From Eledone cirrhosa (Eukaryota), in assembly GCA_964016885.1 (NCBI GenBank), contig OZ024742.1, positions 44,082,001 to 44,146,000 of the forward strand: 64,000 nucleotides of DNA. Direction: 5' to 3'. Below are positions 1-64,000 of this stretch, piece by piece; positions within the stretch are counted from its first letter, which is position 1, and each line of letters begins with the position of its first letter. A program made the position numbers and the translations under genes. Below the pieces are notes generated by a model that worked only from the letters and a program-made list of their open reading frames with translations, searched no databases and was not told where the DNA came from.

Positions 1-641
1 TTACAGGTTCATGTGGCTGTCCATAGCCTAAAAGTGCACCAAACTCTATAATCTGACAAGCGATTGCAGTACTCTTGGCAGAGTTTGCAGCCATCATATA
101 TAATATATATACATACATATACAATTGGCAAAAGGTTTGGGAGGACCCATCAGTTGTGTTATGGTCATGACAACCTCCCTAGTGTTGGTGATCTACACTA
201 TACACACCCAGTAAATGCTGTAAAGAGGTTGGTGATAGGAAGAGCATCCAGCCATAGAAAGCTTGCCAAACAAATGGCTAGGAGGATCCTGCAATTGCAT
301 CATAGGCATGGCAACCTCTCTAATGCTCGTGCAACAATAAATTACACTCAGTGGGACCATATGTAAGCAAGATGCCTATTCCCGGCTTGTCTGGGTGGTA
401 ATGTATTACCATTCTGATGTGATGCAAGCATCACACTAAGATGGTATTACATTAACGGCAGCATATCTGCATACTTGCATAACTACACCTCATAATTGTA
501 TGAGCATCTGATGATGTCACATGGAGAGATTCAATGATGTTGAAATATATATTATGCAATAAAACAATTATATAAAAGTAACAACTCTGTCTTAACAATT
601 TTTCGTGTGTGTGTGTATATAAATATATATATATGGCTCAT

Positions 642-976
642 GGAGGCACATGGCTTAGTGGTTAGAGCATTAGCCTTGCAATCGAAAGGTTGTGAGTTCA
701 ATTCTCAGACCGGGTGATGTGTTGTTTCCTTGAGCAAGACACTTTATTTCACATTGCTCCAGTTTACTCAGCTGTAGAAATGAGATGATAGGACTGCGGT
801 CCATATCATTCCACTGCAAAGTGGTCGTGGAGGTGCCACGGCAAAAAAGCACCCAGCACTCACTGTAAATGAGGATTGTGTTAGGAAGGGCATCCAGCTG
901 TAGAAATCAAGCCAGAATCAGTTCCCGTCCCACCCTTGCAAGCAAGGAAAAGCGGACATAAAGCGATGATGATGAT
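642..976 (+). mobile_element. tRNA-derived SINE with RTE-like 3' tail (family A)
   Basis: Head has A-box-like TGGCTTAGTGG and B-box-like GAGTTCAATTC. Central CCTTGAGCAAGACACTT motif. The 3' part (GTTAGGAAGGGCATCCAGCTGTAGAAA ... (GAT)n) matches the 3' UTR of the RTE at 62880-63058. A near-identical copy lies at 61970-62304 (-). Confidence 0.85.
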
Positions 977-1134
977 ATATATACATACAATTTATTTAGT
1001 CCAAAATTAGCCGTCGGGACGGCTTGAGCTCGGCCATCGGGGTCCTACTTGTTCCTATTACCCACTCTACTACCTCAAGTATTGAGTACTTTGGTGCGTT
1101 ATGGTCCATCTAGTTCCTTACCACATTTCCTTCG

Positions 1135-1180
<46 letters not shown>

Positions 1181-1388
1181 CGTTTCTGAATTTGCTTAGC
1201 AAGATTCTTTATCTGAAAACGTGTGTTGAAACCGATATTGTTATACTTTGGGAGGGTCATGTTGCCAATAAGTAACACACGCACCAGTTGCTTTCACTTC
1301 AATTTATTATAATAAATTTATAAATTTAGGAATTTATAAATTTCCGGTTGGTTGGATGGTTCCACAACCAGAAGGTTGTTTCTATATT

Positions 1389-1431
1389 GTCAAAGTTCTT
1401 TCGTCACACATTCTGTGACCTCTTCAGTGAC
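1389..1431 (-). ncRNA. Putative minimal type I hammerhead ribozyme motif
   Basis: Minus strand reads GUCA-CUGAAGA-G-GUCACA-GAAUG-UGUGAC-GAAA-G-AA-C-UU-UGAC. It has core CUGANGA and GAAA, a perfect 6-bp stem II, a 4-bp stem I and a minimal stem III. Confidence 0.55.
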
Positions 1432-1751
1432 TGGGGATTCTTTTCTTTGTTTTTTGTGCCTCTCCTTTGTTCTGTCCTACGCCATCTTGTTTTTGTGTGT
1501 GTGTTGTGTGCTTAGTTTGCGCATGTGTTACATCCGGGTGTCTGTGTGTGTTTATATTTGTTTATTTATTTGTTTATTTACATGTTACTGGTTGGTTGTT
1601 TGTTCTATATGTGTATGTGTTTTCATTTTGTCCTTAATTGTAAGTTGTGATGTAACACATGCGCAAACTAAGCACACAACACACACACAAAAACAAGATG
1701 GCATAGGACAGAACAAAGGAGAGGCACAAAAAACAAAGAAAAGAATCCCCA

Positions 1752-1794
1752 GTCACTGAAGAGGCCACAGAATGTGTGACGAAAGAACTTTGAC
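1752..1794 (+). ncRNA. Putative minimal type I hammerhead ribozyme motif (second copy, one stem II mismatch)
   Basis: GTCA CTGAAGA G GCCACA GAATG TGTGAC GAAA GAACTT TGAC. Same as the 1389-1431 copy except for a C-A mismatch in stem II. Confidence 0.45.
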
Positions 1795-1940
1795 AATATA
1801 TAAACAACCATCTGGTTGTGGAACCAACCAACCAACCGGAAATTTATAAATTCCTAAATTTATAAATTTATTATAATAAATTGAAGTGAAAGCAACTGGT
1901 GCGTGTTTTTCTTATTGGCAACATGACCCTCCCAAAGTAT

Positions 1941-1980
<40 letters not shown>

Positions 1981-2094
1981 TAGATATTGATTTAACAGTG
2001 AAAATAATAACAAAGTCAAGTTATTTTACCTATTCATATCATTGTTTTATGATCGTTTCGGAGGGTTGATCATATTGACTGATCTATAGCAGTT

Positions 2095-2131
<37 letters not shown>

Positions 2132-3931
2132 CACACGCACACACACATGTATATACTCTCACACATATACATATGTGTGTGTGTATGTATTTACAAATTC
2201 AAATCCTACTGAGTTCAATTACACCTTTCATCTTTAATTATAGTAGCAGTTATGTATTGGCTGGATGTAATCAACTGCACCTCTTCAAATTTCTGGCCTT
2301 GCCCGCATGATATCAACAATTATTATTGATATAGCTAGTGTGCTTGTATGAATATGATGCAGATGAAGGAAACGTAAAAAAAAAAGAAATATTTGATGGA
2401 AAGGGGAATTTAAAAGGGAATAGGTTTGATGTGAGTAGAAGTGAGAATGATTGCTACTTATAGAATGCGGCATTCAAACGCATACACATGTGAACTGCAT
2501 CATCATTTTATATCCATTGTTTTTCCATGTGTGCTTGGGTTGGACAGGTCTTCTTCAACACAGCGTCTCATCTCTTGTTGCATGAGGTTCACCATCCTGA
2601 TGATGCTTATATTCATGCACAACCAACAAATGTGTTGCTCTTTAGCCTCACATCAGCTCTCATTTACCAAACCTATGATAAAAGTTCTTCGAGCCATAAA
2701 CATCCTGTCCTTTTCTCCGATATTGCATACTTAAGGCAACATCATCAAATATGTCATCTTTTCAGAAAAGAAGGGAATAAATTGTGGCAGATTTAGCTGC
2801 TATTTCTAGCAGGCCTAGTGACCAGAAAGAAGCTCTGTTGTTGGCCTGTTAAAATGTGTTGTGTACACACACAGACATGATGTCTACAAAATAAGTTCAA
2901 ATAAGTGAGTCATTTGAGGGTTAAGTATCTTGACCCTGGACACACTAGTGATGTGATATGAATTGTTGACCTCTCACCCCTATTCACTCTTACAGCCATA
3001 CTCTTATTAACTCCATTAAAGAGGTTATGTTTATATGTAACCCTTAATACTCTTTTATGTTGTCCCCATTTAAACTGTGATTACACACAAATGCACACGT
3101 TTATCACTATCATCATCATTTAACATCCATGCTTGCTTAGGTTAGACAGGCTATCACATTATTCGGCCAGACTGGTCAGGTGACTCTGTCTTGCTTGTAT
3201 GTTCCATTTTTAGCTTGGCTTCTATAGCTTTATGCCCCTCCTAATGCCAACTACTTTATGACATGTTCTGGGAACATTGTTTCATGACTCTGGCTCTACC
3301 ACCTTACAATATGCGTGTGTCTTTTATTGTAGCCTTGAAGTTATATCAGTTCCAGGCAGCTGGAAAAAGTTTAAAATGCTATATGTATTTGGTTTAGAAT
3401 AGTTACACCATATCCCTTTGTCTTATAAGAACTGAATATAAGGGTTGGCATCAGGAAGAATATCCAGCCATGAAATATAGCTTCAAAAACAAACCTCTGA
3501 TGGGTATTAAGCTTGTCGTGAGGCCCATAAGGCTAAACCTAGCTCTAGCCAGGAATAAATGACCTTACAGCACTTGTGGTTGTGTTGTATTATGTTTAAG
3601 ATGTTTTAGGCAAAATGTATACTATATAGTAAGACAAACATTTGACAAACTCACACTAGATAGGAACCATATGTAACTTTATGATTTCCATACAAATCCT
3701 TATAGACAGACAAAAGGATGGAACTCATTCATAACCTGGGGCCTGCCTGTACACACCACACACATTTCTTTTATTATTGGTGTGGAGCTAGACCAGTGAC
3801 TCAAAATTTGATAAATGCTTTAAGCACGGGCATCCATAAATATATATCTTTGTGTTAGTGTGCCTGTATGTGTGTGTGTGTATATATATATGTGTGTGTG
3901 TCTGTGTATATGTCTCTCTCTCTCTATCTAT

Positions 3932-3967
<36 letters not shown>

Positions 3968-4026
3968 TCACACACACAAACGTACTAATTTGTATTATGT
4001 TGTTGTTGTGTCTTTGTTAACCCTAG

Positions 4027-4126
4027 ATCCACACTAATGATAACCTGGTATTTCATGCGCAGACCCAGCCTGCTTCCCCTGCACCTCCCTCTGGACGTCT
4101 TACTAGACTGTCTAGTCAAGTATCCA
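4027..4126 (+). CDS. PTK2: Probable FAK exon, proline/serine-rich linker (IHTNDNLVFHAQTQPASPAPPSGRLTRLSSQVS)
   Basis: CCCTAG acceptor and GTAAGT donor enclose an open frame of 100 nt that ends in phase 1, matching the next candidate exon. There is an alternative in-frame acceptor at 4063. No strong homology is visible, so support comes from splice signals and phase. Confidence 0.55.
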
Positions 4127-4274
4127 GTAAGTATTTTACTTTCAACCCTTTATTTCTTTGATTTTCTTAATTGTTTGGCATCTTTTTTTTTATTTTATTC
4201 CTATTTGAGTTTTTCTTTTTAATTTATTAATTGTGAAGTGAACAATTCTGGCTGTTGAAGCCTATACTACTCTG

Positions 4275-4480
4275 ACCCACCCACCCCTCTCTCTCTCTCT
4301 CACTCCACCCTGTCTTGTTCTCTCACCACCCTCCCCTCTCTCTCTCTCACTCCACCCTGTCTTGTTCTCACCACCATCCCTCTTCTCTCTCACACCACTC
4401 TCCCACCCCACTCTGTCCTCTTTCCCACACAACCCTCCCCTCTCTCCCACACCACCCTGTCCTCTCTCACACTCCATCCA
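4275..4480 (+). repeat. CT-rich degenerate direct repeat
   Basis: CTCTCTCACTCCACCCTGTCTTGTTCTC occurs twice, followed by decayed copies. Strong pyrimidine strand bias. Confidence 0.7.
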
Positions 4481-5377
4481 ATTTCCAAAAGTCCTTGGCC
4501 TGGTAGTCCTACTGAGGTGAGGTGGGCTTTGCCTGTTTGGGATAAATTCTAAGAGCCTGGCCATGCTAGAGACACCAATAACAGAACCTGTCTGAGATGC
4601 ACACAGACTGAATAAACCGTCTGCCATGCAATCATTGCCTGTACATTGCTGATTTGTAGGTTTATGTCAAAACAACTGTTATTACTTGTGACAGATGATG
4701 CTATCACCTGATTCTATAAGGAAGACTGACTGTTACCTTCCTTTGACAAGGTAGTCTTCTCATGTCTATGGTGAAGCAAGTTGTGTGGTGGACATCATTG
4801 ACAGTGCATCTTTTCCTCTCAGTCTAAACCCTTAACTTCTTCACGTGTCACTTGAAGAGAAAAATGGGGGAAGAAAACGAGTTGCTGCCACCCTGTAAAT
4901 TTTTTGAAATGTGGATGTCAACATCATCATCCATTTTCCATACTAGCATGGGTTAGACGAATTGTCCTGTTGTGGGCAATGCTAGGTCAGGTGACCATGT
5001 CTTTTTTCATACAGAACTGATTTTGGCTTGGTTTCAACAGCTGGCCAAAATAGACATAATTAGATAGGCCCACTTTGCCGATGTGTCTGTTGTTGAGTGG
5101 CAAGAACTGGACAAAAGTATTTGCCTTAGGTGTGTGTGTGGATGATGTGAAGTTGTGTGGAGTGCACTGAATCCCCCAATGTGCCCCTCCTTCCATCTGT
5201 TTGGGGTCATTTCTTATTTTGTTGTTCTATACTGTTATTACTATTTAGTGTTTGTTTATTAATGTGTTTATATTATTGTTCTTGATCTAATCTTTTTACT
5301 TGATATACTGTTTTCTTGTTTCTTGCCAAAAAATAAATTACTGTTGTTCTTGTTATTATTGCTGCTGTTGTTGTTAT

Positions 5378-5596
5378 GGCAGCAGATTTGCAGAATCATT
5401 AATGCATTGGACAAATGCCTTCTGATATTTGTTCTGTTTTATGTTCGTTCTGAGTTCAAATCCTGCTGAGGTTAACTTTGCCTTTCATCCTTGTAGGGTC
5501 GATAAAATAAAGTACCAGTAATGCACTGGGGTCAATTTAATCGACTTTCCCCTCCCCAAAAATTGTTGGCCTTGTGCCTAAATCAGAAACCATTGT
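5378..5596 (+). mobile_element. SINE-like element (family B)
   Basis: TTCTGAGTTCAAATCC (B-box-like), GCCTTTCATCCTT..GGGTCGATAAAATAAAGTACCAGT core, and tail GGCCTTGTGCCTAAATCAGAAACCATT. It recurs many times in the window. Confidence 0.8.
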
Positions 5597-5665
5597 TTTT
5601 ATTGTTATTATTTATCAATTACTTTGTGCTGTAATAAAATGTTTTCTTCTTCTTCCCTTCATTAG

Positions 5666-5727
5666 ACAGCAGCACAAGTAGTAGTATCAGTGATGCCGAT
5701 ATTCCAACTATTTCAGGAAATACAAAG
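5666..5727 (+). CDS. PTK2: Probable FAK exon, serine-rich linker ((N)SSTSSSISDADIPTISGNTK)
   Basis: Polypyrimidine tract plus TAG acceptor, and AAG|GTAATA donor. The 62 nt bridge phase 1 to phase 0 and join the FAT exon at 11398 in frame. Confidence 0.65.
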
Positions 5728-5744
5728 GTAATATTGCTATCATT

Positions 5745-6140
5745 GCTGCCTGGTAGAGCAACAGATAAAATACCTTGCAATATTCAGTTAGATCTCTTTA
5801 TGTTCTGTGTTCAAATCTTGCCGAGGTCAACTTTGTTTTTTATGTTAGTGTGATAAATATAAAAATTACCAGTCAAATACTGGGGGATATAATTCAATCA
5901 TATATTTCCTCACTCAAATTTATAGTCTTATGCTTATGTCAGACAAAAATTGTTATTAATGTTGTTGTTATTAATATCATTATCATAAGGCAGTGAATTA
6001 GCAGTTGTGAGAACGTCAGATAGAATGCTTTGCGGTATTTGTTCCAGCTCTCTGCTCTCTAAGTTCAAATCCTGCTGAGGTCAGCTTTGCCTTTCATCCT
6101 TTCAAAGTTTATAAAAAAAGTACCAGTTCAGTACTGGGTT
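5745..6140 (+). mobile_element. Two tandem SINE family B copies
   Basis: Two repeats of GTTCAAATC...GAGGTCA(A/G)CTTTG...AAAA(G/T)TACCAGT in head-to-tail arrangement. Confidence 0.7.
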
Positions 6141-6240
6141 CAATTCTTCCTTTGTATTTCTTTCTCACTTTTTCTCTCTATCTTTCTCTGGAAGAACTCT
6201 GCTGTGTTCATACCTGGAGAGGGATGGGTTCCACCAGGTT

Positions 6241-6458
6241 TTAAACCTTTAATGTTCAAACCGGCCAGAATTCTCTACCTTTTTCTGTTGAAACTGGCTG
6301 TAACTGGTTACTCAAACTGATATTAAGATATTGTTCTGAAAATAAATACTTTCAAAATCTCATAGATTCGATATTATGTGAGATAATTATGTAAGATAAA
6401 GCATTTACCATGAAAATACAATAGTATATATAGAATAATGTGAATGCTTAAGGGTTAA
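6241..6458. mobile_element. TTAA-flanked MITE (piggyBac/Kolobok-type target)
   Basis: TTAA at both ends with imperfect TIRs ACCTTTAATGTTCA / TGAATGCTTAAGGG. The same family occurs in opposite orientation at 56827-57042. Confidence 0.65.
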
Positions 6459-6639
6459 ATGCCCAAGAAACACCATATATAGTGCCCCTACGACTCCAAC
6501 AGTAATTATGGAACTATCACACCACACACATCATCATTCATCTTTTATTATGAGCTATCACTGCATTACTGAACACAGCTCTGTGAACCTTGGTTATATA
6601 CTATATTTTTTTGGTGGTGTTATTATTTATCACTCTAAA

Positions 6640-7025
6640 GGGTGGTGGATCTGCAGTAATCGGGAGAGTGTTGTGGCATATAGCTTTTGCCTTTCATCCT
6701 TACAGGGGCAATAAAATAAAGTACCAGCAATGCACTGGGGTCGGTATAATCGACTTTTCCCTCCCCACGAATTGTTGGCTTTGTGCCTAAATCAAAAACC
6801 ATTATTTATCGGTCTAGAGTGGAGGGTTGGCAGTATTGGTCGAGTGTTGAACAAAATGCTTTGTGGTATTTGGTAACACCTATCTACATTCTGAGTTCAA
6901 ATCCAGCCGAGATTAACTATGCTTTTCATCCTTCTGGGGTCGATAAAATAGAGTACCAGTTATAATCGACTTTCTCCTTCCCACAAATTGCTGGCCTTGT
7001 GCTAATATTAGAAAGAATTATTATT
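6640..7025 (+). mobile_element. Two tandem SINE family B copies
   Basis: Two GC(C/T)TTTCATCCTT...ATAAAATA.AGTACCAG cores, each ending in ...AAACCATTATTT or ...AAGAATTATTATTT. Confidence 0.75.
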
Positions 7026-8056
7026 TATCAGTCTCATTTACTGTTAATCTAACCAAGATTTCTGGATTTGAATCTGAATGCCTTACACCTAATATCGTCT
7101 TAATGGATAGACATACTAGGCAGTTGCCTTGGGAGCCCACTGAGTCAAGGGGCTCATTGCTATGTATACTGTAGTTATGTGTGTAGGGACTCCTGTGCAT
7201 TGCTTTGTGTGGGGAGTGGTGTCTTTATTGCTGCTAAGATGGCCCTAGTTAAACATTATGCAATCAGCAGTTATTTATAGAAACATGCCAATTGTTTCAG
7301 TGATCGTAGCCCTAGTCAGTGATGATGGGGATAGGTATTCACAAATGCCCCATTGTCTCTTGGTACCAAACTGCCTCTGCAATACAAAGCCAGTTTTTTA
7401 AAATATTTATCACAAAACCTTCCATCGTAATTCTGTTTAACTATTAACGCCCTGTGCCACATGAAACCACACATTCTTAAAATGTATAAACCATCACTAC
7501 AACTCCACATTAAAAATTCAGATCTTTATTCCAACAGCAATTTTCTGTCTACTACTAAAAATATTATAAACATTTGAATTCAGAAACTCAGTTTTTAGAC
7601 TTTTCCTGCTAAATCATTACAAGATATTTAGAGTTAAGAACTTTCATTAATTTATGCCCCAAGACCAGCTTAATAATAAAGTTAGTTATATTACTAAATC
7701 CCTCCCAATTCTTGATTATCTTAAAAAACATACTCTCTTAAGCCCTATCCATGGCTCTTCAATAACCGCTACACTTAGACCATCCTGCCCAAAACAACAC
7801 TGTTCCTAAAATTCTTTCCTACTTATGTCTTTCCTGTAGGTGTTGACTTGTAACAGTTTAAGTGGAAACATAACTGACATCAGTCTCACTGGTTTCAGAG
7901 TGCCTGCGGAGGCAATGGGCACTGCCCCTTCACCAAGACATAAGAAGAAAAAAGAATGTTTTTTAAAAATCGGTCAAGCAACTCTCTAGATATCCTTGTT
8001 TAAAAATTAGTCATAATAGACAACAACCCTAACAGAAGCCCCCACCCACCCACCCA

Positions 8057-8117
<61 letters not shown>

Positions 8118-8897
8118 CTATTAAGCACACACATGCACAGTAGTTTAACAGGATCAACAGTTTACAGCTCACTGCTGTGTGTGTGTCTGTGTGTCCAATA
8201 GCTAATATCATAGAGAGAGGAGAAATAGAGAAGGAAAGAAATGACTCCCAGATATGTCAGTTGGAGATTTATGTCTCAGACAAGGAGAGAACATATATGC
8301 TTTAACATAATATAGATTTGTGCTCCTAAAATAGACAGAGGAGATATAATTGACTAAAATGAAAATGTCACCAAGACCTCAAAGACACTTTATAAAAGAG
8401 TTACAGCTGAGACTTGATTTTAACACATGGTGTGGATTGGACAAATCTCCTCTTGGATATGATGCTAGTCTATAACAATCAGAATAGTCATTAGAGATAG
8501 GGTAAGAAAAGTGTTAATTGTCATCATAAATTAGGTGGTTGGTGTGGAATCTTACATCTAACAGAGGAAATTAGACTAACAAAAATATAATGGTTAAAAT
8601 AGATGTCATTATTCCATTAATCAACTTTGAATTTGTTTGTTTACAAAGTTTATTTCTCAGAAATTTAACATGAAAAATTAGATGTTGCATTAAGTATTGA
8701 TAAAATCCGTTGTTGACCTACTGACTTCATGTTTGCAACTAATTTAATTAGAATTGATCATCTTTAATCTAATCACTACCATTATTAAATTTCATTGCAG
8801 ACTTAATGAGTTCAAGATTAGATATAGTTATTGTCTGTGTAAGCCACCTTATTTCACATTGCTTCAATTCACTCAGCTGGGAAAAAATGAGTTAGAA

Positions 8898-9212
8898 CAG
8901 AGGTTCTCAAACTTTTGGGGCCACCCCCACCCCCTCAGCCACGTAATACCCTCAGTGCCCCCCCCCCCTATTTCCAGAGAGACCTACCTACGTGTAAATT
9001 CTAAATATCTAATAAATAATATATACTATGTATAAATAAATATATATATATTTTTTACTATATATATATATGTATCACTTGATATTAATATACTATTATA
9101 TCATTCCTACCACCTAATCCCCACTACCCCCCTTAAGCCCCAGCGCCCCCTGGACCTTCTCAATGCCCCCGAAGAGGGGGGGGGGGGGTAGTGTCCAATT
9201 TGCGAACCTCTG
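8898..9212. mobile_element. hAT-like MITE
   Basis: 16-bp TIRs CAGAGGTTCTCAAACT / AATTTGCGAACCTCTG resemble hAT-Charlie-type CAGGGGTTCTCAAAC ends. No 8-bp TSD was seen. Confidence 0.65.
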
Positions 9213-10212
9213 GTGTAAGACACTTTATTTCGCGTTGTTTCAATTCACTCAGGGGGGGGGGGGGGATTAGTTAGAACATCACTGGTACTAAGCTGTATCA
9301 GCCTTTACCTTTCCTTTAGTGGTATAGAAAGAGGAGGCTGGTATGAAAGGGTGACTGCTGATCTTCCACAAAAACACCTTGCCCTGGTTTGTGCTTTGGA
9401 GAGGAATTTTCCAGGTGCAAACCCATGGATATTCATGACTAAGGGAGCCTACAACAATATCACTGAGATTTCAAAGAAAATGTTTTTGTTTAACTATTTC
9501 CTTTAAATTTGTACATTTAAATTTGTTTCAGAATGTTTCTTTACAAAGATCTTTTATGCCAGCCCTATGTAGTAGTGTGTGCGTGGTATAATGTATGTGC
9601 AGTGTAGTGGTATATATGGTGTAGCTGTGTGTGTAGTGTAGTAGTATGTGGTATGCACAGTTGGAAGGTCAATTTCATAAAAAGTAGCCTGAATTTTTGA
9701 AAATTATCAGTGCGTTGGAGAGCAGCATAAATTAAAAGGTTTTCTAGAAAATTAAACCTTTTGACACCAAACTGCTTGAAACCGCCCTTAGTTTGGAGAT
9801 ACAAAACTTGATTTTAAAATGGTTATACTTATTTAAAAACCTAATTTAATTTAAGAGCCTCTTATTTTCTAAACACTAACTACTAAATCACTTCAAATTT
9901 CAAAAGTAACTGGTGTCTTTCATTAGAAATATGGCAATGATCATCATTTAACGTTCGTTTTCTCTGCTCGCAAATGTTGGACAACTCTTTACAGTTTGTC
10001 ATGACTCATGTGGAGCCTGCATCTTGCTTACATATATTCCCCCACCCTATTGAGTGCATTTTATCATGACACTAACACAGGGATGTTGTTTTGTGTTTGA
10101 CACAGCTGAAGTATCCTCCTGACTTTTTATTTGGCGAGTTTTTTTATACCTGGATGCCCTTTCTGTCACCAACCAGTTTACAATGTGTACTTGGTTATAT
10201 ATATATATATAA

Positions 10213-10457
10213 AAACTTTTGCCGTATTTTTGACTAAAGAAATTTTAGCCTGATAGTGGGGTTTAGAACACACAAAGAAATGTAAAACGATGAGTATTAA
10301 CGTACATGGGAGTCTAACCTACATTTTTGGTTGTCCAGACCATTGTGCCATTACACCAACACATGTTCGTCAATACTCATCTTTTTCCATTTCTTTGAGG
10401 GTTCTAAACCCCACTATCAGGCTAAAAGTTCTTTAGTCAAAAATACAGCGAAAGCTT
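10213..10457. repeat. Inverted repeat / foldback MITE-like element (~96-bp arms, ~53-bp spacer)
   Basis: GTATTTTTGACTAAAGAA.TTTTAGCCTGATAGTGGGGTTTAGAAC at 10224-10269 is mirrored at 10401-10446. (TA)n tracts lie nearby on both sides. Confidence 0.85.
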
Positions 10458-10506
10458 CTATTTCTAATTTCAAACTCGCTCACTGTTTCAAAAACATACT
10501 TAACTG

Positions 10507-10570
<64 letters not shown>

Positions 10571-11397
10571 ATTCTCAGGAAGTTTGTTTTAATTTACTTA
10601 GTTGCTAATTTAATATGATATTCAGTTGTATTCGAACCTTAAAAAATTTAAATTTTTATCTTAAATTAGAAAAGAATAGAAGTGGGCAGTGCTGAAATGT
10701 AACGCAATCAGCTATTTGTGGTTCAGTCTAGCAACCATGTGTGTGTGCAGGGAGAGGAAAATATTAAGATATTGCTTAGCTTCCAAGTTTACACTTAAAG
10801 GTTGGTAAAATTGATGTGGCTTATGTTCACTTTGAACATAAACCAATGTTTGCAGGGAAAATGTATGTGTAGGAAATTCCAGTGAGTTGACATTTTGGGG
10901 AGGAAGGAGTTTGTGGGATGATGGAGAAATGGGTGTGTCCTGTATCAACGTGGCATATAACTATCTAGTTCAGGGGAGCAGAGACTGTAGTTGCAGTGAA
11001 ATAGGCAATAAGGAAACTGTGAATCTATGGGTCAACAATCGGTGGTGTATTGGTGAGTGAGTTTTTAACAGTAAGATTAAAACTTATAACCATGTGTTCT
11101 GTAGCAACTGAGCTGCTTTATCAAGTTAATAAACATTTAACCCTTTCTTTACTATATTTCTAATGAAAAACAGTCTAGTGTTTGGAACATAACAAAAGGT
11201 TTTTGCACAAAATTATGACGAAAGTTTTTTTAGATAAATATAAACACTTTAAAACAGCTTTATAACATAAAATCTGGGCAGTTTGATATCAAAAGAAAGT
11301 GATAGAAAGATTTGATGTAAGAGGGGCTGTAAGATATGTTCAACAGTTATGGTTGTTTTTACAAATTTTTTGTTGTCTTTCTCTGTTATTGTATCAG

Positions 11398-11538
11398 AAC
11401 CAAATTCCACCAACTGCTGAAATGGACCGTACCAATGACTTAGTATATGAAAGTACTACTAATGTGGTGCGAGCTGTCATGGAACTGACCAGAGTGGCTC
11501 ATTTGGTAAGACCAGACGATTATATCGACTTTGTGCAG
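11398..11538 (+). CDS. PTK2: Focal adhesion kinase exon, start of FAT domain (NQIPPTAEMDRTNDLVYESTTNVVRAVMELTRVAHLVRPDDYIDFVQ)
   Basis: Aligns to human FAK PPPTANLDRSNDKVYENVTGLVKAVIEM...PEEYVPMVK. CAG acceptor, CAG|GTAAGA donor, 141 nt, phase 0/0. Confidence 0.95.
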
Positions 11539-11699
11539 GTAAGACATTTACCCTATCTCCATTTCATTCCATTTTTATTCTCCTACTTCCCCCTGTATGT
11601 CCTTGTTTTGTTTTTGTCTCGCAATATGTAGGTGTCAACTGAAATGGAGGAACTTTAGTCAAGCATGAAGTGCAATAAATTCACTACAAAAAGTCTGGA

Positions 11700-12150
11700 A
11701 AGCTCCCATCCCAAGATCTATGAAGTGTGGGATCTTCAAGGCTGTCGAGGCCATCTTGCTATATAGTTCAGAGTCCTGGACTCTGTCGCCCACTCAAGGA
11801 AACTTGATGGTCCCTACACCAAGATGTTACATGTAATGTTTAACATTTCGTGGCAAAGCCACACTACCAACAAGGTTCTTTATGGTGACCTACCACAAGT
11901 TTCATTGAAAGTTTGATTCCATCGCTTGGCTCTTGCTGGTCATGTTTCCTACTATGATAAACCTGTAGGAAAACTGCTTCTCTGGTCACCAGATGCAAAG
12001 CACTGAGTAGGATGTCCAAACATAACCATCAGGACTCTGTTGGCGAGGTAAACTGGCCTCACTGGATGGATCTTCTTGCTACAATGAGAAATCTGGAAGT
12101 CTGGAACAAGAACTTTGTGCATGCTTCACCTTCAATGGAGGGATGATTCA
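11700..12150 (+). mobile_element. Old degenerate RTE-clade LINE 3' fragment (different lineage)
   Basis: Pieces translate to FKAVEAILLYSSESWTL, LDGPYTKMLHVMFNISWQSHTTNKVLYGDLPQVS and RLALAGHV, typical of the RTE post-RT region. Stops and frameshifts are present. Confidence 0.75.
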
Positions 12151-12599
12151 AGAAAAGAAGGATGTTAGGTTTTTTTTACTTTTAACAACAAAAGGAATTT
12201 ATGAAAGAATAAACTACTTTTGTCTAGAACCCATAAACAAAAACATGCTTATAGGTGATTTCAGTGAACCCCAGAAAGTATATATTGTATGTTTTCCAAT
12301 CAGAAATGTGTAGTACTCTGACTAGACTTAACTACTTGACTCACACCCTTGTATGAACGGTTAACCCTAAATGTTTTTCATGTTTTATATTATATCTTGT
12401 GTTAATTGTCTGTTTTATAATAATCCTATACTTATTTTAACCCATCTATTAGATAACATCTTTATCTCAACCATTATTTTCAATTAATTTTGTTTGTTCA
12501 GCCCCACATATATTGTAATCCCTATGTATGTAACATTTATTGTATTATATGTGCAAGCCCTTTCTACTAATAAAAAAATCACTATGATCAGCATTTCAG

Positions 12600-12790
12600 T
12601 GTATTAGCAGAGATGTTAGTCTCAGATAAACTGCCTTGTTGTATTTAGTTGTGACCCTTTGTTCTGAGTTCAAATCTTACTGAGTTTGACCCTGCCTTTT
12701 GTCTTTCTGGAGTTGATAAAAGAAAATACTAGTTTAGTATTGTGGTTGATCTAATTGACTATGTCCCTTAAATTTGAGGCCATGTGTTTG
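12600..12790 (+). mobile_element. Degenerate SINE family B
   Basis: TTCTGAGTTCAAATC followed by a decayed GCCTTT...GTTGATAAA core. Confidence 0.55.
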
Positions 12791-13244
12791 TTATGGTGAT
12801 GGTATCCCATAGATTACTCAACCATGTGTTACACATGTCCACAAAGTGACCAGTGAGTGCTTCTCAAGTGGAAGCCAAAGGGGGAGATGGTATAAGAGGC
12901 AGAATAGAGCTGTCAAGACCTGGTTGAGATCTATGTACCTGGCAGACATAAACCTGACCTTACACCTTGCTGGATGGATATTTCTCATCACCCAATACTC
13001 TGTAGGTTCCTATCTTACAAATCAACTAATTTGTGTTAATTCTGATTGCATAATTCTAGTTTTTTTTTAATCCTTTTATTACCATAATGAAAGACACTGG
13101 CTATGGTTTTCAAATAATTTTGAAAGTAATCCACAATTTGAAGGGATTTAGGAATAAAACAAACTTTCTTGGCTTGTGTCTGAAACATAATAAAGTTTCT
13201 TCCATAAAATCATAGATTTTTAGATAAATATCAACACTTCAAAT

Positions 13245-13372
13245 GGTGGTAAATTGGCAGAGTTGATAGAATGCAGTATTCATTCTGGTTCTCTGTTCTC
13301 TGAGTTCAAATTCTATCGAAACCATCTTTGCCTTTCCTTTTGAGGAAAGTACCAGTCTAGTACTGGAGTCGA
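13245..13372 (+). mobile_element. SINE family B fragment
   Basis: GGTGGTAAATTGGCAGAG head, TCTGAGTTCAAAT, AAGTACCAGT. It is followed by a block similar to 6140-6515. Confidence 0.55.
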
Positions 13373-13664
13373 TTCTTCCTCTATATCTCTTTCTCACTTT
13401 CTCTCTCTCCTTCTCTGGAAGACATTGGTCATATTCAGATAAGAAAAAGGGATGATCTTCAGGTTAAAAACAAAAATGTCCAAGAAACACACTGTCACTG
13501 CAGCACCCCTAAAACTCTACCAGGAATTACGGGTCCATACATCTAAACACTTCAAAATAGTTTTGTATAAAAAAAAAAACGAGGGAGGTTTCAGGTGGTT
13601 TAATATTTTAAACAGTTGAATATTTTTTTGTTTTCAAAATTATCTTTTTGTTTGTGTTTAACAG

Positions 13665-13745
13665 AAAATTGGAGGTGCATTGCGGGATCTGTTATCTCAT
13701 GTTGATCTGTTGCTGCCCACCTTCCATCTGGAAGACCAACATCTG
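13665..13745 (+). CDS. PTK2: Focal adhesion kinase exon, FAT helix 2 (KIGGALRDLLSHVDLLLPTFHLEDQHL)
   Basis: Aligns to human EVGLALRTLLATVDETIPLLPASTHRE. AACAG acceptor, CTG|GTAGGT donor, 81 nt, phase 0/0. Too short for the ORF track. Confidence 0.93.
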
Positions 13746-14009
13746 GTAGGTTATTTATTAAACATTTATTGGTTGTGTAGCACTGGTACTGCCAGTGATT
13801 TGTCTGTATATGATTGTTGTGTATGTGGGGGTAAATGTGATTGGTGTGTGTATATATAGTACAGGTATTGTCAATGGTGTGTGTAAGTGACGGTAACTAT
13901 GGCTGGTGTGTTGATGTACAGTAGTGGCATTGTGATTAGTATGTGTAACACTGAGATGTATTTGGAGTTTACTGTAGTTGGTGTGCGTGTGGAGTACTGG
14001 TACTGTTAG

Positions 14010-17000
14010 TCATGTATGTATGTGGAAGTAATTGTGATTGGTGTGCGTATATGTAGGGTGCTAGCATTGTGATTGGTTGGTGTGACACTGATATATGCGA
14101 AAGTCACTGTGATTTGTTTGTGTGACTGATGTTTGTATGTGGAAGTCACTGTGATTGGTTGATGTGACACATGTGTGTATGTGAGAGTCACTGTGATTGG
14201 TTGATGTGACACTGTGATGTTTGTTGTATGTGGAAGTCACTGTGATTGGTTGATGTGACACTGTCATGTTTGTATGTGGAAGTCACTGTGATTGGTTGAT
14301 GTGACACTGTCATGTGTGTATGTGGAAGTCACTGTGATTGGTTGATGTGCCACTGTCATGTGTGTATGTGAAAGTCACTGTGATTGGTTGATGTGACACT
14401 GTCATGTGTGTATGTGGAAGTCACTGATTGGTTGATGTGACACTGTCATGTTTGTATGTGGAAGTCATTGTGATTGGTTGATGTGACACTGTCATGTGTG
14501 TATGTGGAAGTCACTGTGATTGGTTGATGTGACACTTTCATGTTTGTATGTGGAAGTCACTGTGATTGGTTGATGTGACACTGTCATGTGTGTATGTGGA
14601 AGTCACTGTGATTGGTTGATGTGCCACTGTCATGTGTGTATGTGAAAGTCACTGTGATTGGTTGATGTGACACTGTCATGTGTGTATGTGGAAGTCACTG
14701 TGATTGGTTGATGTGACACTCATGTGTGTATGTGAAAGTCACTGTGATTGGTTGATGTGACACTGTCATGTGTGTATGTGGAAGTCACTGTGATTGGTTG
14801 ATGTGACACTGTCATGTTTGTATGTGGAAGTTACTGTGATTGGTTGATGTGACACTGTCATGTGTGTATGTGGAAGTCACTGTGATTGGTTGATGTGCCA
14901 CTGTCATGTGTGTATGTGAAAGTCACTGTGATTGGTTGATGTGACACTGTCATGTGTGTATGTGGAAGTCACTGTGATTGGTTGATGTGACACTGTCATG
15001 TTTGTATGTGGAAGTCATTGTGATTGGTTGATGTGACACTGTCATGTGTGTATGTGGAAGTCACTGTGATTGGTTGATGTGACACTGTCATGTTTGTATG
15101 TGGAAGTCACTGTGATTGGTTGATGTGCCACTGTCATGTGTGTATGTGGAAGTCATTGTGATTGGTTGATGTGACACTGTCATGTGTGTATGTGGAAGTC
15201 ACTGTGATTGGTTGATGTGACACTGTCATGTGTGTATGTGGAAGTCACTGTGATTGGTTGATGTGACACTCGTGTGTGTATGTGGAAGTCACTGTGATTG
15301 GTTGATGTGCCACTGTCATGTGTGTATGTGAAAGTCACTGTGATTGGTTGATGTGACACTGTCATGTGTGTATGTGGAAGTCACTGTGATTGGTTGATGT
15401 GACACTGTCATGTTTGTATGTGAAAGTCACTGTGATTGGTTGATGTGACACTGTCATGTGTGTATGTGAAAGTCACTGTGATTGGTTGATGTGCCACTGT
15501 CATGTGTGTATGTGAAAGTCACTGTGATTGGTTGATGTGACACTGTCATGTGTGTATGTGGAAGTCACTGTTATTGGTTGATGTGACACTGTCATGTGTG
15601 TATGTGGAAGTCACTGTGATTGGTTGATGTGACGCTGTCATGTGTGTATGTGGAAGTCATTGTGATTGGTTGATGTGACACTGTCATGTGTGTATGTGAA
15701 AGTCACTGTGATTGGTTGATGTGACGCTGTCATGTGTGTATGTGGAAGTCACTGTGATTGGTTGATGTGACACTATCATGTGTGTATGTGGAAGTCACTG
15801 TGATTGGTTGACGTGACACTGTCATGTGTGTATGTGAAAGTCACTGTGATTGGTTGATGTGACACTGTCATGTGTGTATGTGGAAGTCACTGTGATTGGT
15901 TGATGTGCCACTGTCATGTGTGTATGTGAAACTTACTGTGATTGGTTGATGTGACACTCATGTGTGTATGTGGAAGTCACTGTGATTGGTTGATGTGACA
16001 CTCATGTGTGTATGTGGAAGTCACTGTGATTGGTTGATGTGACACTGTCATGTGTGTATGTGAAAGTCACTGTGATTGGTTGATGTGACACTGTCATGTT
16101 TGTATGTGGAAGTCACTGTGATTGGTTGATGTGACACTGTCATGTGTATGTGGAAGTCACTGTGATTGGTTGATGTGACACTCATGTGTGTATGTGGAAG
16201 TCACTGTGATTGGTTGATGTGACACTCGTGTGTGTATGTGGAAGTCACTGTGATTGGTTGATGTGACACTCGTGTGTGTATGTGGAAGTCACTGTGATTG
16301 GTTGATGTGCCACTGTCATGTGTGTATGTGAAAGTCACTGTGATTGGTTGATGTGACACTCGTGTGTGTATGTGGAAGTCACTGTGATTGGTTGATGTGA
16401 CACTGTCATGTTTGTATGTGGAAGTCACTGTGATTGGTTGATGTGACACTGTCATGTGTGTATGTGGAAGTCACTGTGATTGGTTGATGTGACACTCGTG
16501 TGTGTATGTGGAAGTCACTGTGATTGGTTGATGTGCCACTGTCATGTGTGTATGTGAAAGTCACTGTGATTGGTTGATGTGACACTGTCATGTGTGTATG
16601 TGGAAGTCACTGTGATTGGTTGATGTGACACTGTCATGTTTGTATGTGGAAGTCACTGTGATTGGTTGATGTGACACTGTCATGTGTGTATGTGGAAGTC
16701 ACTGTGATTGGTTGATGTGACACTCGTGTGTGTATGTGGAAGTCACTGTGATTGGTTGATGTGACACTGTCATGTTTGTATGTGGAAGTCACTGTGATTG
16801 GTTGATGTGACACTCATGTGTGTATGTGGAAGTCACTGTGATTGGTTGATGTGACACTGTCATGTGTGTATGTGGAAGTCACTGTGATTGGTTGATGTGA
16901 CACTGTCATGTGTGTATGTGGAAGTCACTGTGATTGGTTGATGTGACACTGTCATGTGTGTATGTGGAAGTCACTGTGATTGGTTGATGTGACACTGTCA

Positions 17001-20000
17001 TGTTTGTATGTGGAAGTCACTGTGATTGGTTGATGTGACACTCATGTGTGTATGTGGAAGTCACTGTGATTGGTTGATGTGACACTCATGTGTGTATGTG
17101 GAAGTCACTGTGATTGGTTGATGTGACACTGTCATGTGTGTATGTGAAAGTCACTGTAATTGGTTGATGTGACACTCATGTGTGTATGTGGAAGTCACTG
17201 TGATTGGTTGATGTGACACTATCATGTGTGTATGTGAAAGTCACTGTGATTGGTTGATGTGACACTGTCATGTGTGTATGTGGAAGTCACTGTGATTGGT
17301 TGATGTGACACTGTCATGTGTGTATGTGGAAGTCACTGTGATTGGTTGATGTGACACTGTCATGTGTGTATGTGAAAATCACTGTGATTGGTTGATGTGA
17401 CGCTGTCATGTGTGTATGTGGAGGTCACTGTGATTGGTTGATGTGACACTCATGTGTGTATGTGGAAGTCACTGTGATTGGTTGATGTGACACTGTCATG
17501 TGTGTATGTGGAAGTCACTGTGATTGGTTGATGTGACACTCATGTGTGTATGTGGAAGTCACTGTGATTGGTTGATGTGACACTGTCATGTGTGTATGTG
17601 GAAGTCACTGTTATTGGTTGATGTGACTGTCATGTGTGTATGTGAAAATCACTGTGATTGGTTGATGTGACGCTGTCATGTGTGTATGTGGAAGTCACTG
17701 TGATTGGTTGATGTGACACTGTCATGTTTGTATGTGGAAGTCACTGTGATTGGTTGATGTGCCACTGTCATGTGTGTATGTGGAAGTCACTGTGATTGGT
17801 TGATGTGACACTGTCATGTGTGTATGTGGAAGTCACTGTGATTGGTTGATGTGACACTCATGTGTGTATGTGGAAGTCACTGTGATTGGTTGATGTGACA
17901 CTGTCATGTGTGTATGTGGAAGTCACTGTGATTGGTTGATGTGACACTGTCATGTGTGTATGTGGAAGTCACTGTGATTGGTTGATGTGACACTGTCATG
18001 TGTGTATGTGGAAGTCACTGTGATTGGTTGATGTGACACTCGTGTGTGTATGTGGAAGTCACTGTGATTGGTTGATGTGCCACTGTCATGTGTGTATATG
18101 GAAGTCACTGTGATTGGTTGATGTGACACTGTCATGTGTGTATGTGAAAGTCACTGTGATTGGTTGATGTGACACTCATGTGTGTATGTGGAAGTCACTG
18201 TGATTGGTTGATGTGACACTCATGTGTGTATGTGGAAGTCACTGTGGTTGGTTGATGTGACACTGTCATGTTTGTATGTGGAAGTCACTGTGATTGGTTG
18301 ATGTGACACTCATGTGTGTATGTGGAAGTCACTGTGATTGGTTGATGTGACACTGTCATGTGTGTATGTGGAAGTCACTGTGATTGGTTGATGTGACACT
18401 GTCATGTGTGTATGTGGAAGTCACTGTGATTGGTTGATGTGACACTCATGTGTGTATGTGGAAGTCACTGTGATTGGTTGATGTGCCACTGTCATGTGTG
18501 TATGTGGAAGTCACTGTGATTGGTTGATGTGACACTGTCATGTTTGTATGTGGAAGTCACTGTGATTGGTTGATGTGACACTATCATGTGTGTATGTGAA
18601 AGTCACTGTGATTGGTTGATGTGACGCTGTCATGTGTGTATGTGAAAATCACTGTGATTGGTTGATGTGACGCTGTCATGTGTGTATGTGGAAGTCACTG
18701 TGATTGGTTGATGTGACACTGTCATGTGTGTATGTGGAAGTCACTGTGATTGGTTGATGTGACACTGTCATGTGTGTATGTGGAAGTCACTGTGATTGGT
18801 TGATGTGCCACTGTCATGTGTGTATGTGGAAGTCACTGTGATTGGTTGATGTGACACTGTCATGTTTGTATGTGGAAGTCACTGTGATTGGTTGATGTGC
18901 CATTGTCATGTGTGTATGTGGAAGTCACTGTGATTGGTTGATGTGACACTGTCGTGTGTGTATGTGGAAGTCACTGTGATTGGTTGATGTGACACTGTCA
19001 TGTTTGTATGTGGAAGTCACTGTGATTGGTTGATGTGACACTCATGTCTGTATGTGGAAGTCACTGTGATTGGTTGATGTGACACTGTCATGTGTGTATG
19101 TGGAAGTCACTGTGATTGGTTGATGTGACACTGTCATGTGTGTATGTGGAAGTCACTGTGATTGGTTGATGTGACACTGTCATGTGTGTATGTGGAAGTC
19201 ACTGTGATTGGTTGATGTGACACTCATGTGTGTATGTGGAAGTCACTGTGATTGGTTGATGTGACACTCATGTGTGTATGTGGAAGTCACTGTGATTGGT
19301 TGATGTGACACTATCATGTGTGTATGTGAAAGTCACTGTGATTGGTTGATGTGACACTGTCATGTGTGTATGTGAAAATCACTGTGATTGGTTGATGTGA
19401 CACTCATGTGTGTATGTGGAAGTCACTGTGATTGGTTGATGTGACGCTGTCATGTTTGTATGTGGAAGTCACTGTGATTGGTTGATGTGACACTGTCATG
19501 TGTGTATGTGGAAGTCACTGTGATTGGTTGATGTGACACTCGTGTGTGTATGTGGAAGTCACTGTGATTGGTTGATGTGCCACTGTCATGTGTGTATGTG
19601 AAAGTCACTGTGATTGGTTGATGTGACACTGTCATGTGTGTATGTGGAAGTCACTGTGATAGGTTGATGTGACACTGTCATGTTTGTATGTGGAAGTCAC
19701 TGTGATTGGTTGATGTGACACTGTCATGTGTGTATGTGGAAGTCACTGTGATTGGTTGATGTGACACTCGTGTGTGTATGTGGAAGTCACTGTGATTGGT
19801 TGATGTGACACTGTCATGTTTGTATGTGGAAGTCACTGTGATTGGTTGATGTGACACTCATGTGTGTATGTGGAAGTCACTGTGATTGGTTGATGTGACA
19901 CTGTCATGTGTGTATGTGGAAGTCACTGTGATTGGTTGATGTGACACTGTCATGTGTGTATGTGGAAGTCACTGTGATTGGTTGATGTGACACTGTCATG

Positions 20001-23000
20001 TGCGTATGTGGAAGTCACTGTGATTGGTTGATGTGACACTGTCATGTTTGTATGTGGAAGTCACTGTGATTGGTTGATGTGACACTCATGTGTGTATGTG
20101 GAAGTCACTGTGATTGGTTGATGTGACACTCATGTGTGTATGTGGAAGTCACTGTGATTGGTTGATGTGACACTGTCATGTGTGTATGTGAAAGTCACTG
20201 TAATTGGTTGATGTGACACTCATGTGTGTATGTGGAAGTCACTGTGATTGGTTGATGTGACACTATCATGTGTGTATGTGAAAGTCACTGTGATTGGTTG
20301 ATGTGACACTGTCATGTGTGTATGTGGAAGTCACTGTGATTGGTTGATGTGACACTGTCATGTGTGTATGTGGAAGTCACTGTGATTGGTTGATGTGACA
20401 CTGTCATGTGTGTATGTGAAAATCACTGTGATTGGTTGATGTGACGCTGTCATGTGTGTATGTGGAAGTCACTGTGATTGGTTGATGTGACACTCATGTG
20501 TGTATGTGGAAGTCACTGTGATTGGTTGATGTGACACTGTCATGTGTGTATGTGGAAGTCACTGTGATTGGTTGATGTGACACATGTGTGTATGTGGAAG
20601 TCACTGTGATTGGTTGATGTGCCACTGTCATGTGTGTATGTGAAAGTCACTGTGATTGGTTGATGTGACACTGTCATGTGTGTATGTGGAAGTCACTGTT
20701 ATTGGTTGATGTGACTGTCATGTGTGTATGTGAAAATCACTGTGATTGGTTGATGTGACGCTGTCATGTGTGTATGTGGAAGTCACTGTGATTGGTTGAT
20801 GTGACACTGTCATGTTTGTATGTGGAAGTCACTGTGATTGGTTGATGTGCCACTGTCATGTGTGTATGTGGAAGTCACTGTGATTGGTTGATGTGACACT
20901 GTCATGTGTGTATGTGGAAGTCACTGTGATTGGTTGATGTGACACTCATGTGTGTATGTGGAAGTCACTGTGATTGGTTGATGTGACACTGTCATGTGTG
21001 TATGTGGAAGTCACTGTGATTGGTTGATGTGACACTGTCATGTGTGTATGTGGAAGTCACTGTGATTGGTTGATGTGACACTGTCATGTGTGTATGTGGA
21101 AGTCACTGTGATTGGTTGATGTGACACTCGTGTGTGTATGTGGAAGTCACTGTGATTGGTTGATGTGCCACTGTCATGTGTGTATATGGAAGTCACTGTG
21201 ATTGGTTGATGTGACACTGTCATGTGTGTATGTGAAAGTCACTGTGATTGGTTGATGTGACAGTCATGTGTGTATGTGGAAGTCACTGTGATTGGTTGAT
21301 GTGACACTCATGTGTGTATGTGGAAGTCACTGTGGTTGGTTGATGTGACACTGTCATGTTTGTATGTGGAAGTCACTGTGATTGGTTGATGTGACACTCA
21401 TGTGTGTATGTGGAAGTCACTGTGATTGGTTGATGTGACACTGTCATGTGTGTATGTGGAAGTCACTGTGATTGGTTGATGTGACACTGTCATGTGTGTA
21501 TGTGGAAGTCACTGTGATTGGTTGATGTGACACTCATGTGTGTATGTGGAAGTCACTGTGATTGGTTGATGTGCCACTGTCATGTGTGTATGTGGAAGTC
21601 ACTGTGATTGGTTGATGTGACACTGTCATGTTTGTATGTGGAAGTCACTGTGATTGGTTGATGTGACACTATCATGTGTGTATGTGAAAGTCACTGTGAT
21701 TGGTTGATGTGACGCTGTCATGTGTGTATGTGAAAATCACTGTGATTGGTTGATGTGACGCTGTCATGTGTGTATGTGGAAGTCACTGTGATTGGTTGAT
21801 GTGACACTGTCATGTGTGTATGTGGAAGTCACTGTGATTGGTTGATGTGACACTGTCATGTGTGTATGTGGAAGTCACTGTGATTGGTTGATGTGCCACT
21901 GTCATGTGTGTATGTGGAAGTCACTGTGATTGGTTGATGTGACACTGTCATGTTTGTATGTGGAAGTCACTGTGATTGGTTGATGTGCCATTGTCATGTG
22001 TGTATGTGGAAGTCACTGTGATTGGTTGATGTGACACTGTCATGTGTGTATGTGGAAGTCACTGTGATTGGTTGATGTGACACTGTCATGTTTGTATGTG
22101 GAAGTCACTGTGATTGGTTGATGTGACACTCATGTCTGTATGTGGAAGTCACTGTGATTGGTTGATGTGACACTGTCATGTGTGTATGTGGAAGTCACTG
22201 TGATTGGTTGATGTGACACTGTCATGTGTGTATGTGGAAGTCACTGTGATTGGTTGATGTGACACTGTCATGTGTGTATGTGGAAGTCACTGTGATTGGT
22301 TGATGTGACACTCATGTGTGTATGTGGAAGTCACTGTGATTGGTTGATGTGACACTCATGTGTGTATGTGGAAGTCACTGTGATTGGTTGATGTGACACT
22401 ATCATGTGTGTATGTGAAAGTCACTGTGATTGGTTGATGTGACACTGTCATGTGTGTATGTGAAAATCACTGTGATTGGTTGATGTGACACTCATGTGTG
22501 TATGTGGAAGTCACTGTGATTGGTTGATGTGACGCTGTCATGTTTGTATGTGGAAGTCACTGTGATTGGTTGATGTGACACTGTCATGTTTGTATGTGGA
22601 AGTCACTGTGATTGGTTGATGTGCCACTGTCATGTGTGTATGTGAAAGTTACTGTGATTGGTTGATGTGACACTGTCATGTGTGTATGTGGAAGTCACTG
22701 TGATTGGTTGATGTGACACTGTCATGTTTGTATGTGGAAGTCACTGTGATTGGTTGATGTGACACTCATGTGTGTATGTGGAAGTCACTGTGATTGGTTG
22801 ATGTGACACTGTCATGTGTGTATGTGGAAGTCACTGTGATTGGTTGATGTGACACTCATGTGTGTATGTGGAAGTCACTGTGATTGGTTGATGTGACACT
22901 GTCATGTTTGTATGTGGAAGTCACTGTGATTGGTTGATGTGACACTCATGTGTGTATGTGGAAGTCACTGTGATTGGTTGATGTGACACTGTCATGTGTG

Positions 23001-26000
23001 TATGTGGAAGTCACTGTGATTGGTTGATGTGCCACTGTCATGTGTGTATGTGAAAGTCACTGTGATTGGTTGATGTGACACTGTCATGTGTGTATGTGGA
23101 AGTCATTGTGATTGGTTGATGTGACACTGTCATGTGTGTATGTGAAAGTCACTGTGATTGGTTGATGTGACACTGTCATCTGTGTATGTGAAAGTCACTG
23201 TGATTGGTTGATGTGACACTGTCATGTGTGTATGTGGAAGTCACTGTGATTGGTTGATGTGACACTGTCATGTGTATGTGGAAGTCACTGTGATTGGTTG
23301 ATGTGACACTGTCATGTTTGTATGTGGAAGTCACTGATTGGTTGATGTGACACTGTCATGTGTGTATGTGGAAGTCATTGTGATTGGTTGATGTGCCACT
23401 GTCATGTGTGTATGTGAAAGTCACTGTGATTGGTTGATGTGACACTGTCATGTGTGTATGTGGAAGTCACTGTGATTGGTTGATGTGACACTGTCATGTG
23501 TGTATGTGAAAGTCACTGTGATTGGTTGATGTGACACTGTCATGTGTGTATGTGGAAGTCACTGTGATTGGTTGATGTGACACTGTCATGTGTGTATGTG
23601 GAAGTCACTGTGATTGGTTGATGTGCCACTGTCATGTGTGTATGTGGAAGTCTCTGTGATTGGTTGATCTGACACTGTCATGTGTGTATGTGGAAGTCAC
23701 TGATTGGTTGATGTGACACTCATGTGTGTATGTGGAAGTCACTGTGATTGGTTGATGTGACACTGTCATGTGTGTATGTGGAAGTCACTGTGATTGGTTG
23801 ATGGGACACTGTCATGTGTGTATGTGGAAGTCACTGTGATTGGTTGATGTGACACTGTCATGTGTGTATGTGGAAGTCACTGTGATTGGTTGATGTGACA
23901 CTGTCATGTGTGTATGTGGAAGTCACTGTGATTTGTTGATGTGACACTGTCATGTGTGTATGTGGAAGTCACTGTGATTGGTTGATGTGCCACTGTCATG
24001 TGTGTATGTGGAAGTCACTGTCATGTGTGTATGTGGAAGTCACTGTGATTGGTTGATGTGACACTGTCATGTGTGTATGTGGAAGTCACTGTGATTGGTT
24101 GATGTGACACTGTCATGTTTGTATGTGGAAGTCACTGTGATTGGTTGATGTGACACTCGTGTGTATGTGGAAGTCACTGATTGGTTGATGTGACACTCAT
24201 GTGTGTATGTGGAAGTCACTGTGATTGGTTGATGTGACACTGTCATGTTTGTATGTGGAAGTCACTGTGATTGGTTGATGTGACACTGTCATGTATGTAT
24301 GTGGAAGTCACTGTGATTGGTTGATGTGACACTGTCATGTGTGTATGTGGAAGTCACTGTGATTGGTTGATGTGACACTGTCATGTTTGTATGTGGAAGT
24401 CACTGTGATTGGTTGATGTGACACTGTCATGTGTGTATGTGGAAGTCACTGTGATTGGTTGATGTGCCACTGTCATGTGTGTATGTGAAAGTCACTGTGA
24501 TTGGTTGATGTGACACTGTCATGTGTGTATGTGGAAGTCACTGTGATTGGTTGATGTGACACTCATGTGTGTATGTGAAAGTCACTGTGATTGGTTGATG
24601 TGACACTGTCATGTGTGTATGTGGAAGTCACTGTGATTGGTTGATGTGACACTGTCATGTTTGTATGTGGAAGTCATTGTGATTGGTTGATGTGACACTG
24701 TCATGTGTGTATGTGGAAGTCACTGTGATTGGTTGATGTGACACTGTCATGTTTGTATGTGGAAGTCACTGTGATTGGTTGATGTGCCACTGTCATGTGT
24801 GTATGTGGAAGTCATTGTGATTGGTTGATGTGACACTGTCATGTGTGTATGTGGAAGTCACTGTGATTGGTTGATGTGACACTGTCATGTTTGTATGTGA
24901 AAGTCACTGTGATTGGTTGATGTGACACTGTCATGTGTGTATGTGAAAGTCACTGTGATTGGTTGATGTGCCACTGTCATGTGTGTATGTGAAAGTCACT
25001 GTGATTGGTTGATGTGACACTGTCATGTGTGTATGTGGAAGTCACTGTTATTGGTTGATGTGACACTGTCATGTGTGTATGTGGAAGTCACTGTGATTGG
25101 TTGATGTGATGCTGTCATGTGTGTATGTGGAAGTCATTGTGATTGGTTGATGTGACACTGTCATGTGTGTATGTGAAAGTCACTGTGATTGGTTGATGTG
25201 ACGCTGTCATGTGTGTATGTGGAAGTCACTGTGATTGGTTGATGTGACACTATCATGTGTGTATGTGGAAGTCACTGTGATTGGTTGACGTGACACTGTC
25301 ATGTGTGTATGTGAAAGTCACTGTGATTGGTTGATGTGACACTGTCATGTGTGTATGTGGAAGTCACTGTGATTGGTTGATGTGCCACTGTCATGTGTGT
25401 ATGTGAAAGTTACTGTGATTGGTTGATGTGACACTCATGTGTGTATGTGGAAGTCACTGTGATTGGTTGATGTGACACTCATGTGTGTATGTGGAAGTCA
25501 CTGTGATTGGTTGATGTGACACTGTCATGTGTGTATGTGAAAGTCACTGTGATTGGTTGATGTGACACTGTCATGTTTGTATGTGGAAGTCACTGTGATT
25601 GGTTGATGTGACACTGTCATGTGTATGTGGAAGTCACTGTGATTGGTTGATGTGACAGTCATGTGTGTATGTGGAAGTCACTGTGATTGGTTGATGTGCC
25701 ACTGTCATGTGTGTATGTGGAAGTCACTGTGATTGGTTGATGTGACACTCGTGTGTGTATGTGGAAGTCACTGTGATTGGTTGATGTGACACTCGTGTGT
25801 GTATGTGGAAGTCACTGTGATTGGTTGATGTGCCACTGTCATGTGTGTATGTGAAAGTCACTGTGATTGGTTGATGTGACACTGTCATGTGTGTATGTGG
25901 AAGTCACTGTGATTGGTTGATGTGACACTGTCATGTGTGTATGTGGAAGTCACTGTGATTGGTTGATGTGACACTGTCATGTTTGTATGTGGAAGTCACT

Positions 26001-29000
26001 GTGATTGGTTGATGTGACACTCATGTGTGTATGTGGAAGTCACTGTGATTGGTTGATGTGACACTCGTGTGTGTATGTGGAAGTCACTGTGATTGGTTGA
26101 TGTGACACTGTCATGTTTGTATGTGGAAGTCACTGTGATTGGTTGATGTGACACTGTCATGTGTGTATGTGGAAGTCACTGTGATTGGTTGATGTGACAC
26201 TCGTGTGTGTATGTGGAAGTCACTGTGATTGGTTGATGTGCCACTGTCATGTGTGTATGTGAAAGTCACTGTGATTGGTTGATGTGACACTGTCATGTGT
26301 GTATGTGGAAGTCACTGTGATTGGTTGATGTGACACTGTCATGTTTGTATGTGGAAGTCACTGTGATTGGTTGATGTGACACTGTCATGTGTGTATGTGG
26401 AAGTCACTGTGATTGGTTGATGTGACACTGTCATGTGTGTATGTGGAAGTCACTGTGATTGGTTGATGTGACACTGTCATGTTTGTATGTGGAAGTCACT
26501 GTGATTGGTTGATGTGACACTCATGTGTGTATGTGGAAGTCACTGTGATTGGTTGATGTGACACTGTCATGTGTGTATGTGGAAGTCACTATGATTGGTT
26601 GATGTGACACTGTCATGTGTGTATGTGGAAGTCACTGTGATTGGTTGATGTGACACTGTCATGTGTGTATGTGGAAGTCACTGTGATTGGTTGATGTGAC
26701 ACTGTCATGTTTGTATGTGGAAGTCACTGTGATTGGTTGATGTGACACTCATGTGTGTATGTGAAGTCACTGTGATTGGTTGATGTGACACTCATGTGTA
26801 TGTGGAAGTCACTGTGATTGGTTGATGTGACACTGTCATGTGTGTATGTGGAAGTCACTGTGATTGGTTGATGTGACACTCATGTGTGTATGTGGAAGTC
26901 ACTGTGATTGGTTGATGTGACACTATCATGTGTGTATGTGAAAGTCACTGTGATTGGTTGATGTGACACTGTCATGTGTGTATGTGGAAGTCACTGTGAT
27001 TGGTTGATGTGACACTGTCATGTGTGTATGTGGAAGTCACTGTGATTGGTTGATGTGACACTGTCATGTGTGTATGTGAAAATCACTGTGATTGGTTGAT
27101 GTGACGCTGTCATGTGTGTATGTGGAAGTCACTGTGATTGGTTGATGTGACACTCATGTGTGTATGTGGAAGTCACTGTGATTGGTTGATGTGACACTGT
27201 CATGTGTGTATTTGGAAGTCACTGTGATTGGTTGATGTGACACTCATGTGTGTATGTGGAAGTCACTGTGATTGGTTGATGTGACACTCATGTGTGTATG
27301 TGGAAGTCACTGTGATTGGTTGATGTGACACTATCATGTGTGTATGTGAAAGTCACTGTGATTGGTTGATGTGACACTGTCATGTGTGTATGTGGAAGTC
27401 ACTGTGATTGGTTGATGTGACACTGTCATGTGTGTATGTGAAAATCACTGTGATTGGTTGATGTGACGCTGTCATGTGTGTATGTGGAAGTCACTGTGAT
27501 TGGTTGATGTGACACTGTCATGTTTGTATGTGGAAGTCACTGTGATTGGTTGATGTGCCACTGTCATGTGTGTATGTGGAAGTCACTGTGATTGGTTGAT
27601 GTGACACTGTCATGTGTGTATGTGGAAGTCACTGTGATTGGTTGATGTGACACTCATGTGTGTATGTGGAAGTCACTGTGATTGGTTGATGTGACACTGT
27701 CATGTGTGTATGTGGAAGTCACTGTGATTGGTTGATGTGACACTGTCATGTGTGTATGTGGAAGTCACTGTGATTGGTTGATGTGACACTGTCATGTGTG
27801 TATGTGGAAGTCACTGTGATTGGTTGATGTGACACTCGTGTGTGTATGTGGAAGTCACTGTGATTGGTTGATGTGCCACTGTCATGTGTGTATGTGGAAG
27901 TCACTGTGATTGGTTGATGTGACACTGTCATGTGTGTATGTGAAAGTCACTGTGATTGGTTGATGTGACACTGTCATGTGTGTATGTGGAAGTCACTGTG
28001 ATTGGTTGATGTGACACTCATGTGTGTATGTGGAAGTCACTGTGATTGGTTGATGTGACACTGTCATGTTTGTATGTGGAAGTCACTGTGATTGGTTGAT
28101 GTGACACTCATGTGTGTATGTGGAAGTCACTGTGATTGGTTGATGTGACACTGTCATGTGTGTATGTGGAAGTCACTGTGATTGGTTGATGTGACACTGT
28201 CATGTGTGTATGTGGAAGTCACTGTGATTGGTTGATGTGACACTCATGTGTGTATGTGGAAGTCACTGTGATTGGTTGATGTGACACTATCATGTGTGTA
28301 TGTGAAAGTCACTGTGATTGGTTGATGTGACGCTGTCATGTGTGTATGTGAAAATCACTGTGATTGGTTGATGTGACGCTGTCATGTGTGTATGTGGAAG
28401 TCACTGTGATTGGTTGATGTGACACTGTCATGTGTGTATGTTGAAGTCACTGTGATTGGTTGATGTGACACTGTCATGTGTGTATGTGGAAGTCACTGTG
28501 ATTGGTTGATGTGCCACTGTCATGTGTGTATGTGGAAGTCACTGTGATTGGTTGATGTGACACTGTCATGTTTGTATGTGGAAGTCACTGTGATTGGTTG
28601 ATGTGCCACTGTCATGTGTGTATGTGGAAGTCACTGTGATTGGTTGATGTGACACTGTCATGTTTGTATGTGGAAGTCACTGTGATTGGTTGATGTGACA
28701 CTCATGTGTGTATGTGGAAGTCACTGTGATTGGTTGATGTGACACTGTCATGTGTGTATGTGGAAGTCACTGTGATTGGTTGATGTGACACTGTCATGTG
28801 TGTATGTGGAAGTCACTGTGATTGGTTGATGTGACACTGTCATGTGTGTATGTGGAAGTCACTGTGATTGGTTGATGTGACACTCATGTGTGTATGTGGA
28901 AGTCACTGTGATTGGTTGATGTGACACTCATGTGTGTATGTGGAAGTCACTGTGATTGGTTGATGTGACACTATCATGTGTGTATGTGAAAGTCACTGTG

Positions 29001-32000
29001 ATTGGTTGATGTGACACTGTCATGTGTGTATGTGAAAATCACTGTGATTGGTTGATGTGACACTCATGTGTGTATGTGGAAGTCACTGTGATTGGTTGAT
29101 GTGACGCTGTCATGTTTGTATGTGGAAGTCACTGTGATTGGTTGATGTGACACTGTCATGTTTGTATGTGGAAGTCACTGTGATTGGTTGATGTGCCACT
29201 GTCATGTGTGTATGTGAAAGTTACTGTGATTGGTTGATGTGACACTGTCATGTGTGTATGTGGAAGTCACTGTGATTGGTTGATGTGACACTGTCATGTT
29301 TGTATGTGGAAGTCACTGTGATTGGTTGATGTGACACTCATGTGTGTATGTGGAAGTCACTGTGATTGGTTGATGTGACACTGTCATGTGTGTATGTGGA
29401 AGTCACTGTGATTGGTTGATGTGACACTCATGTGTGTATGTGGAAGTCACTGTGATTGGTTGATGTGACACTGTCATGTTTGTATGTGGAAGTCACTGTG
29501 ATTGGTTGATGTGACACTCATGTGTGTATGTGGAAGTCACTGTGATTGGTTGATGTGACACTGTCATGTGTGTATGTGGAAGTCACTGTGATTGGTTGAT
29601 GTGCCACTGTCATGCGTGTATGTGAAAGTCACTGTGATTGGTTGATGTGACACTGTCATGTGTGTATGTGGAAGTCATTGTGATTGGTTGATGTGACACT
29701 GTCATGTGTGTATGTGAAAGTCACTGTGATTGGTTGATGTGACACTGTCATGTGTGTATGTGAAAGTCACTGTGATTGGTTGATGTGACACTGTCATGTG
29801 TGTATGTGGAAGTCACTGTGATTGGTTGATGTGACACTGTCATGTTTGTATGTGGAAGTCACTGATTGGTTGATGTGACACTGTCATGTGTGTATGTGGA
29901 AGTCATTGTGATTGGTTGATGTGCCACTGTCATGTGTGTATGTGAAAGTCACTGTGATTGGTTGATGTGACACTGTCATGTGTGTATGTGGAAGTCACTG
30001 TGATTGGTTGATGTGACACTGTCATGTGTGTATGTGAAAGTCACTGTGATTGGTTGATGTGACACTGTCATGTGTGTATGTGGAAGTCACTGTGATTGGT
30101 TGATGTGACACTCATGTGTGTATGTGGAAGTCACTGTGATTGGTTGATGTGACACTCATGTGTGTATGTGGAAGTCACTGTGATTGGTTGATGTGACACT
30201 ATCATGTGTGTATGTGAAAGTCACTGTGATTGGTTGATGTGACACTGTCATGTGTGTATGTGAAAATCACTGTGATTGGTTGATGTGACACTCATGTGTG
30301 TATGTGGAAGTCACTGTGATTGGTTGATGTGACGCTGTCATGTTTGTATGTGGAAGTCACTGTGATTGGTTGATGTGACACTGTCATGTTTGTATGTGGA
30401 AGTCACTGTGATTGGTTGATGTGCCACTGTCATGTGTGTATGTGAAAGTTACTGTGATTGGTTGATGTGACACTGTCATGTGTGTATGTGGAAGTCACTG
30501 TGATTGGTTGATGTGACACTGTCATGTTTGTATGTGGAAGTCACTGTGATTGGTTGATGTGACACTCATGTGTGTATGAGGAAGTCACTGTGATTGGTTG
30601 ATGTGACACTGTCATGTGTGTATGTGGAAGTCACTGTGATTGGTTGATGTGACACTCATGTGTGTATGTGGAAGTCACTGTGATTGGTTGATGTGACACT
30701 GTCATGTTTGTATGTGGAAGTCACTGTGATTGGTTGATGTGACACTCATGTGTGTATGTGGAAGTCACTGTGATTGGTTGATGTGACACTGTCATGTGTG
30801 TATGTGGAAGTCACTGTGATTGGTTGATGTGCCACTGTCATGTGTGTATGTGAAAGTCACTGTGATTGGTTGATGTGACACTGTCATGTGTGTATGTGGA
30901 AGTCATTGTGATTGGTTGATGTGACACTGTCATGTGTGTATGTGAAAGTCACTGTGATTGGTTGATGTGACACTGTCATGTGTGTATGTGAAAGTCACTG
31001 TGATTGGTTGATGTGACACTGTCATGTGTGTATGTGGAAGTCACTGTGATTGGTTGATGTGACACTGTCATGTGTATGTGGAAGTCACTGTGATTGGTTG
31101 ATGTGACACTGTCATGTTTGTATGTGGAAGTCACTGATTGGTTGATGTGACACTGTCATGTGTGTATGTGGAAGTCATTGTGATTGGTTGATGTGCCACT
31201 GTCATGTGTGTATGTGAAAGTCACTGTGATTGGTTGATGTGACACTGTCATGTGTGTATGTGGAAGTCACTGTGATTGGTTGATGTGACACTGTCATGTG
31301 TGTATGTGAAAGTCACTGTGATTGGTTGATGTGACACTCATGTGTGTATGTGGAAGTCACTGTGATTGGTTGATGTGACACTGTCATGTGTGTATGTGGA
31401 AGTCACTGTGATTGGTTGATGTGCCACTGTCATGTGTGTATGTGGAAGTCTCTGTGATTGGTTGATCTGACACTGTCATGTGTGTATGTGGAAGTCACTG
31501 ATTGGTTGATGTGACACTCATGTGTGTATGTGGAAGTCACTGTGATTGGTTGATGTGACACTGTCATGTGTGTATGTGGAAGTCACTGTGATTGGTTGAT
31601 GTGACACTGTCATGTGTGTATGTGGAAGTCACTGTGATTGGTTGATGTGACACTGTCATGTGTGCATGTGGAAGTCACTGTGATTGGTTGATGTGACACT
31701 GTCATGTGTGTATGTGGAAGTCACTGTGATTGGTTGATGTGACACTGTCATGTGTGTATGTGGAAGTCACTGTGATTGGTTGATGTGCCACTGTCATGTG
31801 TGTATGTGGAAGTCACTGTGATTGGTTGATGTGACACTGTCATGTGTGTATGTGGAAGTCACTGTGATTGGTTGATGTGACACTGTCATGTGTGTATGTG
31901 GAAGTCACTGTGATTGGTTGATGTGACACTGTCATGTTTGTATGTGGAAGTCACTGTGATTGGTTGATGTGACACTCATGTGTGTATGTGGAAGTCACTG

Positions 32001-35000
32001 ATTGGTTGATGTGACACTCATGTGTGTATGTGGAAGTCACTGTGATTGGTTGATGTGACACTCATGTGTGTATGTGGAAGTCACTGTGATTGGTTGATGT
32101 GACACTGTCATGTGTGTATGTGGAAGTCACTGTGATTGGTTGATGTGACACTGTCATGTGTATGTGGAAGTCACTGTGATTGGTTGATGTGACACTGTCA
32201 TGTGTGTATGTGGAAGTCACTGTGATTGGTTGATGTGACACTGTCATGTGTGTATGTGGAAGTCACTGTGATTGGTTGATGTGACACTGTCATGTGTGTA
32301 TGTGGAAGTCACTGTGATTGGTTGATGTGACACTGTCATGTGTGTATGTGGAAGTCACTGTGATTGGTTGATGTGACACTGTCATGTTTGTATGTGGAAG
32401 TCACTGTGATTGGTTGATGTGACACTGTCATGTGTGTATGTGGAAGTCACTGTGATTGGTTGATGTGACACTGTCATGTTTGTATGTGGAAGTCACTGTG
32501 ATTGGTTGATGTGACACTGTCATGTGTGTATGTGGAAGTCACTGTGATTGGTTGATGTGACACTGTCATGTGTGTATGTGGAAGTCACTGTGATTGGTTG
32601 ATGTGACACTGTCATGTGTGTATGTGGAAGTCACTGTGATTGGTTGATGTGACACTGTCATGTTTGTATGTGGAAGTCACTGTGATTGGTTGATGTGACA
32701 CTGTCATGTGTGTATGTGGAAGTCACTGTGATTGGTTGATGTGACACTGTCATGTGTGTATGTGGAAGTCACTGTGATTGGTTGATGTGACACTGTCATG
32801 TGTGTATGTGGAAGTCACTGTGATTGGTTGATGTGACACTGTCATGTGTGTATGTGGAAGTCACTGTGATTGGTTGATGTGACACTGTCATGTTTGTATG
32901 TGGAAGTCACTGTGATTGGTTGATGTGACACTGTCATGTGTGTATGTGGAAGTCACTGTGATTGGTTGATGTGACACTGTCATGTTTGTATGTGGAAGTC
33001 ACTGTGATTGGTTGATGTGACACTGTCATGTGTGTATGTGGAAGTCACTGTGATTGGTTGATGTGACACTGTCATGTGTGTATGTGGAAGTCACTGTGAT
33101 TGGTTGATGTGACACTCATGTGTGTATGTGGAAGTCACTGATTGGTTGATGTGACACTCATGTGTGTATGTGGAAGTCACTGTGATTGGTTGATGTGACA
33201 CTGTCATGTTTGTATGTGGAAGTCACTGTGATTGGTTGATGTGACACTGTCATGTGTGTATGTGGAAGTCACTGTGATTGGTTGATGTGACACTGTCATG
33301 TGTGTATGTGGAAGTCACTGTGATTGGTTGATGTGACACTGTCATGTGTATGTGGAAGTCACTGTGATTGGTTGATGTGACACTGTCATGTTTGTATGTG
33401 GAAGTCATTGTGATTGGTTGATGTGACACTGTCATGTGTGTATGTGGAAGTCACTGTGATTGGTTGATGTGACACTGTCATGTGTGTATGTGGAAGTCAC
33501 TGTGATTGGTTGATGTGACACTGTCATGTGTATGTGGAAGTCACTGTGATTGGTTGATGTGACACTGTCATGTTTGTATGTGGAAGTCACTGTGATTGGT
33601 TGATGTGACACTGTCATGTGTGTATGTGGAAGTCACTGTGATTGGTTGATGTGACACTGTCATGTGTGTATGTGGAAGTCACTGTGATTGGTTGATGTGA
33701 CACTGTCATGTGTATGTGGAAGTCACTGTGATTGGTTGATGTGACACTGTCATGTGTGTATGTGGAAGTCACTGTGATTGGTTGATGTGACACTGTCATG
33801 TTTGTATGTGGAAGTCACTGTGATTGGTTGATGTGACACTGTCATGTGTGTATGTGGAAGTCACTGTGATTGGTTGATGTGACACTGTCATGTTTTTATG
33901 TGGAAGTCACTGTGATTGGTTGATGTGACACTGTCATGTGTGTATGTGGAAGTCACTGTGATTGGTTGATGTGACACTGTCATGTGTGTATGTGGAAGTC
34001 ACTGTGATTGGTTGATGTGACACTGTCATGTGTGTATGTGGAAGTCACTGTGATTGGTTGATGTGCCACTGTCATGTGTGTATGTGGAAGTCACTGTGAT
34101 TGGTTGATGTGACACTGTCATGTGTGTATGTGGAAGTCACTGTGATTGGTTGATGTGACACTGTCATGTGTGTATGTGGAAGTCACTGTGATTGGTTGAT
34201 GTGACACTGTCATGTGTGTATGTGAAAGTCACTGTGATTGGTTGATGTGACACTGTCATGTTTGTATGTGGAAGTCACTGTGATTGGTTGATGTGACACT
34301 GTCATGTTTGTATGTGGAAGTCATTGTGATTGGTTGATGTGACACTGTCATGTGTGTATGTGGAAGTCACTGTGATTGGTTGATGTGACACTGTCATGTG
34401 TGTATGTGGAAGTCACTGTGATTGGTTGATGTGACACTGTCATGTGTATGTGGAAGTCACTGTGATTGGTTGATGTGACACTGTCATGTTTGTATGTGGA
34501 AGTCACTGTGATTGGTTGATGTGACACTGTCATGTGTGTATGTGGAAGTCACTGTGATTGGTTGATGTGACACTGTCATGTGTGTATGTGGAAGTCACTG
34601 TGATTGGTTGATGTGACACTGTCATGTGTATGTGGAAGTCACTGTGATTGGTTGATGTGACACTGTCATGTGTGTATGTGGAAGTCACTGTGATTGGTTG
34701 ATGTGACACTGTCATGTTTGTATGTGGAAGTCACTGTGATTGGTTGATGTGACACTGTCATGTGTGTATGTGGAAGTCACTGTGATTGGTTGATGTGACA
34801 CTGTCATGTTTTTATGTGGAAGTCACTGTGATTGGTTGATGTGACACTGTCATGTGTGTATGTGGAAGTCACTGTGATTGGTTGATGTGACACTGTCATG
34901 TGTGTATGTGGAAGTCACTGTGATTGGTTGATGTGACACTGTCATGTGTGTATGTGGAAGTCACTGTGATTGGTTGATGTGCCACTGTCATGTGTGTATG

Positions 35001-36640
35001 TGGAAGTCACTGTGATTGGTTGATGTGACACTGTCATGTGTGTATGTGGAAGTCACTGTGATTGGTTGATGTGACACTGTCATGTGTGTATGTGGAAGTC
35101 ACTGTGATTGGTTGATGTGACACTGTCATGTGTGTATGTGAAAGTCACTGTGATTGGTTGATGTGACACTGTCATGTTTGTATGTGGAAGTCACTGTGAT
35201 TGGTTGATGTGACACTGTCATGTGTGTATGTGGAAGTCACTGATTGGTTGATGTGACACTGTCATGTGTGTATGTGGAAGTCACTGTGATTGGTTGATGT
35301 GACACTGTCATGTGTGTATGTGGAAGTCACTGATTGGTTGATGTGACACTCATGTGTGTATGTGGAAGTCACTGTGATTGGTTGATGTGACACTGTCATG
35401 TTTGTATGTGGAAGTCACTGTGATTGGTTGATGTGACACTGTCATGTTTGTATGTGGAAGTCACTGATTGGTTGATGTGCCACTGTCATGTGTGTATGTG
35501 GAAGTCACTGATTGGTTGATGTGCCACTGTCATGTGTGTATGTGGAAGTCACTGATTGGTTGATGTGCCACTGTCATGTGTGTATGTGGAAGTCACTGTG
35601 ATTGGTTGATCTGACACTGTCATGTGTGTATGTGGAAGTCACTGTGATTGGTTGACGTGACACTGTCATGTTTGTATGTGGAAGTCACTGTGATTGGTTG
35701 ATGTGACACTGTCATGTGTGTATGTGGAAGTCACTGTGATTGGTTGATGTGACACTATCATGTGTGTATGTGGAAGTCACTGTGATTGGTTGATGTGACA
35801 CTGTCATGTTTGTATGTGGAAGTCACTGTGATTGGTTGATGTGACACTGTCATGTGTGTATGTGGAAGTCACTGTGATTGGTTGATGTGACACTGTCATG
35901 TGTGTATGTGGAAGTCACTGTGATTGGTTGACGTGACACTGTGATGTTTGTATGTGGAAGTCTCTGTGATTGGTTGACGTGACACTGTGATGTTTGTATG
36001 TGGAAGTCACTGTGATTGGTTGACGTGACACTGTCATGTGTGTATGTGGAAGTCACTGTGATTGGTTGATGTGACACTGTCATGTGTGTATGTGGAAGTC
36101 ACTGTGATTGGTTGACGTGACACTGTCATGTTTGTATGTGGAAGTCACTGTGATTGGTTGATGTGACACTGTCATGTGTGTATGTGGAAGTCTCTGTGAT
36201 TGGTTGATGTGCCACTGTCATGTGTGTATGTGGAAGTCTCTGTGATTGGTTGATGTGACACTGTGATGTTTGTATGTGGAAGTCTCTGTGATTGGTTGAC
36301 GTGACACTGTGATGTTTGTATGTGGAAGTCTCTGTGATTGGTTGACGTGACACTGTGATGTTTGTATGTGGAAGTCTCTGTGATTGGTTGACGTGACACT
36401 GTGATGTTTGTATGTGGAAGTCTCTGTGATTGGTTGATGTGACACTCATGTGTGTATGTGGAAGTCGCTGTGATTGGTTGATGTGACACTGTGATGTTTG
36501 TATGTGAAAGTCGCTGTGATTGGTTGATGTGACACTGTCATGTGTGTATGTGGAAGTCTCTGTGAGGTTGATGTGACACTGTCATGTTTGTATGTGGAAG
36601 TCGCTGTGATTGGTTGATGTGACACTCATGTGTGTATGTG
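14010..36640 (+). repeat. 46-bp minisatellite array, ~22.5 kb, roughly 490 units
   Basis: Consensus GTCATGTGTGTATGTGGAAGTCACTGTGATTGGTTGATGTGACACT, with frequent 44-bp variants from 2-nt deletions. Degenerate precursor units run from ~13790 to 14200. Confidence 0.99.
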
Positions 36641-36659
36641 TGTGCATAGACATCAAATT

Positions 36660-37450
36660 GGAAGGTGTTTGGAGCATATGGTAATATGCTTTGCATTATT
36701 TGTTTTGTTTATCTGAGTTCTTAAATGAAATCCTGCTCAACTCAACTATACCTTTTATCCTTTCAAGGTCAATAAAAGTACTAATCGAGGATAGTGTATT
36801 GGTTAAATTGTTCCTGTCAGATGAGATGCTTTGTAATATTTTTTCAATGCTTCGCATTCTGAGTTCAAATCTCACTGTGGTTAACTTTGCCTTTAATCCT
36901 TTTGAAATCAATAAAACATAGTACTAGTCAAGTACTGAGGTCAATTAGAAACCATTATTTAGAGCAGGCAGTATCGGTAGAGAGTCAGACGCCATGCTTT
37001 GGCGCAAAGAGTTACGGTCCTTTCCATTCTGAGTTCAAATCCCACCGAAGTTAACTTTGCCTTTCATCCTTACGGTGTCGATAAAATAAAGTACCAGTAA
37101 TACACTGGATAATTGCTGGCCTTGTGCCAAAAGTAGAAACAATTATTTAGAGCGGTGGATTAGCATTAGAAATCATTATTTTACGGGGTCGATAAAATAA
37201 AGTACCAGTAATGTACTGGGTAGTTGCTGACCTTGTGCCTAAAGTAGAAACAATTATTTAAGGCAGTGGAATGGCAGTATCGGGAGAGGGTCGGACGCCA
37301 TGCTTTGCAGCATAGTTACAGCCTTTTATGGTCTGATTTCAATCTGCCAAGGTTAACTTTGCCTTTCATCCTTACAGGGTCAATAAAATAAAGTACCAGT
37401 AATACACTGGGAAAATTGCTGGCCTTGTGCCAAAAGTAGAAACCATTATT
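36660..37450 (+). mobile_element. Head-to-tail chain of ~5 SINE family B copies/fragments
   Basis: Repeated CTGAGTTCAAAT...AACTTTGCCTTTCATCCTTAC.G.GTC.ATAAAATAAAGTACCAGTAAT...GGCCTTGTGCCAAAAGTAGAAAC.ATTATTT. Confidence 0.85.
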
Positions 37451-38457
37451 TAGAGCGGTGGATTAGCATTAGAAACCATTATTTAGAGTGGTGGATTAGC
37501 ATTAGAAACCATTATTTAGGGCGGGGGATTAGCATTAGAAACCATTATTTAGGGCGGGGGATTAGCATTAGAAACCATTATTTAGGGCGGGGGATTAGCA
37601 TTAGAAACCATTATTTAGGGCGGGGGATTAGCATTAGAAACCATTATTTAGGGCGGGGGATTAGCATTAGAAACCATTATTTAGGGCGGGGGATTAGCAT
37701 TAGAAACCATTATTTAGGGCGGGGGATTAGCATTAGAAACCATTATTTAGGGCGGGGGATTAGCATTAGAAACCATTATTTAGAGCGGGGGATTAGCATT
37801 AGAAACCATTATTTAGGGCGGGGGATTAGCATTAGAAACCATTATTTAGGGCGGGGGATTAGCATTAGAAACCATTATTTAGAGCGGTGGATTAGCATTA
37901 GAAACCATTATTTAGGGCGGGGGATTAGCATTAGAAACCATTATTTAGAGCGGTGGATTAGCATTAGAAATCATTATTTAGAGCGGTGCATTAGCATTAG
38001 AAACCATTATTTAGAGTGGTGGATTAGCATTAGAAACCATTATTTAGAGTGGTGGATTAGCATTAGAAACCATTATTTAGGGCGGGGGATTAGCATTAGA
38101 AACCATTATTTAGGGCGGTGGATTAGCATTAGAAACCATTATTTAGGGCGGGGGATTAGCATTAGAAACCATTATTTAGAGCGGTGGATTAGCATTAGAA
38201 ATCATTATTTAGAGCGGTGCATTAGCATTAGAAACCATTATTTAGGGCGGGGGATTAGCATTAGAAACCATTATTTAGAGTGTTGGATTAGCATTAGAAA
38301 CCATTATTTAGTGCGGTGGATTAGCATTAGAAATTATTTAGAGCGGTGGATTAACATTAGAAATGATTATTTAGGGCGGGGGATTAGCATTAGAAATCAT
38401 TATTTAGGGCGGGGGATTAGCATTAGAAATCATTATTTAGAGCGGTGTATTAGCATT
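37436..38457 (+). repeat. 33-bp satellite, block 1
   Basis: Unit ATTAGCATTAGAAACCATTATTTAGGGCGGGGG, about 31 copies. Confidence 0.98.
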
Positions 38458-39672
38458 CATCATCATCGTTTAACGTCCCTGTTCCACGCTTGCATGGGTT
38501 TGGATGGGGGTTTTCCCACTTGAGGCAAGAGTGGTTGTCTTGCTCGCATAGGACTGTCTGGCGGGTTTTCTACAGCTGGATGCCCTTCCTAACACCAACC
38601 ACATTTACAGTGTGGGACTGTGAGGTTTTTACCGGTCACATTACAGCGTGGACTGTGTGTTTTTTGTCGTGACACCTACACGATCTCGTTTGTTTCGGCC
38701 TGGATGTTGTGGCACCAACATCACTTTGCATTGAAGGGGGTGGTGTGGATGGGGTGGGACGGGGGTGTATTTTGTTAGAGATGCCTACTGACTAGTAGGT
38801 TTTACTTTGTATTTAGGTGAGGCTGGTCTTCTTTGTTACTGAGTACCGCCAAAGGTCTCGGTCCAGTGACATTGTCTTGGAGAGGTGTAAGTGTGTGAGG
38901 TCGGAATTTATCAGTTCGTCCCAGGTTTTCCTGGGTCTGCCTACTCCATGGCTACCATCTATCTTTATTGCTCTGCACTTTGTAATACAGCTATCGACTT
39001 TCATGCGCATCACGTGTCCTCTTATTTCTAATTTTTTCCTTAGTTCGTTTATGCTTTGCCGTTCACGTATATTACTATTACACATCCAGCGGAGCATGCA
39101 AGCTTCATTCCTCTCTAGTCTGCGTATATCCTCTGCACACAATGCCCAGGTCTCACTGCCATGCAACATTGCTGTTCGTATGCAGGCATCATACAACCTG
39201 CCTTTCATTTTTAGGGAGAACCCTTTAGCGGCTAATAGTGGTATAAGCTCTCTGAACTTTTTCCATCCAGTTCTGACTCTAGCTACTGTACTTTCAGAAC
39301 ACCCTCCCCCACTGCTGATTTTGTCACCCAGGTAATGGAAGCTGTCCACTATTTCCATAGAACCCTCTGCGCAATTGAAAGAGTTAGTGTTTTGTGGGCA
39401 CTTGCTGCTACTTATTGCACCAGAGCACCGGCCACATGTAAAATCTGTGTTCTTAGTTAGCTTACCTGTGATCCCACTACATCTTTTATGCACCCATACT
39501 TTGCATTTGGGACATAAAATGGAGTTTCTACCTACGCCTTTTCTACACACTGAGCATGGCCATTTCCCGGAGGGGACCGCCGCCTTATTTTCTTTCTTAC
39601 AAACTAGAACTTTAGTCTTAGCCAGGTTAATTTTAAGGCCTTTTGATTCTAGGCCGTGCTTCCATGTTTGGA
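38458..39672 (-). mobile_element. RTE LINE, 5'-truncated copy A (~1.2 kb)
   Basis: Homologous to 41600-43000. It has a (CAT)n tail on the + strand and an in-frame 42-bp deletion near 39018. Confidence 0.95.
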
Positions 39673-39845
39673 TTAGCATTAGAAACCATTGTTTAGAGCG
39701 GTGTATTAGCATTAGAAATCATTATTTAGAGCGGGGGATTAACATTAGAAATCATTATTTAGGGCAAAGGATTAGCATTAGAAATCATTATTTAGGGCGG
39801 TGTATTAACATTAGAATTTATTATTTAGAGCGGGGGATTAGCATT
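39673..39845 (+). repeat. 33-bp satellite, block 2
   Basis: About 5 units between RTE copies A and B. Confidence 0.95.
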
Positions 39846-40579
39846 CATCATCATCATCATCATCATCAACGTTTAACGTCCGTGTTCCATGCTTGCATGG
39901 GTTTGGACGGGGGTAGTCCCACTTGAGGCAAGAGTGATTGTCTTGCTCGCATAGGACTGTCTGGCAGATTTTCTACAGTTGGATGCCCTTCCTAACACCA
40001 ACCACATTTACAGTGTGGGGCTGGGAGGTTTTTACCGTGTTGCCTACACGGCCACATTACAGCGTGGACTGTGTGTTTTTTTGTCGTGACACCTACACGA
40101 TCTCATTTGTTTCGGCCTGGATGGTGTGGCACCAACATAACTTTACATAGAACGGGGTGGTGTGGATGGGGTGGGGGTGGTGGCGGGACGGGGTGTAGTT
40201 TGTTAGAGATGCCTACTGGCAAGGCGGGTCTTCTCTGTTACTGAGTACCGCCAAAGGTCACGGTCCAGTGACATTGTCTTGGAGAGGTGTAAGTGTGTGA
40301 GGTCGGAATTTATCAGCTCGTCCCATGTTTTTCTAGGTCTGCCTATTCCGTGGCTACCGTCTATCTTTATTGCCCTGCACTTCGTAATACAGCTATCGAC
40401 TTTCATGCGCATCACGTGTCCATACCAACGCAGCCTTCTCTCGAGTAAACAACATCTGATCCCTCTTATCTCTAATTTTTTCCTTAGTTCGTTTATGCTT
40501 TGCCGTTCACGTATATTACTGTTACACATCCAGCGGAGCATGCAAGCTTCGTTCCTCTCTAGTCTGCGTATATCCTCTG
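39846..40579 (-). mobile_element. RTE LINE, 5'-truncated copy B (~0.73 kb)
   Basis: ORF 40203-40541 matches the RTE C-terminus ([13 protein letters not shown]...GRPRKTW). The 3' UTR and (CAT)n tail are present. Confidence 0.95.
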
Positions 40580-41599
40580 AGAAATCATTATTTAGAGCGG
40601 TGGATTAACATTAGAAATCATTATTTAGAGCAGTGGATTAGCATTAGAAATCATTATTCAGAGCGGTGGATTAACATTAGAAATCATTATTTAGAGCGGT
40701 GGATTAGCATTAGAAATCATTATTTAGAGCGGTGGATTAGCATTAGAAATCATTTAGAGCGGTGGATTAGCATTAGAAACCATTGTTTAGAGCGGTGTAT
40801 TAGCATTAGAAATCATTATTTAGAGCGGGGGATTAACATTAGAAATCATTATTTAGGGCAAAGGATTAGCATTAGAAATCATTATTTAGGGCGGTGTATT
40901 AACATTAGAAATTATTATTTAGAGCGGGGGATTAACATTAGAAATCATTATTTAGGGCGGGGGGTTAGCATTAGAAATCATTATTTAGAGCGGTGGATTA
41001 ACATTAGAAATCATTATTTAGAGCAGTGGATTAGCATTAGAAATCATTATTTAGAGCGGTGGATTAACATTAGAAATCATTATTTAGAGCGGTGGATTAG
41101 CATTAGAAATCATTATTTAGAGCGGTGGATTAGCATTAGAAACCATTATTTAGAGCGGTGTATTAGCATTAGAAATCATTATTTAGAGCGGTGGATTAGC
41201 ATTAGAAATCATTATTTAGAGCGGTGGATTAGCATTAGAAATCATTATTTAGAGCGGTGGATTAGCATTAGAAACCATTATTTAGAGCGGTGTATTAACA
41301 TTAGAAATCATTATTTAGAGCGGGGGATTAACATTAGAAGTCATTATTTAGGGCGAGGGATTAGCATTAGAAATCATTATTTAGGGCGGTGTATTAACAT
41401 TAGAAATCATTACTTAGAGCGGGGGATTAACATTAGAAATCATTGTTTAGGGCGAGGGATTAGCATTAGAAATCATTATTTAGAGCGGGGGATTAACATT
41501 AGAAATCATTATTTAGGGCGAGGGATTAGCATTAGAAATCATTATTTAGGGCGGTGTATTAACATTAGAAATCATTATTTAGAGCGGGGTATTAACATT
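40580..41599 (+). repeat. 33-bp satellite, block 3
   Basis: About 31 units, dominated by AAATCATT and ATTAACATT variants. Confidence 0.97.
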
Positions 41600-44500
41600 C
41601 ATCATCATCATCATCAGGTTTAGCGTCCGTGTTCCACGCTTGCATGGGTTTGGACGGGGGTTTTCCCACTTGAGGCAAGAGTGGTTGTCTTGCTCGCATA
41701 AGACTGTCTGGCAGGTTTTCTACAGTTGGATGCCCTTCCTAACACCAACCACAGTTACAGTGTGGGGCTGGGAGGTTTTTACCGTGTTGCCTACACGGCC
41801 ACATTACAGCGTGGACTGTCTGGCGGGTTTTCTACAGTTGGATGCCCTTCCTAACACCAACCACAGTTACAGTGTGGGGCTGGGAGGTTTTTACCGTGTT
41901 GCCTACACGGCCACATTTACAGCGTGGACTGTGTGTTTTTTTGTCATGACACCTACACGATCTCATTTGTTTCGGCTTGGATGTTGTGGGACCAACATAA
42001 CTTTACATTGAAAGGGGCGGTGTGGATGGGGTGGAGGTGGTGGGACGGGGGTGTATTTTGATAGAGATGTACTGACTGTAGTAGGTTTTTACTTTGTATT
42101 TAGGTAAGGCGGGTCTTCTCTATTACTGAGTACCGCCAAAGGTCTCGGTCCAGTGACATTGTCTTGGAGTGGTGTAAGCGTGTGAGGTCGGAATTTATCA
42201 GCTCGTCCCAGGTTTTTCTGGGTCTGCCTACTCCGTGGCTACCGTCTATCTTTATTGCCCTGCACTTTGTTATACCGCTGTCGTCTTTCATGCGCATCAC
42301 GTGACCGTACCAACGTAGCCTTCTCTCGAGTAAACAACATCTGATCCCTCTTATTTCTAATTTTTTCCTTAGTTCGTTTATGCTTTGCCGTTCACGTATA
42401 TTACTATTGCACATCCAGCGGAGCATGCAAGCTTCGTTCCTCTCTAGTCTGCGTATATCTTCTGCACACAATGCCCAGGTCTCACTGCCATGCAGCATTG
42501 CTGTTCGTATGCAGGCATCGTATAACCTGCCTTTCATTTTTAGGGAGAACCCTCTAGCGGCTAATAGTGGTATAAGCTCTCTGAACTTTTTCCATCCAGT
42601 TCTGACTCTAGCTACTGTACTTTCAGAGCACCCTCCCCCACTGCTGATTTTGTCACCCAGGTAACGGAAGCTGTCCACTATTTCTATAGAACCCTCTGCG
42701 CAGTTGAAGGAGCTAGTATTTTGTGGGCACTTGCTGCTACTTATTGCACCAGAGCACCGGCCACATGTAAAATCTATGTTCTTAGTTAGCTTACCTGTGA
42801 TCCCACTACATCTTTTATGCACCCATACTTTGCATTTGGGACATAAAATGGAGTTTCTACCTACGCCTTTCCTACACACTGAGCATGGCCATTTCCCAGA
42901 TGGGACCGCCGCCTTATTTTCTTTCCTACAAACTAGAACTTTAGTCTTAGCCAGGTTAATTTTAAGGCCTTTTGATTCTAGGCCGTGCTTCCATGTTTGG
43001 AATTTCTTCTCTAGTTCGGTCATTGATTCAGCTATGAGCGTTAGATCATCTGCGTATAGGAGTTCCCATGGGCAGCCGGTCTTGAACTCCTCTGTTATAG
43101 CCTGGAGGGCAATAATAAATAGTAGGGGGCTAAGGACAGAGCCCTGATGGACACCAACTTTTACGCTAAACTCTTCACTATATTCGTTGTTAATTCTAAC
43201 CTTACTGACTGTTTCTTTATACATGACTTGTATAGCTCTCACAAGCCATTCGTCAACACCTAGTTTTCTAAGAGACCACCAGATAATGGAACGGGGGACT
43301 CTGTCGAAGGCTTTCTCCAAGTCGACGAAAGCTAAGTATAGGGGTTTACTTTTAGCTAGGTACTTCTCCTGTAGTTGTCGTACAATGAAAAGAGCGTCTG
43401 TGGTACTTTTGCCTGACACAAACCCGAACTGTATTTCATCTAGATCAATTCTCTCTCTGATTAGTTGCGCTATTACTTTTTCCGTGACCTTCATGACCTA
43501 GTCGATTAATTTAATGCCTCTATAGTTACTCCTATCTAGGGCATCTCCTTTTCCCTTATAGCAGTTAACGATGATGCTGCTACGCCAGTCCTTCGGAACA
43601 ACCCCATTCTGTACGACTTGGTTAACTATCCGGGTGACCATGGTGTGTCCCACCGAACCAGATGCCTTCAGCATCTCAGCAACTATTTCCGAAGGACCAG
43701 CCGCCTTACCCGTCTTCATATCTTTGATTGCCTTGCTTATTGTACTACCCTGGACTAACACTGCTGGTCCCTCTATTGGGTCAATGTGGGGGAGACTGTC
43801 TTTCTCCCATTTGTTCTCCTCATTTAGAAGCCTTTCGTAGTGACACTTCCAAGCTACCTTCTTATCAGCGTCGGTGATGGCAAGTATGCCATCATCGTTA
43901 AGTACACACTTCTCCCCGACAATATCACGGTTTTCCTTGACACATTGCCTGGCAATCCTGAACACCTCACGTTTTTGGTCCTCACGTTGTAGAACATGCT
44001 TGAACTTTCTTTCCTCTGCTTCCCTTCTTGCGAAGTACACTTGTCTCCTAGCTTCCCTCCTGGCCACTTGATAGTCTTCTCTACTTCCCCCATCCCGCCA
44101 TACTTTCCAAGCCTGCTTTTTGGCCTTAATTGACTCCTCCACCTTACTGTTCCACCACCATGTTACTCTCCTCCTACCTACAGGCCTGCTCCAGCCACAG
44201 ACTTCGTCTGCCGCCGTCAGCAGGTTTGCTCTCAGGAATTCCCACTGTTCCTCTATATTATACGACTCTAATTGCTCTTCCTTACTGTCGAAAGCGTCAA
44301 GTAACATGCTTTGAAATTTATTTCTGGCTATGGGGTCCTTTAGCTTCCATATTTTTCTCCTGAGGATAGTCCTCTTCCGCTGTCTAGTACGTCTCGTCCT
44401 GACTATGAGGTCGCTAATTATCAGTCTATGTTGGGAGGTGCATTCTTCATGGGGGAGGGATTTAGTGTTTACAACAGACACTCTGTCACGTCTTCTGGTA

Positions 44501-45910
44501 AGGATATAATCTACCTGGCTTGTGTGTTCCCCGGATCTATAGGTGATCAGGTGGTTGTCACGTTTTTTGAAGTTAGTGTTACAGATAGTTAGGTTATTTG
44601 CATCACAGAATTCCAGGATTCTGGAGCCTTCCTCATTTCTAGTACCGAACCCATAGCCTCCATGGATTCCGTCATAGCCGTCACAATGTTGTCCAACGTG
44701 ACCATTTAGGTCGCCTGCAATAACTATATAGTCACTGTCGGTTATTTGGGAGGTAGCGAGCATCAGTGTATCGTAGAATCTGTCTTTTATAGCGCCGGGC
44801 AGTCCGGATTGGGGTGCGTACGCAGATATTACTGTCACCGTAGTTTTATTGAGGACAAGTCTTATTTTAATTATTCTGTCGTTCACTCTATTTACGTCTA
44901 TTATCTTATTTGCCCACTTTTCTGCTACCATGATTCCTACCCCACCCAACCCATTGTCATTTCCCACCCAGAAAAGCTTATAGCATCGTTCTTTACCCAC
45001 GATGAATCTAGCCGACCCTCCCCTCCACCTGGTCTCTTGAATACAACAAACATCGACCTCCTTACGTTCAAGCATTTCTACAACCTCGTTAGAGCGACCC
45101 TTTAAGGTGCCTACATTCATGGTACCAACTCTGAAGTTTTGGATTGCGTTTGGAGGGTGGGAGCGGTGGGGGGGGGGGGGGTTATGTTAGCCATCCTGGG
45201 CCGAAACAAGGAGGAGTGCTTGCATTCTCGTCCACGAGGTGAATTTGGCTTTATCTTTGGCATTGTCGCTGAGCATCCACATTTTTCTCTCTTCAACTCT
45301 CCAGAATTCCGTAGTCCATCCATCATATCGAAAAGCAACCAGTTAAGCGATAGTATGGGCCTCTGACTTATGATTGCTCCACGTAATAATGGTGGTGTGT
45401 GGGGGCGGGTGGGAGGGATGATGGGTTGTTAGCGAGAATGTAAGGTTTAAGATAAGATCGCCGTATTTTGGGCATATTTTAACAATAAACGAAAATACAA
45501 GATTTGTTTTGTTTAAGAAAATACGATAGAGAAAATGCGGTGATAGGGAAAATATGATTTTTAGAGAAAAAATATGATATAGAATGGTGAAAATATGATA
45601 TAGTGTGAAATTAGGACATAGAATAGTGATTGAATGAATGGATTCGAATGGAGAGAAGAATCGAGAAAAATATTTGAACGTTACTTTATACCGAAGGAAC
45701 AGCCATCCCAGAAGTAGCGAGTTGGCGATTTTGATTAATTTTGGTAGGGTTTATCTTATATGTATAGAGAGGGAGGGGGGGGCAGGAACCAGCATGATGT
45801 ATGGGTAGGGGGTAGAAGATGAGATGGAGCAGAGGTTAAGAGTTTAAATAGGTACTCGAAGTTTTGCGTAAAACTTAGCAAGTTTAACAAAATATATTTA
45901 AAGGAATATA
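41600..45910 (-). mobile_element. Near-full-length RTE-clade LINE, copy C (~4.3 kb)
   Basis: Contains a 5' UTR, APE endonuclease, RT, RTE C-terminal motifs, a ~500-bp 3' UTR and an (ATG)n tail. Satellite units bound it on both sides. Confidence 0.96.
42100..45140 (-). pseudogene. RTE ORF (APE endonuclease + reverse transcriptase + PHD-like finger) split by an in-frame TAG at 43498-43500
   Basis: EN motifs RVGTMNVGTL, CIQETR, SAYAP, GDLNGHVG, VDYIL, SQHR. RT motifs NYRGI, QFGF, AFVDLEKAFDRV, GVHQGSVLSPLLF, YADD, FRYLG. ORFs 43498-45120 and 42100-43494 are in one frame (KLID*VMKV). Confidence 0.95.
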
Positions 45911-48900
45911 TAGAAATCATTATTTAGGGCGAGGGATTAGCATTAGAAATCATTATTTAGGGCGAGGGATTAGCATTAGAAATCATTATTTAGAGCGGGG
46001 GATTAACATTAGAAATCATTATTTAGGGCGAGGGATTAGCATTAGAAATCATTATTTAGAGCGAGGGATTAGCATTAGAAATCATTATTTAGGGCGAGGG
46101 ATTAGCATTAGAAATCATTATTTAGGGTGAGGGATTAGCATTAGAAATCATTATTTAGGGCGAGGGATTAGCATTAGAAACCATTATTTAGGGCGAGGGA
46201 TTAGCATTAGAAATCATTATTTAGGGCGAGGGATTAGCGTTAGAAACCATTATTTAGGGCGAGGGATTAGCATTAGAAACCATTATTTAGGGCGGTGGAT
46301 TAGCATTAGAAACCATTATTTAGGGCGAGGGATTAGCATTAGAAACCATTATTTAGGGCGGTGGATTAGCATTAGAAACCATTATTTAGAGCGGTGGATT
46401 AGCATTAGAAACCATTATTTAGGGCGAGGGATTAGCATTAGAAACCATTATTTAGAGCGGTGGATTAGCATTAGAAACCATTATTTAGGGCGAGGGATTA
46501 GCATTAGAAACCATTATTTAGAGCGGTGTATTAGCATTAGAAACCATTATTTAGGGCGAGGGATTAGCATTAGAAACCATTATTTAGGGCGAGGGATTAG
46601 CATTAGAAACCATTATTTAGGGCGAGGGATTAGCATTAGAAACCATTATTTAGGGCGAGGGATTAGCATTAGAAATCATTATTTAGGGCGAGGGATTAAC
46701 ATTAGAAATCATTATTTAGACCGGTGGATTAGCATTAGAAACCATTATTTAGGGCGAGGGATTAGCATTAGAAACCATTATTTAGGGCGAGGGATTAACA
46801 TTAGAAATCATTATTTAGACCGGTGGATTAGCATTAGAAACCATTATTTAGGGCGAGGGATTAGCATTAGAAACCATTATTTAGGGCAAGGGATTAGCAT
46901 TAGAAACCATTATTTAGGGCGAGGGATTAGCATTAGAAACCATTATTTAGAGAGGTGTATTAGCATTAGAAACCATTATTTAGGGCGAGGGATTAGCATT
47001 AGAAACCATTATTTAGAGCGGGGGATTAGCATTAGAAACCATTATTTAGGGCGAGGGATTAACATTAGAAACCATTATTTAGGGTGAGGGATTAGCATTA
47101 GAAATCATTATTTAGGGCGAGGGATTAACATTAGAAATCATTATTTAGGGCGGTGGATTAGCATTAGAAACCATTATTTAGGGCGAGGGATTAGCATTAG
47201 AAACCATTATTTAGGGCGGTGGATTAGCATTAGAAACCATTATTTAGGGCGAGGGATTAGCATTAGAAACCATTATTTAGGGCGGTGGATTAGCATTAGA
47301 AACCATTATTTAGGGCGAGGGATTAGCATTAGAAACCATTATTTAGGGCGAGGGATTAGCATTAGAAACCATTATTTAGGGCGAGGGATTAGCATTAGAA
47401 ACCATTATTTAGGGCGAGGGATTAGCATTAGAAACCATTATTTAGGGCGGTGGATTAGCATTAGAAACCATTATTTAGGGCGAGGGATTAGCATTAGAAA
47501 CCATTATTTAGGGCGAGGGATTAGCATTAGAAACCATTATTTAGGGCGGTGGATTAGCATTAGAAACCATTATTTAGGGCGAGGGATTAGCATTAGAAAC
47601 CATTATTTAGGGCGAGGGATTAGCATTAGAAACCATTATTTAGGGCGGTGGATTAGCATTAGAAACCATTATTTAGGGCGAGGGATTAGCATTAGAAACC
47701 ATTATTTAGGGCGGTGGATTAGCATTAGAAACCATTATTTAGGGCGAGGGATTAGCATTAGAAACCATTATTTAGGGCGGTGGATTAGCATTAGAAACCA
47801 TTATTTAGGGCGAGGGATTAGCATTAGAAACCATTATTTAGGGCGAGGGATTAGCATTAGAAACCATTATTTAGGGCGAGGGATTAGCATTAGAAACCAT
47901 TATTTAGGGCGAGGGATTAGCATTAGAAACCATTATTTAGGGCGGTGGATTAGCATTAGAAACCATTATTTAGGGTGAGGGATTAGCATTAGAAACCATT
48001 ATTTAGGGCGAGGGATTAGCATTAGAAACCATTATTTAGGGCGAGGGATTAGCATTAGAAACCATTATTTAGGGCGGTGGATTAGCATTAGAAACCATTA
48101 TTTAGGGCGAGGGATTAGCATTAGAAACCATTATTTAGGGCGAGGGATTAGCATTAGAAACCATTATTTAGGGCAAGGGATTAGCATTAGAAACCATTAT
48201 TTAGGGCAAGGGATTAGCATTAGAAACCATTATTTAGGGCGAGGGATTAGCATTAGAAACCATTATTTAGGGCGAGGGATTAGCATTAGAAACCATTATT
48301 TAGGGCGAGGGATTAGCATTAGAAACCATTATTTAGGGCGAGGGATTAGCATTAGAAATCATTATTTAGGGCGAGGGATTAACATTAGAAATCATTATTT
48401 AGGGCGGTGGATTAGCATTAGAAACCATTATTTAGGGCGAGGGATTAGCATTAGAAACCATTATTTAGGGCGAGGGATTAACATTAGAAATCATTATTTA
48501 GACCGGTGGATTAGCATTAGAAACCATTATTTAGGGCGAGGGATTAGCATTAGAAACCATTATTTAGAGCGGGGGATTAGCATTAGAAACCATTATTTAG
48601 GGCGAGGGATTAACATTAGAAACCATTATTTAGGGTGATGCATTAGCATTAGAAATCATTATTTAGGGCGAGGGATTAACATTAGAAATCATTATTTAGG
48701 GCGGTGGATTAGCATTAGAAACCATTATTTAGGGCGAGGGATTAGCATTAGAAACCATTATTTAGGGCGAGGGATTAACATTAGAAATCATTATTTAGAG
48801 CGGTGGATTAGCATTAGAAACCATTATTTAGGGCGAGGGATTAGCATTAGAAACCATTATTTAGGGCAAGGGATTAGCATTAGAAACCATTATTTAGGGC

Positions 48901-50996
48901 GAGGGATTAGCATTAGAAACCATTATTTAGGGCGAGGGATTAGCATTAGAAACCATTATTTAGGGCGGTGGATTAGCATTAGAAACCATTATTTAGGGCG
49001 AGGGATTAGCATTAGAAACCATTATTTAGGGCGAGGGATTAGCATTAGAAACCATTATTTAGGGCGAGGGATTAGCATTAGAAACCATTATTTAGGGCGA
49101 GGGATTAGCATTAGAAACCATTATTTAGGGCGGTGGATTAGCATTAGAAACCATTATTTAGGGCGAGGGATTAGCATTAGAAACCATTATTTAGGGCGAG
49201 GGATTAGCATTAGAAACCATTATTTAGGGCGAGGGATTAGCATTAGAAACCATTATTTAGGGCGGTGGATTAGCATTAGAAACCATTATTTAGGGCGGTG
49301 GATTAGCATTAGAAACCATTATTTAGGGCGGTGGATTAGCATTAGAAACCATTATTTAGGGCGGTGGATTAGCATTAGAAACCATTATTTAGGGCGAGGG
49401 ATTAGCATTAGAAACCATTATTTAGGGCGGTGGATTAGCATTAGAAACCATTATTTAGGGCGAGGGATTAGCATTAGAAACCATTATTTAGGGCGAGGGA
49501 TTAGCATTAGAAACCATTATTTAGGGCGGTGGATTAGCATTAGAAACCATTATTTAGGGCGGTGGATTAGCATTAGAAACCATTATTTAGGGCGGTGGAT
49601 TAGCATTAGAAACCATTATTTAGGGCGAGGGATTAGCATTAGAAACCATTATTTAGGGCGGTGGATTAGCATTAGAAACCATTATTTAGGGCGAGGGATT
49701 AGCATTAGAAACCATTATTTAGGGCGGTGGATTAGCATTAGAAACCATTATTTAGGGCGAGGGATTAGCATTAGAAACCATTATTTAGGGCGGTGGATTA
49801 GCATTAGAAACCATTATTTAGGGCGAGGGATTAGCATTAGAAACCATTATTTAGGGCGGTGGATTAGCATTAGAAACCATTATTTAGGGCGAGGGATTAG
49901 CATTAGAAACCATTATTTAGGGCGAGGGATTAGCATTAGAAACCATTATTTAGGGCGAGGGATTAGCATTAGAAACCATTATTTAGGGCGGTGGATTAGC
50001 ATTAGAAACCATTATTTAGGGCGAGGGATTAGCATTAGAAACCATTATTTAGGGCGAGGGATTAGCATTAGAAACCATTATTTAGGGCGAGGGATTAGCA
50101 TTAGAAACCATTATTTAGGGCGGTGGATTAGCATTAGAAACCATTATTTAGGGCGAGGGATTAGCATTAGAAACCATTATTTAGGGCAAGGGATTAGCAT
50201 TAGAAACCATTATTTAGGGCGAGGGATTAGCATTAGAAACCATTATTTAGGGCGAGGGATTAGCATTAGAAACCATTATTTAGGGCAAGGGATTAGCATT
50301 AGAAACCATTATTTAGGGCGAGGGATTAGCATTAGAAACCATTATTTAGGGCAAGGGATTAGCATTAGAAACCATTATTTAGGGCGAGGGATTAGCATTA
50401 GAAACCATTATTTAGGGCGAGGGATTAGCATTAGAAACCATTATTTAGGGCGAGGGATTAGCATTAGAAACCATTATTTAGGGCGGTGGATTAGCATTAG
50501 AAACCATTATTTAGGGCAAGGGATTAGCATTAGAACCATTATTTAGGGCGAGGGATTAGCATTAGAAACCATTATTTAGGGCAAGGGATTAGCATTAGAA
50601 ACCATTATTTAGGGCGAGGGATTAGCATTAGAAACCATTATTTAGGGCGAGGGATTAGCATTAGAAACCATTATTTAGGGCGAGGGATTAGCATTAGAAA
50701 CCATTATTTAGGGCGGTGGATTAGCATTAGAAACCATTATTTAGGGCGAGGGATTAGCATTAGAAACCATTATTTAGGGCGAGGGATTAGCATTAGAAAC
50801 CATTATTTAGGGCGAGGGATTAGCATTAGAAACCATTATTTAGGGCGGTGGATTAGCATTAGAAACCATTATTTAGGGCGAGGGATTAGCATTAGAAACC
50901 ATTATTTAGGGCAAGGGATTAGCATTAGAAACCATTATTTAGGGCGAGGGATTAGCATTAGAAACCATTATTTAGGGCGAGGGATTAGCATTAGAA
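45911..50996 (+). repeat. 33-bp satellite, block 4 (~5.1 kb, roughly 154 units)
   Basis: Unit ATTAGCATTAGAAACCATTATTTAGGGCGAGGG with GGGCGGTGG and GGGCAAGGG variants. Confidence 0.99.
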
Positions 50997-51637
50997 CGTC
51001 TGACAAAATGCTTTGTGGCATTTAGTTGCAGCCCTTTACATTCTGAGTTCAAATCCTGTTGAGGTGAACTTTGCCTTTCATCCTTTTGGTGTTCATAAAA
51101 TAATCTACCAGTTAAATACTAGAGTCTGTTTGATTTATTCCTTTCCACTAAACTACAGAGTTTGAAACAATTACTGTTATTGTTAGGGGCTATAGATTGA
51201 CAGTATCTGTAGAGCGTCGAACAATATGCTTTGCGGCATATAGTTACAGCCCTTTACATTCTGAGTTCAAATCCCTGCCAAGGTTAGCTTTGCCTTTCAT
51301 CCTTATGGGGTCAATGAAATAAAGGACTGGTAATACACAGAGGTCAATTTAATCGACTTGCCCCTCCCCCCAAAAAAATATTGTTGACCTAAATCAGGAA
51401 CTATTATTGTTGTTGAGGGTGGTGGATTGGCAGTATCAGTAGAGCGTCAGACACCATGTTTTGCAGCATAGGGTTAAATCTCTTTATGTTATGATTTCAA
51501 ATCCCACCGGAGTTAGCTTTGCCTTTCATCCTTACAGGGTCGATAAAATAAAAAACAAGTAATGCACTGGGGTCGATTTAATTGACTTCCCCCTCTCCCC
51601 AAATTACTGGCTTTGTGTCTGTAGTAGAAATCATTAT
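50975..51637 (+). mobile_element. Chain of three SINE family B copies
   Basis: The last satellite unit runs directly into TTAGAACGTCTGACAAAATGCTTTG. Three GCCTTTCATCCTT cores follow, and the last tail abuts the FAK acceptor. Confidence 0.85.
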
Positions 51638-51670
51638 TATTGTTGTTATATTTTTTTTTATTATTTTCAG

Positions 51671-51895
51671 GTGTCTTCCTCTCAGAAAGTGCTAAGTAGT
51701 GACATGGCGTCACTAGTTGAAGCTATGAAAGTTGCTCAGCAGTACAACCTTGCCATGGAAGCTGAGTATCTGAAACGTATGCTTAAAGCTGCCCACACTC
51801 TAGCTATGGACTCTAAAAACTTGCTTGATACAGTCGACGTGACCCGCTTAAAATACAAACTTGTGCTGCAAATAGACGGCATTAAAACTACCTGA
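51671..51895 (+). CDS. PTK2: Focal adhesion kinase terminal coding exon, FAT helices 3-4 (VSSSQKVLSSDMASLVEAMKVAQQY...AAHTLAMDSKNLLDTVDVTRLK...*)
   Basis: Aligns to human IEMAQKLLNSDLGELINKMKLAQQY...MLTAAHALAVDAKNLLDVIDQARLK. TTTTCAG acceptor, TGA stop. Confidence 0.96.
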   Translation: MSSSQKVLSSDMASLVEAMKVAQQYNLAMEAEYLKRMLKAAHTLAMDSKNLLDTVDVTRLKYKLVLQIDGIKTT

Positions 51896-52814
51896 CTTCT
51901 CTGCTGACCACATTTTTGTGTTTCTTTACATACATTTCATCTTTAAAAAAAAAAGAATACAAAACAAACAAACAAAAACATAAACAAAAAGAAACTGTTG
52001 CTTCTTCTTTCTTCTCTTTAAACATCATTTTATCTTCCACCTCTTTCCTCCGCCCACCACTCATTTTTTTATTCCTCCTCCTATTCCTCCTCTGTACAGC
52101 TGAGAAGCACAGTGACTGAGCAAAGGTATCAGAAGGGGGGAGGGAGGGAGAGTTTGTGATTCATGGGTTTGTGGTCACGAGGTCATGTTTGCTACTTCAG
52201 GCATTGCAGTTTTTATGTGTCACTGTGCTGTGCGAGAGCCAGAGATACGTAATCCTATGTCATTCAGAGATAAATTCATCAGCCGTCTGAAGCATTATTA
52301 AACAAGTCGTTGAAACAACAGCATATCATTAGTATTTTAGACCATTTTCCTTGCCAAAGCAAGAATTAGCCTTGACGAGTTCATGACAAGCTTTATACTC
52401 ATCATGGAGTCCATTTTGAGGCAATGTTTTACAGTTGGATACCCTTCCTGGTGGCAACCCTTTTAGTCATTTCTTATGACCAGCAGGGATACACAGTGAC
52501 TGAAGTCAGTAAACAAGTCTTTGAAAGAAAGGATCAAATAATTATAAAAGAAACGAATGAAAGAGAATTTGATGAATGCTGTAGGTTTGGCAAGGCAGTA
52601 GCAGCGTGATGAGTGGTATTGATTTTTTTTTTTTTTTTTTTTTTTTTTTGAGAGGGTGGGGTTACTATGATCAAACTTCATCTGCCAACTGGTTAGATTT
52701 AAACAAAATGACACCATTTTTATAAACAGTCTGCTTTAGTCAGTTTGATTGCTGAAAGGTTGTTAATCTAGGAGACAGGTTGACATGAGCTTATTTCAGT
52801 AAATATTTCAAAGA

Positions 52815-53050
52815 AGCGTGGTGAATTAGCAGAGTTGTTAGAGTGTTGTATTAAATGCCTTGGGATTTGTTCCGACTCATGGCTATCTGAGTTTAAATCC
52901 TGCTGAGGTCAACTTTGCCTTTCAATCTTATAAGTTTGATGAATAAAGTACCAGTCCAGGGGCAGTAAATTGCAGAAATTGTTAAAGAGTTGGACAGGAT
53001 GCTTTGTGATATCTGATCTGGCTTTGTGCATTCTGAGTTCAAATCCTAGT
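52815..53050 (+). mobile_element. Two SINE family B fragments
   Basis: GGTGAATTAGCAGAG head, CTGAGTTTAAATCCTGCTGAGGTCAACTTTGCCTTTC, and a second head at ~52960. Confidence 0.65.
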
Positions 53051-54302
53051 TCATTCTGTCAGGAGTTGCAACCAGTAGATAGTATCAGTAATGAAAAAAA
53101 ACAATGGAAATATTGTTTCTTTGGTCCTATTTGACAATCAGCTCCTTTCTTTTCTCTTAAGTGAAAGATATTTGAGGTATTTAACTGTTCAGCATTGATA
53201 GTGATATGGGTTGGTGTCAGTGTTGTTGGAAATAGTTATATAAAGAAATAAGATGACTAATGCGAGGGGAAACATTATGAATTCCTGTTACCAAAGTTAA
53301 TCAATTAATAAGATCAGTATATGTGTACGTGTGGGTATGTGTGTGTGTGTGTGTGAATGCATACATATATATATATATCATCATTTGACATGTTTTCCCT
53401 GTTGGAGCCACTGACCTCTCAACTGGGTCAGGGTGCCACATTTCACCCACTCACTACGAAGTGCACTAGGTGCATTTTATCATTGCACCAGAGCTAGGAA
53501 GGTTTTCAGATGTGATGCCCTTCATATCACTAACCACGTTACAGAGTGTACTGGGTGCATTTTATTGTGGCACCTACATGAGACATTGTGCCCTTGACAC
53601 AACTGAGCCCTGGGCAAGGAGTGGGGTTGCTGATGAATTCACCTATGTGAGCTGTATTTGGGGTGGAATAGGATGGAGGAAGAACAGGTGTTGGGGTTTC
53701 TGTAAGTCAATGATAATGATGGATGAAGGTATGAAACAGACAAACTCCTATGCAGCTTTTTGTTGTGATATTTTAGTGATGATGCCACTATGATGGCCCA
53801 AAACCTCCTTAGTGTTGGTGCCATAATAAGTGTGTACGCTGTAAGGTGGATAGTGTTTGGAAAGGCATTCTGCTGTAGAAACCAGGCCAAAAATGGTCAA
53901 GAGCACTCTTCAATTGTTTCACGACAACTTCCCTGGTGTTGGTGCCATGATAAAACACCACAGTACACTCTGTAAAGTACAGAAATGTATGTAAGTATGG
54001 TGCACCCCTCCTGTTCTAACCCATCTGAGAGGTTAGTAGCTTCAATTAAGTACCTGACTGTCTGTAATGAGCCATCTAACCTTTGCTAGCAGAGAAAACG
54101 GACATTAGATGATAAACATTTATGTGTGCATACATACACACACGCACACACGCACGTACGTGTGTGTGTGTGTGTGTGTGTGTGTGAATCTGTCTGCAGG
54201 TACTTTAATCAAACAATTTGGTTGGGTGACTGGCATTTTTTTTACTGATCTGAGTGCTAATAGGTTAATTAAACTCCTATCAATTCTTTTTTACTCTACA
54301 CT

Positions 54303-54600
54303 GTTCTTGCAAGTCACAACTGCTCTTGTGGGTCACCACATCTCTTATAGGTGACTACAGCTCTTGTGCATCACCACTGCTCTTGCAGGTCACCTAAGGT
54401 CTTGTGGGTCACCTCAGCTCCCGTAGGTCACCTCAGTTCTCGTAGGTCACCACTGCTCTTGCGGGTCACCACAGTTCTTGCGGGTCACCACAGCTCTTGC
54501 GGGTCACTACTGCTCTTGCAAATCACCACTACCTTTGTAGGTCACTACTTCTCTTGCTGGTACACTGCTCTTGCTAGCACTATACTCTTGTGGGGTCATC
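54303..54600 (+). repeat. Degenerate ~19-bp tandem repeat
   Basis: Consensus about GTCACCACTGCTCTTGCGG, ~14 copies. Confidence 0.8.
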
Positions 54601-54829
54601 GTTTCTTTGTTCATGAGTTTTTCACTTAAAAGAAAAGAAACCCAACAACATTGAACCCCCTCCCCCAAAAAAAGAAAACACACACACACACACTTCTGCT
54701 GCTAGAGACTACCTGACTACCTGTCATGTCAGTGTGTGATTAAAACAGTTGGTGTTTTTTTTAATTTTAAATAATGTTTAAATAATTGTTGAAATTCTTG
54801 AACCATTGTTAAAATTCTTATAAAATTAC

Positions 54830-54847
54830 ACACAGACACATGCACAC

Positions 54848-54935
<88 letters not shown>

Positions 54936-55392
54936 ACATATATATGTGTGTGTGTGTGTGTATATATAAATATATATAGATCCGCATATGTAGATATATA
55001 TATATATCTATATATATGTATATACTTATATATATATATATGTATATGTGAATATATATATACACACATATATATGTGTCTGTATATATGTATATGTGTG
55101 TGTATATATATGTGAATATATATATATATTTGTGTATGTATATATATGTGAATATATATATATATATAAAATCCTAGAAAATGTTTTTGTTTTTTTTTTA
55201 TAAATTAACAAATTACAATCAAATTTTATCTAAAGTAATCTCAACTTGCATTTAGTTTTTTTACCCTGTAATATATATATATATACACACACACAAATAT
55301 GTATATACATACACACATAACTATGGCTAGTATAGGGCTTGAACCTACAACATTAGTGTTATTAGTATGATGCTGAAACAAACCTTACATAT

Positions 55393-55443
<51 letters not shown>

Positions 55444-55489
55444 AGCATGGAAAATAAACATAACACTGATGATATGTGGTGTGTATATA

Positions 55490-55524
<35 letters not shown>

Positions 55525-55570
55525 TTACATGTAATATAGATATAGATATATATATATTTACATGTAATAT
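54830..55570. repeat. Compound (TA)n/(TG)n/(CA)n microsatellite region
   Basis: Directly visible in the sequence. Confidence 0.9.
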
Positions 55571-56826
55571 AGATACAAAATAAGAATAATTCTATATAAC
55601 ATATAGAATAATTTCTATGATTCTTTCTTGTCAATTCTGTAATATAAGTTCTCATGACTATCAACCAGTCTGAGTCAAAATAGTTATCTTGTTTTGATCA
55701 AATTTTATATAAAAATATCTAAGATTTATTATTACTATTATTATTGACAGTGGAAAATGATTGAAACATAAATTTATTACCCTTAATAGCATTCACAATA
55801 CTAGCAGGCATAGAGGTATGTTGGTAGTGAATTCTCTGAAAAAAATGGATGAACTGAGGACACTGAAAAATCCTGGCATCCTCTGTGATTTTTGACAAAG
55901 AATTAGCCTTCTACCTACCAAAATGTATGCTACATGTCAATAAACCAGCTGTGACTGGTTTTCAAGAAAACTGTACTGTTTTTAAGGTAGCTCAGCTAGT
56001 TTGTTCCTGTTTTAATGCTAAAGGGTTTTAGTTTTATAGAAATAGAAATATAGGTTGTTGAACTATTAGTTTGCTGATTTTCAAACCAAGTTTTTTTATT
56101 TTGTTTTTACATACACATACTCTTGTGTGCATGTGTGTATATATATGTATATGTATGTGTATATATATGTATATGTGTGTGTATATATATATACATATAT
56201 ATATATGTGTATATACATACACACACAGGCACAAATGCATATACATATGTGCATGTATATGATATTGTATATCACTTAGTAGAAATGTTTTTAAAATATG
56301 ATTCTGATCTTGTTAAAAATAGAAATAAGCCTTTTAAAATATTATTCAATATCTATTTTCAACCTAAATATTTGGTGTTGTCAACATTGAGATAATAATG
56401 ACTTTTTTTTTTTTTTTAAATTAAATATCGACTATGAAGATTTTATATATATATATATGTATATGCATATATATAATAGTTATTGTTAGTATTCTAGAAA
56501 GTTTTTTAGTTCTGCTGTTAATCTTAGTTTTTTGGGGTATTTTATTACCTCTGTGTATCCCCTCTCCCCCATGTTACTTCTGTGTTACAAGAGTTTGGGT
56601 TTCCTGTTTTGTACATATTATATTTTATTTATACATATCTGAATTTTTACAAATACAACTACAGTAATAATAATAATGTTGATTTCTTCTTTTTTTTAAT
56701 AATTATAATAATGTTTCTAACAAATGCACATGGCCACATATTTTGGAAAAATTAAGAGTTGATTAACCATTTTGGTACCAACCTGCCTGAAATCGTTCCT
56801 AGTTCTACGATACAAAACTTCTTATT

Positions 56827-57042
56827 TTAACCCTTTAGCATTTACATTACTCTCTATATACTATTGTTTTTTCGGAGTAAAAGCTTTATCTCACATAATA
56901 TCGAATCTACGAGATTTTGATATTATTTATTTTGAGAACAGTTCCTTAACATCAGTATAAATGGCTGGTTACGACCAGTTTGAACAGAAAGAGGTGAGAG
57001 AATTCTGGCTGGATACGGCCAGTTTAAATGCTCAAAGGTTAA
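56827..57042. mobile_element. TTAA-flanked MITE, same family as 6241-6458
   Basis: TTAA-CCCTTTAGCATTTA ... TAAATGCTCAAAGG-TTAA. The internal sequence is reverse-complement similar to 6241-6458. Confidence 0.7.
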
Positions 57043-58208
57043 AGTCTTCATGTTTGAATTAAAACCTTCTGTCGTCAATTTATGTCAGAACCTTTTGTGA
57101 TGAGTTCCAGTTCCAAACATCAACTTAATGCAAAAGTTATTTTACTAAATACCACAACCTTTGATTATTTTAAAATCTCATTAAAACATGCTCAGTATTT
57201 CATTAGAAATATGGTCCCAAGAGGAAAAAGCACTAGATCAGTACCCTAGTACATAACTGGTACTTCAATAATAACAGCAACAGTGTGGCAAGATGAGTGT
57301 CATAAAAGAAGCAGACAACCGGATTAAGGTTCCAACCAAACTGACAGCATGGTGTGGTTTTCAGTTCTCTGTGGGATCAAATTCCCTTCATTTATACTGT
57401 TAACATTCTAGGAAGGAAAGGTGTGAATTCCACAACATCCCATCTTCCTAAACAAGGTTTTATGCAAAGAGAAAAAAACAATAGACTTCATAATGATATT
57501 GACGTTTTTATGACGTTCGCACAAGATCACAAATTTCAGTGCTAGCGGTAGTAGCCCATGGTAAGCCATGACCAAAAGGGGTCATTAACGTGATGAATGA
57601 AAAAAAAACAGAATATCTCAGCCTGTTTATGTAACATTTTCTGGTTATCTTGATAAATTATAAACAGCAACTTTGTTACTTGTGATATATCTATGTGTGT
57701 GTCTATATATAGTTATCAATGGACCACTGTCCGGTTCAACAATATGTACATTTGTGTGTGTATGTCTATATATATATTTATCAATTGACCACTGTTAGAT
57801 TCAACAACCAATGTTTCACTTGTTCAATCAACAGAATAGGCTACTCACTAAATTTTTAGGTAAATTCAGCATGATACAGTGATGTCAAAGCTGGCTCTTT
57901 GAATTACAGGTAGTCCATCTGACAGGCTTCCAAACAGTTTCCATCTACTGAATTTCACTGAAGTCTTGGTTCAACCTAAGGTTATGGTAAATAACATTTG
58001 CTCAAGCTACCATGCAGTGGGATCAAACCTGGAACCTAAAGATTTTATATATGATATAATAATAAAATAAAATAGAATACAGAAAAAAGCATGAAAAATT
58101 CCTCTAGAGAAAATTGGACTATTTTGGTAATGGGAGAATTAATAAGTCTGAACCTTAATCACCATGGTGCAAACTGACAAGCAGATAAATATCTTATTGC
58201 TGTAGAAG

Positions 58209-58242
<34 letters not shown>

Positions 58243-58767
58243 CAAGCACAAACTCGCTATCTTAAAAGATAGTGTATTTATCTTCTTACATATATGTAGG
58301 TCTATAGTAGATAAGAGATAGACTGGTAGATGGATCAATGGATAGATACATATAGATCGACGGATATATATACACACACATAGAGAAATAAATAGGCAGA
58401 TATTGTCATTTTCATTCACAGAAGCTAGTGGAATTTGTATGGGATTCTAAAACACATTATTACCAAACTTTATTTATATTAGTCATCTTGTCCATATAAA
58501 CATAATTTATATAACAAAGATGATTTATGAAAAAGTTAATTGAGTAACATACAGATAGGCAGACTGTGTGAGTGTATTTCTTACTGAAAAATATATATAG
58601 ACTGATGAGAATGTGTGTGTGTGTATATATTCTTGTATTTCAACATCACTGGTATAAAAATTGTTGCATATGTTCATTGGTTTTAGGGAAAAAACAGTAG
58701 ATATGTGTTACAAAGCACTCCATTGACTGAGTTATACAGATAGATATACCTTATTTAGAAGATATAT

Positions 58768-58801
<34 letters not shown>

Positions 58802-59688
58802 TCACACTGTAAAATGGTTGATGATAGGAAGGGCATTCAGCTGTAGAAAGTTTGGGAGGACCCTTCAGTTGTGCCAAAAACATGACAACCTCTCTAGTGC
58901 TGGGACCACAATAAAATAGACTTGGTAAAAAACAGAACCATATGTGATATGCCAACCCCCTGCTTGTCTGGGAGGTCAGAAGCCTCGCTTCAGTACAGAC
59001 TTGGTCTGTGAAGATCCATCCAACCCTCGCTAGCAGGGAAATTGGACAGTAAATGATGCTGATACATATATTCATTGATTTTCAATAATATCACTTGGAT
59101 AAAAACTTTGTAAATGATTTTAAAAGACAAAAAGGAAGTTGGTTTTTGTATGTTTTTGTTATTTCACATGCATAACTAGATGCTACAGACAAAGCATTCT
59201 CATTCTATATATATATGTATGATATATATTGTACTTTGTATGACTAAAGAAGGAGCCCTTGAAATTTCTAATTTCTCTCAAAAAGCAAGCATATTTGCAT
59301 ATGTATTTATTTCTTCATAATATTAATCAAGTTTGTGGTACTGACAGTTTCATTAATCATTTCACCCCTGGTTTACACCTTTTAGACAAACGTTGAATTA
59401 ATTATTGAAACTGTCTGTACCAAAACTTCAATCTCATGAAGAAATAAATAAATACATACATAAGTCTATATCATTAAACAATGAGATATATATATATATT
59501 ATTATAGTATATAATACCTAGCAGTCGGGCTTAAACTGTCCTGGTAGCAAACTTTTCCTATCAGCGATTTAAGCTTGACCATTGGGCATTATATCCTATT
59601 ATATCTTCACTCTATTTTCCTTAAGTCTGGTGTACTAAGTTAATGGTCTTACTGGTCTTAACTAGAAACATCTTATCCATATATATAA

Positions 59689-59719
<31 letters not shown>

Positions 59720-60599
59720 GCGTTAGGAAGGGCTTCCAGTCAAAATCAGTTCTGTGCAAAACATAGTCCTCTGATCTGATCTCTCACAAAGGGACAACCC
59801 GTTCTACCTATGCTAGCATGGAAAGTAGATGTTAAACAATGATGATATATATACATACATATACAAGGGAAAAGATACAAGCAACATTTTCTAATATTAG
59901 TTTATCTAGCCTGTATTCCCACAAATAGAAGTTTTGGTATTATATTGGTATAAATATATATATATATATATTATATACACACTAATTGAAGCTTTTTTCA
60001 TAGGTAATTAGTTGCAGATATATAAGATTGTAATGGACCTTCTCACATTTCATAAGATAACAAGTCCAGAGCTAGCCGTTAAAATATATAGACAATTAAA
60101 TGTATAAAATGTATAAAAAATGTCTTCTCATACCTTTCCTCTAGCCCAAGGACTATGGAATATCTGCATGTCTATATTTATTGTGTTGGGGTCACTGTTT
60201 TAGTAAAACCTACATACATATATCCATTTCTCTTTCTCTTTATATGCATGCATGATCTCATCAATCCTGAGGGAATCAAAGGGGCTTCATATTGACATAT
60301 AGCATTTCTAGGGCATTATTAAACCTCGTGGCCCCCAATCTTCTCCAGGCCTGAATACAACAGATTTCTTCCAGAGAAGGAAAGAGAGTGAAAAAGGGGG
60401 CTTTTATCGTGTCACCATCATGCCCACCTTACGAGGTGGACTGAGAGCTTTTAACCATTTTCAACAACATTGTGGGAGAGCATGTTCATGCTTGTATACA
60501 TGGGTTGAGTGAGAGTTGCATCTGATGTGGGGGTACTTAACTGGTGAAGGGTGTAGTCTTAAGACTTGGAAGGGTAGGGGGAGACGTGGTGCATACTAG

Positions 60600-60925
60600 A
60601 TGTTGCTTCATCCCATGCACATAAGAGGGTCTTCTGCTGTACTGCATAACACCATAGATCTCAATCCTCTGTCATTGCCTTTGAAAAGTGTGTCAGGTCA
60701 GCTTTTGTCACCTCATTCCAAGCTTTCATAGGTGTTCCTACTCCATAGCTTCCATCAACTTTGAGGGCTCTGCACCTTTTTATACAACTGTCATCCTTCA
60801 TACACATCCCATGTCCAAACCACCTCAATCTCCTCTCCTGCACACTGAAGCTGATTCCTCTTATGCCAAGTTCCTCAGCTCATTTGCGCTTTGCCGTTCA
60901 TGTATATTACTATAACACATGCATC
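60600..60925 (-). mobile_element. Older diverged RTE fragment related to copy C
   Basis: QERRLRWFGHGMCMKDDSCIKRCRALKVDGSYGVGTPMKAW is similar to the C-terminus of the 42100-43494 ORF. Confidence 0.85.
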
Positions 60926-60949
60926 GGAGCATGTATGTATGTATGTATA

Positions 60950-61170
60950 TCATCATCATCATTTAGCATCCATTTTCCATACTAGCATGGGTTAGACAAG
61001 TTGTCCTATTATGAGACAAATCAGATCAGATGACTGTGTCTTGCTCATACAGAACTGTTTCTGGCTGGATGCCCCTCCTAATGCTAACCACATGTACAAT
61101 GTGGACTGGGTGACTTTTGTTGTGGCACCAAAATGATCACTTTACAGTGTAGGCTGGGCACTTTTTGTCA
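60950..61170 (-). mobile_element. Short element with RTE-type 3' tail
   Basis: (CAT)n TTAGCATCCATTTTCCATACTAGCATGGGTT ... GGCTGGATGCCCCTCCTAATGC. Similar remnants lie at ~210-310, 2500-2545, 3110-3270, 4920-5050, 9940-10190, 53800-54110, 58800-59065, 59718-59845 and 61575-61780. Confidence 0.7.
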
Positions 61171-61969
61171 TGTCACTCCTTGGCTGAGTGCTCTCTCTCT
61201 GTAAATAAGCAGATAGGACTGTCAAATACATAAATCTGAATGTCCACATACATAAATAATACATTCCGAAAACAAAGCCAACAATAAACAAAATACCTAG
61301 TGGATAAGACCATCAAATGCCAAACTCCTAACTAATATACTCATCAAAACAAAGCTAATTACAAACTAAATGTCTATACTAGATCCAAGACACCATCCAT
61401 AATTCCTACCTCAAACTTCATCCATATTTCCTGACTCAAACTCCGTAAACCCAACACCAACTCGCTCTAAGTATAAGTATGGGGAAGACAGACTTTTTGA
61501 GGCTGCAGCCGTTATACTTCGTTGTTTCTGTATAAGAATAGACAATAAACAATATCTATTATTATCTGAATTCACTCTGTAAAGTGGTTGGTGTGGTGCT
61601 TCAATAAAATGGACATAGTATATTCTGGAACATGGTTGACTTAGAAAGCACATCCAACTATAGAAACCTTGCCAATTATGAAATATATAGCCAAAACACG
61701 GTTCCCTGGCTGGTCTAATATTGGACCAGGACAACCTGTTCAACCCATACAAAGATGGAAAGCAGGTGTACAATTATGATGGATTTCTGATCATATAATC
61801 AATGCACATATATAATGTATATATATATATATATGTGTGTGTATATGTATATATATCGGCCTGCCCGCCTAGCCAGTGGGATGGTGTCATCGTATGGCTA
61901 AAACAGCACGTACTATGACCAGCGGCGCCGAATGGCACCCGACAGACTGATCGGTCAGGGTGATATCAT

Positions 61970-62302
61970 TTCATCATTTCATTTTACGTCCACTTTTCCC
62001 TGCTTGCAAGGGTGGGACGGGAACTGATTCTGGCTAGATTTCTACAGCTGGATGCCCTTCCTAACACCAACCTCATTTACAGTGAGTGCTGGGTGCTTTT
62101 TTGCCGTGGCACCTCCATGACCACTTTGCAGTGGAATGATATGGACCCCAGTCCCTATCATCTCATTTCTACAGCTGAGTAAACTGGAGCAATGTGAAAT
62201 AAAGTGTCTTGCTCAAGGAAACAACACATCACCCAGTCTGAGAATTGAACTCACAACCTTTCGATTGCAAGGCCAATTCTCTAACCACTAAGCCATGTGC
62301 CT

Positions 62303-62304
<2 letters not shown>
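61970..62304 (-). mobile_element. tRNA-derived SINE with RTE-like 3' tail (family A)
   Basis: Reverse complement of 642-976 with few differences. Confidence 0.85.
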
Positions 62305-62348
<44 letters not shown>

Positions 62349-62447
62349 ATGATGATATGTATATATATATATACATGTCTATATATATATATATATATAT
62401 ATACATGTCTATATATATATATATACATGTGTATATATATATATATA

Positions 62448-63058
62448 TACGTTGGTATGGTCACGTGATGCGCATGAAAGACGACAGCTGTATAACAAAG
62501 TGCAGGGCAATAAAGATAGATGGTAGCCACGGAGTAGGCAGACCCAGAAAAACCTGGGACGAGCTGATAAATTCCGACCTCACACACTTACACCTCTCCA
62601 AGACAATGTCACTGGACCGAGACCTTTGGCGGTACTCAGTAATAGAGAAGACCCGCCTTACCTAAATACAAAGTAAAACCTACTACAGCCAGTAGGCATC
62701 TCTAACAAAAGACACCCCCGCCCCGCCACCCCCACACCATCCACACCGCCCCTTTCAATGTAAAGTTGTGTTGGTGCCGCAACATCCAGGCCGAAACAAA
62801 TGAGGTCGTGTAAGTGGTGTCACGACAAAAAAACACACAGTCCACACTGTAATGTGGCCATGTAGGCAACACGGTAAAAACCTCCCAGACCCACACTGTA
62901 AATGTGGTTGGTGTTAGGAAGGGCATCCAGCCGTAGAAAACCCGCCAGACAGTCCTATGCGAGCAATGACAACCACTCTTGTCTCAAGTGGGAAAACTCC
63001 TGTCCAAACCCATGCAAGCGTGGAAGATGGATGTTAAACGATGACGACGATGATGATG
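62448..63058 (+). mobile_element. RTE LINE, 5'-truncated copy D, in TA microsatellite
   Basis: [18 protein letters not shown]...SVIEKTRLT* plus 3' UTR and (GAT)n tail, nearly identical to copies A-C. Confidence 0.95.
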
Positions 63059-63070
63059 TATATATATGTA

Positions 63071-63125
<55 letters not shown>

Positions 63126-64000
63126 ATATATATATACATGTATATATATATATACATGTATATATATATATATACATGTGTATATATATATATATACATG
63201 TATATATATATATATATATACATGTATATATATATATATATATACATGTATATATATATATACATGTATATATATATATATATATACATGTATATATACA
63301 TGTATATATATATATATACATGTATGTATATATATACATGTATATATATATATATATACATGTATATATATATACATGTATGTATATATCATCTTGGTTA
63401 AGAGAGTGGGACTGGCTTTGTGCAGTGCCTTTGCTCACTATAAAAGCTTCACGGCACAGGCATTGCTTTATATCTGGAGATCTCTCTGCACTTGTCGTCA
63501 CATGGTACCATGGGCCCAGCACTATGTGTCAGTAATTGTCACAAGTGTAGTGTTTGTACCAGAGTTTTCAAGTCGCTGGCTGGACTAAAAAGTCACACTC
63601 GTTCAGCGCATCGGTAGGGGTTCTCCTACATGGATATAAAGTAGTGGCCGTACTCGAAAACGAGTTGGCAGCCACCATATATATATATATATACATGTAT
63701 ATATATATATATATACATGTATATATATATATATACATGTATATATATATATATATACATGTATATATATATATATATACATGTATATATATATATATAT
63801 ACATGTATATATATATATATATATACATGTATATATATATATATACATACATGTATATATATATATATACATGTGTATATATATATACATGTGTGTATAT
63901 ATATATATATACATGTACATATATGTATATATATATATACATGTATATATATGTACATGTATATATATGTATATATATATATACATGTATATATATGTAC
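63059..64000. repeat. [(TA)nCATG] palindromic microsatellite
   Basis: Repeated TATATACATGTATATA units, interrupted at 63390-63677. Confidence 0.9.
63390..63677 (+). mobile_element. 3' end fragment of a LINE with C-terminal C2H2 zinc finger (probably RTE-BovB-like)
   Basis: 63546-63617 translates [23 protein letters not shown]. The short 3' UTR has a hairpin, GTGGC..ACTCG-AAAA-CGAGT..GCCAC, and the fragment is embedded in TA repeats. Confidence 0.6.

Follow-up and report, generated by a model that had tools for sequence, protein, structure and literature searches.

SART and TRAS elements are site-specific LINEs with an APE-type endonuclease, and insert at a fixed nucleotide and in a fixed orientation within a repeat unit. 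According to PMC6007223 and PMC4640811, R1 and Tx1 are the only site-specific clades of the APE type. LINEs and SINEs of the RTE clade carry a Tn-TA insertion signature, and a tail-pairing model, with the tail selecting or priming the site, has been proposed for them in PMC6007223; target-site duplications (TSDs) of 7–15 bp are reported there and in PMC13295347. The original prediction for the present locus, which took RTE elements to be non-specific, overlooked the signature and the model set out in PMC6007223. The mechanism class is already published; the new aspects, as far as the literature was searched, are the locking of insertions to one register in satellites and a strong bias for TA tracts. 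Searches of an open-access library listed neither register-locked insertion of RTE elements in satellites nor a TA-tract-directed RTE from a cephalopod.

The array, its host gene and the inserted copies

The window is a 64,000-nucleotide stretch of the Eledone cirrhosa genome. A 33-bp minisatellite array spans positions 37437–50996 on the + strand and is divided into four segments: S1 (37437–38457; 31 units, homogeneous at its far end, with variant units beside copy A), S2 (39673–39845; 5.3 units), S3 (40580–41599; 31 units) and S4 (45911–50996; 154 units, mostly homogeneous and without insertion). The RTE insertions are restricted to the heterogeneous core of the array, and the 5 kb of S4 are empty. 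The 33-bp unit consists of a SINE tail (AGAAAC-ATTATT) followed by a SINE head (GGGCGGTGGATT-GCA), as in dispersed SINE copies. A 31-base pattern of the unit, on one strand throughout, has 168 occurrences in the 3.0-Gb genome and 168 in the window, indicating that the repeat, previously described as a satellite, is a single-locus minisatellite. The + strand of the array is G-rich, with a GC skew of about +0.39. Array units are also found in read sets X8 and X9, from one sample that is possibly the assembly's own.

The array sits in a focal-adhesion-kinase-like gene, within an intron that measures about 38 kb and has Focal_AT matches at both ends. The intron begins after a likely FAT-domain middle exon (approximately 13660–13750, + strand; motif match only) and is closed by the last FAT-domain exon of the gene (51671–51895, start approximate, + strand; profile and motif match).

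Three RTE copies interrupt the array, all on the − strand. Copy A (38458–39672, 1215 bp) and copy B (39846–40579, 734 bp) are 5'-truncated, and copy C (41600–45910, 4311 bp) is truncated in its 5' UTR; the measured lengths agree with those first given (1.2, 0.73 and 4.3 kb). Copy D (62448–63058, + strand) has the opposite orientation and, as had been noted, lies in a TA tract. Private indels are seen in A, B and C, those of A including a 42-bp deletion, and the 3' UTR of C contains a 112-bp tandem duplication. Copy C is not full length: dispersed copies extend past its truncation point.

A long single frame of C (42100–45186, − strand) encodes an APE-type endonuclease, a reverse transcriptase (RT) and a PHD finger. 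The Pfam domains Exo_endo_phos and RVT_1 share this frame, which is split by a single stop at 43498–43500, and no credible separate ORF1 is present upstream within C as far as its truncated 5' UTR. A single ORF with endonuclease and RT is in keeping with the RTE clade, and so is the microsatellite end of a short 3' UTR, an (ATG)n tail being found in A–D and in dispersed copies; the 3' UTR is otherwise ordinary, at roughly 400–500 nt. The RT and PHD layout is common among homologs, with cnidarian and lancelet records of the same layout that are unnamed as to clade. Exact 3'-end patterns give a genome-wide count of at least 14,136 for the narrow family (4.7 per Mb), and of 32,154 when sister families are added.

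The tail junctions of A, B and C with the 33-bp repeat all read ATTARCATT|CATCAT, in a single orientation. The junctions of A (38457/8) and B (39845/6) are ATTAGCATT|CAT and that of C (41599/600) is ATTAACATT|CAT, so that the claim of an identical nucleotide and orientation holds when the junctions are re-read. On the 5' side the array resumes with TTAGCATT (A, 39673), AGAAATCATT (B, 40580) and TAGAAATCATT (C, 45911); this in-register resumption had been described correctly, apart from the position on the A side, which was off by one base (ATTAGCATT begins at 39672). The 5' junctions are structurally unlike: A has a TSD of 8–9 bp, B is blunt and lacks a TSD, as proposed, and C shows TA microhomology. 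The 9-bp TSD suggested for A thus stands within one base, and the TGGA microhomology suggested with it does not, the left-flank unit GTGTATT leaving only its A real.

The units to the left of B and C are alike, as had been observed. At 40775–41137 (+ strand), about 200 bp from B, the units again follow the order that surrounds B (u15 u16 u17 u18 ... u20 u21), but with no insert. This block looks like an empty copy of B's site; recombination between units could also create one.

Origin of the three copies

The nearest dispersed relatives of each copy were collected at 87 loci, 44 of which were long enough for a tree that also includes A–D (48 copies, 736 columns). In the region common to them, identity among A, B and C is 93.8–94.3%, in line with the several-percent divergence and private indels described at the outset, and the closest dispersed copies are 97.5% identical to A, 98.6% to B and 98.6% to C (L017 in the last case). 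In the tree A, B and C nest among dispersed copies, each in a subfamily of its own, and copy D groups with none of them. Approximately unbiased (AU) tests reject every clade that would join them (A+B+C, p = 4.8e-35; B+C, 7.9e-6; A+C, 9e-8; A+B, 6.7e-8). Duplication of one insertion, which the original prediction had held to be a real alternative and had tied to a clade of A, B and C specific to this locus, finds no such clade here.

Along their length the copies match the diagnostic columns of their own subfamily (65 of 70 for A, 39 of 46 for B, 70 of 73 for C). A short patch in A, beside its 42-bp deletion, is of the B type, and all 20 dispersed carriers are B-type; this points to a tract of local conversion, and exchange within the locus probably takes place to some extent. 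Taken together, the tree, the diagnostic columns, the unlike 5' junctions and the apparent empty site of B exclude a simple duplication, and on their sequences A, B and C are to be read as independent insertions. Copy A appears to be the oldest of the three, judged by its 97.5% identity to the nearest dispersed copy.

Transduction of array sequence at the 3' end from a donor in the array was considered and rejected: the subfamilies from which B and C derive are dispersed, and their members lack the repeat. With regard to presence or absence in other individuals, no listed contig or read crossed a junction, the reads being swamped by thousands of RTE copies; RAD runs barely covered the array.

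Target choice across the genome and in a second satellite

The main target of the family is (TA)n. Near relatives of A–C lie in TA tracts in 53 of the 72 cases retained, and a position-ordered sample of 85 copies contains 35 in an 18-bp satellite (see below) and, among the other 50, 40 in TA tracts. The family does not seek the 33-mer array, which flanks none of the 87 dispersed near relatives. A site in SINE tails that is homologous to the 33-mer site has no insertion genome-wide, and it is three times commoner than another SINE site, with CATT and an A-run at +9 (41 against 13 in 0.94 Mb), at which 10 (CAT)n-tailed insertions of mixed families are found; about three of these ten have the family's broad 3' end, the others belonging to sister families or being unclear. 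The predicted preference for the 33-bp repeat is therefore not supported by these counts, nor by the single-locus nature of the repeat. Copies A–C do not come from a satellite-targeting element: R1 and Tx1 elements have most of their copies in one multicopy target, and here 3 of at least 14,136 copies are in the single-locus 33-mer. The downstream AGAAAC context was rejected as a candidate hot spot, with 0 matches.

Among 121 unselected junctions outside the 18-bp satellite, T precedes CAT in 108, with AT in 95 and TT in only 6. This T|CAT bias leaves the proposed pairing of an (AUG)n tail at the junction plausible. A strong genome-wide preference for CATT is rejected: its share of TT|CAT junctions is 237 of 2,332 (10.2%, tail variants included) compared with a background of about 6%, an enrichment of merely 1.6-fold or so. 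The enrichment expected in 3' flanks is found mildly for CATT and not for the 33-mer; at SINEs the insertions lie at the CATT/A-run site and not at the homologue of the array site.

Site features were read from 41 non-repeat sites with both ends known, part of the set having been selected for TT or CATT; 19 further sites had been excluded manually beforehand, since the element continued, was nested, had a variant tail or lay in another tandem repeat. These sites show the Tn-TA signature and an A-run at +9 to +11. An AAA starts at +7 to +11 past the nick in 17 of the 41, compared with 26 of 205 control windows (p = 5e-5). All 41 have TSDs of 0–8 bp, mostly shorter than the 7–15 bp reported for the clade: 14 have none, eight have 1 bp, and only three reach 7–8 bp.

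The 18-bp satellite occupies about 2 Mb of G000:C1 (7.2–9.6 Mb), where four of four 10-kb spot checks were almost wholly array. The position-ordered list holds 40 family matches in 2.14 Mb of it, about 19 per Mb compared with 4.7 genome-wide. After removal of three duplicates, of L178 (in a different repeat) and of L177 (left out, although it shows the same junction), 34 of the 35 copies join the 18-mer at GAYAT|A in one orientation and one is ambiguous. Exact 18-mer junctions number 59 genome-wide, all at 7.24–9.59 Mb, in a search whose pattern fixes the register by design. There are 30 distinct 5' end points (from alignment to C, imprecise for the longest copies), and the copies interleave with dispersed ones on a tree (17 changes compared with a shuffled mean of 21.6). 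The sampled copies are thus, by their sequences, to be regarded as mostly independent insertions, some duplicated ones being present (L185–L187, L191–L192, L205–L206). The nucleotide and orientation are fixed in 3 of 3 cases in the 33-mer and in 34 of the 35 copies in the 18-mer. Repeats other than the 33-mer that offer a usable site likewise gather insertions in a single register, and register-locking is a general behaviour of the family.

The 18-mer site is a textbook one, in which CAT or TAT precedes the nick, A follows it and AAA is found at +9. It comes first, with a share of 0.53, in a crude model that was trained on the dispersed sites; the observed share is near 1, indicating that the real preferences are sharper than the model. 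The site used in the 33-mer lacks a T-run at −10 and is ranked 9th of 66 (share 0.036), and a Tn-TA site that lies upstream of it by 6 nt, GGATT|AGCATTAGAAA on the same strand, is ranked 5th and is never used. These ranks are rough, because the model was built from 41 and 28 sites, some of which had been picked for their TT or CATT junctions. The textbook site of the 33-mer has been skipped three times for a CATT end 6 nt away that could pair with AUG through a one-base bulge.

Under the same crude model, the probability that three draws share one of 66 sites is about 0.005. The Poisson probability of three or more copies in 7.3 kb is 7e-6 to 8e-5, and 3–31 such stretches are expected per genome. 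Copies cluster beyond Poisson expectation (11 of the 58 gaps measure less than 7.5 kb, 3.2 being expected), with five same-strand copies in about 10 kb at C1:11.449–11.466 Mb, and TA-rich DNA likewise has clusters of at least five copies within some 10 kb. The high local density at the 33-mer is thus partly ordinary clustering, and partly ascertainment, because the window was flagged for this coincidence. Per unit, the 33-mer (3 in about 221) is some 30-fold denser than the 18-mer (59 in about 130,000), for patterns that are not strictly comparable.

Explanations for the shared register and comparison with known systems

We consider it likely that A, B and C arose by three separate target-primed insertions, in which nick preference and tail pairing set the position and the array offered one best site per unit. 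Since a tandem array repeats such a site in every unit, independent insertions are likely to share register and orientation. In this scheme the endonuclease would nick the + strand at the T|A step, CATT|AGAAA, and the freed 3' end (...CATT) would pair with the (AUG)n tail of the RNA via its terminal T, possibly with a bulged CAT. Truncation at the 5' end would follow, with the short or missing TSD usual for the family. The three events would have taken place at different times, A being the first. The reading draws on the tree, the diagnostic columns, the unlike 5' junctions, the Tn-TA signature and the sites used in the 18-mer array and in SINEs. What tells against it is the 9th rank of the used site beside a better-ranked Tn-TA site left unused, the scarcity of TT before CAT, the high per-unit density, the B-type patch in A and the slightness of the CATT excess. 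T33 rather than T27 of the unit is used, and we can only infer why. It is a tentative and rather doubtful further suggestion that the RNA tail helps to choose the nick or priming site, overriding the Tn-TA spacing.

A history of a single insertion that multiplied along with the array, its duplicates later losing sequence by deletion, can hardly be correct. The array does duplicate blocks, as the recurrence of B's unit order and the similar units left of B and C attest, and duplicated insertions are known in the 18-mer array; however, the copies are about 94% identical to one another compared with 97.5–98.6% to dispersed copies, all clades are rejected and the 5' junctions have three unlike structures, so the tree refutes this history unless a near-complete replacement came after it. 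Such a replacement, in which cDNA or gene conversion gave duplicates of one insertion the sequence of younger subfamilies while the old tail junction stayed, is quite improbable. It accounts for a junction that is identical yet sub-optimal with no need for the site to be chosen repeatedly, new RNA would find a perfect pairing partner in a (CAT)n tail already in place, and the B-type patch in A shows that exchange probably happens. Set against this, neither B nor C has an A-type remnant at its 5' end, the right side of both lacks A's TSD, C is longer than A, and an apparent empty site of B lies 200 bp away, which unit recombination could also yield.

True specificity for the 33-mer, of the kind that SART/TRAS, R1 or Tx1 show for their targets, is very improbable. 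Three of three copies at one nucleotide, a density far above the genome mean and a site that the general model does not predict would all be expected of it, but the target is a single locus for a family of at least 14,136 copies, the homologous SINE-tail site has no insertion, 5 kb of the array in S4 are empty, and clusters as dense occur in TA-rich DNA. Insertions that were independent, but for which a lesion or structure of the array (a slippage loop, an R-loop or a repair break) exposed the T33 3' end, making the array a local hot spot in part independent of what the endonuclease usually prefers, are improbable as well. The high per-unit density, a site that is not canonical, the lack of a clear TSD in two of the three insertions, the skewed, G-rich + strand of a transcribed intron and the confinement to the heterogeneous core agree with such a hot spot; yet insertions without a TSD are common in the family anyway (14 of 41), T|A is its usual nick, and the structure itself is putative.

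If three separate target-primed insertions are the correct reading, same-site insertions in an array by themselves prove neither a site-specific element nor a duplication. The site choice of this RTE is also much sharper than genome-wide logos imply, with one nucleotide taking nearly all independent insertions in an array. Should the tail indeed take part in that choice, this, taken with the TA-tract bias and the 18-mer array, would be an RTE en route to RNA-assisted, repeat-directed integration, and satellites would serve as natural target-site assays. The 18-mer array, with dozens of young insertions, and the 33-mer, with its off-model site, provide substrates for asking whether the tail selects the nick or merely primes, a question left open in PMC6007223 and PMC13295347.

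Like R1 and Tx1 LINEs, the present family keeps to one nucleotide and one orientation in the repeat unit; those elements are largely confined to their targets, whereas this family is dispersed, with at least 14,136 copies, and takes a fixed register in unrelated repeats. RTE-2_OV of Octopus vulgaris, compared by its description in PMC9115989, also has a single ORF with endonuclease and RT, a zinc-binding domain and a high copy number. It is set apart, by that same description, by a C2H2 finger and a mostly microsatellite 3' UTR, in contrast to the PHD finger after the RT and the ordinary 3' UTR of the present element. With the Tn-TA RTE elements described in PMC6007223 and PMC13295347 the family shares the APE endonuclease, a microsatellite 3' tail, a junction base matching the tail, the T|A nick and a sense-strand T-run lying roughly 10 nt upstream. 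The present family differs from them in its TSDs, mostly of 0–8 bp rather than 7–15 bp, in having about three-quarters of its copies in (TA)n tracts, and in its use of one register per tandem array, including a 33-mer site without the T-run at −10.

Repeats of the host intron

The intron of the focal-adhesion-kinase-like gene that holds the 33-bp minisatellite also contains a 46-bp satellite (window 14094-36640) of 22.5 kb that is ~95% homogeneous, the two arrays jointly occupying ~36 kb of the 38 kb. No RTE insertions were found in the window's 46-bp satellite. SINE copies lie in tandem on both sides of the 33-mer array (36940-37470 and 51000-51640), and a 111-bp intermediate repeat is located at 37070-37270; the 33-bp repeat apparently consists of a SINE tail joined to a SINE head, with the body of the SINE deleted.

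RTE insertions elsewhere in the genome

An 18-bp satellite extends over ~2.3 Mb of sequence G000:C1 (7.24-9.59 Mb; loci L172-L211, L326-L335 and L340-L343). It contains at least 59 RTE insertions that share one nucleotide and orientation, and many of these inserts are matched by dispersed RTE copies at 99-100% identity. As a test system, this satellite is better than the 33-mer array of the window.

The TA tract beside an earlier RTE copy is a frequent landing place of later copies, which are arranged tail to tail or nested. Copies adjoining or nested in earlier ones are seen at L336-L337 (G000:C1 11.449-11.466 Mb), where at least eight RTE pieces lie within 17 kb, and at L081, L137, L148, L158 and L159. 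The many near-identical RTE 5' UTR pieces that lie within ~30 kb of sequence on G000:C2 (362.29-362.32 Mb; L230, L231, L235-L237) probably represent a segmental tandem duplication; one of them abuts a SINE end.

Copy A, sister families and element architecture

In copy A, one of the three insertions in the 33-mer array, a short stretch (38990-39030) adjoining its 42-bp deletion carries letters diagnostic of the subfamily of copy B, possibly through conversion from the neighbouring B or another B-type copy. Older pieces of sister families with a (CAT)n tail (814-916, 58803-58849, 60627-60960 and 62029-62131) have part of the 3' UTR in common with the RTE (69-85% identity). In copy C, a PHD finger is inserted downstream of the RT domain (42100-43497), a layout also present in many marine invertebrate homologs.
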